A stretch of DNA of 39,582 bases, taken from IMG/VR virus record IMGVR_UViG_3300022917_000006, positions 1-39,582 of that record; one strand, 5' to 3'. Under the pieces are notes generated by a model. That model was not told the DNA's origin. It did not search any database and saw only the letters and a program-made list of their open reading frames with translations. The position numbers and the translations under genes were made by a program. This DNA comes from a virus. Lineage: Duplodnaviria; Caudoviricetes. Of the stretch, positions 1 to 39,582 are shown piece after piece; position 1 is the first letter of the stretch, and each line of letters opens with the position of its first letter.

Positions 1-127
1 AGCCCGCATCCCTTAAAGGAATTGATTATAAATTTGAAATCGATTTTGGATCGACCAAGAAAGCCGACGAGTCCGAGAAAGCAGCTGGTGTGCTTGAGAT
101 GCTTGATACTTTGAGTAAGTATACCAA
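1..127. repeat. 127-bp terminal direct repeat (copy 1); assembly overlap indicating a circular/complete genome
   Basis: 1-127 is identical to 39456-39582; the portal ORF reads through the join in frame. Confidence 0.97.
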
Positions 128-425
128 TGTATTTACCGAGACCGGCCAGCAACCTCCAAACCTCCAGCCATTGGTACGCAAGTACATCCAGTATAAGGGC
201 ATTGACGTTGATATGGCAGAGCTATTCCCACCGGAACAAGCCCAACAAATGCAGCCCGAACAGCAGGAAGCACCAGTGGAGGAAGTGCCCCAGGAACAAC
301 AAGCTATGCAACAGCCAGCAGTGATGTCTCAGATGCCAGATATAAACAGCTTCGATATTCAAGATCCTGACCTACGTGCACAGGCACAACAGTTAATAGC
401 ACAGATTAGTGGAGGTACACAGTAA
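1..425 (+). CDS. Portal protein, C-terminal part (continues from 38012 across the join; 622 aa in total)
   Basis: ORF 90..425 is in frame with the open frame starting at ATG 38012; Q/P-rich C-terminal tail typical of P22-like portals. Confidence 0.85.
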   Translation, partial: PASLKGIDYKFEIDFGSTKKADESEKAAGVLEMLDTLSKYTNVFTETGQQPPNLQPLVRKYIQYKGIDVDMAELFPPEQAQQMQPEQQEAPVEEVPQEQQAMQQPAVMSQMPDINSFDIQDPDLRAQAQQLIAQISGGTQ

Positions 426-754
426 TGAATAGGACAAACTTGCCGGTTGAGCAAATAGATTATAGTGAAACTGTCTTGCCACAGTCAGCTGAAGTTGAAT
501 ATACAAATGAACAAGTGCTGGCTGAGCTTGCCAATACGCAGGGATGGAAGATGATAACCGACCGTGTGAATCAGAAGATTGATCACTATACTCAGTTCTT
601 ACCAGGAAACCTTGACCTCTCAAAGATAACCGCCAGTAACTGGACTGAATTTGAAATAGCCCAGAAGACAGCATTTAATCTGATTCAGGGTTACAAAGAG
701 ATATTAGCTGAAGTAGAACAGGCAAAGAGTAATGTCAAAAAAGCAAGACAATAG
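425..754 (+). CDS. Hypothetical head-associated protein
   Basis: TAATG-coupled to portal stop; L..T.GW motif often seen in small genes after podovirus portals. Confidence 0.7.
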   Translation: MNRTNLPVEQIDYSETVLPQSAEVEYTNEQVLAELANTQGWKMITDRVNQKIDHYTQFLPGNLDLSKITASNWTEFEIAQKTAFNLIQGYKEILAEVEQAKSNVKKARQ

Positions 755-1016
755 CAAATATAACTTTTATCATCGTACAGGTGCCACGCCACCTTCACGT
801 GATGAGCATGGTACGGAGAAGGACCTAGATGAACTTCGACATTGGGCCGGAGAGCACAACCATCGATGGGTACAAAAAGGACCATTCATAGAGTGCTCCG
901 AGGGCAACGTGGTTCATGGAGCCTACGCCCCTTCTGTCCACCATATATTAGTAGGCACCAACCCTGATGGTACCCCAAGGTGGAAGAAATTGACTAATGC
1001 GCCTAAAGATGATTAA
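732..1016 (+). CDS. Hypothetical protein (H.W.Q.GP...C...H possible metal site)
   Basis: Overlapping ORF in the head operon. Confidence 0.65.
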   Translation: MSKKQDNSKYNFYHRTGATPPSRDEHGTEKDLDELRHWAGEHNHRWVQKGPFIECSEGNVVHGAYAPSVHHILVGTNPDGTPRWKKLTNAPKDD

Positions 1017-1090
1017 CTAAAACTATAAGCGTCGCCCGAGCTATCCAAGATGAGCGCACATCAAGGAGAACGTGGGCTAGAAAGAAAAAA

Positions 1091-1936
1091 ATGTCAGACC
1101 AAAACACACCACTACCACTAGATGGCAGTCAATCGGAAGAACAGGTCACCGATACAGACCAGCAGACTACAGACAATCAACAACTGGATGCTGCTGGTGA
1201 AGACCAGGCCGGTAGTCAGCAAGAAGAGCAATCAAACGACCAGAACGTGGAACAGCAGGGGGAAACTCAGCTGAGCAGAAGTGAACGTCGTCAACAACGC
1301 TATGCTGATAAGATGGCAGACCGTCTTCGAAACCAATCTGAGCAAGATGCTCAATTTGGAAAACAGCTCTTTTCAAACGATAATCAATACAACCCAATTC
1401 AGTATGACCAGAGTACAGAGTTTGATGTAGAACAACTCTCGAATGATCGCCGCCAATACGGTCAGCAAACATTCAATGAGGGTGTTCGTCAGGGCCAGGC
1501 ATTTTACGAGGCAGAGCGTTTCGCAGATAGGCTTGATACCGACATTGACCGAGTACTTAATAAGCGGGATGATATTGATGACGTAACTGAGCGATTACTT
1601 GTTGAATCGTACCTTGACAAAGTTGGAGCTCGTGAGGATAAGAACGGACGTATCGTTATATCAAATCCTAATCTTAGATTCCGTGATTTTGCAGAATCGA
1701 AGTTGAAGGAAATTGACGATCTTGTCCAATCAAAGATCTCACAGTCTAGTAAAAATATTGTCTCTCAGGCAGCTAATACTGGTGTTCGCCCTAATGGAGC
1801 AGCCCAGGCTTCCCTTACTAATCTATCTGATAGTGACCTAGTCGAAAAGCTACGTGCTGCCGACATTGATACTCCAGAAGGAAAGAAACTAATGGAAGAG
1901 AACCGACGCCGACAGAGGGCAATCATTGGATTTTAG
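1091..1936 (+). CDS. Capsid scaffolding protein (putative)
   Basis: Acidic Q/E/D-rich disordered N-terminus, helical core, directly upstream of the capsid gene. Confidence 0.75.
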   Translation: MSDQNTPLPLDGSQSEEQVTDTDQQTTDNQQLDAAGEDQAGSQQEEQSNDQNVEQQGETQLSRSERRQQRYADKMADRLRNQSEQDAQFGKQLFSNDNQYNPIQYDQSTEFDVEQLSNDRRQYGQQTFNEGVRQGQAFYEAERFADRLDTDIDRVLNKRDDIDDVTERLLVESYLDKVGAREDKNGRIVISNPNLRFRDFAESKLKEIDDLVQSKISQSSKNIVSQAANTGVRPNGAAQASLTNLSDSDLVEKLRAADIDTPEGKKLMEENRRRQRAIIGF

Positions 1937-1965
1937 CAATTAAACAATAAAAGGAAAATAAAACA

Positions 1966-2814
1966 ATGGCTAACGTAACACCAACAACTGCGGCAGTAAT
2001 GATCGCAGAAGAGTGGACTAAAGAAATTGAGAAGCCTTACTACAACGCACTATACTTCCTAGATCGTGTTAAACGACGCGACAGTCTAGTATCAGGCGGT
2101 GGTGACACACTTCACATCCCATTCCTATCAACATATAACGCACGTGACAAAGTTGCCGGAACAGCCGTAACCTACGACGCTAACACCGAAACTGAAATCA
2201 CAATGACAATTAACAAGCACAAGTACCTTGCCTTCATCCTTGAAGACATCGTAAAAGTACAGAGTAACTACGACCTCGCTGCTGCTTACCGTGGTGCACA
2301 ACGCGAAGCTCTTGCACGTGCAGCTGACACAGATGTAGCAAGCCTACATGCCTCAGCTGGTACAAACATTGCAGCAGGTGCAACTATCGACGACGCAGAC
2401 ATGATCGCTGTGGCACTTGCACTTGACGTTGCAAACGTACCTATGAGCAACCGTACTGGTATCGTAAACGCATACGCTGTGTCTGACCTCCGAAACGTAA
2501 ACAAGTACACTACTTACGACCAAACTGGCGAAAAGGGTGTTGCAACTCGTGAGAACCCAATGATTGCTCGTGTATATGGATTTGATCTATTCACAAGCAA
2601 CAACATTGTGACTACTGGTGCAGGTACTGTTACCGACCACAACCTGTTCTTCCACCGTGACGCAATTAGCTTTGCAGAACAACTTAAACCAACCTACAAA
2701 GCTGAAGACTCAGCTGACTTCATTGGTCTAAAGATGGTCTTGCACACAATTTACGGTCTAGCAGTAGAACGTGCTACATCACTCGTGGATCTTGAAAGGA
2801 CGCGAACAGCCTAA
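1966..2814 (+). CDS. Major capsid protein (P22-coat-like, HK97 fold)
   Basis: N-terminal IAEEW, GDTLHIP, VYGFDLFTSNN and C-terminal TIYG motifs; AAGGA RBS; position after scaffold. Confidence 0.9.
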   Translation: MANVTPTTAAVMIAEEWTKEIEKPYYNALYFLDRVKRRDSLVSGGGDTLHIPFLSTYNARDKVAGTAVTYDANTETEITMTINKHKYLAFILEDIVKVQSNYDLAAAYRGAQREALARAADTDVASLHASAGTNIAAGATIDDADMIAVALALDVANVPMSNRTGIVNAYAVSDLRNVNKYTTYDQTGEKGVATRENPMIARVYGFDLFTSNNIVTTGAGTVTDHNLFFHRDAISFAEQLKPTYKAEDSADFIGLKMVLHTIYGLAVERATSLVDLERTRTA

Positions 2815-2845
2815 TATAAACCTTAACTTATAAGGAAAAAAACAA

Positions 2846-3289
2846 ATGGCAGAGAACGAAACATTTACAAAAGAAGGTGCACTTAAAGCTTGGAATGAAG
2901 CTGCTGGTAAGATTAACCAGTATGATGTACGCGAAGTAGAAGCCGAAGATGGAACTAAGCAAACTCAGCTTATCGACAAAGATACTGGTAGCCTTAGCGT
3001 AGCCGTTAACGGGGATAACCCATGGAAAGAACTAACTCAAAAAGCAGGTGTTTGGAAGATTGACGATGGTGTTAATCCAAAAGAATCTGTCTCTGACGAG
3101 AACAAACAGTTCCAGACTTCTAAGGGTGTACTAGCTACTCCTACTCAACCTGAGGTACTTCAAGGTGTTCAGGAACCAGTAGAAGTAGACAACCGTACTG
3201 ACGAAGAAAAAGACGGTGAGACTCAAGATTCACCATCTGAGAACGTTTCAAAAGCACGTGCAGCTCAGACTCCTAAACAGGAGAAATAG
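2846..3289 (+). CDS. Hypothetical acidic protein
   Basis: ORF with AAGGA RBS after capsid. Confidence 0.75.
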   Translation: MAENETFTKEGALKAWNEAAGKINQYDVREVEAEDGTKQTQLIDKDTGSLSVAVNGDNPWKELTQKAGVWKIDDGVNPKESVSDENKQFQTSKGVLATPTQPEVLQGVQEPVEVDNRTDEEKDGETQDSPSENVSKARAAQTPKQEK

Positions 3290-3290
3290 T

Positions 3291-3482
3291 ATGAGCCGAA
3301 ACGAACTAGTAAACTATGCTCGAATCCTCAATATTGATGCTTCGACATACACAAACGACTCAAAACTTGAGCAAGCAGTACTCTACAAGATGAAGACTAC
3401 CGCAGCTGCCGCAGGAACCGCTACTTACCTAGCTATCCCAGCAACAGCAACCCAGACCTTGTCTGGTGCCGCGAACGTTTGA
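3291..3482 (+). CDS. Small protein with helix-extension-helix (Rho-N-like) N-terminus
   Basis: Likely start MSRNELVNYARILNI at 3291, one base after the previous stop; pattern resembles Rho-N/HeH motifs. Confidence 0.55.
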   Translation: MSRNELVNYARILNIDASTYTNDSKLEQAVLYKMKTTAAAAGTATYLAIPATATQTLSGAANV

Positions 3483-3509
3483 TATAGTACTTCGTGAGGG
3501 TAGAGCTCT

Positions 3510-3538
3510 AAGCACAGTTGAAATATACTGTGCTTTTT
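3510..3538 (+). terminator. Intrinsic terminator
   Basis: AAGCACAGT-loop-ACTGTGCTT followed by a T tract. Confidence 0.8.
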
Positions 3539-3546
3539 GCTATTCT
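3518..3546 (+). promoter_or_regulatory. Sigma70-type promoter embedded in the terminator
   Basis: TTGAAA(3518)-N17-TATTCT(3541) with extended -10 TG. Confidence 0.5.
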
Positions 3547-3563
3547 AAAGAGAATTAATAGGA

Positions 3564-3827
3564 GTGGAAATGAAAGCCTTAAGAGATACTGTATTCATCC
3601 AATTGGACGATGAATCAAACCAAACAGCGAGTGGTCTATACCTTGTAAAAACATGGGATAGCATTCCTCCTACAGGAACAGTTACCGCTGTTGGTCCAGA
3701 TGTTAAAGATGTAAAAGTCGGTGACCATGTGATATTTATGCAGTACGCCTCAATTGACACCGATGAGGCTGACATACGTGTTGTCAAAGAGGAGCATGTA
3801 CTGGGGGTCATAAATGATAAAGAATAA
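3564..3827 (+). CDS. groES: GroES/Cpn10 co-chaperonin (start possibly ATG 3570)
   Basis: MKALRDTVFI...TASGLYL...GTVTAVGPDV..VKVGDHVIF..Y...E.HVLGVI signature. Confidence 0.9.
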   Translation: MEMKALRDTVFIQLDDESNQTASGLYLVKTWDSIPPTGTVTAVGPDVKDVKVGDHVIFMQYASIDTDEADIRVVKEEHVLGVINDKE

Positions 3828-4047
3828 CGACTCTAAAAACCGTCGTACTATACCAAGTATAGCAACTATGACGAACAAAAAACGAACAACTGCTGAGCTT
3901 AAGGACTATTCACTTAAGTCAGTCGTAACCCTCCAATGGCATATGAATCGTAAGGCAACTGAAGACCAGGTGTTTAAGATAGATATAAATGGTGAGACTG
4001 CACTTGTCAGTCTTGAGGAGCTATTGAGTTATACCAGGCTTATGTGA
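3814..4047 (+). CDS. Hypothetical protein
   Basis: ORF overlapping the groES stop. Confidence 0.6.
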   Translation: MIKNNDSKNRRTIPSIATMTNKKRTTAELKDYSLKSVVTLQWHMNRKATEDQVFKIDINGETALVSLEELLSYTRLM

Positions 4048-4090
4048 TATATTCAAAGTAAATCCTATCACGGAATATAGAAACTATCAG

Positions 4091-4127
4091 ATGGTCGGAA
4101 CACTAGAGATGTGTTTCGGCTGTTTTT
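4091..4127 (+). terminator. Terminator-like hairpin just upstream of the RBS of 4143
   Basis: ATGGTCGGAACAC/GTGTTTCGGCTGT stem with G-U pairs, then TTTT. Confidence 0.6.
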
Positions 4128-4142
4128 AAAAGGAAAACAAAA

Positions 4143-5219
4143 ATGTTTAACGCACCGTTCAATCCAGGTACACATGGAAACCCAGGCTCAGGGGGTGTAA
4201 TCCCTGGCATTAACTTTGGAGCTATCTGGGATAAATACGTAAATGGAAACTCAGCAGCAGATATTATCCCTGGTGCCAATTTCAGTGGTGGTGGCGGTCA
4301 AAGCAACAATGCTGGTCCAACCGCTGATGCTCCTCAAGCACCAACTGTAAACAACTCCAATGGTGGCTACTCTGGCGGAACAGGTGCTAGTCGTAGCGGA
4401 TATGCAACTAACGCAGTAGCTGATCCACGTGTTGCCATACGTGCGCAAGCACAACGAGCTCGCGATACAGCTATTGGCGCAGGACGGAACTCATTCGGAG
4501 ACCTTAACCGGGGCTACCAATCTGGCATAGATGGTCTACTTCAGAAGCTACGAGTTGGACAACAAGGTATTGACCAGGGCAGAGAGAACAATGCCCTTAA
4601 TAGGATTCGCTCTCTAAGTGACCTACGAGACTCAGTACGCCAGGGCATTCAGTCTGGATCAGTACAGCTTTCTAACAACAATGCTCTGGACAGTTCAGCC
4701 TCAGAGGCGCTCGCCAAAGGTTATGGACGCTTCGGAACTCAACAGCAAGGTGATATTCTAAATGAATTTGCACTAGTTAACCGAGATATTGATACACAAC
4801 AGTCCAACCTCAATCTCGAGCGAGACCAGGGTGTACGTGACCTAGAGAATTATAAGTTGTCCCAGGCTAACCAAATCGGTAACAGCGTATATGACCGACT
4901 TGCTGCTATTAGTGAGTCAGCTCTTAGCCAGGGTGTCGACGGTGCTGTAGGTGATGTCAACCAACTTAAGCAGCAAATCATTAATGAAGCACTATCTGCC
5001 ATCCAAGGTCTTGACCAACAGCTACGAGGCAACCTAGGTGGTATCCAGGCACTCGGTCAGGATGCTGTTGAAGCTAACGCATACAAGCTTGCAAATGCTG
5101 GTGGCGCTGCACTTCCTCAGAACAGCTTTAGTTACGAAAGCGCTCCAGGTATGGGACCAATTCAGAACGGTGCGCCAATAGCACAATTCCCAATGGCACG
5201 TCGAAGAGAAAACCAATAA
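4143..5219 (+). CDS. Internal virion (DNA ejection) protein, putative
   Basis: G/N/Q/A-rich, coiled-coil-like, in the podovirus ejection-protein position. Confidence 0.6.
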   Translation: MFNAPFNPGTHGNPGSGGVIPGINFGAIWDKYVNGNSAADIIPGANFSGGGGQSNNAGPTADAPQAPTVNNSNGGYSGGTGASRSGYATNAVADPRVAIRAQAQRARDTAIGAGRNSFGDLNRGYQSGIDGLLQKLRVGQQGIDQGRENNALNRIRSLSDLRDSVRQGIQSGSVQLSNNNALDSSASEALAKGYGRFGTQQQGDILNEFALVNRDIDTQQSNLNLERDQGVRDLENYKLSQANQIGNSVYDRLAAISESALSQGVDGAVGDVNQLKQQIINEALSAIQGLDQQLRGNLGGIQALGQDAVEANAYKLANAGGAALPQNSFSYESAPGMGPIQNGAPIAQFPMARRRENQ

Positions 5220-5236
5220 ACGAAGGCCTTTATTAA

Positions 5237-8200
5237 ATGGCTTTACCAATCCGAAAAAAAGAAGAAAATATCTTCGAGCAAATTGGAGGATTCTTTGGTG
5301 ATGTTGGTAAGAATGTTGGCACCTTTATCGGTAGTCTTAACAAGCCACAACAACAGCAGCCTCAGCAACAAGCACCTCGTCCACAGCAGCCTGCTTCATA
5401 CACTGCTCCCACGCAGCAACGGCCACAAGGTTTTAATAGTGGCGTTGCCAGTCTAGGTTCACTTCCACAATTCCAGCAGAAGACACAGCGAATAACAGGT
5501 GCCGGACCCTTAAAAATACAGACCCCAGATGAATATAGAGCCCAGAAACAGCAGGCCATACAATCGGTTGTAGATACAGGTAATTACAATCCCAAAGTTC
5601 CTCAGGAAGAAGTGCCAGGCGTCCTTATGAAGCGTGTGCAGAATCAAGCAGGTGGCACACCGCAACAGAGAGCAGTGCGTCAGGTCCAGGAAGATGTATT
5701 GATCAAACCTATTACTGGTGTAGTCAACACTGCTGCAAGGGCCGTAGATCAGACCCTAAAAGATCCACTTGGTACAGCACAGGGCATTATACAGGCCCCA
5801 TTCAGGGCAGGCGCCACAGTAGCTAGGTCGCTAGGAGATACCAGCGATTTTCAAAGTACTCCTCTTCGTAGGTTTCTATACGGTGAAGAACCAATCCAGA
5901 ACCTCGAGCAGTCTGGTAGGAAGTTTGTAAACTCTACGCAGGGTCTCCTAACGAATGATGAAAAATCTGATGCTGGCGATAAGATAAATCCATTTCTTGC
6001 AGTAGGTGCAGGTTTGCTTGGATCTGCTACAGATTTATTACCTGGTGGTGGCATAAAGAAAGTTGCTATAAAGGGCACCGCTAAGGCAGCCGAGAGTGCC
6101 GTTGAAAAAGCTGCTAGTAGTCCTATACGAAGAGGTATAGACAAGACAGCAGAAGCCGCTTCCAATGATAAGCCACAGTTTAGGGAGAACATGCTTTCAC
6201 CTGGTAGAGAAGAGGAGACATATGATATTAATAGAAAACTTCTTCCCCCTGTTGACCCATCAAACATTGCACCATATACTAGTTCAAATTCAAATATACC
6301 CCTCGATATAGCCAGAGCCGCCGAAGAGCAGAAACAACGCTATGCCCCAGTTACGAAAAGACAAGCCATAGGTGAGACTATTAACCCTTACCGTGCAGGT
6401 GTACTAACAGACGCTAAATATGCTGAACAGCAAGGTATACCACTTCGAGATGTACCAAAGAACCAAAGCCTTGAGGCTCTAGCTGAACGTACCCGTAACT
6501 CAGGTCAGGAGGCCCAGGCATTCTTAGAGAGAGGCAACATTGCTCCTGTGCTACAGAAGTATGGTGCAAAGACTCCAGAGTCACAGGAGTTTAATACTTA
6601 CCGAACCTTCATGCGTGACATGGAACAACGTGCAGATGGCCGAGCCCCCCTTTATAAGGATCGATCAAATGAAGAGATAGCAAAGTTTGTACAAGACTAT
6701 GAGCTGCGTAATCCTAACGCAAGACAGGACTTAAAGGCAGTAGTGAATGACATCGAGCGTGTACAGGATGAAGCCGTTAAACGTGGTGTTGTAGATGCTG
6801 AAACAGTAAATGCAGCCCGTATGAAGAAGGATGGTGGACGGTACGAGTTTTATACCCCTGTTAGCCGTGCTTCTCCAGAGAATCTAGAGCGGGCATCCAT
6901 TAACGCAAATGGTGTTGGTAGTATTGGACGACAAAGTATTATTCAGGATATGAAGGGTTCAGATATACCACTAGACCCTAGCTTTGATTCAATTACAGAT
7001 TACGTGAATAATGCGTACCGTCAAATGGCTAAGGCTCAAACCTCACAGGTATTTGCCGAACGAGTTAAACAAGGCTTAGTTCCTGGTGCAAGGTTTGTCG
7101 ATACCGCAGAGAATGATGCTGCTAGGCGAGCTATGAGAAATGAACAAAAGCGTACGGGTGAGACTAAAAACATGAACGATTACGCTGAGCTACGTGCCGA
7201 CCCCACTACTGGTTTACAGGTGATATCAGGTAGGTCAAATGGGTCTACGTTTAAGATAGAAGTACCACCAGAGCAAGCACGTTTCTTACAGGGGCTAGGA
7301 GAGGAAAAGCTAAACACTTTGGGTAAGATAGCTAAGGCGACCCAAACACCGTTTAGGACTGTTCTTACGGGTGCGCTTAACCTACCATTCCAGGTAATAT
7401 CTGCGGGGTTCAACGCCATTATGGCACCTACTCTATCTCCTCAAGGTTTTAGGGTGCTAGCCCCGAAAGCAGTAGCTGAGTCACTTAGATCTTTCAACAA
7501 GAATAGCGAGTTTCAACAGCTTTTAAGAGCCAATGGTGCACAGAGTTTTACGGGTAACCTAGCCGCTGGCAAGAACAAGCCTACGACCGCCGAACAGTTA
7601 GCAGCACAGCGAAACTTCGCCAGCCAGTTTAAATTTGATCTAAAGAACCCTAGTCGTTTATGGGAGAAACTAGATGCTCCAGGAGCTGGACTTGAGAATG
7701 CACAGCGAACAGGTATAGCCAAGGCTGCCTTCGATGCAAGGTTACGTAAAGGTGGCGATGAAGGGGCAGCCATAGCAGACGCAGTATATGCGTATAATAA
7801 CGTGCTACCAAACTTTGGACGAGTAAGTTCACTAGTACGACAAGTCGATGCGGCTTTGATGTATACTGGCGCAAACGTGGCTGGTACTAGGTCGATGCTT
7901 ACAGCTATTAAGCGAGATCCTGTAGGTGTTGGTACGCGTCTTAGCCTCGTTACCACAGGGCTTGTAGGCCTAACAGCATACACCCTATCCCAAGACGAAG
8001 CACAGGCATTCTACGAGGACATGCATAACACCGGCAAAGATTATATTACTGACAATAATGGTATCGTTATGCTGCCAGGTGCCCATAAGGTTACTAAAGA
8101 TGAAGCCGACTCTGGTCAGGGTAAAGAAGGAGAATGGGTAGGAGTGATTAAGTTACCTCTGCCACCCGAGCTCCGTCCCGTCCAACACGCTATCACCTCG

Positions 8201-9505
8201 CAGATGCTTGCCAATTCAAAAGACGAGAATGTGCCAGTTGGTGACTACGCTCAAGCAGCATTTGACTTCGTGTCAGGTGGCGCACGAACTTTGGCTAACC
8301 CATTGATGGATCTTGGCTATGGCCTAGCAACTAACGTAGACAGATCAACTGGTCGTGAAATAGTACCAGCTGAACTACAACGTAAGCAACCAAGCGAGCA
8401 GGCATATCCTAATACATCTGAGGTTGCTAAGAACATTGCCGGTGCCTTAGGTATCTCTCCCCTTAAAGTAGACTATGCACTTAGTAAGGCAGGGTTTCCA
8501 GGCCAGATAGCTAAGGGTGTCGGTGAAGAAGGCGGTGTTACTAAGTCAACTGGTGAGGCCATAGCAAATAGGTTCACAAACACCTTTGGAGAGAAAGAAA
8601 GCACTAGGTTCTACAACCAACTTGACAAGATCGCAAAATCAATTCCAGCCGACGATGATATGAAGGCCTTTGAGGCACTCCACTCTAAGAAGGATGACGA
8701 GTCACGATCACTTGATAAGACAGCTGAACGATACAAGATACTATTGGCACGGCCAGGTGTATTAGATGCAGAACGTCAGTTAGATGCCTTTAACAGGTCA
8801 CAGGGTAAGCCAGGTAACCCCTTATTCGACCTAGCCCCCGATCAACAGGAGAAGGTATTCCGCTATCGTGCAAGCAAAGACCTCAACGCTGCCAAGCAAG
8901 CCTATGATAAGAATGGGAACCCCCTTTACACAGCCCTTGGCCTAGATGAGAAATGGTACGATGATTTTAGAAATGCAGAGTCTAACTTCTATGGTGGTTT
9001 AAAGCAGAAGAACGAAGGCGATGGGACAAACACTGCTCTAAGCTTCTCAGGTGCACAGAGGCCTCAGCCAAGTGCAGAGTTACAGGCTAAGCTAGATACC
9101 TATTACACGATCCCTGGAGGCACAGGAGAGCGCTCTGCATTCCTCAAGCAGAATCCTGATGTACTAGAGCATTGGGCTAAGGGAGATCAGTTCACTAACG
9201 CAGAGCGTATTGCCATAGGCCTCGAGCCAGTTAGTGATGAAGAGAAATCTAGCGGTGGTAAGTTTGCACGTTCCTCTAAGGGCGGAGGCGGAGCTCGATC
9301 AAACCCTAACCGTATAACAATAAAGTCTTCCGACTATGATAATCCAATATCCATTGACTCTGCGCCAAAGGCACGCATCACAGTTAAGTCAAATAACAAA
9401 AAAGTTGCTATAAAAGCACGTAAAGCAAGGAATGCCAAGGTGACGACAACGAAGCAAAAAAGTGGTAAGATAAAGGTAAATAACCAAAAGAAACAAACAT
9501 CATGA
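5237..9505 (+). CDS. Large internal virion/ejection protein with LPD38-like domain
   Basis: 1422 aa; KLPLPPEL...N.D..TGREIVP...TSEVAK..A..LGISPLKVDY resembles large polyvalent protein domain LPD38; K/S-rich basic C-terminus. Confidence 0.7.
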   Translation: MALPIRKKEENIFEQIGGFFGDVGKNVGTFIGSLNKPQQQQPQQQAPRPQQPASYTAPTQQRPQGFNSGVASLGSLPQFQQKTQRITGAGPLKIQTPDEYRAQKQQAIQSVVDTGNYNPKVPQEEVPGVLMKRVQNQAGGTPQQRAVRQVQEDVLIKPITGVVNTAARAVDQTLKDPLGTAQGIIQAPFRAGATVARSLGDTSDFQSTPLRRFLYGEEPIQNLEQSGRKFVNSTQGLLTNDEKSDAGDKINPFLAVGAGLLGSATDLLPGGGIKKVAIKGTAKAAESAVEKAASSPIRRGIDKTAEAASNDKPQFRENMLSPGREEETYDINRKLLPPVDPSNIAPYTSSNSNIPLDIARAAEEQKQRYAPVTKRQAIGETINPYRAGVLTDAKYAEQQGIPLRDVPKNQSLEALAERTRNSGQEAQAFLERGNIAPVLQKYGAKTPESQEFNTYRTFMRDMEQRADGRAPLYKDRSNEEIAKFVQDYELRNPNARQDLKAVVNDIERVQDEAVKRGVVDAETVNAARMKKDGGRYEFYTPVSRASPENLERASINANGVGSIGRQSIIQDMKGSDIPLDPSFDSITDYVNNAYRQMAKAQTSQVFAERVKQGLVPGARFVDTAENDAARRAMRNEQKRTGETKNMNDYAELRADPTTGLQVISGRSNGSTFKIEVPPEQARFLQGLGEEKLNTLGKIAKATQTPFRTVLTGALNLPFQVISAGFNAIMAPTLSPQGFRVLAPKAVAESLRSFNKNSEFQQLLRANGAQSFTGNLAAGKNKPTTAEQLAAQRNFASQFKFDLKNPSRLWEKLDAPGAGLENAQRTGIAKAAFDARLRKGGDEGAAIADAVYAYNNVLPNFGRVSSLVRQVDAALMYTGANVAGTRSMLTAIKRDPVGVGTRLSLVTTGLVGLTAYTLSQDEAQAFYEDMHNTGKDYITDNNGIVMLPGAHKVTKDEADSGQGKEGEWVGVIKLPLPPELRPVQHAITSQMLANSKDENVPVGDYAQAAFDFVSGGARTLANPLMDLGYGLATNVDRSTGREIVPAELQRKQPSEQAYPNTSEVAKNIAGALGISPLKVDYALSKAGFPGQIAKGVGEEGGVTKSTGEAIANRFTNTFGEKESTRFYNQLDKIAKSIPADDDMKAFEALHSKKDDESRSLDKTAERYKILLARPGVLDAERQLDAFNRSQGKPGNPLFDLAPDQQEKVFRYRASKDLNAAKQAYDKNGNPLYTALGLDEKWYDDFRNAESNFYGGLKQKNEGDGTNTALSFSGAQRPQPSAELQAKLDTYYTIPGGTGERSAFLKQNPDVLEHWAKGDQFTNAERIAIGLEPVSDEEKSSGGKFARSSKGGGGARSNPNRITIKSSDYDNPISIDSAPKARITVKSNNKKVAIKARKARNAKVTTTKQKSGKIKVNNQKKQTS

Positions 9506-10200
9506 CCTTTGAAGAAATCTTCTCCACATATTACATAGAATTCCGAGCAGACAGTGATGTTCCAGATATCACCGATCCTGAGTATCTAATGGCAAAGAAG
9601 TTTGCAAACGTAGCCATCAATAAATGGAAGCAGGTTGATGGTGTTTTGTGGAATGAACTATGGACTTCACGAGCAATCTCCGAAGAGGGTGACGATACTA
9701 TCGTTGCAGGACAGCTGGAGTATGAGGCACCTGATGACTTTGTGTTCCCAGGTGGGTATATACGTTTAGGTGGCGGTGATCAGTCCTCACAAATATTACA
9801 GGTCTACTCCCCTGAAGAGGCCCAGACAATGCGCGGTACGTTTGCCTACTTCACTGGCAACCCCGCAGATGGATACATGCTCAGGCTAAGTAGTGTTGCT
9901 GACAATCTGGCTGGTCTGGCTATCGACTATGACTACTACCGTGCGCCCGTGCTTATGGAAAATGCTTCTGATATACCCGATATGGCAGATCCATACTTTA
10001 TTGTTAACTCTATGTTGGCCGATCGATTCCGTGGAGCTAGAAACTTCCCAGCCTACCAGACGGCTAAGCGTGATGCAGATTCCGCACTTCAGAATATGAT
10101 TACTAGGAATGCAATGGGGACACCTACCCGTGGATGGACAATACGGGATACGGTTCCTGGGTTTGGTAGCAACAACATAAACGACCGATTTGGTATATAG
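9502..10200 (+). CDS. Head-tail adaptor / tail tubular protein A-like
   Basis: Size, position, and G..EY.APDDF and YDYY..P motifs typical of podovirus adaptors. Confidence 0.65.
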   Translation: MTFEEIFSTYYIEFRADSDVPDITDPEYLMAKKFANVAINKWKQVDGVLWNELWTSRAISEEGDDTIVAGQLEYEAPDDFVFPGGYIRLGGGDQSSQILQVYSPEEAQTMRGTFAYFTGNPADGYMLRLSSVADNLAGLAIDYDYYRAPVLMENASDIPDMADPYFIVNSMLADRFRGARNFPAYQTAKRDADSALQNMITRNAMGTPTRGWTIRDTVPGFGSNNINDRFGI

Positions 10201-10203
10201 GCC

Positions 10204-12201
10204 ATGAATATCCAAGAAGTTTCGCTTCCAACTACTAGCGAGCCTTTTAACTTCTATCCCCAAGAGAGTTTCTCTAGAGGGGTTATAACCCTTGTAACTG
10301 AGTCAAAGATTCCTAAGAATGCTCTTAAGGAGGCAGACAACATCCTTTTAAAGGAAGATGGATCACCCTCACCTCGCTGGGGTGTAGGTTGGTATGGCAC
10401 ATCACCTTCATCAGCTGCATTGGACGGTGCTGCATACTTTGAAACATCAGCAGGTGCCGTACACATTATTGCCGTAGCTGGAGGCACTATCTATCGTTCC
10501 ATAAATGATGGTTCAACCTGGACTGCGTGTACAGGGGCAACGCTAACCGCTGGCTTTAAGTGTGATTTTGAACAGGCAGCATCATTTCTATATATCGTTA
10601 ACGGGGAAAATCCAATTGTTCGTTACGACGGAACTACTACCTTGCAAACATATACAGCGCTTACAACACCAAGTGCCCCAACGCTTACCAAGACCGGTCT
10701 AGGCGGAACGGTATATACTTATTATTACTCAGTATCGGCTGTTAACAATGTTGGATTCACTGCTGCCTCGACCCAGGGAACCATAACGGTTGATAGGTAT
10801 AGGGATAGATGGGATACTTCAAACTTCGTTAAACTTACTTTTCCAGCTGTAACGGGAGCTGTCCGATATGACATATTTGTGGGCAACTCGGCGACTGATC
10901 CACTTGTATACCTTGATTCTATCTCTGCAAATGGTGTTGGCACACAGGAATATACTGATCAGGGTAGTGCCTTGGAGAACAGTAATGTTATTGCTCCTAC
11001 CGACAATACTACTACAGGCCCTGTTGTGGGAAGAATGTCTTATGTAGGCTCACGATTATGGGCGACACAAGATAAGACTAACAAATATAGGGTTTGGTGG
11101 ACAGGCTCAGGCCAGTACATAGGTTACTTCTCAACTAGCTATGATGGTGGCTATATCGATCTCCAGAAGGGTTCACAATTCAAGCCAACTGAGGTAGCAG
11201 ATTATCGTGATGGTAAAGGAACACCACTAGCAACTGTCTGGTGTAGCTCCAAGGATGGACGTGGATGTGTATGGCAGGTGTCGCTAGAAACCCAGACTAT
11301 TGGCGATTTTAGCTTTACGTCACCAGCAGCTTACAAGCTACCAGGTTCACGTGGTACTGATGCTCCTGATAGTGTAGTTAATGTTCTTAATGACTTTATG
11401 TATTACAACTCTCAGGCAGTCTACAATCTTGGTTCTAGGGCTCAATATCTTAACTTACTCTCAACCGATGAGAGCAGCGCTAACATACGACCTAGTGTTA
11501 AAAATGTCTCTCCAACTGCATCTTCTAAAGTTACCGCTATCTACTATGATGCCAAGGTATTCTTTTCTGTCCCGTATAACTCAAGTGACAACAATGCTGT
11601 GATTGTCTATGACACCGAGAAGAAGGCATGGCTACCTCGAGCCTTCACTATTGGGTTTGAGAAGTTCTTCCAATACACCGATACCAGTGGTAGCCAGCAT
11701 CTACTTGCTTGGAAGCCAGGAGACACACGTCTAAGTGAGATATCTTCTGCTATACGAGGAGATTACGGCCAGCCATTTACCACTTCACTCACTACAGGTC
11801 TTATCCCTGTATCAAAGAACCGTTTTGAGTTTATGTGGGTAGAAGAGGCAGAATTTGAGCTATCCCAACCAACTGGGAAGATAATTGTAGAGCTCGTTGG
11901 TACAGAGAGAAATAAAGGTTTCAAGACGGTGAAAACAAAACCAGTTGACTTCAAATACAAGCTTACCAACACTGGTTGGTCTACATTTGCCTGGTCAACC
12001 ACACCCTGGTCTGATTCCTCAGTAGTTCCAGAGGTGTATTCTGAGTCTTCAGCTAAACGTTACTTCTCGGTTCAGAGGGAGTTGAATGCATACCAGTTCC
12101 ATATTACAACTTCATCAATAGATTCGGATTATATCCTACGAACACTCCAGATAAATGGAACCCCTACCCAATCAGGAAAACCGAGAGAATGGAGGGTATA
12201 A
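10204..12201 (+). CDS. Tail nozzle / tail tubular protein B-like (P22 gp10-like stabilisation protein)
   Basis: 665 aa, beta-rich; FSRG..T near N-terminus, R.G motif, YYYSVSAVN Fn3-like insert, VIVYD....W. Confidence 0.75.
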   Translation: MNIQEVSLPTTSEPFNFYPQESFSRGVITLVTESKIPKNALKEADNILLKEDGSPSPRWGVGWYGTSPSSAALDGAAYFETSAGAVHIIAVAGGTIYRSINDGSTWTACTGATLTAGFKCDFEQAASFLYIVNGENPIVRYDGTTTLQTYTALTTPSAPTLTKTGLGGTVYTYYYSVSAVNNVGFTAASTQGTITVDRYRDRWDTSNFVKLTFPAVTGAVRYDIFVGNSATDPLVYLDSISANGVGTQEYTDQGSALENSNVIAPTDNTTTGPVVGRMSYVGSRLWATQDKTNKYRVWWTGSGQYIGYFSTSYDGGYIDLQKGSQFKPTEVADYRDGKGTPLATVWCSSKDGRGCVWQVSLETQTIGDFSFTSPAAYKLPGSRGTDAPDSVVNVLNDFMYYNSQAVYNLGSRAQYLNLLSTDESSANIRPSVKNVSPTASSKVTAIYYDAKVFFSVPYNSSDNNAVIVYDTEKKAWLPRAFTIGFEKFFQYTDTSGSQHLLAWKPGDTRLSEISSAIRGDYGQPFTTSLTTGLIPVSKNRFEFMWVEEAEFELSQPTGKIIVELVGTERNKGFKTVKTKPVDFKYKLTNTGWSTFAWSTTPWSDSSVVPEVYSESSAKRYFSVQRELNAYQFHITTSSIDSDYILRTLQINGTPTQSGKPREWRV

Positions 12202-12254
12202 AGAGAGTGGCGTGTATAGTATGATACAATGTAATAAAATAAGGAAAAACAAAA

Positions 12255-13103
12255 ATGCCAGATCTTAGCAGTGTTACTACAAATTTCTATGCTACATCCA
12301 AAGAGGGTTTCAGCACTACAACTTCATCAACCGTGTTGTCTGGTGCTGTTACTGTCCCGTTAAACAGTACATCAGGGTATGTAGATGGAGATGTGGTATC
12401 GCTTACGATCGATCCGGCATCAGCCTCTACCAAGCAGATATTCACTGGTACAGTTAGTGGTCTGAATATCATCAATGTTAAATGGACTGAAGGTACTAAC
12501 CAGGATCATGCGGCTGGATCGCTTGTTGTTGACTATGTATCTGCTACCCATCAAGCATTACAGACAAAGGGTAATCTAGTTCATGCAAATGCTGATGGTA
12601 CTCTAAAGTCTAGTGCTGTTACATCGACTGCGCTAGCTGATAACTCTGTTACAACAGCAAAGATACTTAACTCAAATGTAACACCAGATAAGCTAGCAAC
12701 AGGTGCAGCCAAGGCATATGTGGCTACAGGTGAATCTACCTCAAGTACAACTTATACCGACCTAACGACTACCACAGATACTGTTACAGTCACAGTTGGT
12801 GTCAACGGTGTTGCTCTTGTATCGGTATTTGCATATGGTAATAACAACTCTAACAATGCCATATCTTATCTATCATTCGCCGTAAGTGGGGCAACCACTA
12901 TTAGCGCGGGTGTTGGGGCCAGCGGTACTCCTGACATACTTGTTCAACAACCCTCTGGTCAAAATGGTAACAACTATACTTACTCTGCTACCATTCTTGT
13001 GACTGGACTTACTCCTGGATCTACTACATTCAAAATGAAATATAAGGTATCTGGTGGTACAGGCTTATTCAACCAAAGATACATATCAGTGGTACCCCTC
13101 TAA
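12255..13103 (+). CDS. Tail fibre/spike-like virion protein
   Basis: T/S-rich beta protein with VT.AK(I/L) repeats; C-terminal GLTPGSTTFKMKY...R.ISV domain common in phage tail proteins. Confidence 0.65.
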   Translation: MPDLSSVTTNFYATSKEGFSTTTSSTVLSGAVTVPLNSTSGYVDGDVVSLTIDPASASTKQIFTGTVSGLNIINVKWTEGTNQDHAAGSLVVDYVSATHQALQTKGNLVHANADGTLKSSAVTSTALADNSVTTAKILNSNVTPDKLATGAAKAYVATGESTSSTTYTDLTTTTDTVTVTVGVNGVALVSVFAYGNNNSNNAISYLSFAVSGATTISAGVGASGTPDILVQQPSGQNGNNYTYSATILVTGLTPGSTTFKMKYKVSGGTGLFNQRYISVVPL

Positions 13104-13113
13104 AGGACAATCA

Positions 13114-13392
13114 GTGGCTACTAAGATACAAGAGCAAGAACAGCGTGAGAAGTTGCTAAGCATTGAGCAGACTCTTCGAGAGAATATAATACCGAAACTT
13201 AATGACGTTAAGCTAACTGTTAACATCATTGCTGAGAAAGAATACATCACAAGGTCAGAAGTCAAGGAAGAATATGCTACTAAAGAGGATGTCACATTCA
13301 TAAAGAGAGTTGTTTATGGGGTGATTATGGCAATACTCCTTGGATTTATTGGTTTAGGATTCGCAATAATACAGAATAGGTTGGTGCAATGA
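13114..13392 (+). CDS. Holin-like membrane protein (coiled coil plus C-terminal TM)
   Basis: GTG start at 13114 after AAGGA; one C-terminal hydrophobic helix; upstream of endolysin. Confidence 0.55.
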   Translation: MATKIQEQEQREKLLSIEQTLRENIIPKLNDVKLTVNIIAEKEYITRSEVKEEYATKEDVTFIKRVVYGVIMAILLGFIGLGFAIIQNRLVQ

Positions 13393-14093
13393 GTGAGAAA
13401 TTCAACAAAGAGCATTTAGTCGTTTATGTATTCCTTGGCATCATTGCCCTGTCTGCCCTTGCCTTCACATATACAGTGTTTTCACCAGTCGATGTCCTAC
13501 GTAACTGGTATATAACTACAGACAAAAATGAATATAGCGTTGGTGATACCATCAAGACTACGAGTAAGTATGACAAAGTCATGTCTGTTAGTGGTAAGAG
13601 TAAGCGATACATAGAGTGCCTCAATAAAAACGGGAGCTGGCAGAGTTATCCAATATCAGAATCCAGTGCAAATGCAGTGGTAGGAACTGGTGAGGTGACT
13701 AACCTAACTATCATACCCGAAGAGATACCAAATACAGATACTAAATGTCGTGTATATTTCCAAGTAGAATATATCATATATATGTACAGGCCCTTTATTG
13801 AGGATGGATATTCAAATGAGTTCCACCTTAAGCCAAAAGATGGTATTACTAAGGATGACAGTATAACCTCAGGAGGAGATATAGCTATGAAAGATGACAT
13901 AATTTACTCTGCCATGCCTGAGTCTAAAATACATATAAAAGAACCTCCAACCGTTAACAATACGCCCATTAGCACCCCAAAACAAGAAGAGCCCCCAAAG
14001 ACAGAGCCATTACCAGCACAAGAGCCCACCCCTCAACCAAGTGTGATTCAGCAGATATTAGAGAGCTTGTTCAACCTAATAAGGATATATTAA
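13389..14093 (+). CDS. Membrane-anchored protein (N-terminal TM, beta-sandwich-like domain, Pro-rich tail)
   Basis: Hydrophobic residues ~10-31, two Cys, PKQEEPPKTEPLP tail; within the lysis cassette. Confidence 0.6.
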   Translation: MSEKFNKEHLVVYVFLGIIALSALAFTYTVFSPVDVLRNWYITTDKNEYSVGDTIKTTSKYDKVMSVSGKSKRYIECLNKNGSWQSYPISESSANAVVGTGEVTNLTIIPEEIPNTDTKCRVYFQVEYIIYMYRPFIEDGYSNEFHLKPKDGITKDDSITSGGDIAMKDDIIYSAMPESKIHIKEPPTVNNTPISTPKQEEPPKTEPLPAQEPTPQPSVIQQILESLFNLIRIY

Positions 14094-14103
14094 AGGAGAG
14101 ACA

Positions 14104-14889
14104 ATGATAGGCATAACTCGAGACAGAATACCTGGCATACCTCAAAGTAACTATGTTGGTGGAAAGCCGTCCATGATAATTCTCCATGAGACAGCCAATC
14201 AAAGCTCAACAATTGATAACGAGGTAGCTTATGTGAAGCGTACATGGGATGATGCTTTCTACCACTACCTTGCTAGCTGGAATAAGGTAGTAGAGGTAGC
14301 TGATCCATCCTACATAGCATGGGGGGCAGGACCAGCGGCTAATCCATATGCGATTCATATTGAACTTGTGAGGGACAATGGCAAGAACTTTGGTGATGCA
14401 TACAGCAACTGGCTAGACACCGCTGTGATGCTCGCAAAACAGTATGGTATACCGTGTAAGTTTAACTCACAGCAGAACGGTATTGTCACACACCACTGGG
14501 TAAGCGATAATATGGGTGGAACTGATCATATCGATCCAGACTCATGGCTTGCGGCCAATGGTATTACACTTGAAAAACTTGAAGCAGATTTAATTAACAA
14601 ATATGGAGGAGCATACGATATGAATCCAGGACAAGTAGATGAGTTTATCTCATGGTCTTACAACCAAATAGCAGCAAAGGCGCCAACAGATGCAGAGTTC
14701 AAGTTTCACCGTCAGCAATTCTCTCAGCAAGGGGACAAGTGGGCAGTCGAGCTCGTTAAGGGATTTAAGGATGACAATGTGGCATGGAAGAAATACAAGT
14801 CACAACTAGATACCGCAAATGCAGCCCTATCGCTTAAGCCAAGCCAATTTGAACCAGTAACAGAGACTGTATACAAGAAAAAAGCATAA
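14104..14889 (+). CDS. Endolysin, N-acetylmuramoyl-L-alanine amidase (Amidase_2)
   Basis: ILHETAN, AFYHY, AWGAG..AN...IHIEL, THHWVS..GGTDHIDP zinc-amidase motifs; AGGAG RBS. Confidence 0.93.
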   Translation: MIGITRDRIPGIPQSNYVGGKPSMIILHETANQSSTIDNEVAYVKRTWDDAFYHYLASWNKVVEVADPSYIAWGAGPAANPYAIHIELVRDNGKNFGDAYSNWLDTAVMLAKQYGIPCKFNSQQNGIVTHHWVSDNMGGTDHIDPDSWLAANGITLEKLEADLINKYGGAYDMNPGQVDEFISWSYNQIAAKAPTDAEFKFHRQQFSQQGDKWAVELVKGFKDDNVAWKKYKSQLDTANAALSLKPSQFEPVTETVYKKKA

Positions 14890-14960
14890 CATAATTTAAT
14901 AGTTGCTACTGCAAAGGTACAAAAATAGTAGTATACTAGGTAAAACAGGAGAAAACAAAC

Positions 14961-15176
14961 ATGAACTATACTCCCGCACAGATAGCCAAGTTTCTGACAG
15001 CTGCTGTAACAGGATTGAGCACTATCGGTGTATCATTTGCCCAAGCTCTTAAAGAGGGCGGCATAACTCCAGATGAGTGGGCTGTCTTAATACCAATCAT
15101 TAGTGGTGCAATCCTTACCGCCATTGGTGTCTTTGTAGTGCCTAATGGTTTAGAAGGAGATAAGAAAGATGTTTAG
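14961..15176 (+). CDS. Holin (2 TM)
   Basis: Two hydrophobic helices with GIT..EW and GVFVVPN motifs, follows the endolysin. Confidence 0.7.
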   Translation: MNYTPAQIAKFLTAAVTGLSTIGVSFAQALKEGGITPDEWAVLIPIISGAILTAIGVFVVPNGLEGDKKDV

Positions 15177-15306
15177 ACGATTAAGTCTAGTAGCGGTATT
15201 CTACATATTAGGGCTTCTTACAGCTCCTAAATCAGGTATTGAGAACCGTACCTATATCGTAAAGTGGATTAAAGACCAAAATAAGAAACTAAGGAAGCAA
15301 AAATGA
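15169..15306 (+). CDS. YtxH-like small membrane protein (45 aa, not in ORF track)
   Basis: MFRRLSLVAVFYILGLLTAPKSGIENRTYI...; GLL.APKSG.E.R is the YtxH signature; AAGGAG RBS. Confidence 0.65.
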   Translation: MFRRLSLVAVFYILGLLTAPKSGIENRTYIVKWIKDQNKKLRKQK

Positions 15307-15473
15307 ACCTACTACAATTCTTTATTAACCTTGTCCTAGCCATTCTAGCTTATGTGATCGTGGCAAACCTATTGAACTACATTGGCGTTACGGGATTATT
15401 GAACTTCCTTGTTTCATTAATAGGCGGAGTTGCCGTATTCTTTGCTAACTTTGCGAGAAGAATGGTTGCTTAA
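15303..15473 (+). CDS. Small 2-TM membrane protein (56 aa, not in ORF track)
   Basis: MNLLQFFINLVLAILAYVIVANLLNYIGVTGLLNFLVSLIGGVAVFFANFARRMVA; ATGA-coupled. Confidence 0.7.
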   Translation: MNLLQFFINLVLAILAYVIVANLLNYIGVTGLLNFLVSLIGGVAVFFANFARRMVA

Positions 15474-15478
15474 AACCC

Positions 15479-15859
15479 ATGGCTAAGTATGAAATGGTGA
15501 GGGGCGATTACAGAGAATTGTTTGTAATGGTTCCACAGAGCGGATATCAATCTGGCTCTACACTATTCTTCGTAGTCAAACAGGCGTTGGATAATGATAC
15601 AGATGACAGTGACGCTGTGTTTCAACTTAACTTAACAGATGCGGATATTGTTGACAGTGCCTTCTCTCTAAATGGTGAAACCTATATTAGATATAGGGGT
15701 GTGATTACAAGTGATATGACAAATACTTACGCTATGACCTCAAAGAAAATCAAACTAATTGCTGAATTCCAATATGTAGTACCTGGGGTGAAGCCAACTA
15801 CCTACCCTCAATTCGACTTTATCCTGTATAAGGATGCTAATCGCAGGAGGACTATATGA
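15479..15859 (+). CDS. Tail fibre adaptor-like protein (BppU N-terminal-like)
   Basis: M.RGD...L...LFFVVK...D.DA pattern typical of fibre-attachment domains. Confidence 0.5.
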   Translation: MAKYEMVRGDYRELFVMVPQSGYQSGSTLFFVVKQALDNDTDDSDAVFQLNLTDADIVDSAFSLNGETYIRYRGVITSDMTNTYAMTSKKIKLIAEFQYVVPGVKPTTYPQFDFILYKDANRRRTI

Positions 15860-16020
15860 TGCAGACCCTCAAATCAATTGATGATATGACTATTATTGTG
15901 CTCGATGGCGGGCTAAGAGGACAAAGTGGTGGTATAAGTGAGAGCGAAACTACTATTATTATTGAAGAGGCTGTTTCCCAGGCAGCAGATGACGCTATTG
16001 CGTTCGCGGTGGCACTATGA
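15856..16020 (+). CDS. Short tail-fibre connector (54 aa, not in ORF track)
   Basis: MMQTLKSIDDMTIIVLDGGLRGQSGG...DDAIAFAVAL; AGGAGG RBS; ATGA-coupled at both ends. Confidence 0.7.
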   Translation: MMQTLKSIDDMTIIVLDGGLRGQSGGISESETTIIIEEAVSQAADDAIAFAVAL

Positions 16021-17024
16021 ACAGAGTAATGACAAACTATGTCTTTGACCCTATAGCTAAGACGGTCAAGCTTAATGATGTGGGATCACTTAATCAGGGT
16101 GATGTTTCCCTTATTACCAACGTTACCCGGGGTGCTATCATCTATCAGTTCAACTCTGCAACAAAAGGTGGAGCTATAGCTTATAACGTCATAACCCTTG
16201 ACTTCGATACTTCATCAATGAGTGCATCAGATGAGCTCCGCATTGACTACCACGATGAAGAGGAACCAGTATATTTCCGTAAGCTTAGCGAGTTCACCGA
16301 TACCGTGGGTATCAAACACAAAACCGTCGTGATCGATTCCCTACCTGACATTTTAGCCAATGGTGACTATGTCTTACCAATCACGGACGTGGCGGGATAC
16401 ACTACTGCAACCTTTGAAATAAGCGGTACGTTCACAGCCAACCTGACTTGTTATGATGGGGTTACTGGAAACGACATGCAGGTTGTACCTCTTAGTTTCG
16501 GTACTACTGAGGACATTACTACCATCATAAGTGGCGCAGGACTCTTTACTGCCCGACTTAAAGCTCCTAAGCTCGCGCTGCGTGTCACCTCATACACATC
16601 AGGTACACCTAAATTGACACTTCATCTTTCGAGTTCTCCCTACACTTCTCGTACAGTCTCAACAGTGAGCACATCTTTAAGCACTATTGATACTGCAAGG
16701 GCACTGAGTGGCGCGGCAGTAACAACGACTACTGGTGTCGATTCCCGATCTAAGCGACAACTCTTTTACATGCTCTCTGTGACAGGTACAGGCGGTACTA
16801 CCCCACAACTAGTGGTAAGTGTAGAAGCATCGGTAGATGGAAACACACCTTGGTATCCTGTAAATCACTCTACTGGTCTTCCGGTAAATATTAGCATCAC
16901 AGCTAACGGTGATTATTCCCTAGGGGTAACTGAACCATTCGGTAGGTTTGTTCGCCTAAAGTACACCGTTACAGGCACAAGTCCAACATTTACAGTAACA
17001 TCTAAGCTTATCGCAAAGGACTAA
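16017..17024 (+). CDS. Tail fibre/receptor-binding protein
   Basis: YVFDP.AKTV...LITNVT....IY.F N-terminal domain followed by two beta-sandwich-like repeats. Confidence 0.6.
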   Translation: MNRVMTNYVFDPIAKTVKLNDVGSLNQGDVSLITNVTRGAIIYQFNSATKGGAIAYNVITLDFDTSSMSASDELRIDYHDEEEPVYFRKLSEFTDTVGIKHKTVVIDSLPDILANGDYVLPITDVAGYTTATFEISGTFTANLTCYDGVTGNDMQVVPLSFGTTEDITTIISGAGLFTARLKAPKLALRVTSYTSGTPKLTLHLSSSPYTSRTVSTVSTSLSTIDTARALSGAAVTTTTGVDSRSKRQLFYMLSVTGTGGTTPQLVVSVEASVDGNTPWYPVNHSTGLPVNISITANGDYSLGVTEPFGRFVRLKYTVTGTSPTFTVTSKLIAKD

Positions 17025-17025
17025 T

Positions 17026-17916
17026 ATGAAGGGCATAAACTACGGACACCATCTAGTAACAACCGAATTTGTCGTAGGAGGTGTTCTTGACTCAGCTCGT
17101 TATGAGAGTGTTGTTAGAGCCGAGATGTTGGAAATACTTAAGCAAGGGTTTGATGAAATCCGCTTAGACTATCCACAGTGGAATGGAGCTTCCTGGACTT
17201 CACCTGCATTTGAGCGACGTAAGCTAAGCGTTCGTATAGCATTAAGTCTTCCATTTAAGAAGGTGTTATGGGGGGTTGTTCATACTCGGCCAACTGTTAC
17301 CGCTGCTAACTATCCAAATTCTCGTGACTTCATACTAAACACTTTGTTGCCGTGGGCACAGGGCGTAAATGACTCACGACTATGCATGTCGATTGGAAAT
17401 GAGGAAGAGCCACATGTTGATGGCACGACCCTAACCGCTGCAACCATGCGTTCCAACCTTCTCACACTTGCAACCAGTGCTCAGGCAATCTATACAGTTG
17501 GTCCTGTATATTATGATGCTTCAATCGATTCAGTATATGGTGGTGGTAATGTATGGGGAGATAACAGTATTGGTAGCCTCGATTTACTCGGTATCAATGT
17601 CTATAAAGGCGTGCTTCCCGACTATGCTGGTTTCACGGCGGCCGTAGCAGATATATATTCCAGGTTTGGTAGCAAGATATATTGTGGTGAGTACAATACC
17701 GGTAATGGATTTGATGACATGATCTCATATGGCAGAAGGTACGCCGAAGAGATCTATTCCAAGGTGAACATCGATCGACGAAATATTCTTGACTCGTATA
17801 ATATTCCATGGTACTTCTTCTCTTATGCTGCAAACTCAAACCCAGCTAACCAGCCTAATGCATTCGCGCTTAAGATGGCAGACGGGACATTTCACCAACT
17901 CTGGGATGTACTGTAA
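17026..17916 (+). CDS. Glycoside hydrolase, clan GH-A-like TIM barrel
   Basis: MKGINY start, GFDEIR, SIGNEE (acid/base), DLLGINVY, GEYN (nucleophile), W.FFSY. Confidence 0.7.
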   Translation: MKGINYGHHLVTTEFVVGGVLDSARYESVVRAEMLEILKQGFDEIRLDYPQWNGASWTSPAFERRKLSVRIALSLPFKKVLWGVVHTRPTVTAANYPNSRDFILNTLLPWAQGVNDSRLCMSIGNEEEPHVDGTTLTAATMRSNLLTLATSAQAIYTVGPVYYDASIDSVYGGGNVWGDNSIGSLDLLGINVYKGVLPDYAGFTAAVADIYSRFGSKIYCGEYNTGNGFDDMISYGRRYAEEIYSKVNIDRRNILDSYNIPWYFFSYAANSNPANQPNAFALKMADGTFHQLWDVL

Positions 17917-19094
17917 TGGCAGACTTTGTACTTGTTAACCAGGCTCCCATCGAAGTTATCCTAGATGGTGGTCTTAGAGGTGAACAGGGCCCCCCAGGGG
18001 ATGCTGCGGATACTTTGGTAGAATCGGTCAACGGTCAGCAGGGCATAGTGGTACTCGATACTGATGACATATCAGATACTAGCTCAGCTAATAAGTACGT
18101 GACCTCAGCCGAGAAAACAAAGCTTTCAAATCTATCAGGGACAAATACAGGCGACCAGGATCTTTCGGGCCTAGTTCCAAAAACTACTACTGTAAATGGC
18201 CATGCCCTATCTTCAAACGTAACTGTCACAAAATCTGACGTTAGCCTTGGAAATGTAGATAATACATCCGATGTAAATAAGCCAATATCTACTGCAACCC
18301 AAACAGCTCTAGATGCCAAGCAGAACTCCTTGGGCTTTACACCTGAGAACATTACTAACAAGAGCACATCCACGTCCTTGGGATCATCAGATACGTTGTA
18401 CCCTACTCAGAATGCCGTTAAGTCTTATGTAGATACGCAGGTAGCTGCAGTTGAGGGCAGCGATGTGGATAGCTTTAACGGACGAACAGGCACAGTTCTT
18501 CCCGTAAGTGGCGATTACACGGCAACACAGATTACGAACTCACCCTCTGGTACTATTGCCGCAACGGATGTTCAGACAGCAATAAATGAGCTAGGCACAG
18601 AGAAAGAGGAAGTCGCCAATAAAAGTACGTCTACCGCTCTCGGCGCCTCAAACACCCTCTATCCCTCACAGGGAGCAGTAAAAACCTATGTTGATACTCT
18701 AGATGCCCAGAACGTCAAGCTCACAGGCACACAAACGGTTGCTGGCGATAAGACATTCTCCGGTAATACTACCTTACAAGCGATTACAACAATATCTCAG
18801 GGCTTCCGCTTCGGTGCATCAAACCGTACCACCGCCCTAACTCTTGCATCTAATTCAGCCGTATTGAACTTTTGTAACGCAACAACAGCTGGGTTTACCA
18901 TTACCCTGCCAACAGCTACAGGTCGACCAGGTCAGATGTTCTACTTCAAGAAAACTGACGCTACTGCCAATGTGGTAACTATAACAAGGTCGGGCACCGA
19001 AACAATTGATGGTGCAGTGTCGCAAACATTAACAACCCAGTACGCAGCGCTTACGCTCGTATCGGATGGTGCAAACTGGTTTATAGGATTATAA
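17916..19094 (+). CDS. Tail fibre protein
   Basis: Collagen-like GEQGPPG, SVNGQQG.V.L, LGNVDNTSDVNKPISTATQTALD, repeated ENITNKSTS..LG.S..LYPTQ.AVK.YVD, C-terminal TITLP...KKTD...SDGANW. Confidence 0.85.
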   Translation: MADFVLVNQAPIEVILDGGLRGEQGPPGDAADTLVESVNGQQGIVVLDTDDISDTSSANKYVTSAEKTKLSNLSGTNTGDQDLSGLVPKTTTVNGHALSSNVTVTKSDVSLGNVDNTSDVNKPISTATQTALDAKQNSLGFTPENITNKSTSTSLGSSDTLYPTQNAVKSYVDTQVAAVEGSDVDSFNGRTGTVLPVSGDYTATQITNSPSGTIAATDVQTAINELGTEKEEVANKSTSTALGASNTLYPSQGAVKTYVDTLDAQNVKLTGTQTVAGDKTFSGNTTLQAITTISQGFRFGASNRTTALTLASNSAVLNFCNATTAGFTITLPTATGRPGQMFYFKKTDATANVVTITRSGTETIDGAVSQTLTTQYAALTLVSDGANWFIGL

Positions 19095-19103
19095 GGAGGA
19101 TCA

Positions 19104-20012
19104 ATGGCATATTTACCTAACACAGGGCAAAACCCACAGGGGGAGTTTGTTAGCATCCCTGTAGGTGGAACAAAATTTGTAACTACTACACCACTTGCTG
19201 CCAGTGCAAGTGTTAATACCGGCTGGATGTCGACAAAGGGGTATGGGTCACTTCTATATGTCATACGGTCCGACCAGGCCAGTGCTACTGGGGGCATCAC
19301 TGTAGAGTACAGCGATGATGGCACTACTGCTATTCCTGGTGGGGGAGCAATATCATATACAGCTAATCAGCTGAACACACAGATTCAACGTGTACTAGTC
19401 CCGAAAGCACAATATACCCGCATTACATACCTTAATGGTTCTACTGCTCAAACTAGTTTTAGATTAGAAGTAAAACTTTCTACGACTCTAGTGCAGCCTA
19501 CCGAAGGGAGCCACAGCGTTCCTGTAACAGACTCTGCTCTTGGAATGTATGTAGTCTCGGATGAACAGCTTACCGATGGTACTAGCTACGATCGTATCCA
19601 ACGTACAGGTAATGCCAAGAATGTTTATGTAGTAAATCAAAGTAGCCCGGCTACCTCAGTCAGTGTGACTAACTTCCCATCCAGCCAGACAGTGAGCGGG
19701 CCTCTTACAGATACACAGTTACGAGCCACACCAGTAAATATAAATCAGGCTCAGCCCAGCACTGCAACTGTGACAACTGCCACTACGCTGGCCACTGTTA
19801 CGACAGTTCTTGCAGCTAACTCTAGCCGCAAAGGTGCGACATTTTTCTCCGTTACAGGAACAATTTTTCTTAAACTGGGCACTGGAGCTTCTGCTACAAG
19901 CTTTACAACTCGCGTTGTCACTAATGGTATGTATGAACTGCCCAAGCCTGCGTATACCGGGGTAGTGACCGCTATTGGAGCAGGCACACTCAATGTAACC
20001 GAGGAGGTGTAA
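19104..20012 (+). CDS. Tail-associated structural protein
   Basis: T/S-rich; GPLTDTQLRATPV motif and C-terminal AANSSRKGA...YELP...YTG domain seen in phage fibre-associated proteins; AGGAGG RBS. Confidence 0.6.
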   Translation: MAYLPNTGQNPQGEFVSIPVGGTKFVTTTPLAASASVNTGWMSTKGYGSLLYVIRSDQASATGGITVEYSDDGTTAIPGGGAISYTANQLNTQIQRVLVPKAQYTRITYLNGSTAQTSFRLEVKLSTTLVQPTEGSHSVPVTDSALGMYVVSDEQLTDGTSYDRIQRTGNAKNVYVVNQSSPATSVSVTNFPSSQTVSGPLTDTQLRATPVNINQAQPSTATVTTATTLATVTTVLAANSSRKGATFFSVTGTIFLKLGTGASATSFTTRVVTNGMYELPKPAYTGVVTAIGAGTLNVTEEV

Positions 20013-20013
20013 T

Positions 20014-20367
20014 ATGCCTTTAACACAATACTGCGAAACTATAGTGGGTGGTGTCCATCGACAAACTCCTAAAGAATTTGCTGGAACCGCTGTTAGTAAT
20101 TCATCTGGGAAAGTAGTGTTTAACATGACAGAAGATGGTACTGGAACAGGCCAAGCACTGTTTACGGCTGTTCAGCTAGAGACGTTAACTTACTGTGACT
20201 TTCAAGCCAACCGAATCATTAAGTGCATTAACCCAGTAGTATCTGGTGACCTTAAAACTCTTACCATGGATGTGAAGCAGAACGGCTCACTACTCAGTCT
20301 TGGATTAATTCCCTTCGAGCAGGCCGCCACTGGTATATCTATTACCATGCGTATCCAGGGAGTATAG
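20014..20367 (+). CDS. Hypothetical beta-rich protein, last gene of the rightward arm
   Basis: GGAGG RBS; coupled to previous gene. Confidence 0.65.
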   Translation: MPLTQYCETIVGGVHRQTPKEFAGTAVSNSSGKVVFNMTEDGTGTGQALFTAVQLETLTYCDFQANRIIKCINPVVSGDLKTLTMDVKQNGSLLSLGLIPFEQAATGISITMRIQGV

Positions 20368-20405
20368 TGTAGAAGTGCATGATTGCACAGTTTCCTACTT
20401 TAAGG

Positions 20406-20448
20406 CAAAGCAAAAACCCCTCGCATTATAACGAGGGGTGCTTTGTTT
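20406..20448. terminator. Bidirectional terminator between converging arms
   Basis: ACCCCTCG/CGAGGGGT stem flanked by A-rich and T-rich tracts. Confidence 0.8.
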
Positions 20449-20791
20449 ACTCAAACTTCTGTACAAATGCTATTGCCTCACCGGCACCTTTCGCGACGGT
20501 AGTGGGTATACCAGCTGCATTAAGAGCACTTACCCACTCGTGTTGCTCCAGTGAGGTTTTAGAACCTCTTACACGTTTAAGCTCAATACCTATTAGACGA
20601 TCATTGACTATCACCAGGTAATCCACAAACCCTTTAGAGGTACCCTGACGCATCATGCGGATAGCTCTACGACGGGCCTCAAGACTACCACCTGTTTCAT
20701 TTGGGATGTGAGTAAACTTATGGCCTCTCAGGCGTAGATAAGCTACTAGCGTCTCACCCTCTTCAGATTCCAAAGGAACACGTTGATTCAT
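20447..20791 (-). CDS. VRR-NUC domain nuclease (Holliday junction resolvase-like)
   Basis: FTHIPNE, G..KGFVDYL, IELKR..G...S.EQ.EW...L PD-(D/E)XK motifs. Confidence 0.88.
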   Translation of the reverse strand: MNQRVPLESEEGETLVAYLRLRGHKFTHIPNETGGSLEARRRAIRMMRQGTSKGFVDYLVIVNDRLIGIELKRVRGSKTSLEQHEWVSALNAAGIPTTVAKGAGEAIAFVQKFE

Positions 20792-20794
20792 CGT

Positions 20795-21178
20795 CTAGCC
20801 CTTGGTTTTATGAAAGACACTCGATATAAATCCAGCCTTGAGCGCTTCGGTAGATTGAGCCTGCTCTTTAGCCAGTCGTGTTTCGGATCCAATGATTCCA
20901 TCTTCCCAAATAACCGAACTATCTTTCGTTGTTTGCGTGTCTTCCACCGGCGCCACAGTAGTAGTACTAGTTTTACGGCGGCTGATGCTACCACCTTTAC
21001 GCCCTGCCACACTAGCCCTGCTAGGCCCTGTAAGACCGTCCCTACCAACTTTATTACTAGCAAAACCCCCTGTGTTAGAACGTCTACCGCCAATAGAACC
21101 AATCCTCTTAAAATGATCCGGGTACCTTTCGAGTACTTTAGCGACTGCTTTAGCTGCCCCCTCTTTTGTCTGTGCCAT
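20795..21178 (-). CDS. KGG-repeat (stress-induced-like) protein
   Basis: IGSIGG, GGFASNK, ASVAGRKGGSISRR repeats; AGGAGG RBS. Confidence 0.75.
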   Translation of the reverse strand: MAQTKEGAAKAVAKVLERYPDHFKRIGSIGGRRSNTGGFASNKVGRDGLTGPSRASVAGRKGGSISRRKTSTTTVAPVEDTQTTKDSSVIWEDGIIGSETRLAKEQAQSTEALKAGFISSVFHKTKG

Positions 21179-21214
21179 AAATCCTCCTCCTTAGTTGTTG
21201 AATTTGTCTGCATA

Positions 21215-21583
21215 TTATACCTGTCCTCTGGCTTCAGCTTGGAGATGGTTCCAGCGTGATTGTTTCACACCGACGAGTCTCCAAGCACTGCTTGTCTTAC
21301 GGGTTAACATTTTGATCTGTCCTTTAATGGATGCCACTTCCTGCCTGGCCACTGTCTCTGCCGCTGAAGGAGATTTACCATCTTTAATGGCCTTCTTATA
21401 CTGCTCGGCCTCAGCCTCCTCTAACTGCATCTCTAGGTGTGCAAGGTGTTCTTCCACGGCTGATGTGTAGGTAGCTAGTCTGTCCATTTGCTCGCTTAGT
21501 ATTGGGAGACTAGTAATACCTTCTCTGCTTTCTAGCCTGCGCTTGCTATCTTCCATTCCTCTAAGAGCGGTTTCTAGATCCAT
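21215..21583 (-). CDS. Helical coiled-coil protein, possible recombination mediator
   Basis: All-helical, in the recombination cluster; function by context only. Confidence 0.55.
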   Translation of the reverse strand: MDLETALRGMEDSKRRLESREGITSLPILSEQMDRLATYTSAVEEHLAHLEMQLEEAEAEQYKKAIKDGKSPSAAETVARQEVASIKGQIKMLTRKTSSAWRLVGVKQSRWNHLQAEARGQV

Positions 21584-21593
21584 TGTCTGTACC

Positions 21594-22037
21594 TCAGAAA
21601 GGAATATCTGATAGTTTTATTGGCTGATCTGCTTCTTCATCTCCAGGCAGTTCATCCTGCTGATGGGCGGTGGCGTATACCTGGTCGGTGGTCAGTGGAA
21701 CGTTCAGTGCATCATCTAGCTTGTTCTCAATCTCTAGAAGCTTGCTGTATACCCTGCGCATGCCATCTAAGACCTCGTTAGACTGTACATTGGCTGGGTT
21801 TGACATATCTTTAAGTGGTGCAGCTTGTGGGGTTTGTGAGCCACCTTTAACAAGCTTAGCCTTCCATGAATTGTACTTCTGATCAAACTCTAGGCTCTCT
21901 ACCTGTTGACCAATCTGTGGCCAACCGAATACTGATACTACTTTGTTGTCTTCCAGCTTGACTTCAGCGATGTTCCATTGGCCGTATTGGCCTTCACCAG
22001 TTCGCTTGCTTGGGTTTACGATTTCTATGATTTGCAT
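21594..22037 (-). CDS. Single-stranded DNA-binding protein-like
   Basis: OB-fold-like beta N-terminus and acidic tail ending DIPF. Confidence 0.65.
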   Translation of the reverse strand: MQIIEIVNPSKRTGEGQYGQWNIAEVKLEDNKVVSVFGWPQIGQQVESLEFDQKYNSWKAKLVKGGSQTPQAAPLKDMSNPANVQSNEVLDGMRRVYSKLLEIENKLDDALNVPLTTDQVYATAHQQDELPGDEEADQPIKLSDIPF

Positions 22038-22232
22038 TTATTTATTCTCCTTCTTACTTGCCCAGTACTTCTTCATAGCAGCTGATTGTTGGGCTTTACG
22101 TTCAGCTGTTCGGGGTTGTTTGCGTTTATCTGTATATACAGCAGAGTCAATCGCCTCCACAGCCTTATGATACTTTCTATACTTAATCTTGTTAATTAGC
22201 CTATTAAACATCTTTCCACTCCTTTGTTTCAA
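22038..22232 (-). CDS. Small basic protein (start possibly 22211)
   Basis: R..QSAAMKKYW motif; fills the gap in the operon. Confidence 0.55.
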   Translation of the reverse strand: MKQRSGKMFNRLINKIKYRKYHKAVEAIDSAVYTDKRKQPRTAERKAQQSAAMKKYWASKKENK

Positions 22233-22328
22233 TTAATACTTCTCTTAAGTAATCGATCCTGTGTGCAATATCTCTTATCCACAATGCTTGGATTAGATTT
22301 GTGATTGCGAATAGTGAGAATATCCATC

Positions 22329-23090
22329 CTATTTCTTCCATACATTCTCCGATTGTTCCATCCACTCTCCTGAGCATGGCTCTTCATTATAGAAAAAGTC
22401 ATTCCAAATGCCTCCACGACTGTTTCTGTTCCCGAACCAGCCACCGTCTATTTCCTTACAGTTACAGGCAGGTAGTGTGCCATCCTCCTGGTAACGTACC
22501 CAGTAGCGTTTAAGTGAAGTCCAGTACTCATCAATATCAGCCTCCAGTTGTGGTGACCATAGTAGCTGCTCCTCTGCAAACCTAAGATCGTCCTTGCTGA
22601 TCTTGAGAATACGGGCCTCATCTAACTCTGGATACTGCTTCCGCAACATGCACATGTATGTACCAAGCTGGTACCTGTGGAGGTGGCTGATGCCCTTGCC
22701 CTTCTGCCAAGTAAACGCCTTGGAGTTTTGAGTTTTGTAATCATAGAGAATCAGTTTACCCTCTTCAACATGTACTAGGTCATCAAAATGTCCCTTAACT
22801 CCCCACTGCTCATCAGTAAGCTCTACTTCCTGTGCAATGGATACGCCAGCTTCCTTGGTAATCCGCTGCATAAACTCGTGAAAGTGTGTCCCAGCCGCGA
22901 AAACCCTCAATGACCTAGTGTCACCTTGTCTCTCTGGGACAGTCGGTATGCCCAACCGTTTCATGATCACATACCTAGGGCAGTAACCTGCGCTACTAGC
23001 CCGGAAGTAATCTTTAGGGTATTCTTGAGAGTTATTATCAACTATCCATTTATCGATGTAGGGTCTTATCCCAGTACTAAACAAGTCCAT
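22329..23090 (-). CDS. Cas4-like PD-(D/E)XK exonuclease
   Basis: RASSAGYCPR, GTHFHE, GHFDDL, YDYKT, QLGTY motifs; start taken as MDLFSTG. Confidence 0.85.
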   Translation of the reverse strand: MDLFSTGIRPYIDKWIVDNNSQEYPKDYFRASSAGYCPRYVIMKRLGIPTVPERQGDTRSLRVFAAGTHFHEFMQRITKEAGVSIAQEVELTDEQWGVKGHFDDLVHVEEGKLILYDYKTQNSKAFTWQKGKGISHLHRYQLGTYMCMLRKQYPELDEARILKISKDDLRFAEEQLLWSPQLEADIDEYWTSLKRYWVRYQEDGTLPACNCKEIDGGWFGNRNSRGGIWNDFFYNEEPCSGEWMEQSENVWKK

Positions 23091-23520
23091 TTCTTTTGTA
23101 AACCTTAGGGTCACGTATTATATTCTCGTAATCCCATCCTTTCTTGATTCTGTTTCTAAGTGTTTCGGGATGAATTCTTGTCCTACGTGCTATCTCCATG
23201 AGAGTCATCTTTCTACCATCAACCATGATCGTATTTGTACGACGAGTGTTATTTGCTTGCATTCTATGGGTTGCCCATCGGCAATTGTCAGGTGAGTAGT
23301 CCTTATTGGTGTTTATCCGGTCAAGGCTGTGACTCCTGGAAGGTCTTTTACCCATGTCTTCTAGAAATGCCGGAAAGTCATTTAACCACCGATCACACAC
23401 TTTGATACCTCTTCCACCATAGTCCTTATACTGTTTATTGTTCATCCCATAACATCGGTACTTCATGGATTTCCATGTCTTGTATTCAATAGTCTTGCTT
23501 AAGCCGTGCTGCATTCCCAC
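23077..23520 (-). CDS. HNH homing endonuclease
   Basis: YGGRGIKVCDRW..F..FL.DMG.RP...SLDRINTNKDYSPDNCRWAT...QANN plus C-terminal HTH. Confidence 0.92.
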   Translation of the reverse strand: MGMQHGLSKTIEYKTWKSMKYRCYGMNNKQYKDYGGRGIKVCDRWLNDFPAFLEDMGKRPSRSHSLDRINTNKDYSPDNCRWATHRMQANNTRRTNTIMVDGRKMTLMEIARRTRIHPETLRNRIKKGWDYENIIRDPKVYKRNGLV

Positions 23521-23538
23521 TCCTTTCTATATAGTTAT

Positions 23539-23567
23539 ATTCTATTGTACTTATGCTTATATGTCAA
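23539..23567 (-). promoter_or_regulatory. Sigma70-type promoter for the HNH gene
   Basis: TTGACA-N17-TAGAAT on minus strand, followed by AAGGAG RBS. Confidence 0.7.
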
Positions 23568-24010
23568 TGAGTATATTGTCTAATACGCCCCGCCTCCTCT
23601 TTAGTACATTTCTGCATATAGGAGCCATCGAAGTTGTTAGCCGGTATCCAAAATGCAACTGTTAGCATCTCATCCTCTGATAGTAGAGTATAACCAACCT
23701 TCTGGTAGTAGTCTCGCTTACTAGTAGGAACCTGCTTCTTAACAGCGATGCACTTCACACCCTCTTCGGTAATGATGGGTCCAAAGGCTGTCTGAGCCTC
23801 TGTGAGCTCACCAGCGCTTAGTTGATGGGCAGTATCGATATATGGCCTGTCTGTCTCCCTGAAGGACTCTATGGAGTTTATACGGAGACGCTCCTTGCTA
23901 TTAAGATGGGTAGCGCCACTGTCCATTTGACGCTTGATCTCGGTAGCATACTGGGGAGCTACATCAATAGTCTCCCCCTTCGTCGTTGTGATACGCCAGT
24001 AGTTATTCAT
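23564..24010 (-). CDS. Hypothetical protein
   Basis: Likely start MNNYWRI at 24010, overlapping the upstream stop. Confidence 0.65.
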   Translation of the reverse strand: MNNYWRITTTKGETIDVAPQYATEIKRQMDSGATHLNSKERLRINSIESFRETDRPYIDTAHQLSAGELTEAQTAFGPIITEEGVKCIAVKKQVPTSKRDYYQKVGYTLLSEDEMLTVAFWIPANNFDGSYMQKCTKEEAGRIRQYTH

Positions 24011-24239
24011 CAGTCTTCTTCTGGAACCCAGGCTTATTCTTAGAGAGGTACAGCATCTGCTCTGCTTGTGATTCAAGCATCTCTACATGCCTATCTATGG
24101 CGTTGTGGATGTTCTGCCTTGATGTGTCTAGCTCCTTGGCAATATCTGATGGTAACCATCCTAGACCGTAGAGATGAGAGACAAAATCATCATAGCGGCC
24201 TGACTCACGTAGGTATTCTAGGTATTCTTTATTTACCAT
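24003..24239 (-). CDS. Helix-turn-helix DNA-binding protein (sigma70 region 4-like)
   Basis: GWLPSDIAKELDTSRQNIHNAI HTH pattern. Confidence 0.75.
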   Translation of the reverse strand: MVNKEYLEYLRESGRYDDFVSHLYGLGWLPSDIAKELDTSRQNIHNAIDRHVEMLESQAEQMLYLSKNKPGFQKKTDE

Positions 24240-24601
24240 TTTATCTCTTCCTTTACTTTATGTTTATTGATATACCCTGCCACACTGACAAACTTATCTT
24301 CTAGCTGACTAATGCTGTTAATAACAGGGCAGTAGGGTTGTCCCTGGGCAGAGGCCATTACCTGAATTAATGTAGCTATCTCATCTGAGCCATGCTTCTT
24401 AGCAAGCCGTGCAGCTGCATATCGGTCATAGCGTGATACTTTAGTTACGTTGAAGTACTGCTTGAAGGCATCCACGATCTTTCCTATATCTTCATTACCA
24501 TACGTTAGATTGAGAGCCCCTGCCTTCTCCAACGCCTCAGCAATAGCCTCTGCCTTACTGCTGTATGTCTCAATTACCTTTATCACCTCTATTCTATTCA
24601 T
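24233..24601 (-). CDS. Hypothetical protein, possibly replication-initiator C-terminal-like
   Basis: Helical, with P.INSISQLEDKF motif; function speculative. Confidence 0.5.
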   Translation of the reverse strand: MNRIEVIKVIETYSSKAEAIAEALEKAGALNLTYGNEDIGKIVDAFKQYFNVTKVSRYDRYAAARLAKKHGSDEIATLIQVMASAQGQPYCPVINSISQLEDKFVSVAGYINKHKVKEEIKW

Positions 24602-24604
24602 ATC

Positions 24605-24760
24605 CTACCCTTTATCGTTCTCCTTTGTTCTTACACTTTCCATATGGTCACATAGTCTTCTCTTACATGCGTTCACAACGGTACGATACCCTGGATCACC
24701 TAACCAGATGACTCGATACTCTAGCCTATGTCCAAATAAAATACAAAAAGGGTTAATCAT
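24605..24760 (-). CDS. Small Cys/His protein, DUF1660-like (51 aa, not in ORF track)
   Basis: MINPFCILFGHRL...CKRRLCDH. Confidence 0.55.
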   Translation of the reverse strand: MINPFCILFGHRLEYRVIWLGDPGYRTVVNACKRRLCDHMESVRTKENDKG

Positions 24761-25025
24761 CTTTAATTCCTGTTAGTGTTGATAGCTTTTGGCGTTGTTC
24801 GTTGCGTAGCCTATCACGTACATAATCCATCGGAGGATGGCTGTAACGGCTTGTATCACCCTTAAATTCATCTTCTCCTATTGCTAGGTTGCCGATGCGG
24901 TGAGCCTCGGAGATTATGATCTCTTTTATGTAGTCAAAGTTGTGTGTTGTTCGATACTGTGGATTACCGCCCATTGCTATAACAATTTTTCTATCCAGTT
25001 CTTGGTTATCTAGTGGGGTCGTCAT
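24753..25025 (-). CDS. Hypothetical protein
   Basis: Coupled ORF; AIGEDE...RDRLRNEQRQKL. Confidence 0.65.
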   Translation of the reverse strand: MTTPLDNQELDRKIVIAMGGNPQYRTTHNFDYIKEIIISEAHRIGNLAIGEDEFKGDTSRYSHPPMDYVRDRLRNEQRQKLSTLTGIKDD

Positions 25026-25150
25026 GACTCAATCACCTCGACTATCTCATGATATATTTCATCCATAATATCGTCGTCGAAGTCTATGTGGATACCACGC
25101 CGATCATTTAGGTTCTCTACAATTTCTTTGGCTTTTTCTAAGTTTGTCAT
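25022..25150 (-). CDS. Small acidic protein (42 aa, not in ORF track)
   Basis: MTNLEKAKEIVENLNDRRGIHIDFDDDIMDEIYHEIVEVIES; AAGGAG RBS; paralog of the C-terminus of 29213..29449. Confidence 0.75.
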   Translation of the reverse strand: MTNLEKAKEIVENLNDRRGIHIDFDDDIMDEIYHEIVEVIES

Positions 25151-25204
25151 TACTTAGTCTCCTTATTAGATGATTCCAATGCGGCTATCGTTTCTTTTGA
25201 CAAA

Positions 25205-25375
25205 TTATTCATGGGTTACCTCCGCCGGAAAGTCCTTACTATTCTCTGTATACCTGTATCCATGTACGTTCTTTAGATGCTGTTTAATAGATTTGTAGTT
25301 TAGTGTTCTTTGGCAGTGGGTACAAACTATGGAAGATCTGCTTGCTACTGCTTGGTTATATTGTTCTTCAGTCAT
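25205..25375 (-). CDS. C2H2 zinc-finger-like protein (56 aa, not in ORF track)
   Basis: CTHC-x11-HLKNVH; GAGGAG RBS. Confidence 0.6.
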   Translation of the reverse strand: MTEEQYNQAVASRSSIVCTHCQRTLNYKSIKQHLKNVHGYRYTENSKDFPAEVTHE

Positions 25376-25574
25376 TTGAGTTCTCCTCGTCTTCCCTCTC
25401 CATATGAAATACTTCGCTTAACAACAGGGACTTTAGGCTGGTTCGTTTTATTTTTGCCTTTTTTCGTAGAACTATCTCGACCCACTCATCACCAGTATCG
25501 GGATCAACAAAGTTACTGCCTGCTACAGTCTTGTAGCCTAATCGACGCAACCAGTTATATCTCAGTGTACTCAT
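25368..25574 (-). CDS. Hypothetical protein
   Basis: Coupled ORF in early operon. Confidence 0.6.
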   Translation of the reverse strand: MSTLRYNWLRRLGYKTVAGSNFVDPDTGDEWVEIVLRKKAKIKRTSLKSLLLSEVFHMEREDEENSND

Positions 25575-25813
25575 TCTAATACCTCCTCATTACTAATTAC
25601 TCGTTGTTCGTATACTACGGTGACGTTATTCTCTGCTTCCCCGGCTGCTTTTTTAAAGGCCGAGGCTTTCTCCTTACTGGTGAATATAAGGGTGTAAGAT
25701 ACATCTTCATCCAAGTTGCTTACCACGCTCACATGGTGCTTATATCGCCTCCTAGGGGGTTTTGGTGTCCATAGGGGAGGGACGTTTTTAAAGTAATCTT
25801 TTAGTTTACTCAT
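25571..25813 (-). CDS. Hypothetical protein (FTSKEKA motif shared with 28211..28456)
   Basis: Coupled ORF; LWTPK...YKHH...FTSKEKA parallels LNWIPK...YYHR...FSSEEKA. Confidence 0.65.
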   Translation of the reverse strand: MSKLKDYFKNVPPLWTPKPPRRRYKHHVSVVSNLDEDVSYTLIFTSKEKASAFKKAAGEAENNVTVVYEQRVISNEEVLE

Positions 25814-25894
25814 ATCACCCCTTTGTTATCTAGATACATGGCTACAATAAATACGAAGGTCACACCAGTGAGGAAGCCTGCGAGGAAGATGAGG

Positions 25895-26362
25895 CTATCC
25901 ATTGATTTCCTCTTGTGCCTGTTTAAGGTTTGTCACCGTCTGCTCTTCCATAAAAGCCAGGAACTCTTTTTTTCCTGCTGGAATGTCGGCAGTACTCCTA
26001 GCGAAGCATTCAGGCAAGACAGCTAAGACTTCGGGACAATTAACGCCATACCACATCATGTCGTTTTTACCGACTATCGAAATTGCCTTCAACATTTCAA
26101 GTCTTCCTTCCAGACGTGCCTCCAAAGCTATTTGTTGGGTGTGGGATGTGGATTGTTCACGTAGCTCCATATCCACTAGCTTTCTAAAATGTACGCCAAG
26201 CGATATAGCCACTGTTGCGGAGAAGACTTTTGCCTGCGGAATTGTCATATTCGCCATAGCACTCCGCGTCAAGCAGTCGCGTATTTCATTCCATATCCTA
26301 TCCGACTCGGTAAGCTTTGGTCTGCCCAGTGGTCTTTTCTGGTCTCCATCATTCTCCTGCAT
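25895..26362 (-). CDS. Hypothetical protein
   Basis: Likely start MQENDG with GAGGAG RBS. Confidence 0.6.
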   Translation of the reverse strand: MQENDGDQKRPLGRPKLTESDRIWNEIRDCLTRSAMANMTIPQAKVFSATVAISLGVHFRKLVDMELREQSTSHTQQIALEARLEGRLEMLKAISIVGKNDMMWYGVNCPEVLAVLPECFARSTADIPAGKKEFLAFMEEQTVTNLKQAQEEING

Positions 26363-26774
26363 ATTTACTCCTCTCAGCTTCAATAGCCTCTAGCGGCACC
26401 ACTCCTAGCTTCACTGGTTCACCTTCATATTCAAATGGGATACCCTTCTGGTCAGCACTAATGGTGAGTTTTTTCTTTTCCAGTCTATCCAACAATGCTA
26501 GTGCCTCTGATTCGACGAGCTGCGCGAGGTCTCTTACTACCGCTTCGGTATCAAAGTATTCGATTTCGTCCATACTGAGATTCGTGTGCTCCTCGCCACA
26601 GTCACACATGTTATTTTTCAGGAAGCACTGCTCAATCTTTTGTATTAGCTGGTTATTCTGTGTGGTCATAGATTCTTCTTCCCCAAGATTCACGATGCTG
26701 TCATGCATACAGAGCCATTCACACTTTGGATTCTTCTTGATGTGCTGTTCAATCGCCCATTGTGGATGTTTCAT
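26349..26774 (-). CDS. Mosaic hypothetical protein (MTTQNN / EALALLDRLEK family)
   Basis: AAGGAG RBS; shares identical DNA blocks with 27738..28214. Confidence 0.65.
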   Translation of the reverse strand: MKHPQWAIEQHIKKNPKCEWLCMHDSIVNLGEEESMTTQNNQLIQKIEQCFLKNNMCDCGEEHTNLSMDEIEYFDTEAVVRDLAQLVESEALALLDRLEKKKLTISADQKGIPFEYEGEPVKLGVVPLEAIEAERSKYAGE

Positions 26775-27243
26775 CTCTCTCCTTAATCTTCTCTACAAAC
26801 TCATCTGCTTTAGTAAAGAAGTCTTGTATTAGGGTGTCTGTTTGCTGGAACATGCTTACTCCGTCTTTATTTTTAAGCTGTGCTCTAAGTTCGTCTCGGC
26901 GACGTAATTCCCGTTCGGTCATGAATGCCTCGTACTCGCTCACGCCAAGGGTAGATTTGGCAGCGATTAGTGTTGCGCGCCATTCAACCTCATCGATTCG
27001 TGCTTCAATGATCAGCTCTTCATTCTTCTTAAGCATTCTATGTTGATAGGTGTCTAGGGCGTTTTTTACTTCTTGGTGGACGAGGTTATCTATGGATTGC
27101 TTTAGATCGTGCTCGGCCGATGAGATATGTTGCAGATAGACAGGTGCATCTCTAAGACTTCGTGTGCGCATTTGATGTAGGGCGTTACTTACAGCCGCAT
27201 CGCGTTTCTTTTCGTAATCACTGGTTGATGGTTGTGTGTTCAT
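26749..27243 (-). CDS. Hypothetical helical protein (IEARIDE motif)
   Basis: Coupled ORF. Confidence 0.65.
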   Translation of the reverse strand: MNTQPSTSDYEKKRDAAVSNALHQMRTRSLRDAPVYLQHISSAEHDLKQSIDNLVHQEVKNALDTYQHRMLKKNEELIIEARIDEVEWRATLIAAKSTLGVSEYEAFMTERELRRRDELRAQLKNKDGVSMFQQTDTLIQDFFTKADEFVEKIKERDETSTMGD

Positions 27244-27386
27244 TTCTTTTTCCTCGCTATGCAGGGTTCTTTACACTCCTCGCAGTAGTATTTGACCTTC
27301 ATGTATTTCAGTACCTCTACAGGAGCACCACAACAGTGGCTTTCGTATTTTGGGTACTCTTTTGTTTTTGGTTGTGTTTTAGGCAT
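27240..27386 (-). CDS. Small Cys-rich Zn-binding protein (48 aa, not in ORF track)
   Basis: SHCCGAPV...YYCEECKEPC; AAGGAG RBS. Confidence 0.65.
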   Translation of the reverse strand: MPKTQPKTKEYPKYESHCCGAPVEVLKYMKVKYYCEECKEPCIARKKK

Positions 27387-27561
27387 CACTTTCTCCTTTC
27401 AATCTCCTCATAGCCAACTTAGATGCAATAAACGCTGTTATCCATGTCCTAGTAAAGCCAGAGTCCATAAATTCCGTGGACTGTATCTCCCAATACCAGC
27501 GATAAGGAAGAAGGTTCTTTAGGGAGAATGAGTGGTAGACTCTAGAGATTGTTGTTTTCAT
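27379..27561 (-). CDS. Hypothetical protein
   Basis: Coupled ORF. Confidence 0.5.
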   Translation of the reverse strand: MKTTISRVYHSFSLKNLLPYRWYWEIQSTEFMDSGFTRTWITAFIASKLAMRRLKGESDA

Positions 27562-27565
27562 AGGG

Positions 27566-27745
27566 CTAACGAATCCTCTCTAGCACTTCTGCCTTATACC
27601 AATCTCTTTTGGGTCGTCCATTGTCAGGATAGTCCCATGAGACAAGATAGTTATAACCCTGTGGGTCTTTGCGTGTAGACTCGATGACGCCACGGTCGTT
27701 ACTGAAGTCATGCTTTACACGATCGCCAGCTTGCAACTTACTCAT
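27566..27745 (-). CDS. Small SH3-like beta-barrel protein
   Basis: MSKLQAGDRVKH....RGVI....YLVSWD...WY....LE pattern; start 27745 with GAGG RBS. Confidence 0.6.
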   Translation of the reverse strand: MSKLQAGDRVKHDFSNDRGVIESTRKDPQGYNYLVSWDYPDNGRPKRDWYKAEVLERIR

Positions 27746-28214
27746 ACTTCCTCTTTTCAGCTTCGATAACAAGCCGCGAGTCTCGAACTCCATCGTGGTA
27801 GCCGCCATCTCGGATTTTCTCCTTAACCTTAATGCTGCTGCCATGGAAGCTAGTATCAGGCAGTGCCTTCTCTAGCCTATCCAACAATGCTAGTGCCTCT
27901 TGGTTGATGAGGTTCTCGAGTTGCATTCGAGAGTCGGCGCAGGTAATAAAACTATCTCGGCTCTTATCACCACTGATGTGGTTTGATATATCGGTGCGAA
28001 CAGCATCCTCGTGATCTTTTAAAATACGTTCTATGCCTCTTCTTAGCTCGCTATTCTGTGTACTCGTTGGCTTATTCATCGTCTGTATTAACGAAGGTCT
28101 ATACCCTCTACAACCACAGCTCTGGCATATTCTGTCCGCTGTTTCCATATGTTCTGACTCTAAGTGACTACAATTAAGGCAGCGGGATGCTTCTTTGTTA
28201 TTCTGTGTGGTCAT
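27738..28214 (-). CDS. Mosaic hypothetical protein with Zn-ribbon insert
   Basis: MTTQNN start ATGA-coupled; CLNCSH...H...CQSCGC; EALALLDRLEK. Confidence 0.65.
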   Translation of the reverse strand: MTTQNNKEASRCLNCSHLESEHMETADRICQSCGCRGYRPSLIQTMNKPTSTQNSELRRGIERILKDHEDAVRTDISNHISGDKSRDSFITCADSRMQLENLINQEALALLDRLEKALPDTSFHGSSIKVKEKIRDGGYHDGVRDSRLVIEAEKRKYE

Positions 28215-28456
28215 GTCATCCACCCATCCTTATCTGATCTCTCGATCTTATCTAGTATTACTTGTGGCTTTGTGATGGCTGTTGCTGTAGCCATCCTCCA
28301 AGCCTTAGCTTTCTCTTCGCTACTGAATACAAACACACACTCTACATTTGGACTGATATGGGACTTTACTGTAGCTCTGTGGTAGTAGCGTTTACCTGTC
28401 TGCTTAGGTATCCAGTTAAGGGGTTTAAATCTACGATCTTTTATCCACCTGAACAT
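28211..28456 (-). CDS. Hypothetical protein
   Basis: AAGGAG RBS. Confidence 0.65.
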   Translation of the reverse strand: MFRWIKDRRFKPLNWIPKQTGKRYYHRATVKSHISPNVECVFVFSSEEKAKAWRMATATAITKPQVILDKIERSDKDGWMT

Positions 28457-28482
28457 TAGAACTCCTTGGATGATGTATCCGG

Positions 28483-28707
28483 TTAAATTAGTTTGGTGTC
28501 TTCTAGCGCCAATCCATGAACGTTTGGTGCGATGGTGAAGGTAAGATTGGGAACTACACTGAATTGACCCGTTCGAACGATACAGTACTCTCTGTTACCT
28601 CTCTCGTGGTATACAAGTACGAAGGCGGTGGTAATCTTATCTTCAGGTATCTCATTCAATATTTCTTTTAGTCTCTTCACAGTGAGAGGCTTATCATGTT
28701 TGCTCAT
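28483..28707 (-). CDS. Hypothetical protein (LTVK.LKE.L..IP.D phage family)
   Basis: AAGGAG RBS; common small phage-protein N-terminus. Confidence 0.65.
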   Translation of the reverse strand: MSKHDKPLTVKRLKEILNEIPEDKITTAFVLVYHERGNREYCIVRTGQFSVVPNLTFTIAPNVHGLALEDTKLI

Positions 28708-28919
28708 GACTTCTCCTTAATCTTGTCGGCCTGTGATAACAGGTTTAAAACAGCCCCTTCAATATCCCGGTCGGTTGCATACAGGTCAATTGAAAAATCT
28801 CCGTCTAGGTTGGGGTAGCCCGCATACCAGCAATGACTGAGTTTGTCATACTGTAGGGTTAGTTCTCTTCCGCCACGAAGTTTCGGCAGCAGGTTGACTA
28901 TTTCTTTTAGGTCACTCAT
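28704..28919 (-). CDS. Hypothetical protein
   Basis: AAGGAG RBS. Confidence 0.65.
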   Translation of the reverse strand: MSDLKEIVNLLPKLRGGRELTLQYDKLSHCWYAGYPNLDGDFSIDLYATDRDIEGAVLNLLSQADKIKEKS

Positions 28920-28938
28920 ACCTTCTCCTTTGATTTAA

Positions 28939-29040
28939 TTATTTAGGGTCGCCTTCAGTCACATGTTCGTGACAATAATTGCACCATGTACCAGTGCAGG
29001 CTTCGCAAGTGTCTATATAAGCGTCGTGATTTTCATGCAT
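28939..29040 (-). CDS. Tiny Cys-rich protein (33 aa, not in ORF track)
   Basis: MHENHDAYIDTCEACTGTWCNYCHEH...; TAATG-coupled. Confidence 0.5.
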   Translation of the reverse strand: MHENHDAYIDTCEACTGTWCNYCHEHVTEGDPK

Positions 29041-29180
29041 TAGTTATCCCTCTTTGACTTAATTATTCGTCTATACTCTAATTCTTGATCTATCTGCTGT
29101 ACTGGAATGGCTGCTAGAATGAATAGGATAATAGTCCCAAGGATTATTACAGGAGATAGGGTGATGAGAAATTCTAGCAT
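29040..29180 (-). CDS. Small single-TM protein (46 aa, not in ORF track)
   Basis: MLEFLITLSPVIILGTIILFILAAIP...; GAGG RBS. Confidence 0.55.
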   Translation of the reverse strand: MLEFLITLSPVIILGTIILFILAAIPVQQIDQELEYRRIIKSKRDN

Positions 29181-29212
29181 TTGGTTACCTCTCTTATTTA
29201 GTTAGGTGGGGG

Positions 29213-29449
29213 CTACTTTGATTCGATAACCTCAATGATTTCTTGATAGATGTCTTCCATAATATCCTCGTCAAAGTCTATATCGACACCTCTTCGATCA
29301 TTTAGGTTTAAGATTATTTGTTCAGCTTTTTCCTGAGACACTAATGCTGCATCTACTGCTTTTTGATTATCTATAAATCGTTGTATAACGTACTCTTTTA
29401 GAGTATCTACTGTCCAGCCTGATTCTTTTTCTGATGTCTCACCTGACAT
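29213..29449 (-). CDS. Chimeric small protein (78 aa)
   Basis: Start MSGETSEK TAATG-coupled; N-half paralogous to 30267..30647, C-half paralogous to 25022..25150. Confidence 0.7.
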   Translation of the reverse strand: MSGETSEKESGWTVDTLKEYVIQRFIDNQKAVDAALVSQEKAEQIILNLNDRRGVDIDFDEDIMEDIYQEIIEVIESK

Positions 29450-29895
29450 TATTCTGTAATTCCTAAGGCCATCATCTTTAGTCTCTTTGCTATATCTTTT
29501 GGTGTTGAACCATCCCACTCATTAGCAAATTCTCTCTCAGGAACTTTAAAGACATCTCTATATCTTCCATTATAGTGATTAGATATTTGTCCTACAGGAG
29601 TTTCTGCAACTACAACAAAGAAGTTATCTTTCCCAAAGCAAGGTTCACCATCACTATGTTTAAAGCTTAGATGAACATCATATAGCCCTTGTTTAGCCCA
29701 TTCATTAAATATGAGAGCATTGTAAAGCATTCGATATTCATATAATTCATCAAACGTATGATAACCATCGCTCTTTAAATCCGTCAATGCTTCTTTTACG
29801 TCTAAAGCATCGTAGTCAAAAGGACGAGGATCTTGTTGACCAATCTCGTATTGTCTTTTTAATATTTTTATGTTTCTATTGCTCAATCTTGACAT
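29449..29895 (-). CDS. Conserved phage protein, WDGH-domain-like
   Basis: SDGYHTFDELY..R, S.KHSDG, GQISNHY, EWDGST motifs. Confidence 0.75.
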   Translation of the reverse strand: MSRLSNRNIKILKRQYEIGQQDPRPFDYDALDVKEALTDLKSDGYHTFDELYEYRMLYNALIFNEWAKQGLYDVHLSFKHSDGEPCFGKDNFFVVVAETPVGQISNHYNGRYRDVFKVPEREFANEWDGSTPKDIAKRLKMMALGITE

Positions 29896-30056
29896 TACTT
29901 CATTCTATCCTTAAGAGAGGTTCCATCCAGGCAATGATCACTAGTATCTCTGTTCGGGAGATAGAACCCGCTCACTACCTCAGCAATATTTCCCTTTTCC
30001 ACATTATCTAGCATGGTTATGCAGCAATAATGGCTTGTTGGGCTTTGTTTACTCAT
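29895..30056 (-). CDS. Hypothetical protein (53 aa, not in ORF track)
   Basis: GGAGG RBS; TAATG-coupled to the next gene. Confidence 0.5.
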   Translation of the reverse strand: MSKQSPTSHYCCITMLDNVEKGNIAEVVSGFYLPNRDTSDHCLDGTSLKDRMK

Positions 30057-30252
30057 TAGTAGATACCTCCTTCTTGTAGTGGATTTCAGTTATATTACCT
30101 GAGAACATCACATCCATCCCCAGAAAGGGACGTTTTATCTCTCTGACTTCGGTAACTTCATAGCCTTCGTCTTCTAGCTCTTCGACTGCGTTATCGACTC
30201 GACGATCGTGCCAAGATGTGAATACATCATCGGATATTCTTTTAATGCCCAT
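30049..30252 (-). CDS. Hypothetical protein
   Basis: AAGGA RBS. Confidence 0.65.
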   Translation of the reverse strand: MGIKRISDDVFTSWHDRRVDNAVEELEDEGYEVTEVREIKRPFLGMDVMFSGNITEIHYKKEVSTNE

Positions 30253-30266
30253 TTCGTTCGTTCCTT

Positions 30267-30647
30267 TTAAATTACGTTATTTGCTATCAATACAATGATT
30301 GCGAGGATACCACCTACAGCTGCAATAGCTGCATAGATCTTTCCCATAGTGAGGGATGAACCTTGTGTCTTGCCCTCACCCGTATTGAGTCTGTCTTTAA
30401 GATCAGCTACAACCTTTTCTAAGCCCTCCAGCTGCTCCTTAGTGGCAACTCCACCTCGTAGCTCATTTAGCAGCTCAAAGCGTTTCTCAGCGGCATTCTC
30501 TGCCTTTACGATAGCTTTCTCTTGAGATACCAGTGCAGCATCAATTGCTCGTTGGTCAGAGACACGGAGCTCTTTGAGATGATCTTGTCGCTCATCCATT
30601 AATACCTTGAGTATCTCTACGTTCCAAGAGCTAGACTCATGCTTCAT
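30267..30647 (-). CDS. Coiled-coil protein with C-terminal TM
   Basis: AIDAALVSQEKAIVKAENAAEKRFE; hydrophobic C-terminus; start MKHESS ATGA-coupled. Confidence 0.7.
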   Translation of the reverse strand: MKHESSSWNVEILKVLMDERQDHLKELRVSDQRAIDAALVSQEKAIVKAENAAEKRFELLNELRGGVATKEQLEGLEKVVADLKDRLNTGEGKTQGSSLTMGKIYAAIAAVGGILAIIVLIANNVI

Positions 30648-30874
30648 GCTAAGCTGTCCTGCCACTGCTTTAGTACCTGCTTGGTATTTACCATTACACC
30701 ATCCTTACCTATACTGCGTCGGTGAATCTCAGCTTCCAGTTCCTCTAAGGTGTACTTAGAAAGCTCCCACCTACGCTCCTCATACTCACGCTCGCCTGGA
30801 TAATAAAACGGCTCACTCGTTGACTCAGGGGTAAGCTCAAAGTCATCCCCTAGTAATGTCGATACCCTACTCAT
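30644..30874 (-). CDS. Hypothetical protein (LSKYTLEELEAEI.RR motif)
   Basis: Coupled ORF. Confidence 0.65.
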   Translation of the reverse strand: MSRVSTLLGDDFELTPESTSEPFYYPGEREYEERRWELSKYTLEELEAEIHRRSIGKDGVMVNTKQVLKQWQDSLA

Positions 30875-30881
30875 ACACCCT

Positions 30882-31190
30882 CTATTCTACTGGTAATCCC
30901 AGTGCCTTACTTAAAAACTCTTTATGTGTGATTGTCTCATGTGACGTACCAATATCTGCATAGGTCATAATAGCCTGCTTGAATGCACCCTGGTCAAAGC
31001 CCTTGTACTCCTCCAAATAATCAATAAGTGTATCAACAACGGTCCAAAGCGCCATCTCCCGTTGACGGCGCTGCAAATGGTCTCTTGTAAGCCGTATCTG
31101 CCCAAGCGCATCACCAATTCCATAAGCAATCTGCTGCGAGTCTATCTTACGACCCTTTGGGCCTCCAATGGTCTTCGGCTTACTAATCAT
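30882..31190 (-). CDS. Hypothetical protein
   Basis: Likely start MISKPK with GGAGG RBS, ATGA-coupled. Confidence 0.65.
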   Translation of the reverse strand: MISKPKTIGGPKGRKIDSQQIAYGIGDALGQIRLTRDHLQRRQREMALWTVVDTLIDYLEEYKGFDQGAFKQAIMTYADIGTSHETITHKEFLSKALGLPVE

Positions 31191-31480
31191 CGTACCCTCC
31201 TGTCTTCTACGACACATTCGTTATTAGGTGCATCTACTCTAGGACATACATACTCAGTCTGACTCTTATCCTGAGCCATGTAGCAGGCTGTAAAGGCTGG
31301 TCTAGAGTTCATATCCCGTGCCCAGCTACATAAGCTATGCACTGTCTCGTTAACCCGCTTAGTACTCTCCTGAGGTGCTGAGATAAGCACATAGTATGTG
31401 TAGAAGTGCACCAGTGTTGTAGCAACAATGATTGCCCCTGCATATATTGCTGCATATCCCACAGCTTTTGGAACAGTCAT
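31187..31480 (-). CDS. Membrane-anchored Cys-containing protein
   Basis: Start MTVPKA; N-terminal TM, four Cys in the soluble domain. Confidence 0.6.
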   Translation of the reverse strand: MTVPKAVGYAAIYAGAIIVATTLVHFYTYYVLISAPQESTKRVNETVHSLCSWARDMNSRPAFTACYMAQDKSQTEYVCPRVDAPNNECVVEDRRVR

Positions 31481-31481
31481 C

Positions 31482-31619
31482 CTAAACTGCCACAAGTAAC
31501 GCCAGTAGGTAGAACATCACCACACCAACTGTTACCACAATTACTCGACCCACCACCGCAAGAAGGTCACCCTGTCTCCTTATCTCTGCTACTGTGTTCA
31601 CCCTTCGTTTTGTATACAT
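31482..31619 (-). CDS. First early ORF, small single-TM protein (45 aa, not in ORF track)
   Basis: MYTKRRVNTVAEIRRQGDLLAVVGRVIVVTVGVVMFYLLALLVAV; AAGGAG RBS. Confidence 0.65.
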   Translation of the reverse strand: MYTKRRVNTVAEIRRQGDLLAVVGRVIVVTVGVVMFYLLALLVAV

Positions 31620-31642
31620 ATCCACTCCTTATTCTTGTTATA

Positions 31643-32513
31643 TTATCAAGTGTAGTACTAGGCTTCTGATGTCTCTCAACTACCACAAGCCTACTACTAC
31701 ACCGATAAAGCATCACACAATAATATGGGTAGCTAGTAGTAAACCTGGCTTTTTTACTTACTTAGCTCGAAAGCCGTGCAAAGCCGCAGATCACTCTTTT
31801 GGCCGCCCTTCTACTACTAGCTTTTATCTACACAAGCATCACCTGAGGTCTAGCGCAAAGGCGATGTGCTCTTGTGTAGACAGTTGAATATACGAGGCGG
31901 CTTTCAGTACGATTCTCAGTACCCAGCAAAGTCACTTATGTCCCCCTGTTTTTGGACTCCTTATATATTCAACTGTTGGAGTATGTAGGCATGGTGCTGG
32001 AAGCAAGGTGATCAAGATTTTACCGTGTACATTGGAAGCTTCCCCAACCAAGGGGCGATCACGCCCGGTAGCTCTTACTGCCAGCTTCACACCTACATAC
32101 TCAGACGACACAAGTTCTTCAGTTCAAACCTAGATACCGCAAGGTATCACTTGTGCCGCCATATTATTGTGTGATTGTTATAGAGCATGAGAGAGCGCTG
32201 GTGATTAGCGGACTCTCACCGTGCACTCAATTTATTGATTATCTATCCGTCGTAAAGGCACGATCCAGACAACCAGTGCCGCATTGCACGCTCACTGCTG
32301 CTCTATAACTGTTATAAGACATGGTCTGGTGGTAAAGCAGGGATTTGCACCCTGCATGAAGATAATTATTCCAATGGATTGAACCCAATCAAGCCGTACC
32401 TCTTACTAACTCGAAAGTCGTGATTGTCGGCACACAGTGAGGCCGTGTTACCCTCTTACCTATCTAGCGTCTACCTATTCCGCCATTTACCATTAGCACC
32501 ACTGCCTTATAAC
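31643..32513 (-). ncRNA. Array of stem-enclosed structured RNA modules (large ncRNA/leader)
   Basis: Eight abutting modules closed by long inverted repeats plus a 17-bp outer helix; no credible ORF; several A-C oppositions on + become G-U on -. Confidence 0.75.
32327..32492 (-). ncRNA. tRNA-like element with 94-nt insert in the anticodon arm
   Basis: GGUAAA/UUUACC acceptor plus ACCA, D-arm GCG-GAAUAGGUAGA-CGC, AGAUAG/UUAUCU stem, T-arm GCAGGG-UGCAAAU-CCCUGC. Confidence 0.75.
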
Positions 32514-32678
32514 GTCGCTAAATTGTTAATGTGCTTTGTTTCAAACTATCAACGACTGTATTTACGCCAACCAGTGGCTTCAAAGCTCACCAGCTCGCTT
32601 GAATCCTATTCTACTTAGTTAGGTTGCTTGAACTTGCAGAGCTTTCGTCGTGCAGTGGTTGCTCATCTAACTGTTGTT

Positions 32679-32708
32679 AGTATAGTCTATTAAGCCTGTG
32701 CTTGTCAA
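32679..32708 (-). promoter_or_regulatory. Leftward early promoter
   Basis: TTGACA-N18-TATACT on minus strand. Confidence 0.7.
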
Positions 32709-32748
32709 TATAAACTTGACAGTATATAATATACATACAGTATACACC

Positions 32749-32768
32749 TGCGAATAACTTGTGGATAA
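32749..32768. promoter_or_regulatory. Tandem DnaA boxes
   Basis: TGCGAATAA (imperfect) + CT + TGTGGATAA (perfect) in the divergent intergenic region. Confidence 0.5.
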
Positions 32769-32774
32769 ATACAG

Positions 32775-32803
32775 TAGACAACAGGGCTAGTATGGCCTAT
32801 AAT
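32775..32803 (+). promoter_or_regulatory. Rightward promoter upstream of terS
   Basis: TAGACA-N17-TATAAT; a second TG-G-TATTAT at 32813-32821 would give a leaderless mRNA. Confidence 0.6.
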
Positions 32804-32827
32804 AGAGATAAGTGGTATTATTCAGAT

Positions 32828-33310
32828 ATGAGTGATACACGTCTTAATCAAGGTAGTAGTTCCGGTAATCCCGCATTCTCCGCCGGAGTGAAGGAAGTTC
32901 CCAAGCTTACAAGGAAGCAAAGAGCATTCGTAGAGTATATACTAGCTCATCCTGAAGAGAGTAACACTAAAGCAGCATTAGCAGCCTACCCAAACGTTAC
33001 CTATGGTACAGCTAGACAGATAGCAGTTGACAATATGACAAAGCCTAGCATAGTAATGGCTTTAGGTGAAGCTAATGACATCGTAGAATCAACGCTTACC
33101 TCTGTTATAAAGGACTGGGGCGCATCTCAAGACGTCCAAGAACGCTCTCTAGCAATCAATACAGCACGATATGTACACGATAAAATCCACGGCAAAGCAA
33201 CCCAGAGAACAGAGGTCACAAGCAACGTTGTAAGCATATCTCTAGATCTCACATCAGGTTCAGCAGGAGACGTTCCACAAGACGTTCTAAGGGCCTTAGA
33301 GGCGTCTTAA
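32828..33310 (+). CDS. terS: Terminase small subunit
   Basis: KLTRKQRAFVEYI......TKAALAAY.....TARQIAVDNMTKPSI HTH signature; D.IHGKATQR.E. Confidence 0.85.
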   Translation: MSDTRLNQGSSSGNPAFSAGVKEVPKLTRKQRAFVEYILAHPEESNTKAALAAYPNVTYGTARQIAVDNMTKPSIVMALGEANDIVESTLTSVIKDWGASQDVQERSLAINTARYVHDKIHGKATQRTEVTSNVVSISLDLTSGSAGDVPQDVLRALEAS

Positions 33311-33620
33311 GCAACAAAGATGGGTATATACTCATCTCAACAAGAAAAGTCTAACGTCGCAAAATATACATTTTAAGACCCATCACTAACAGGGGTAGGC
33401 TACCTCTTACTTACCCTTTAAATGGAACATCATACACATGCGATACATACAATAACAGGGGTATACCCCCCACCTCTTGGTGGCTTGCAGGTTCCATGGT
33501 TGATTGTATAGTATAGTGATAACGGTAATGACGGACCCATTTGATTCATATATATACACCCGTTCTAGGCGTACATAGACCCGGTGTATACCTGTATATG
33601 TACGTTATTTATAATACGTA

Positions 33621-33668
33621 ATGTATCTATTGATGTACGTATTAATGTACGCTATAATGTACATATGA
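33621..33668 (+). promoter_or_regulatory. Promoter overlapped by four 12-bp-phased ATGTA(C/T) operator repeats
   Basis: TTGATG(33630)-N17-TATAAT(33653); repeats at 33621, 33633, 33645, 33657. Confidence 0.75.
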
Positions 33669-34084
33669 GTAAAGACTATGTAACAATCAGTGAGTTTAGG
33701 AAGAACACTAAAGTCATCTTAGATGGGGCTAAGGGGGACGCTATAACACTTCGTAGAGGTGATGATCTTTTTGAAATGAAGTACGTTGGCAATATCGTAA
33801 CTGACCTTTTCGACAAGATTAAACAAGCTAACAAGAAGACAAAGCCCGTCGAGGAGGAAGCGTATAAACATCGCTATAACGTAACACCAGCAGAGAATAC
33901 GGTAACGGTGAACCTAATTCCTAAGCGAACCAAGCACACTATCTTAGATGAGATAAACGCCTTAGAGGCTCGGCAAAAAGAAGAGCTGGAGTTTTGTCAG
34001 GATGCTGGGGCTGCAAAGGATGTGTCTCATAGGTATAAACAGGAGATTGGTGGCCTCTGGACTGAATACCGAGAAGCAGCATGA
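33665..34084 (+). CDS. Phd/YefM-like DNA-binding domain protein (orphan antitoxin-like), probably leaderless
   Basis: MSKDYVTISEFRKNTKVILD.....ITLRR; ATG 7 nt after the -10. Confidence 0.65.
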   Translation: MSKDYVTISEFRKNTKVILDGAKGDAITLRRGDDLFEMKYVGNIVTDLFDKIKQANKKTKPVEEEAYKHRYNVTPAENTVTVNLIPKRTKHTILDEINALEARQKEELEFCQDAGAAKDVSHRYKQEIGGLWTEYREAA

Positions 34085-34109
34085 TATACTAATAGTGTGG
34101 TACCCCAAC

Positions 34110-34148
34110 AAAAGAATACCCCGGATTTTACCCCGGGGCTCTTTTATT
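34110..34148. terminator. Bidirectional terminator
   Basis: CCCCGG/CCGGGG stem flanked by AAAAGA and TCTTTT between converging genes. Confidence 0.7.
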
Positions 34149-34161
34149 TAGTGGGAGGGTG

Positions 34162-34407
34162 TTACTCCTCGGTTGAAGGTGCTTCCACTTTTACCAGGTC
34201 CCATTCCTCCATGAGGTCGATGAAGTCGTTGTAGCGCTTCTCCTCATGCTCGGGGATTGGTCGGTAAAGGAAGCCTTGCACGGCCCGAACACGTATCCAG
34301 GAGCCTGGTACGCTGCGCTGGGCTATCTCCAGAAAGTAGGAGGTGCCTGGGCGGTAGGCATGGGTTCCATACTCCCCTTTATACGTCGCATATATGTAGC
34401 GTCTCAT
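34162..34407 (-). CDS. Hypothetical protein
   Basis: ATGA-coupled to 34404..34742. Confidence 0.65.
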   Translation of the reverse strand: MRRYIYATYKGEYGTHAYRPGTSYFLEIAQRSVPGSWIRVRAVQGFLYRPIPEHEEKRYNDFIDLMEEWDLVKVEAPSTEE

Positions 34408-34742
34408 ACGCAGCCTTTCGTGTAGGGTTCGATGAAGGCGCTTGCTTCTTCCTTAGTGGCGGTATCGAGCTTCTCCAGGGCGGCGAGGCTGTCCTTGGTA
34501 AGCCATGAGGATAGGTTGTTTGCAACGCAACCACAGTAGCTGTCCTCTCCACCGGCTTTCTTGCAGTCGGTAGTGAACTGGGCATATACCTGCTCACGTT
34601 GGCCTTTAGAGACGCTGTCAGGAGCGCTCTGCTGCTTTGGGGATGCCTGCATGGCAATGCTTACCAGGATGAGGACGATGACCCCCAGGATGCCCCAGGT
34701 AAGTAGCTTAATGGGCTTAGATTTAGTTTGGTTGTTATCCAT
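34404..34742 (-). CDS. Membrane-anchored exported Cys protein (possible superinfection-exclusion moron)
   Basis: N-terminal TM; C....G...YCGC...C motif; GGAG RBS; own promoter. Confidence 0.65.
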   Translation of the reverse strand: MDNNQTKSKPIKLLTWGILGVIVLILVSIAMQASPKQQSAPDSVSKGQREQVYAQFTTDCKKAGGEDSYCGCVANNLSSWLTKDSLAALEKLDTATKEEASAFIEPYTKGCV

Positions 34743-34807
34743 TATTGGACTCCACTTCTCCGCTTACGAGGCAGGATTATGATTGGTTGTTACCGGTAAC
34801 TCTCCGC

Positions 34808-34835
34808 ATTATAAGCATAATTGCTGTAATGTCAA
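34808..34835 (-). promoter_or_regulatory. Promoter of the two-gene leftward moron
   Basis: TTGACA-N16-TATAAT on minus strand. Confidence 0.7.
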
Positions 34836-35147
34836 GTATTTTTTGACATGTAGTGGGGTATAAGGGTCCTCTATCCCCTGCTAAAGGGGTAGCCGGTATT
34901 CCTCTTTTACAGCTTAGTCTTACGTATAGGCCCCATGCTTGCCGGCTCGACTTCCTGTTCAGCACTTGGCTTCAAGGTCTCACGTTGCCCGGCATTAGTA
35001 TCACCACTCGTTATACGCTCGATACTTTCACTATCAAGAACTCGGCAGGTCCCCGTCGACAGGACAGTCGGAGCGGGAATTCTAGGAATCCTCGATAGCA
35101 CCCTACAGTTTTATAAAGAACTGCGAACTTTTTTGTTGTAAAAGTAT

Positions 35148-35225
35148 TTGCATACAAACTTTTGGTGTGCTATAATAAAGACATCAAAAGAGGCTTGCCA
35201 GGGGTAACACCCTGGTTTTTCTTTT
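35148..35225 (+). ncRNA. Promoter-terminator mini-unit (candidate ~45-nt sRNA)
   Basis: TTGCAT-N17-TATAAT with TG extension, then CCAGGG/CCCTGG stem and T tract; no ORF. Confidence 0.5.
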
Positions 35226-35297
35226 ACCTGTATACCCCCTACTCGCTTTCAAAAGAGGCTTTCGGTTACACTTATAGTAGCACGGTAGACTGGTTCA

Positions 35298-35390
35298 TGC
35301 TATACTAAATTTGTTATTACCTGAGGGACTCCACTCCATTTCTGGAAATAACAGATGAGACAGCTTGGCCCCACCCCCAGGCTGTTTTTT
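35298..35390 (+). ncRNA. Promoter-terminator mini-unit (candidate ~80-nt sRNA)
   Basis: TGCTATACT, hairpin ATTTGTTATT/AATAACAGAT, terminator ACAGCTTGG/CCAGGCTGT plus T tract. Confidence 0.45.
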
Positions 35391-35392
35391 AT

Positions 35393-35421
35393 TTGACAAC
35401 ATCTTACTGGGGTACTATACT
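35393..35421 (+). promoter_or_regulatory. Promoter of the packaging/structural operon
   Basis: TTGACA-N17-TATACT. Confidence 0.8.
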
Positions 35422-35480
35422 TTATATAACACCTGTATAGAGGGGTAGTAACAAGCCGTAGAGGCATAAAAATAGGGGGA

Positions 35481-36332
35481 ATGATGGCCAGAACGCCACT
35501 TACCGAAGAACAGAAACAAGCCTTAAGGGAGCGTCTCCAAAAAGCCAGAGATGCGAAAAAGGAAAAAGTTTCCGAGCCTAATACAAACACTGAGGGTCAG
35601 CAGCCCCAAACACCAAAAGAACCTACCGTTAACCCTACACCAGTAAGTGACTCCAGGATTTCACTTACCCAGGAGCAATTCGACCAGTTGCTTAATCGCA
35701 TCTCTGTTGCCGAGGCAGCGATTGCCAATCGTAGCATTACTCCTGAGCAGGCGATTACCGCCAAAGCTGAGATGCAAGGGGTATCGATGGGCAAGAATGG
35801 CCTCCAGGGGATCATCTACAAATGGCCTATTGAGCAGGACTATTACCCGAATCCGGCGCAGCGTATCCTTGATATGCCGGAGCTTGCTCGCTACGCACCG
35901 CACATGAACTACGAGATTAAGTGGGAAGTTTCCGGTGTCGAGTACGAGAAGGCTAACATCAATTACGCGGAACCTCGCTTCCAGGTAACGATCCTACGCA
36001 TTATGTTTGATGAGAATGGTGAACCCACTAACCAACGCGCTATTGTTGGTAAGCACATGCAGCATGAAGACGAGAATGTTGTCCGCATGATTGCCCGTGA
36101 TATGGGCCTTGATACCACCGATGAGCGTGCCTTAATGGATGAAGTTCGTTTCCAACGTATTCGCCGATGGGTACTTGATCTTCTTACTCCGCACCGCCAG
36201 CAGGACCGCGTAGAATCGGTTCGTGAGATGGTAATTGAAGGTAAAGTTGTACCTGTTATTGAAATCGATACCAACGCCGATAAGTCGATTATGGTAGATA
36301 CCACCAGCTCCCTAAAACAACACCTAGGATAA
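35481..36332 (+). CDS. Hypothetical protein upstream of terL
   Basis: 283-aa ORF; N-terminal LTEEQKQALRERLQKAR motif. Confidence 0.75.
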   Translation: MMARTPLTEEQKQALRERLQKARDAKKEKVSEPNTNTEGQQPQTPKEPTVNPTPVSDSRISLTQEQFDQLLNRISVAEAAIANRSITPEQAITAKAEMQGVSMGKNGLQGIIYKWPIEQDYYPNPAQRILDMPELARYAPHMNYEIKWEVSGVEYEKANINYAEPRFQVTILRIMFDENGEPTNQRAIVGKHMQHEDENVVRMIARDMGLDTTDERALMDEVRFQRIRRWVLDLLTPHRQQDRVESVREMVIEGKVVPVIEIDTNADKSIMVDTTSSLKQHLG

Positions 36333-36333
36333 T

Positions 36334-37689
36334 ATGATCTACAAACCGCATGCGAGGCAGGTAACAGCCCATGCTGACGACCATGACCGACGCGTCCTCT
36401 TATGGGGGCGCCAGGTCGGTAAGACCTACTGGTCAGTTAACGAAGCATGGATAAAAGCCGTTCAAAAGCAGGGACGGTATCTTATCGTGTTTCCTACGTA
36501 TGCACAGGCAAAGAACACGGTCTGGGCCCAGTATCTGCACCTTATCCCAAAGGAGCTGATTGCCAAGATCGATAACACGGAGTTGATCATTACGCTCAAA
36601 CATCTTAAGGGGCCAATGGCATTACCGGGTAAAGGCTGGCAGGCTATCATCCATGATCCTACCATGCCGCCAAGTACCATTGAACTTAAAGGAAGTGACG
36701 AGGCAGATCGACTCCGTGGCCAAAAGGCTAATGGAATAATCTTTGATGAGTATGCTATCCAAAAGCCCGAAAACTGGAAGACTGTCTTCGAACCAATGTT
36801 CTCAACCACCAATGGATGGGCAGCATTTATCTCCACGCCAAAGGGATACAATCACTTTTACAAGATGGTGTCGGACATTGAGACTGGTCGCTCAGACGAG
36901 CGTTGGAGCCTCTCTAAGGCCACCTGGCGAGACAACCCGGCTATTGATAAATCCTATATCGAAGGCATCAAGAAGGAGGCGCTAGCCACAGGGGACATGC
37001 CAGCATTCCTTCAGGAGTACGAGCTCGAGTTTCGATCAGTTGAGGGTTCAGTATTTCCAGACTTCAAGAATGATATACATGTCATTAAGCCGGATGAGCT
37101 ACCAGCCCATGGCCAAAACTGGATCACCTTTGACTTTGGTTGGGCAGATGATCACCCGACAGCTATTAACTTCGTGCGCATCACCAATGATCAAGTGTGG
37201 TATGTTCATGATGAGATCCACGTTACCAAGACACCACTCGAGGACAGTGTTGAATTACTAGTTCAGCGCGCTGCGGGCATGAAGATACAAGGAGTAGTGG
37301 CAGATTCAGCCCGCCCCGACTTAATCGATATACTCCGCCAAAGACTTCAGCCTCGTGGTATAAACGTCATAGAGGCCCCTAAACGCCCCAACTCTGTGCC
37401 GACTGGCATATTATTACTTGGACAGATGATACGCCCCAGACTGCAACTTATTGGCCTTCCACGCCCATCTTTCTACGTGACGAACAACTGCGAAGAAACC
37501 ATCAAAAACTTCGAGGGATATAGGTACCCAAGTAAAAAGGAAGACCGTAAAACTACCGAAATACCGATTAAGAAAGATGATGATCATATTGATGGTATAA
37601 GATACCTCGCACTTTACCTAAAATATGGTACAGTAAAGGAAGAAAAGATACGCCTTAAAAACCCCTTCCAAAACGAATATGGGATATAG
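36334..37689 (+). CDS. terL: Terminase large subunit
   Basis: Walker A GRQVGKT, PTY.QA, LRG....IIFDE Walker B, ISTPKG.N, QEY...F, DFG...PT, DSARPD, DDHIDGIRY nuclease motifs. Confidence 0.96.
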   Translation: MIYKPHARQVTAHADDHDRRVLLWGRQVGKTYWSVNEAWIKAVQKQGRYLIVFPTYAQAKNTVWAQYLHLIPKELIAKIDNTELIITLKHLKGPMALPGKGWQAIIHDPTMPPSTIELKGSDEADRLRGQKANGIIFDEYAIQKPENWKTVFEPMFSTTNGWAAFISTPKGYNHFYKMVSDIETGRSDERWSLSKATWRDNPAIDKSYIEGIKKEALATGDMPAFLQEYELEFRSVEGSVFPDFKNDIHVIKPDELPAHGQNWITFDFGWADDHPTAINFVRITNDQVWYVHDEIHVTKTPLEDSVELLVQRAAGMKIQGVVADSARPDLIDILRQRLQPRGINVIEAPKRPNSVPTGILLLGQMIRPRLQLIGLPRPSFYVTNNCEETIKNFEGYRYPSKKEDRKTTEIPIKKDDDHIDGIRYLALYLKYGTVKEEKIRLKNPFQNEYGI

Positions 37690-37710
37690 CAAAAACAGGA
37701 AAATAAAAAT

Positions 37711-38010
37711 ATGTCAAACGATGCAAAATACCTTACAGATTTAAAGAAACATCTCGATACGGTAGAGTATGGTGATATTACCGTTTCATTTAAAAGGGTG
37801 AACCACAAAACTGTGGAAATGATACCAAGCACCATCGAGACAGTAAGACACGAAGACACCGAGGATTACCTAAAAGATTTGATTCTGTTTATTCGGGCGC
37901 TTGAGAAGAGCGAACACACCGGTAAAGTAACATTGGAGCTGGGTTGGAAAAAGGGTACTATAAGTACATTAGGATATCACACCGAAACAAAAAAGGAATA
38001 CAGAGGCTAA
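37711..38010 (+). CDS. Hypothetical protein with two YezD/DUF2292-like repeats
   Basis: YLTDL...L...EYGDITVSF and YLKDL...L...EHTGKVTLEL internal duplication. Confidence 0.6.
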   Translation: MSNDAKYLTDLKKHLDTVEYGDITVSFKRVNHKTVEMIPSTIETVRHEDTEDYLKDLILFIRALEKSEHTGKVTLELGWKKGTISTLGYHTETKKEYRG

Positions 38011-38011
38011 C

Positions 38012-39582
38012 ATGGATGAAGAGAAACCAGTCATCGACCATACATTAAATGGTAGATACAAGCAACAGTATACAAATGATATTGATGCCCATAATGATGC
38101 CATAATTGACTACGACTCTTACGAGGCTATGGGTCTATCGAAGGTATGGGACAGCGTATCGCGCAGTACGAAGAACTCAATTACCGACTCAACCGCCGCA
38201 ACCATTGTTCGTGAACGTTCTGCCCGTGTTGTAGGACAACTTCCCACAGGTGTGATGCGTGCCTTTGGTAAGAAAGACACCGCTAAGTCGATGCTGATGG
38301 ACCTTATTCGCCTAAAATACATATACCCTAACGCTAATGCCCAGCATCCCTTCCTTGATAAGATATACCTTTGGGAAAAGGGCGCAGGACAATACGGTGA
38401 TATGCCAATATTCTACGACTGGCACGTCTCTCCAACTGGGTATGTTGGACCTGACTGCTGGCTTTGGAATCCACGGAACTTCATTCCTCAGAATGGATAT
38501 ACCTCTGTCGCTGATATGGACTATGCTCACTCAATTGCCTATGTTGGGCCAAGCTTTTTCAAGGACTTACTTGATGATGAAAGTGATGAAGGAGGCTGGG
38601 ACAAGGATTCCATACAGGAGGTCATGGAATCCCTTAAAAATAGCAAGAAGTCCCACGATACCCAGCGCGACACGGTGAAACAACGTAGCCAATCTAGCCA
38701 GGACCAGAACAAGATCATGCTAGTTACTAGACATGAGGCTGGTAAAAAAGGCAAATGGATTTCCTTTCTACCTGAACTTGGTCACATGGTTGTCCGAAGT
38801 ATTGACAACCCCCATAAAAATGGTCGCATTCCCTTTGTCGTGCTGCGGGTTGATCCTAGCTTTGATAGTTACTATTCTGTTGGTGACTTCCAGCGCCTTA
38901 AGCCCCTCCAGTTCGCCAAAGATGGACTTACCAACTACTACTTTGAAGGTATTAAAACTAACCTTCGACCAGTGATGGTGGTAAATGCGAACGGTGTAGT
39001 AAAGCATACGGTATCGACTGATCCGAACTCCGTTATCCAGGAAACCATTAATGGCTCTGTTAGATACCTAAGTACTTCAACGGCAGGTTTGTCAACCTAT
39101 CAGTCAGCCATGAGCCAGATGCAGGCAAGTATGCTCAACGTCTCGGGATCTACAGATACCGCTGTAAATGCAGAGCAAGCACTTGATCCTGGGTTTGGTA
39201 AAACACCTCAGGCACTTCAGATGCGTGACCAACGAGAGAATACCAATGACAATCAGGTACGACGCTTTTTGGAACAAGCCATGGAGCAACTTCTCGATGG
39301 AATGATGAGCCTTATCCCCGCAGTAGGGACAGAATCTATTAATATAAATCTGTTCTCGGAAGATATTAAGGCACTTGTCGCAGCTGGCTACGGTACTGAG
39401 CTTGAAGACATGTTAGAGATAACAGAATCAGGCGATGCTGCCATCATAAAGATTAAGCCCGCATCCCTTAAAGGAATTGATTATAAATTTGAAATCGATT
39501 TTGGATCGACCAAGAAAGCCGACGAGTCCGAGAAAGCAGCTGGTGTGCTTGAGATGCTTGATACTTTGAGTAAGTATACCAA
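38012..39582 (+). CDS. Portal protein, N-terminal part (missing from ORF track because it runs off the end)
   Basis: Open frame from ATG 38012 (MDEEKPVID...) after terL; contains NPHKNGRIPFV; continues to stop at 425 via the terminal repeat. Confidence 0.88.
   Translation, partial: MDEEKPVIDHTLNGRYKQQYTNDIDAHNDAIIDYDSYEAMGLSKVWDSVSRSTKNSITDSTAATIVRERSARVVGQLPTGVMRAFGKKDTAKSMLMDLIRLKYIYPNANAQHPFLDKIYLWEKGAGQYGDMPIFYDWHVSPTGYVGPDCWLWNPRNFIPQNGYTSVADMDYAHSIAYVGPSFFKDLLDDESDEGGWDKDSIQEVMESLKNSKKSHDTQRDTVKQRSQSSQDQNKIMLVTRHEAGKKGKWISFLPELGHMVVRSIDNPHKNGRIPFVVLRVDPSFDSYYSVGDFQRLKPLQFAKDGLTNYYFEGIKTNLRPVMVVNANGVVKHTVSTDPNSVIQETINGSVRYLSTSTAGLSTYQSAMSQMQASMLNVSGSTDTAVNAEQALDPGFGKTPQALQMRDQRENTNDNQVRRFLEQAMEQLLDGMMSLIPAVGTESININLFSEDIKALVAAGYGTELEDMLEITESGDAAIIKIKPASLKGIDYKFEIDFGSTKKADESEKAAGVLEMLDTLSKYT
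39456..39582. repeat. 127-bp terminal direct repeat (copy 2)
   Basis: Identical to 1-127. Confidence 0.97.

What the first reader, a model, noticed from the sequence alone, without database searches (positions are those of the whole stretch)
31757..32422. Repeated UUCG-hairpin motif with a compensatory base-pair change in two different modules
Seen on the minus strand: CACG-G-CU-UUCG-AG-C-UAAGUAAG (31757-31778, module M2) and CACG-A-CU-UUCG-AG-U-UAGUAAG (32402-32422, inside the tRNA insert). The only substitutions swap a G-C pair for A-U, plus a 1-nt indel. Each copy sits inside an enclosing stem (GGCUUU/AAAGCC and CAAUCA/UGAUUG). This is within-genome evidence of selection on structure and suggests a shared ligand displayed on two scaffolds.
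Basis: seen in the sequence. Interest (0 to 1): 0.75.

Follow-up and report, generated by a model that had tools for sequence, protein, structure and literature searches.

The report
Reused hairpin motif in phage RNAs
An uncultured phage carries the same 21–22-base motif twice in a cluster of predicted folded RNAs, one of them a tRNA look-alike; it is likely a short copied segment kept in shape as a binding surface, but no third copy turned up in any collection searched, so its partner is untested.

Summary
Both copies are where stated, in an 880-base structured non-coding array of a complete 39.6-kb phage (z −8.1). One sits in the insert of a tRNA-Leu-like shell without an anticodon. That family is large (about 500 IMG/VR stretches), resembles T5 RNA1, and this scan has found it before on other DNA.

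The statistics are modest. The repeat alone has p≈0.02, and such repeats arise at chance rate across 79 shells. The compensatory pattern has p≈0.006–0.04. The hairpin is weak (4 bp, pairing probability about 0.4).

No third credible copy was found in IMG/VR, JGI metagenomes, GTDB genomes or 44 related phage records. That argues against exact mimicry of a host RNA and leaves covariation untested.

Best reading (0.45): a short segment copied within the array and kept paired, presented at a helix tip on two RNAs as a protein-binding surface. Rivals are an internal folding module (0.2), chance (0.17) and neutral duplication (0.12). Interest 0.4.

The parts
31757..31778 (-). Motif copy 1 (module M2): 4-bp hairpin with G-C at the variable pair, followed by two A-rich unpaired stretches
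32402..32422 (-). Motif copy 2 (shell insert): same hairpin with A-U at the variable pair, one A shorter
31745..31787 (-). Arm of about 40 nt carrying copy 1 at its tip; closing stem 31780-31785 with 31747-31752 forms in the isolated arm and competes with other pairings in the full module
32391..32433 (-). Arm of about 40 nt carrying copy 2 at its tip; predicted closing stem 32426-32431 with 32393-32399
31731..31822 (-). Module M2: 13-bp closing stem, predicted multi-branch junction with a GNRA-capped arm (31788-31797) and the motif arm
   Evidence: (z -2.3)
32327..32492 (-). tRNA-Leu-like shell without anticodon: 7-bp acceptor (32486-32492 with 32330-32336) plus CCA, Leu-type D arm 32467-32485, insert stem 32448-32455 with 32358-32365, 6-bp T stem 32337-32355, 115-base insert
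   Evidence: ARAGORN and Rfam miss it
32455..32459 (-). UAAG element at the base of the insert stem, facing CAUG at 32355-32358; a recurrent junction of the shell family whose two strands resemble the motif's outer strands
32311..32513 (-). 11-bp outer stem bracketing the shell (32503-32513 with 32311-32321), similar to the closing stem of the next module
   Evidence: family D7
31645..32309 (-). Rest of the array: stem-bracketed modules 32177-32309, 32104-32160, 31979-32102, 31883-31973, 31827-31880, M2 and 31645-31706
   Evidence: z -2.3 to -7.5
32679..32708 (-). Sigma-70-like promoter (11 of 12 consensus matches) upstream of the array, facing away from terS
   Evidence: a consensus match only (6 sites found vs 5.4 in shuffles)

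Best explanation
The two copies likely come from one short segment copied within this phage's array of folded RNA modules, and are likely kept paired by selection so that the same small surface (UUCG-capped 4-bp hairpin plus unpaired A-rich bases) would be shown at the tip of an arm on two RNAs, probably to bind one protein. Shown: the two copies, the two-sided change, unrelated flanks, and the non-coding structured context. Predicted: the folds, the arm of about 40 nt around each copy, and transcription from the sigma-70-like promoter ahead of the small leftward genes. Inferred: the origin by copying, the selection, and a protein partner. The partner is most likely a host protein sequestered early in infection, since no RNA-binding domain was found among the phage ORFs scanned.
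For: 19 of 21 aligned bases are identical while the flanks show no similarity (upstream p=0.74, downstream p=0.90), so the conserved stretch is a small island. All three differences are structure-tolerant: a two-sided G-C/A-U swap and an indel in an unpaired A run. Joint chance per array is roughly 0.02 x 0.006-0.04. The insert shows another internal near-repeat (p=0.003, windows chosen after seeing it), so local copying does occur here. Both copies sit at the tip of an arm of about 40 nt with different closing stems. The array is strongly structured. Shell inserts vary widely (111 distinct inserts), as expected of exchangeable cargo. A phage RNA mimic that blocks a defence protein is known (PMC3594212, abstract seen).
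Against: There are only two sequences and one clean compensatory event. Insert-to-flank repeats this good occur in 2 of 79 shells, about what chance gives, and the array is not enriched in repeated 8- to 10-mers. The hairpin has about 0.4 probability in context, and neither arm folds better than shuffles (z -0.3 and -0.5). The outer C-G closing pair is in the near-best fold of copy 2, but costs about 2.7 kcal/mol in copy 1. No third copy was found in any search. No ligand was identified.
Confidence: 0.45

Rival explanations
1. The motif is an internal folding module with no outside ligand: a copy of the shell family's UAAG/YAUG junction (a U.A pair plus adjacent-A platform), capped by a short hairpin, that docks a loop or stiffens the RNA.
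For: In 26 of 115 shells with UAAG near the insert start and YAUG before the T arm, the G pairs with the Y in a fixed register: 15 of 26 have at least 4 bp, against 0-2 when slid (some rows are near-duplicates). The motif's outer strands read CACG and GUAAG. The second GUAAG of the insert lies in the near-repeat of the shell's own UAAG strand. M2 has a GNRA-capped arm.
Against: Two defining features of the 11-nt GNRA receptor fail: G stands where C2 is required, and the platform is closed by G-C instead of G.U, a change that cost 4.33 kcal/mol in PMC2275092 (passages seen). The shell's invariant AUG (12 sequences) reads ACG in the motif. The register is not the best one for copy 1.
Confidence: 0.2
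2. The match is chance: two unrelated structured segments share common words (UUCG, UAAG), and the reader picked the best repeat of a structured array.
For: 7 of 400 shuffles reach the score. 2 of 79 shells reach at most 1 of 60 shuffles, with about 2.6 expected. RUAAG occurs in 39 of 114 inserts and UUCG in 32 of 114. Many such arrays have been read in this scan (27 findings listed).
Against: Chance must also place both substitutions on partner positions with pairing kept (0.6-3.8%) and put the indel in an unpaired run.
Confidence: 0.17
3. A short neutral duplication whose two transitions happen to be complementary, or were made so by template switching in a quasi-palindrome, with no selection on the RNA.
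For: Both changes are transitions. Another near-repeat lies inside the insert, and M2 has a short near-tandem repeat just ahead of the motif. Template-switch correction of quasi-palindromes is recalled, not tested.
Against: The flanks are unrelated although the core is 90% identical. The arms of 3-4 bp are short, and as DNA the segments fold no better than shuffles (z about 0).
Confidence: 0.12
4. The motif copies a specific host rRNA, tRNA or mRNA site letter for letter, or it is a DNA operator.
For: The length suits a protein site, and the centre is near-palindromic as DNA.
Against: Only 3 GTDB hits and 3 foreign metagenome hits, all inside long open frames; the variable pair is broken in 5 of 6. 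No Rfam family matches the motif. There is no third site in the phage genome, and none near its promoters.
Confidence: 0.06

Closest known systems
Phage T5 RNA1 and RNA2 (AY543070, 'tRNA-like stable RNA with unknown functions') and T4 rnaC/rnaD
   Same: tRNA-like body with a folded insert in place of the anticodon arm. T5 RNA1 has a Leu-type D arm 3 differences from the window's and a T-loop word 2 differences away. T5 also lines up stem-closed stable RNAs (RNAI, RNAIII, RNAIV, RNA2H) beside it. T4 RNAC/RNAD are expressed and of unknown function (PMC9697503, passages seen).
   Different: None of the 9 T4/T5 RNAs holds the motif within 6 edits. This phage has no canonical tRNA. A motif shared between a tRNA-like insert and a non-tRNA module is not noted in those records.
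11-nt GAAA tetraloop receptor (UA-handle plus AA platform; PMC2275092)
   Same: The motif's outer strands can supply the U.A pair, the two adjacent As and the following G.
   Different: G replaces the required C2, and the platform is closed by G-C, not G.U. Not a member.
C-G-closed UUCG tetraloop
   Same: Loop sequence UUCG on a short stem.
   Different: Closed by U-A. The extra stability of the C-G-closed form is recalled; the computed hairpins are only -2.5 and -0.5 kcal/mol.
Phage PhiTE pseudo-ToxI repeats (RNA mimics of the ToxI antitoxin; PMC3594212)
   Same: A phage-encoded small RNA element that could occupy a host protein.
   Different: No host RNA template was found and no defence system is linked. 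The two copies are dispersed on different modules.

Membership tests
Canonical tRNA-Leu | Anticodon arm with 7-nt loop and long variable arm | tested here: not met
   115-base insert, no anticodon loop; ARAGORN 0, Rfam 0
Canonical tRNA-Leu | 7-bp acceptor plus 5-bp T stem | tested here: not met
   7+6 here; the sixth T-stem pair is present in 114 of 114 shells
T5 RNA1-like tRNA-like stable RNAs | Leu-type D arm, T arm and acceptor stem around a folded insert | tested here: met
T5 RNA1-like tRNA-like stable RNAs | Expressed as a discrete stable RNA | not testable with these tools
   the only run listed is DNA
11-nt tetraloop receptor | U3.A8 pair and A4-A5 platform | tested here: inconclusive
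   the bases are present in both copies; the geometry is not testable
11-nt tetraloop receptor | C2:G10 pair for A-minor docking | tested here: not met
   G at the C2 position in both copies
11-nt tetraloop receptor | G6:U7 wobble under the platform | tested here: not met
   G-C in both copies
C-G-closed UUCG tetraloop | C-G closing pair | tested here: not met
   U-A closing pair
T-loop motif | UUCGA pentaloop with a short 3' bulge on a helix | tested here: inconclusive
   this register is the best fold of copy 2 in the shell but needs a 4-base bulge in copy 1 and costs +2.4 vs -2.9 kcal/mol there
Self-cleaving ribozymes (HDV-like, hammerhead, twister) | Family covariance model or core descriptor | tested here: not met
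   no Rfam match at E up to 10; my rough HDV descriptor, written from recall, gave 0 hits
Host-RNA mimic | Matching site in bacterial stable RNA or leader | tested here: not met
   exact 19-position pattern only; 3 coding-frame hits in GTDB; looser mimicry not excluded, host unknown

The most novel reading that the evidence does not exclude
The motif is a natural aptamer that the phage has grafted onto two carriers, a tRNA-like shell and a stand-alone stem module, to soak up one host defence or RNA-metabolism protein early in infection. It would be the first defined functional unit in the cargo of a very large, unexplained family of phage tRNA-like RNAs, and a 22-base handle for finding what those cargos bind.
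Probability: 0.2. Interest if true: 0.75.

Novelty: new variant of a known kind. Interest (0 to 1): 0.4.

Why it matters
tRNA-like stable RNAs of T4 and T5 are still labelled 'unknown function'. The Leu-type shell family is large, with highly variable inserts and no Rfam model. If a small element moves between an insert and another module with its pairing intact, the inserts are built from portable binding units and the shell is a carrier. That would give a short, testable bait. As it stands this is one phage and one compensatory event, so it is a lead rather than a result.

Tried and rejected
Searches for a third copy, all negative:
- 19-position pattern: 0 in IMG/VR. 5 loci in metagenomes: 2 are the window's own contig, 3 lie in frames of 217-652 codons. 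3 in GTDB.
- Stem-free pattern: 83 IMG/VR loci; with the 3 GTDB hits, 52 distinct contexts, of which 1 has all three stem pairs and 48 lie in frames of at least 120 codons.
- Hairpin-fixed pattern: 89 loci, 64 distinct contexts, 0 with the upstream CAC.
- Shell-anchored pattern: 17 loci, none with the hairpin.
- Two-sequence covariance model: only the two copies below E=1 in the window; best E 0.12 in 80 TerL-relative loci; best E 0.23 in 99 shell loci; 0 of 44 related records, with the own genome as positive control.
- Structure descriptor over 1.96 Mb: 4 other hits, 3 in long frames and 1 inside a promoter spacer.
- blastn of M2 against GenBank phages gave only E=10 noise; the shell had no match in plasmids.

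Ideas dropped:
- That all of M2 is a paralogue of the insert: the flanks are not similar.
- That motif sharing is a family trait: 2 of 79 shells.
- Ribozyme readings.
- Heteroduplex of the two copies: the swap would put an A.C mismatch in it (reasoning).
- A 5-bp kiss between an M2 loop and an insert loop: too short to tell from chance, not tested.

Limits:
- No RNA holder listed; the one DNA run may be this DNA's source and shows no variants.
- The host could not be assigned.
- The closest relatives (TerL 94% and 82%, cluster of 7 members) could not be read as DNA.
- Pair probabilities for the outer closing pair and a sliding fold profile were not computed.
- Fremin 2023 supplements (PMC10690425): 3 of 6 files could not be searched and the other 3 had no hit, so a csRNA model of the shell there is not excluded.

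Full report
Setting. The window is a complete phage genome with direct terminal repeats. It has capsid, endolysin, exonuclease, HNH and terminase genes. No cultured relative is close (best TerL hit 33%), and the host is unknown. Between terS (32759-33310, +) and a run of small leftward genes lies a non-coding stretch, 31640-32520, that folds far better than shuffles on the minus strand (z -8.1, 0 of 20). It is a chain of modules, each closed by a stem of about 10-13 bp (z -2.3 to -7.5). A sigma-70-like promoter with 11 of 12 matches lies upstream on that strand (such sites are as frequent in shuffles, so this is a consensus match only). ARAGORN and Rfam find nothing at their thresholds.

The observation. 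Both copies are at the stated coordinates. They differ at two bases that pair with each other in a 4-bp hairpin and by one A in an unpaired run. The alignment is the best internal repeat of the cluster, but 7 of 400 dinucleotide shuffles equal it. Two random substitutions look compensatory in 0.6-1.2% of cluster 21-mers and in 1.9-3.8% of trials on this one. Together that is a few in ten thousand per array: suggestive, but not strong once many arrays are read. The hairpin is weak: the loop is closed by U-A, energies are -2.5 and -0.5 kcal/mol, and pairing probability in context is about 0.4. The one for the insert has probability 0.04, and another stem (32426-32431 with 32393-32399) is preferred. 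With that correction both copies still sit at the tip of an arm of about 40 nt, although neither arm folds better than shuffles (z -0.3 and -0.5).

The carrier of copy 2. It is a tRNA-Leu-like shell with no anticodon. A blastn lead to unannotated elements in Lactobacillus and Weissella phages led to a pattern scan: 119 loci were returned and about 500 stretches estimated in IMG/VR, with 111 distinct inserts. Among 114 inserts the sixth T-stem pair is universal, 89 have at least 7 acceptor pairs, 88 have YAUG before the T arm, and 6 have CCA at the expected place. Rfam has no model for the shells in the 15 loci tested. T5 RNA1 is the closest annotated relative. Earlier notes of this scan report the same family on other DNA; I tested the architecture myself but not their other claims. 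New here: in 26 of 115 shells a UAAG near the insert start pairs its G with the Y of YAUG in a fixed register (15 of 26 with at least 4 bp, 0-2 when slid). That fixes the window's insert stem as 32448-32455 with 32358-32365. The motif's outer strands resemble that junction, and the insert contains a near-repeat of the shell's own UAAG strand (p=0.003, chosen after the fact).

Is the motif found elsewhere? Not in any search made. Four pattern scans of IMG/VR, one of JGI metagenomes and one of GTDB gave only chance-like hits, mostly in open frames and mostly unpaired. A covariance model of the two copies found nothing significant in the rest of the window, in 80 TerL-relative loci, in 99 shell loci, or in 44 related records (control 73). 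A descriptor search of 1.96 Mb found four unrelated hits. The TerL relatives reached are distant (at most 52%), and only 3 of 44 carry a shell D arm. The 94% and 82% relatives exist but their DNA was out of reach. Motif sharing between insert and neighbours is not a family habit either: 2 of 79 shells with enough flank reach at most 1 of 60 shuffles, the window ranking second.

How it most likely works. A segment of about 22 bases was likely copied between two modules of the array. Its flanks are unrelated, so either the copied piece was that small or only this part was retained. All three differences keep the hairpin. A second two-sided change lies just outside a possible outer C-G pair, though that register costs about 2.7 kcal/mol in copy 1. 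Keeping a weak U-A-closed loop and the unpaired bases unchanged fits recognition of sequence better than plain stability; this is inference. I therefore commit, at 0.45, to a protein-binding surface shown on two RNAs of an early transcript. The partner is probably a host protein, since none of 54 non-structural or unassigned ORFs scanned against Pfam hit an RNA-binding family. The rivals are an internal folding module (0.2), chance (0.17), neutral duplication (0.12) and exact mimicry or a DNA operator (0.06). Sequence alone cannot separate the first two.

Comparison with known systems. The carrier works like T5 RNA1 and meets the sequence features I could test; expression was not testable. The motif is not an 11-nt receptor (two of its defining pairs fail; PMC2275092, passages seen), not a C-G-closed UUCG loop, and not a recognised ribozyme. 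A T-loop register is possible for copy 2 but poor for copy 1.

Papers seen: PMC10690425 passages and 3 of 6 supplements; PMC9697503 passages; PMC11571812 passages, uninformative (111); PMC3594212 abstract; the rest as search listings only. Searches showed no title or abstract start describing this shell family or motif. The library lacks most subscription papers, so this is not proof of absence.

Verdict. The feature is real, probably not chance, and private to this phage among the sequences I could reach. Interest 0.4; new variant of a known kind.

Noticed in passing
window 31979-32102 (-) and L315 1158-1282 (-), record G021: This module has a likely homologue next to a shell in a TerL relative; the two-sequence consensus fold has 27 pairs, 7 with two-sided changes. 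nhmmer did not detect it. Possibly an undescribed RNA family.
   Followed up: partly
L193 about 4040-4190 (-), record G019; L315 about 1360-1530 (-), record G021: Shells in two related phages carry a second insert of about 35-55 bases inside the T loop, in addition to the anticodon-arm insert.
   Followed up: no
shell family, L006-L143: Fixed-register UAAG/YAUG junction at the base of the insert stem in a subfamily (15 of 26 with at least 4 bp); T-loop-like words are enriched inside inserts (one hexamer in 11 of 114 vs 2.4 expected).
   Followed up: partly
window 32376-32386 (-): A second, one-base-short T-loop-like hairpin inside the shell insert.
   Followed up: no
window 32311-32513 and 32177-32309 (-): Adjacent modules are bracketed by nearly identical 11-bp stems two bases apart, a possible shared processing signal.
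   Followed up: no
L001 1493-1601; L002 1495-1620: Unannotated shells in cultured Lactobacillus phage Lenus and Weissella phage WC29P3: tractable models for the family.
   Followed up: partly
L426 and L440, around positions 385-435: Two unrelated viral contigs share about 45 bases of similarity around a related hairpin, beyond the search pattern; contexts differ and it lacks the motif's outer strands.
   Followed up: no
L010, shell insert and about 740 bases downstream: The only insert-to-neighbour repeat stronger than the window's: a shared T-arm-like segment.
   Followed up: no
window 33310-36334: terS and terL are separated by about 3 kb holding genes on both strands and a 283-aa ORF of no known family.
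   Followed up: no
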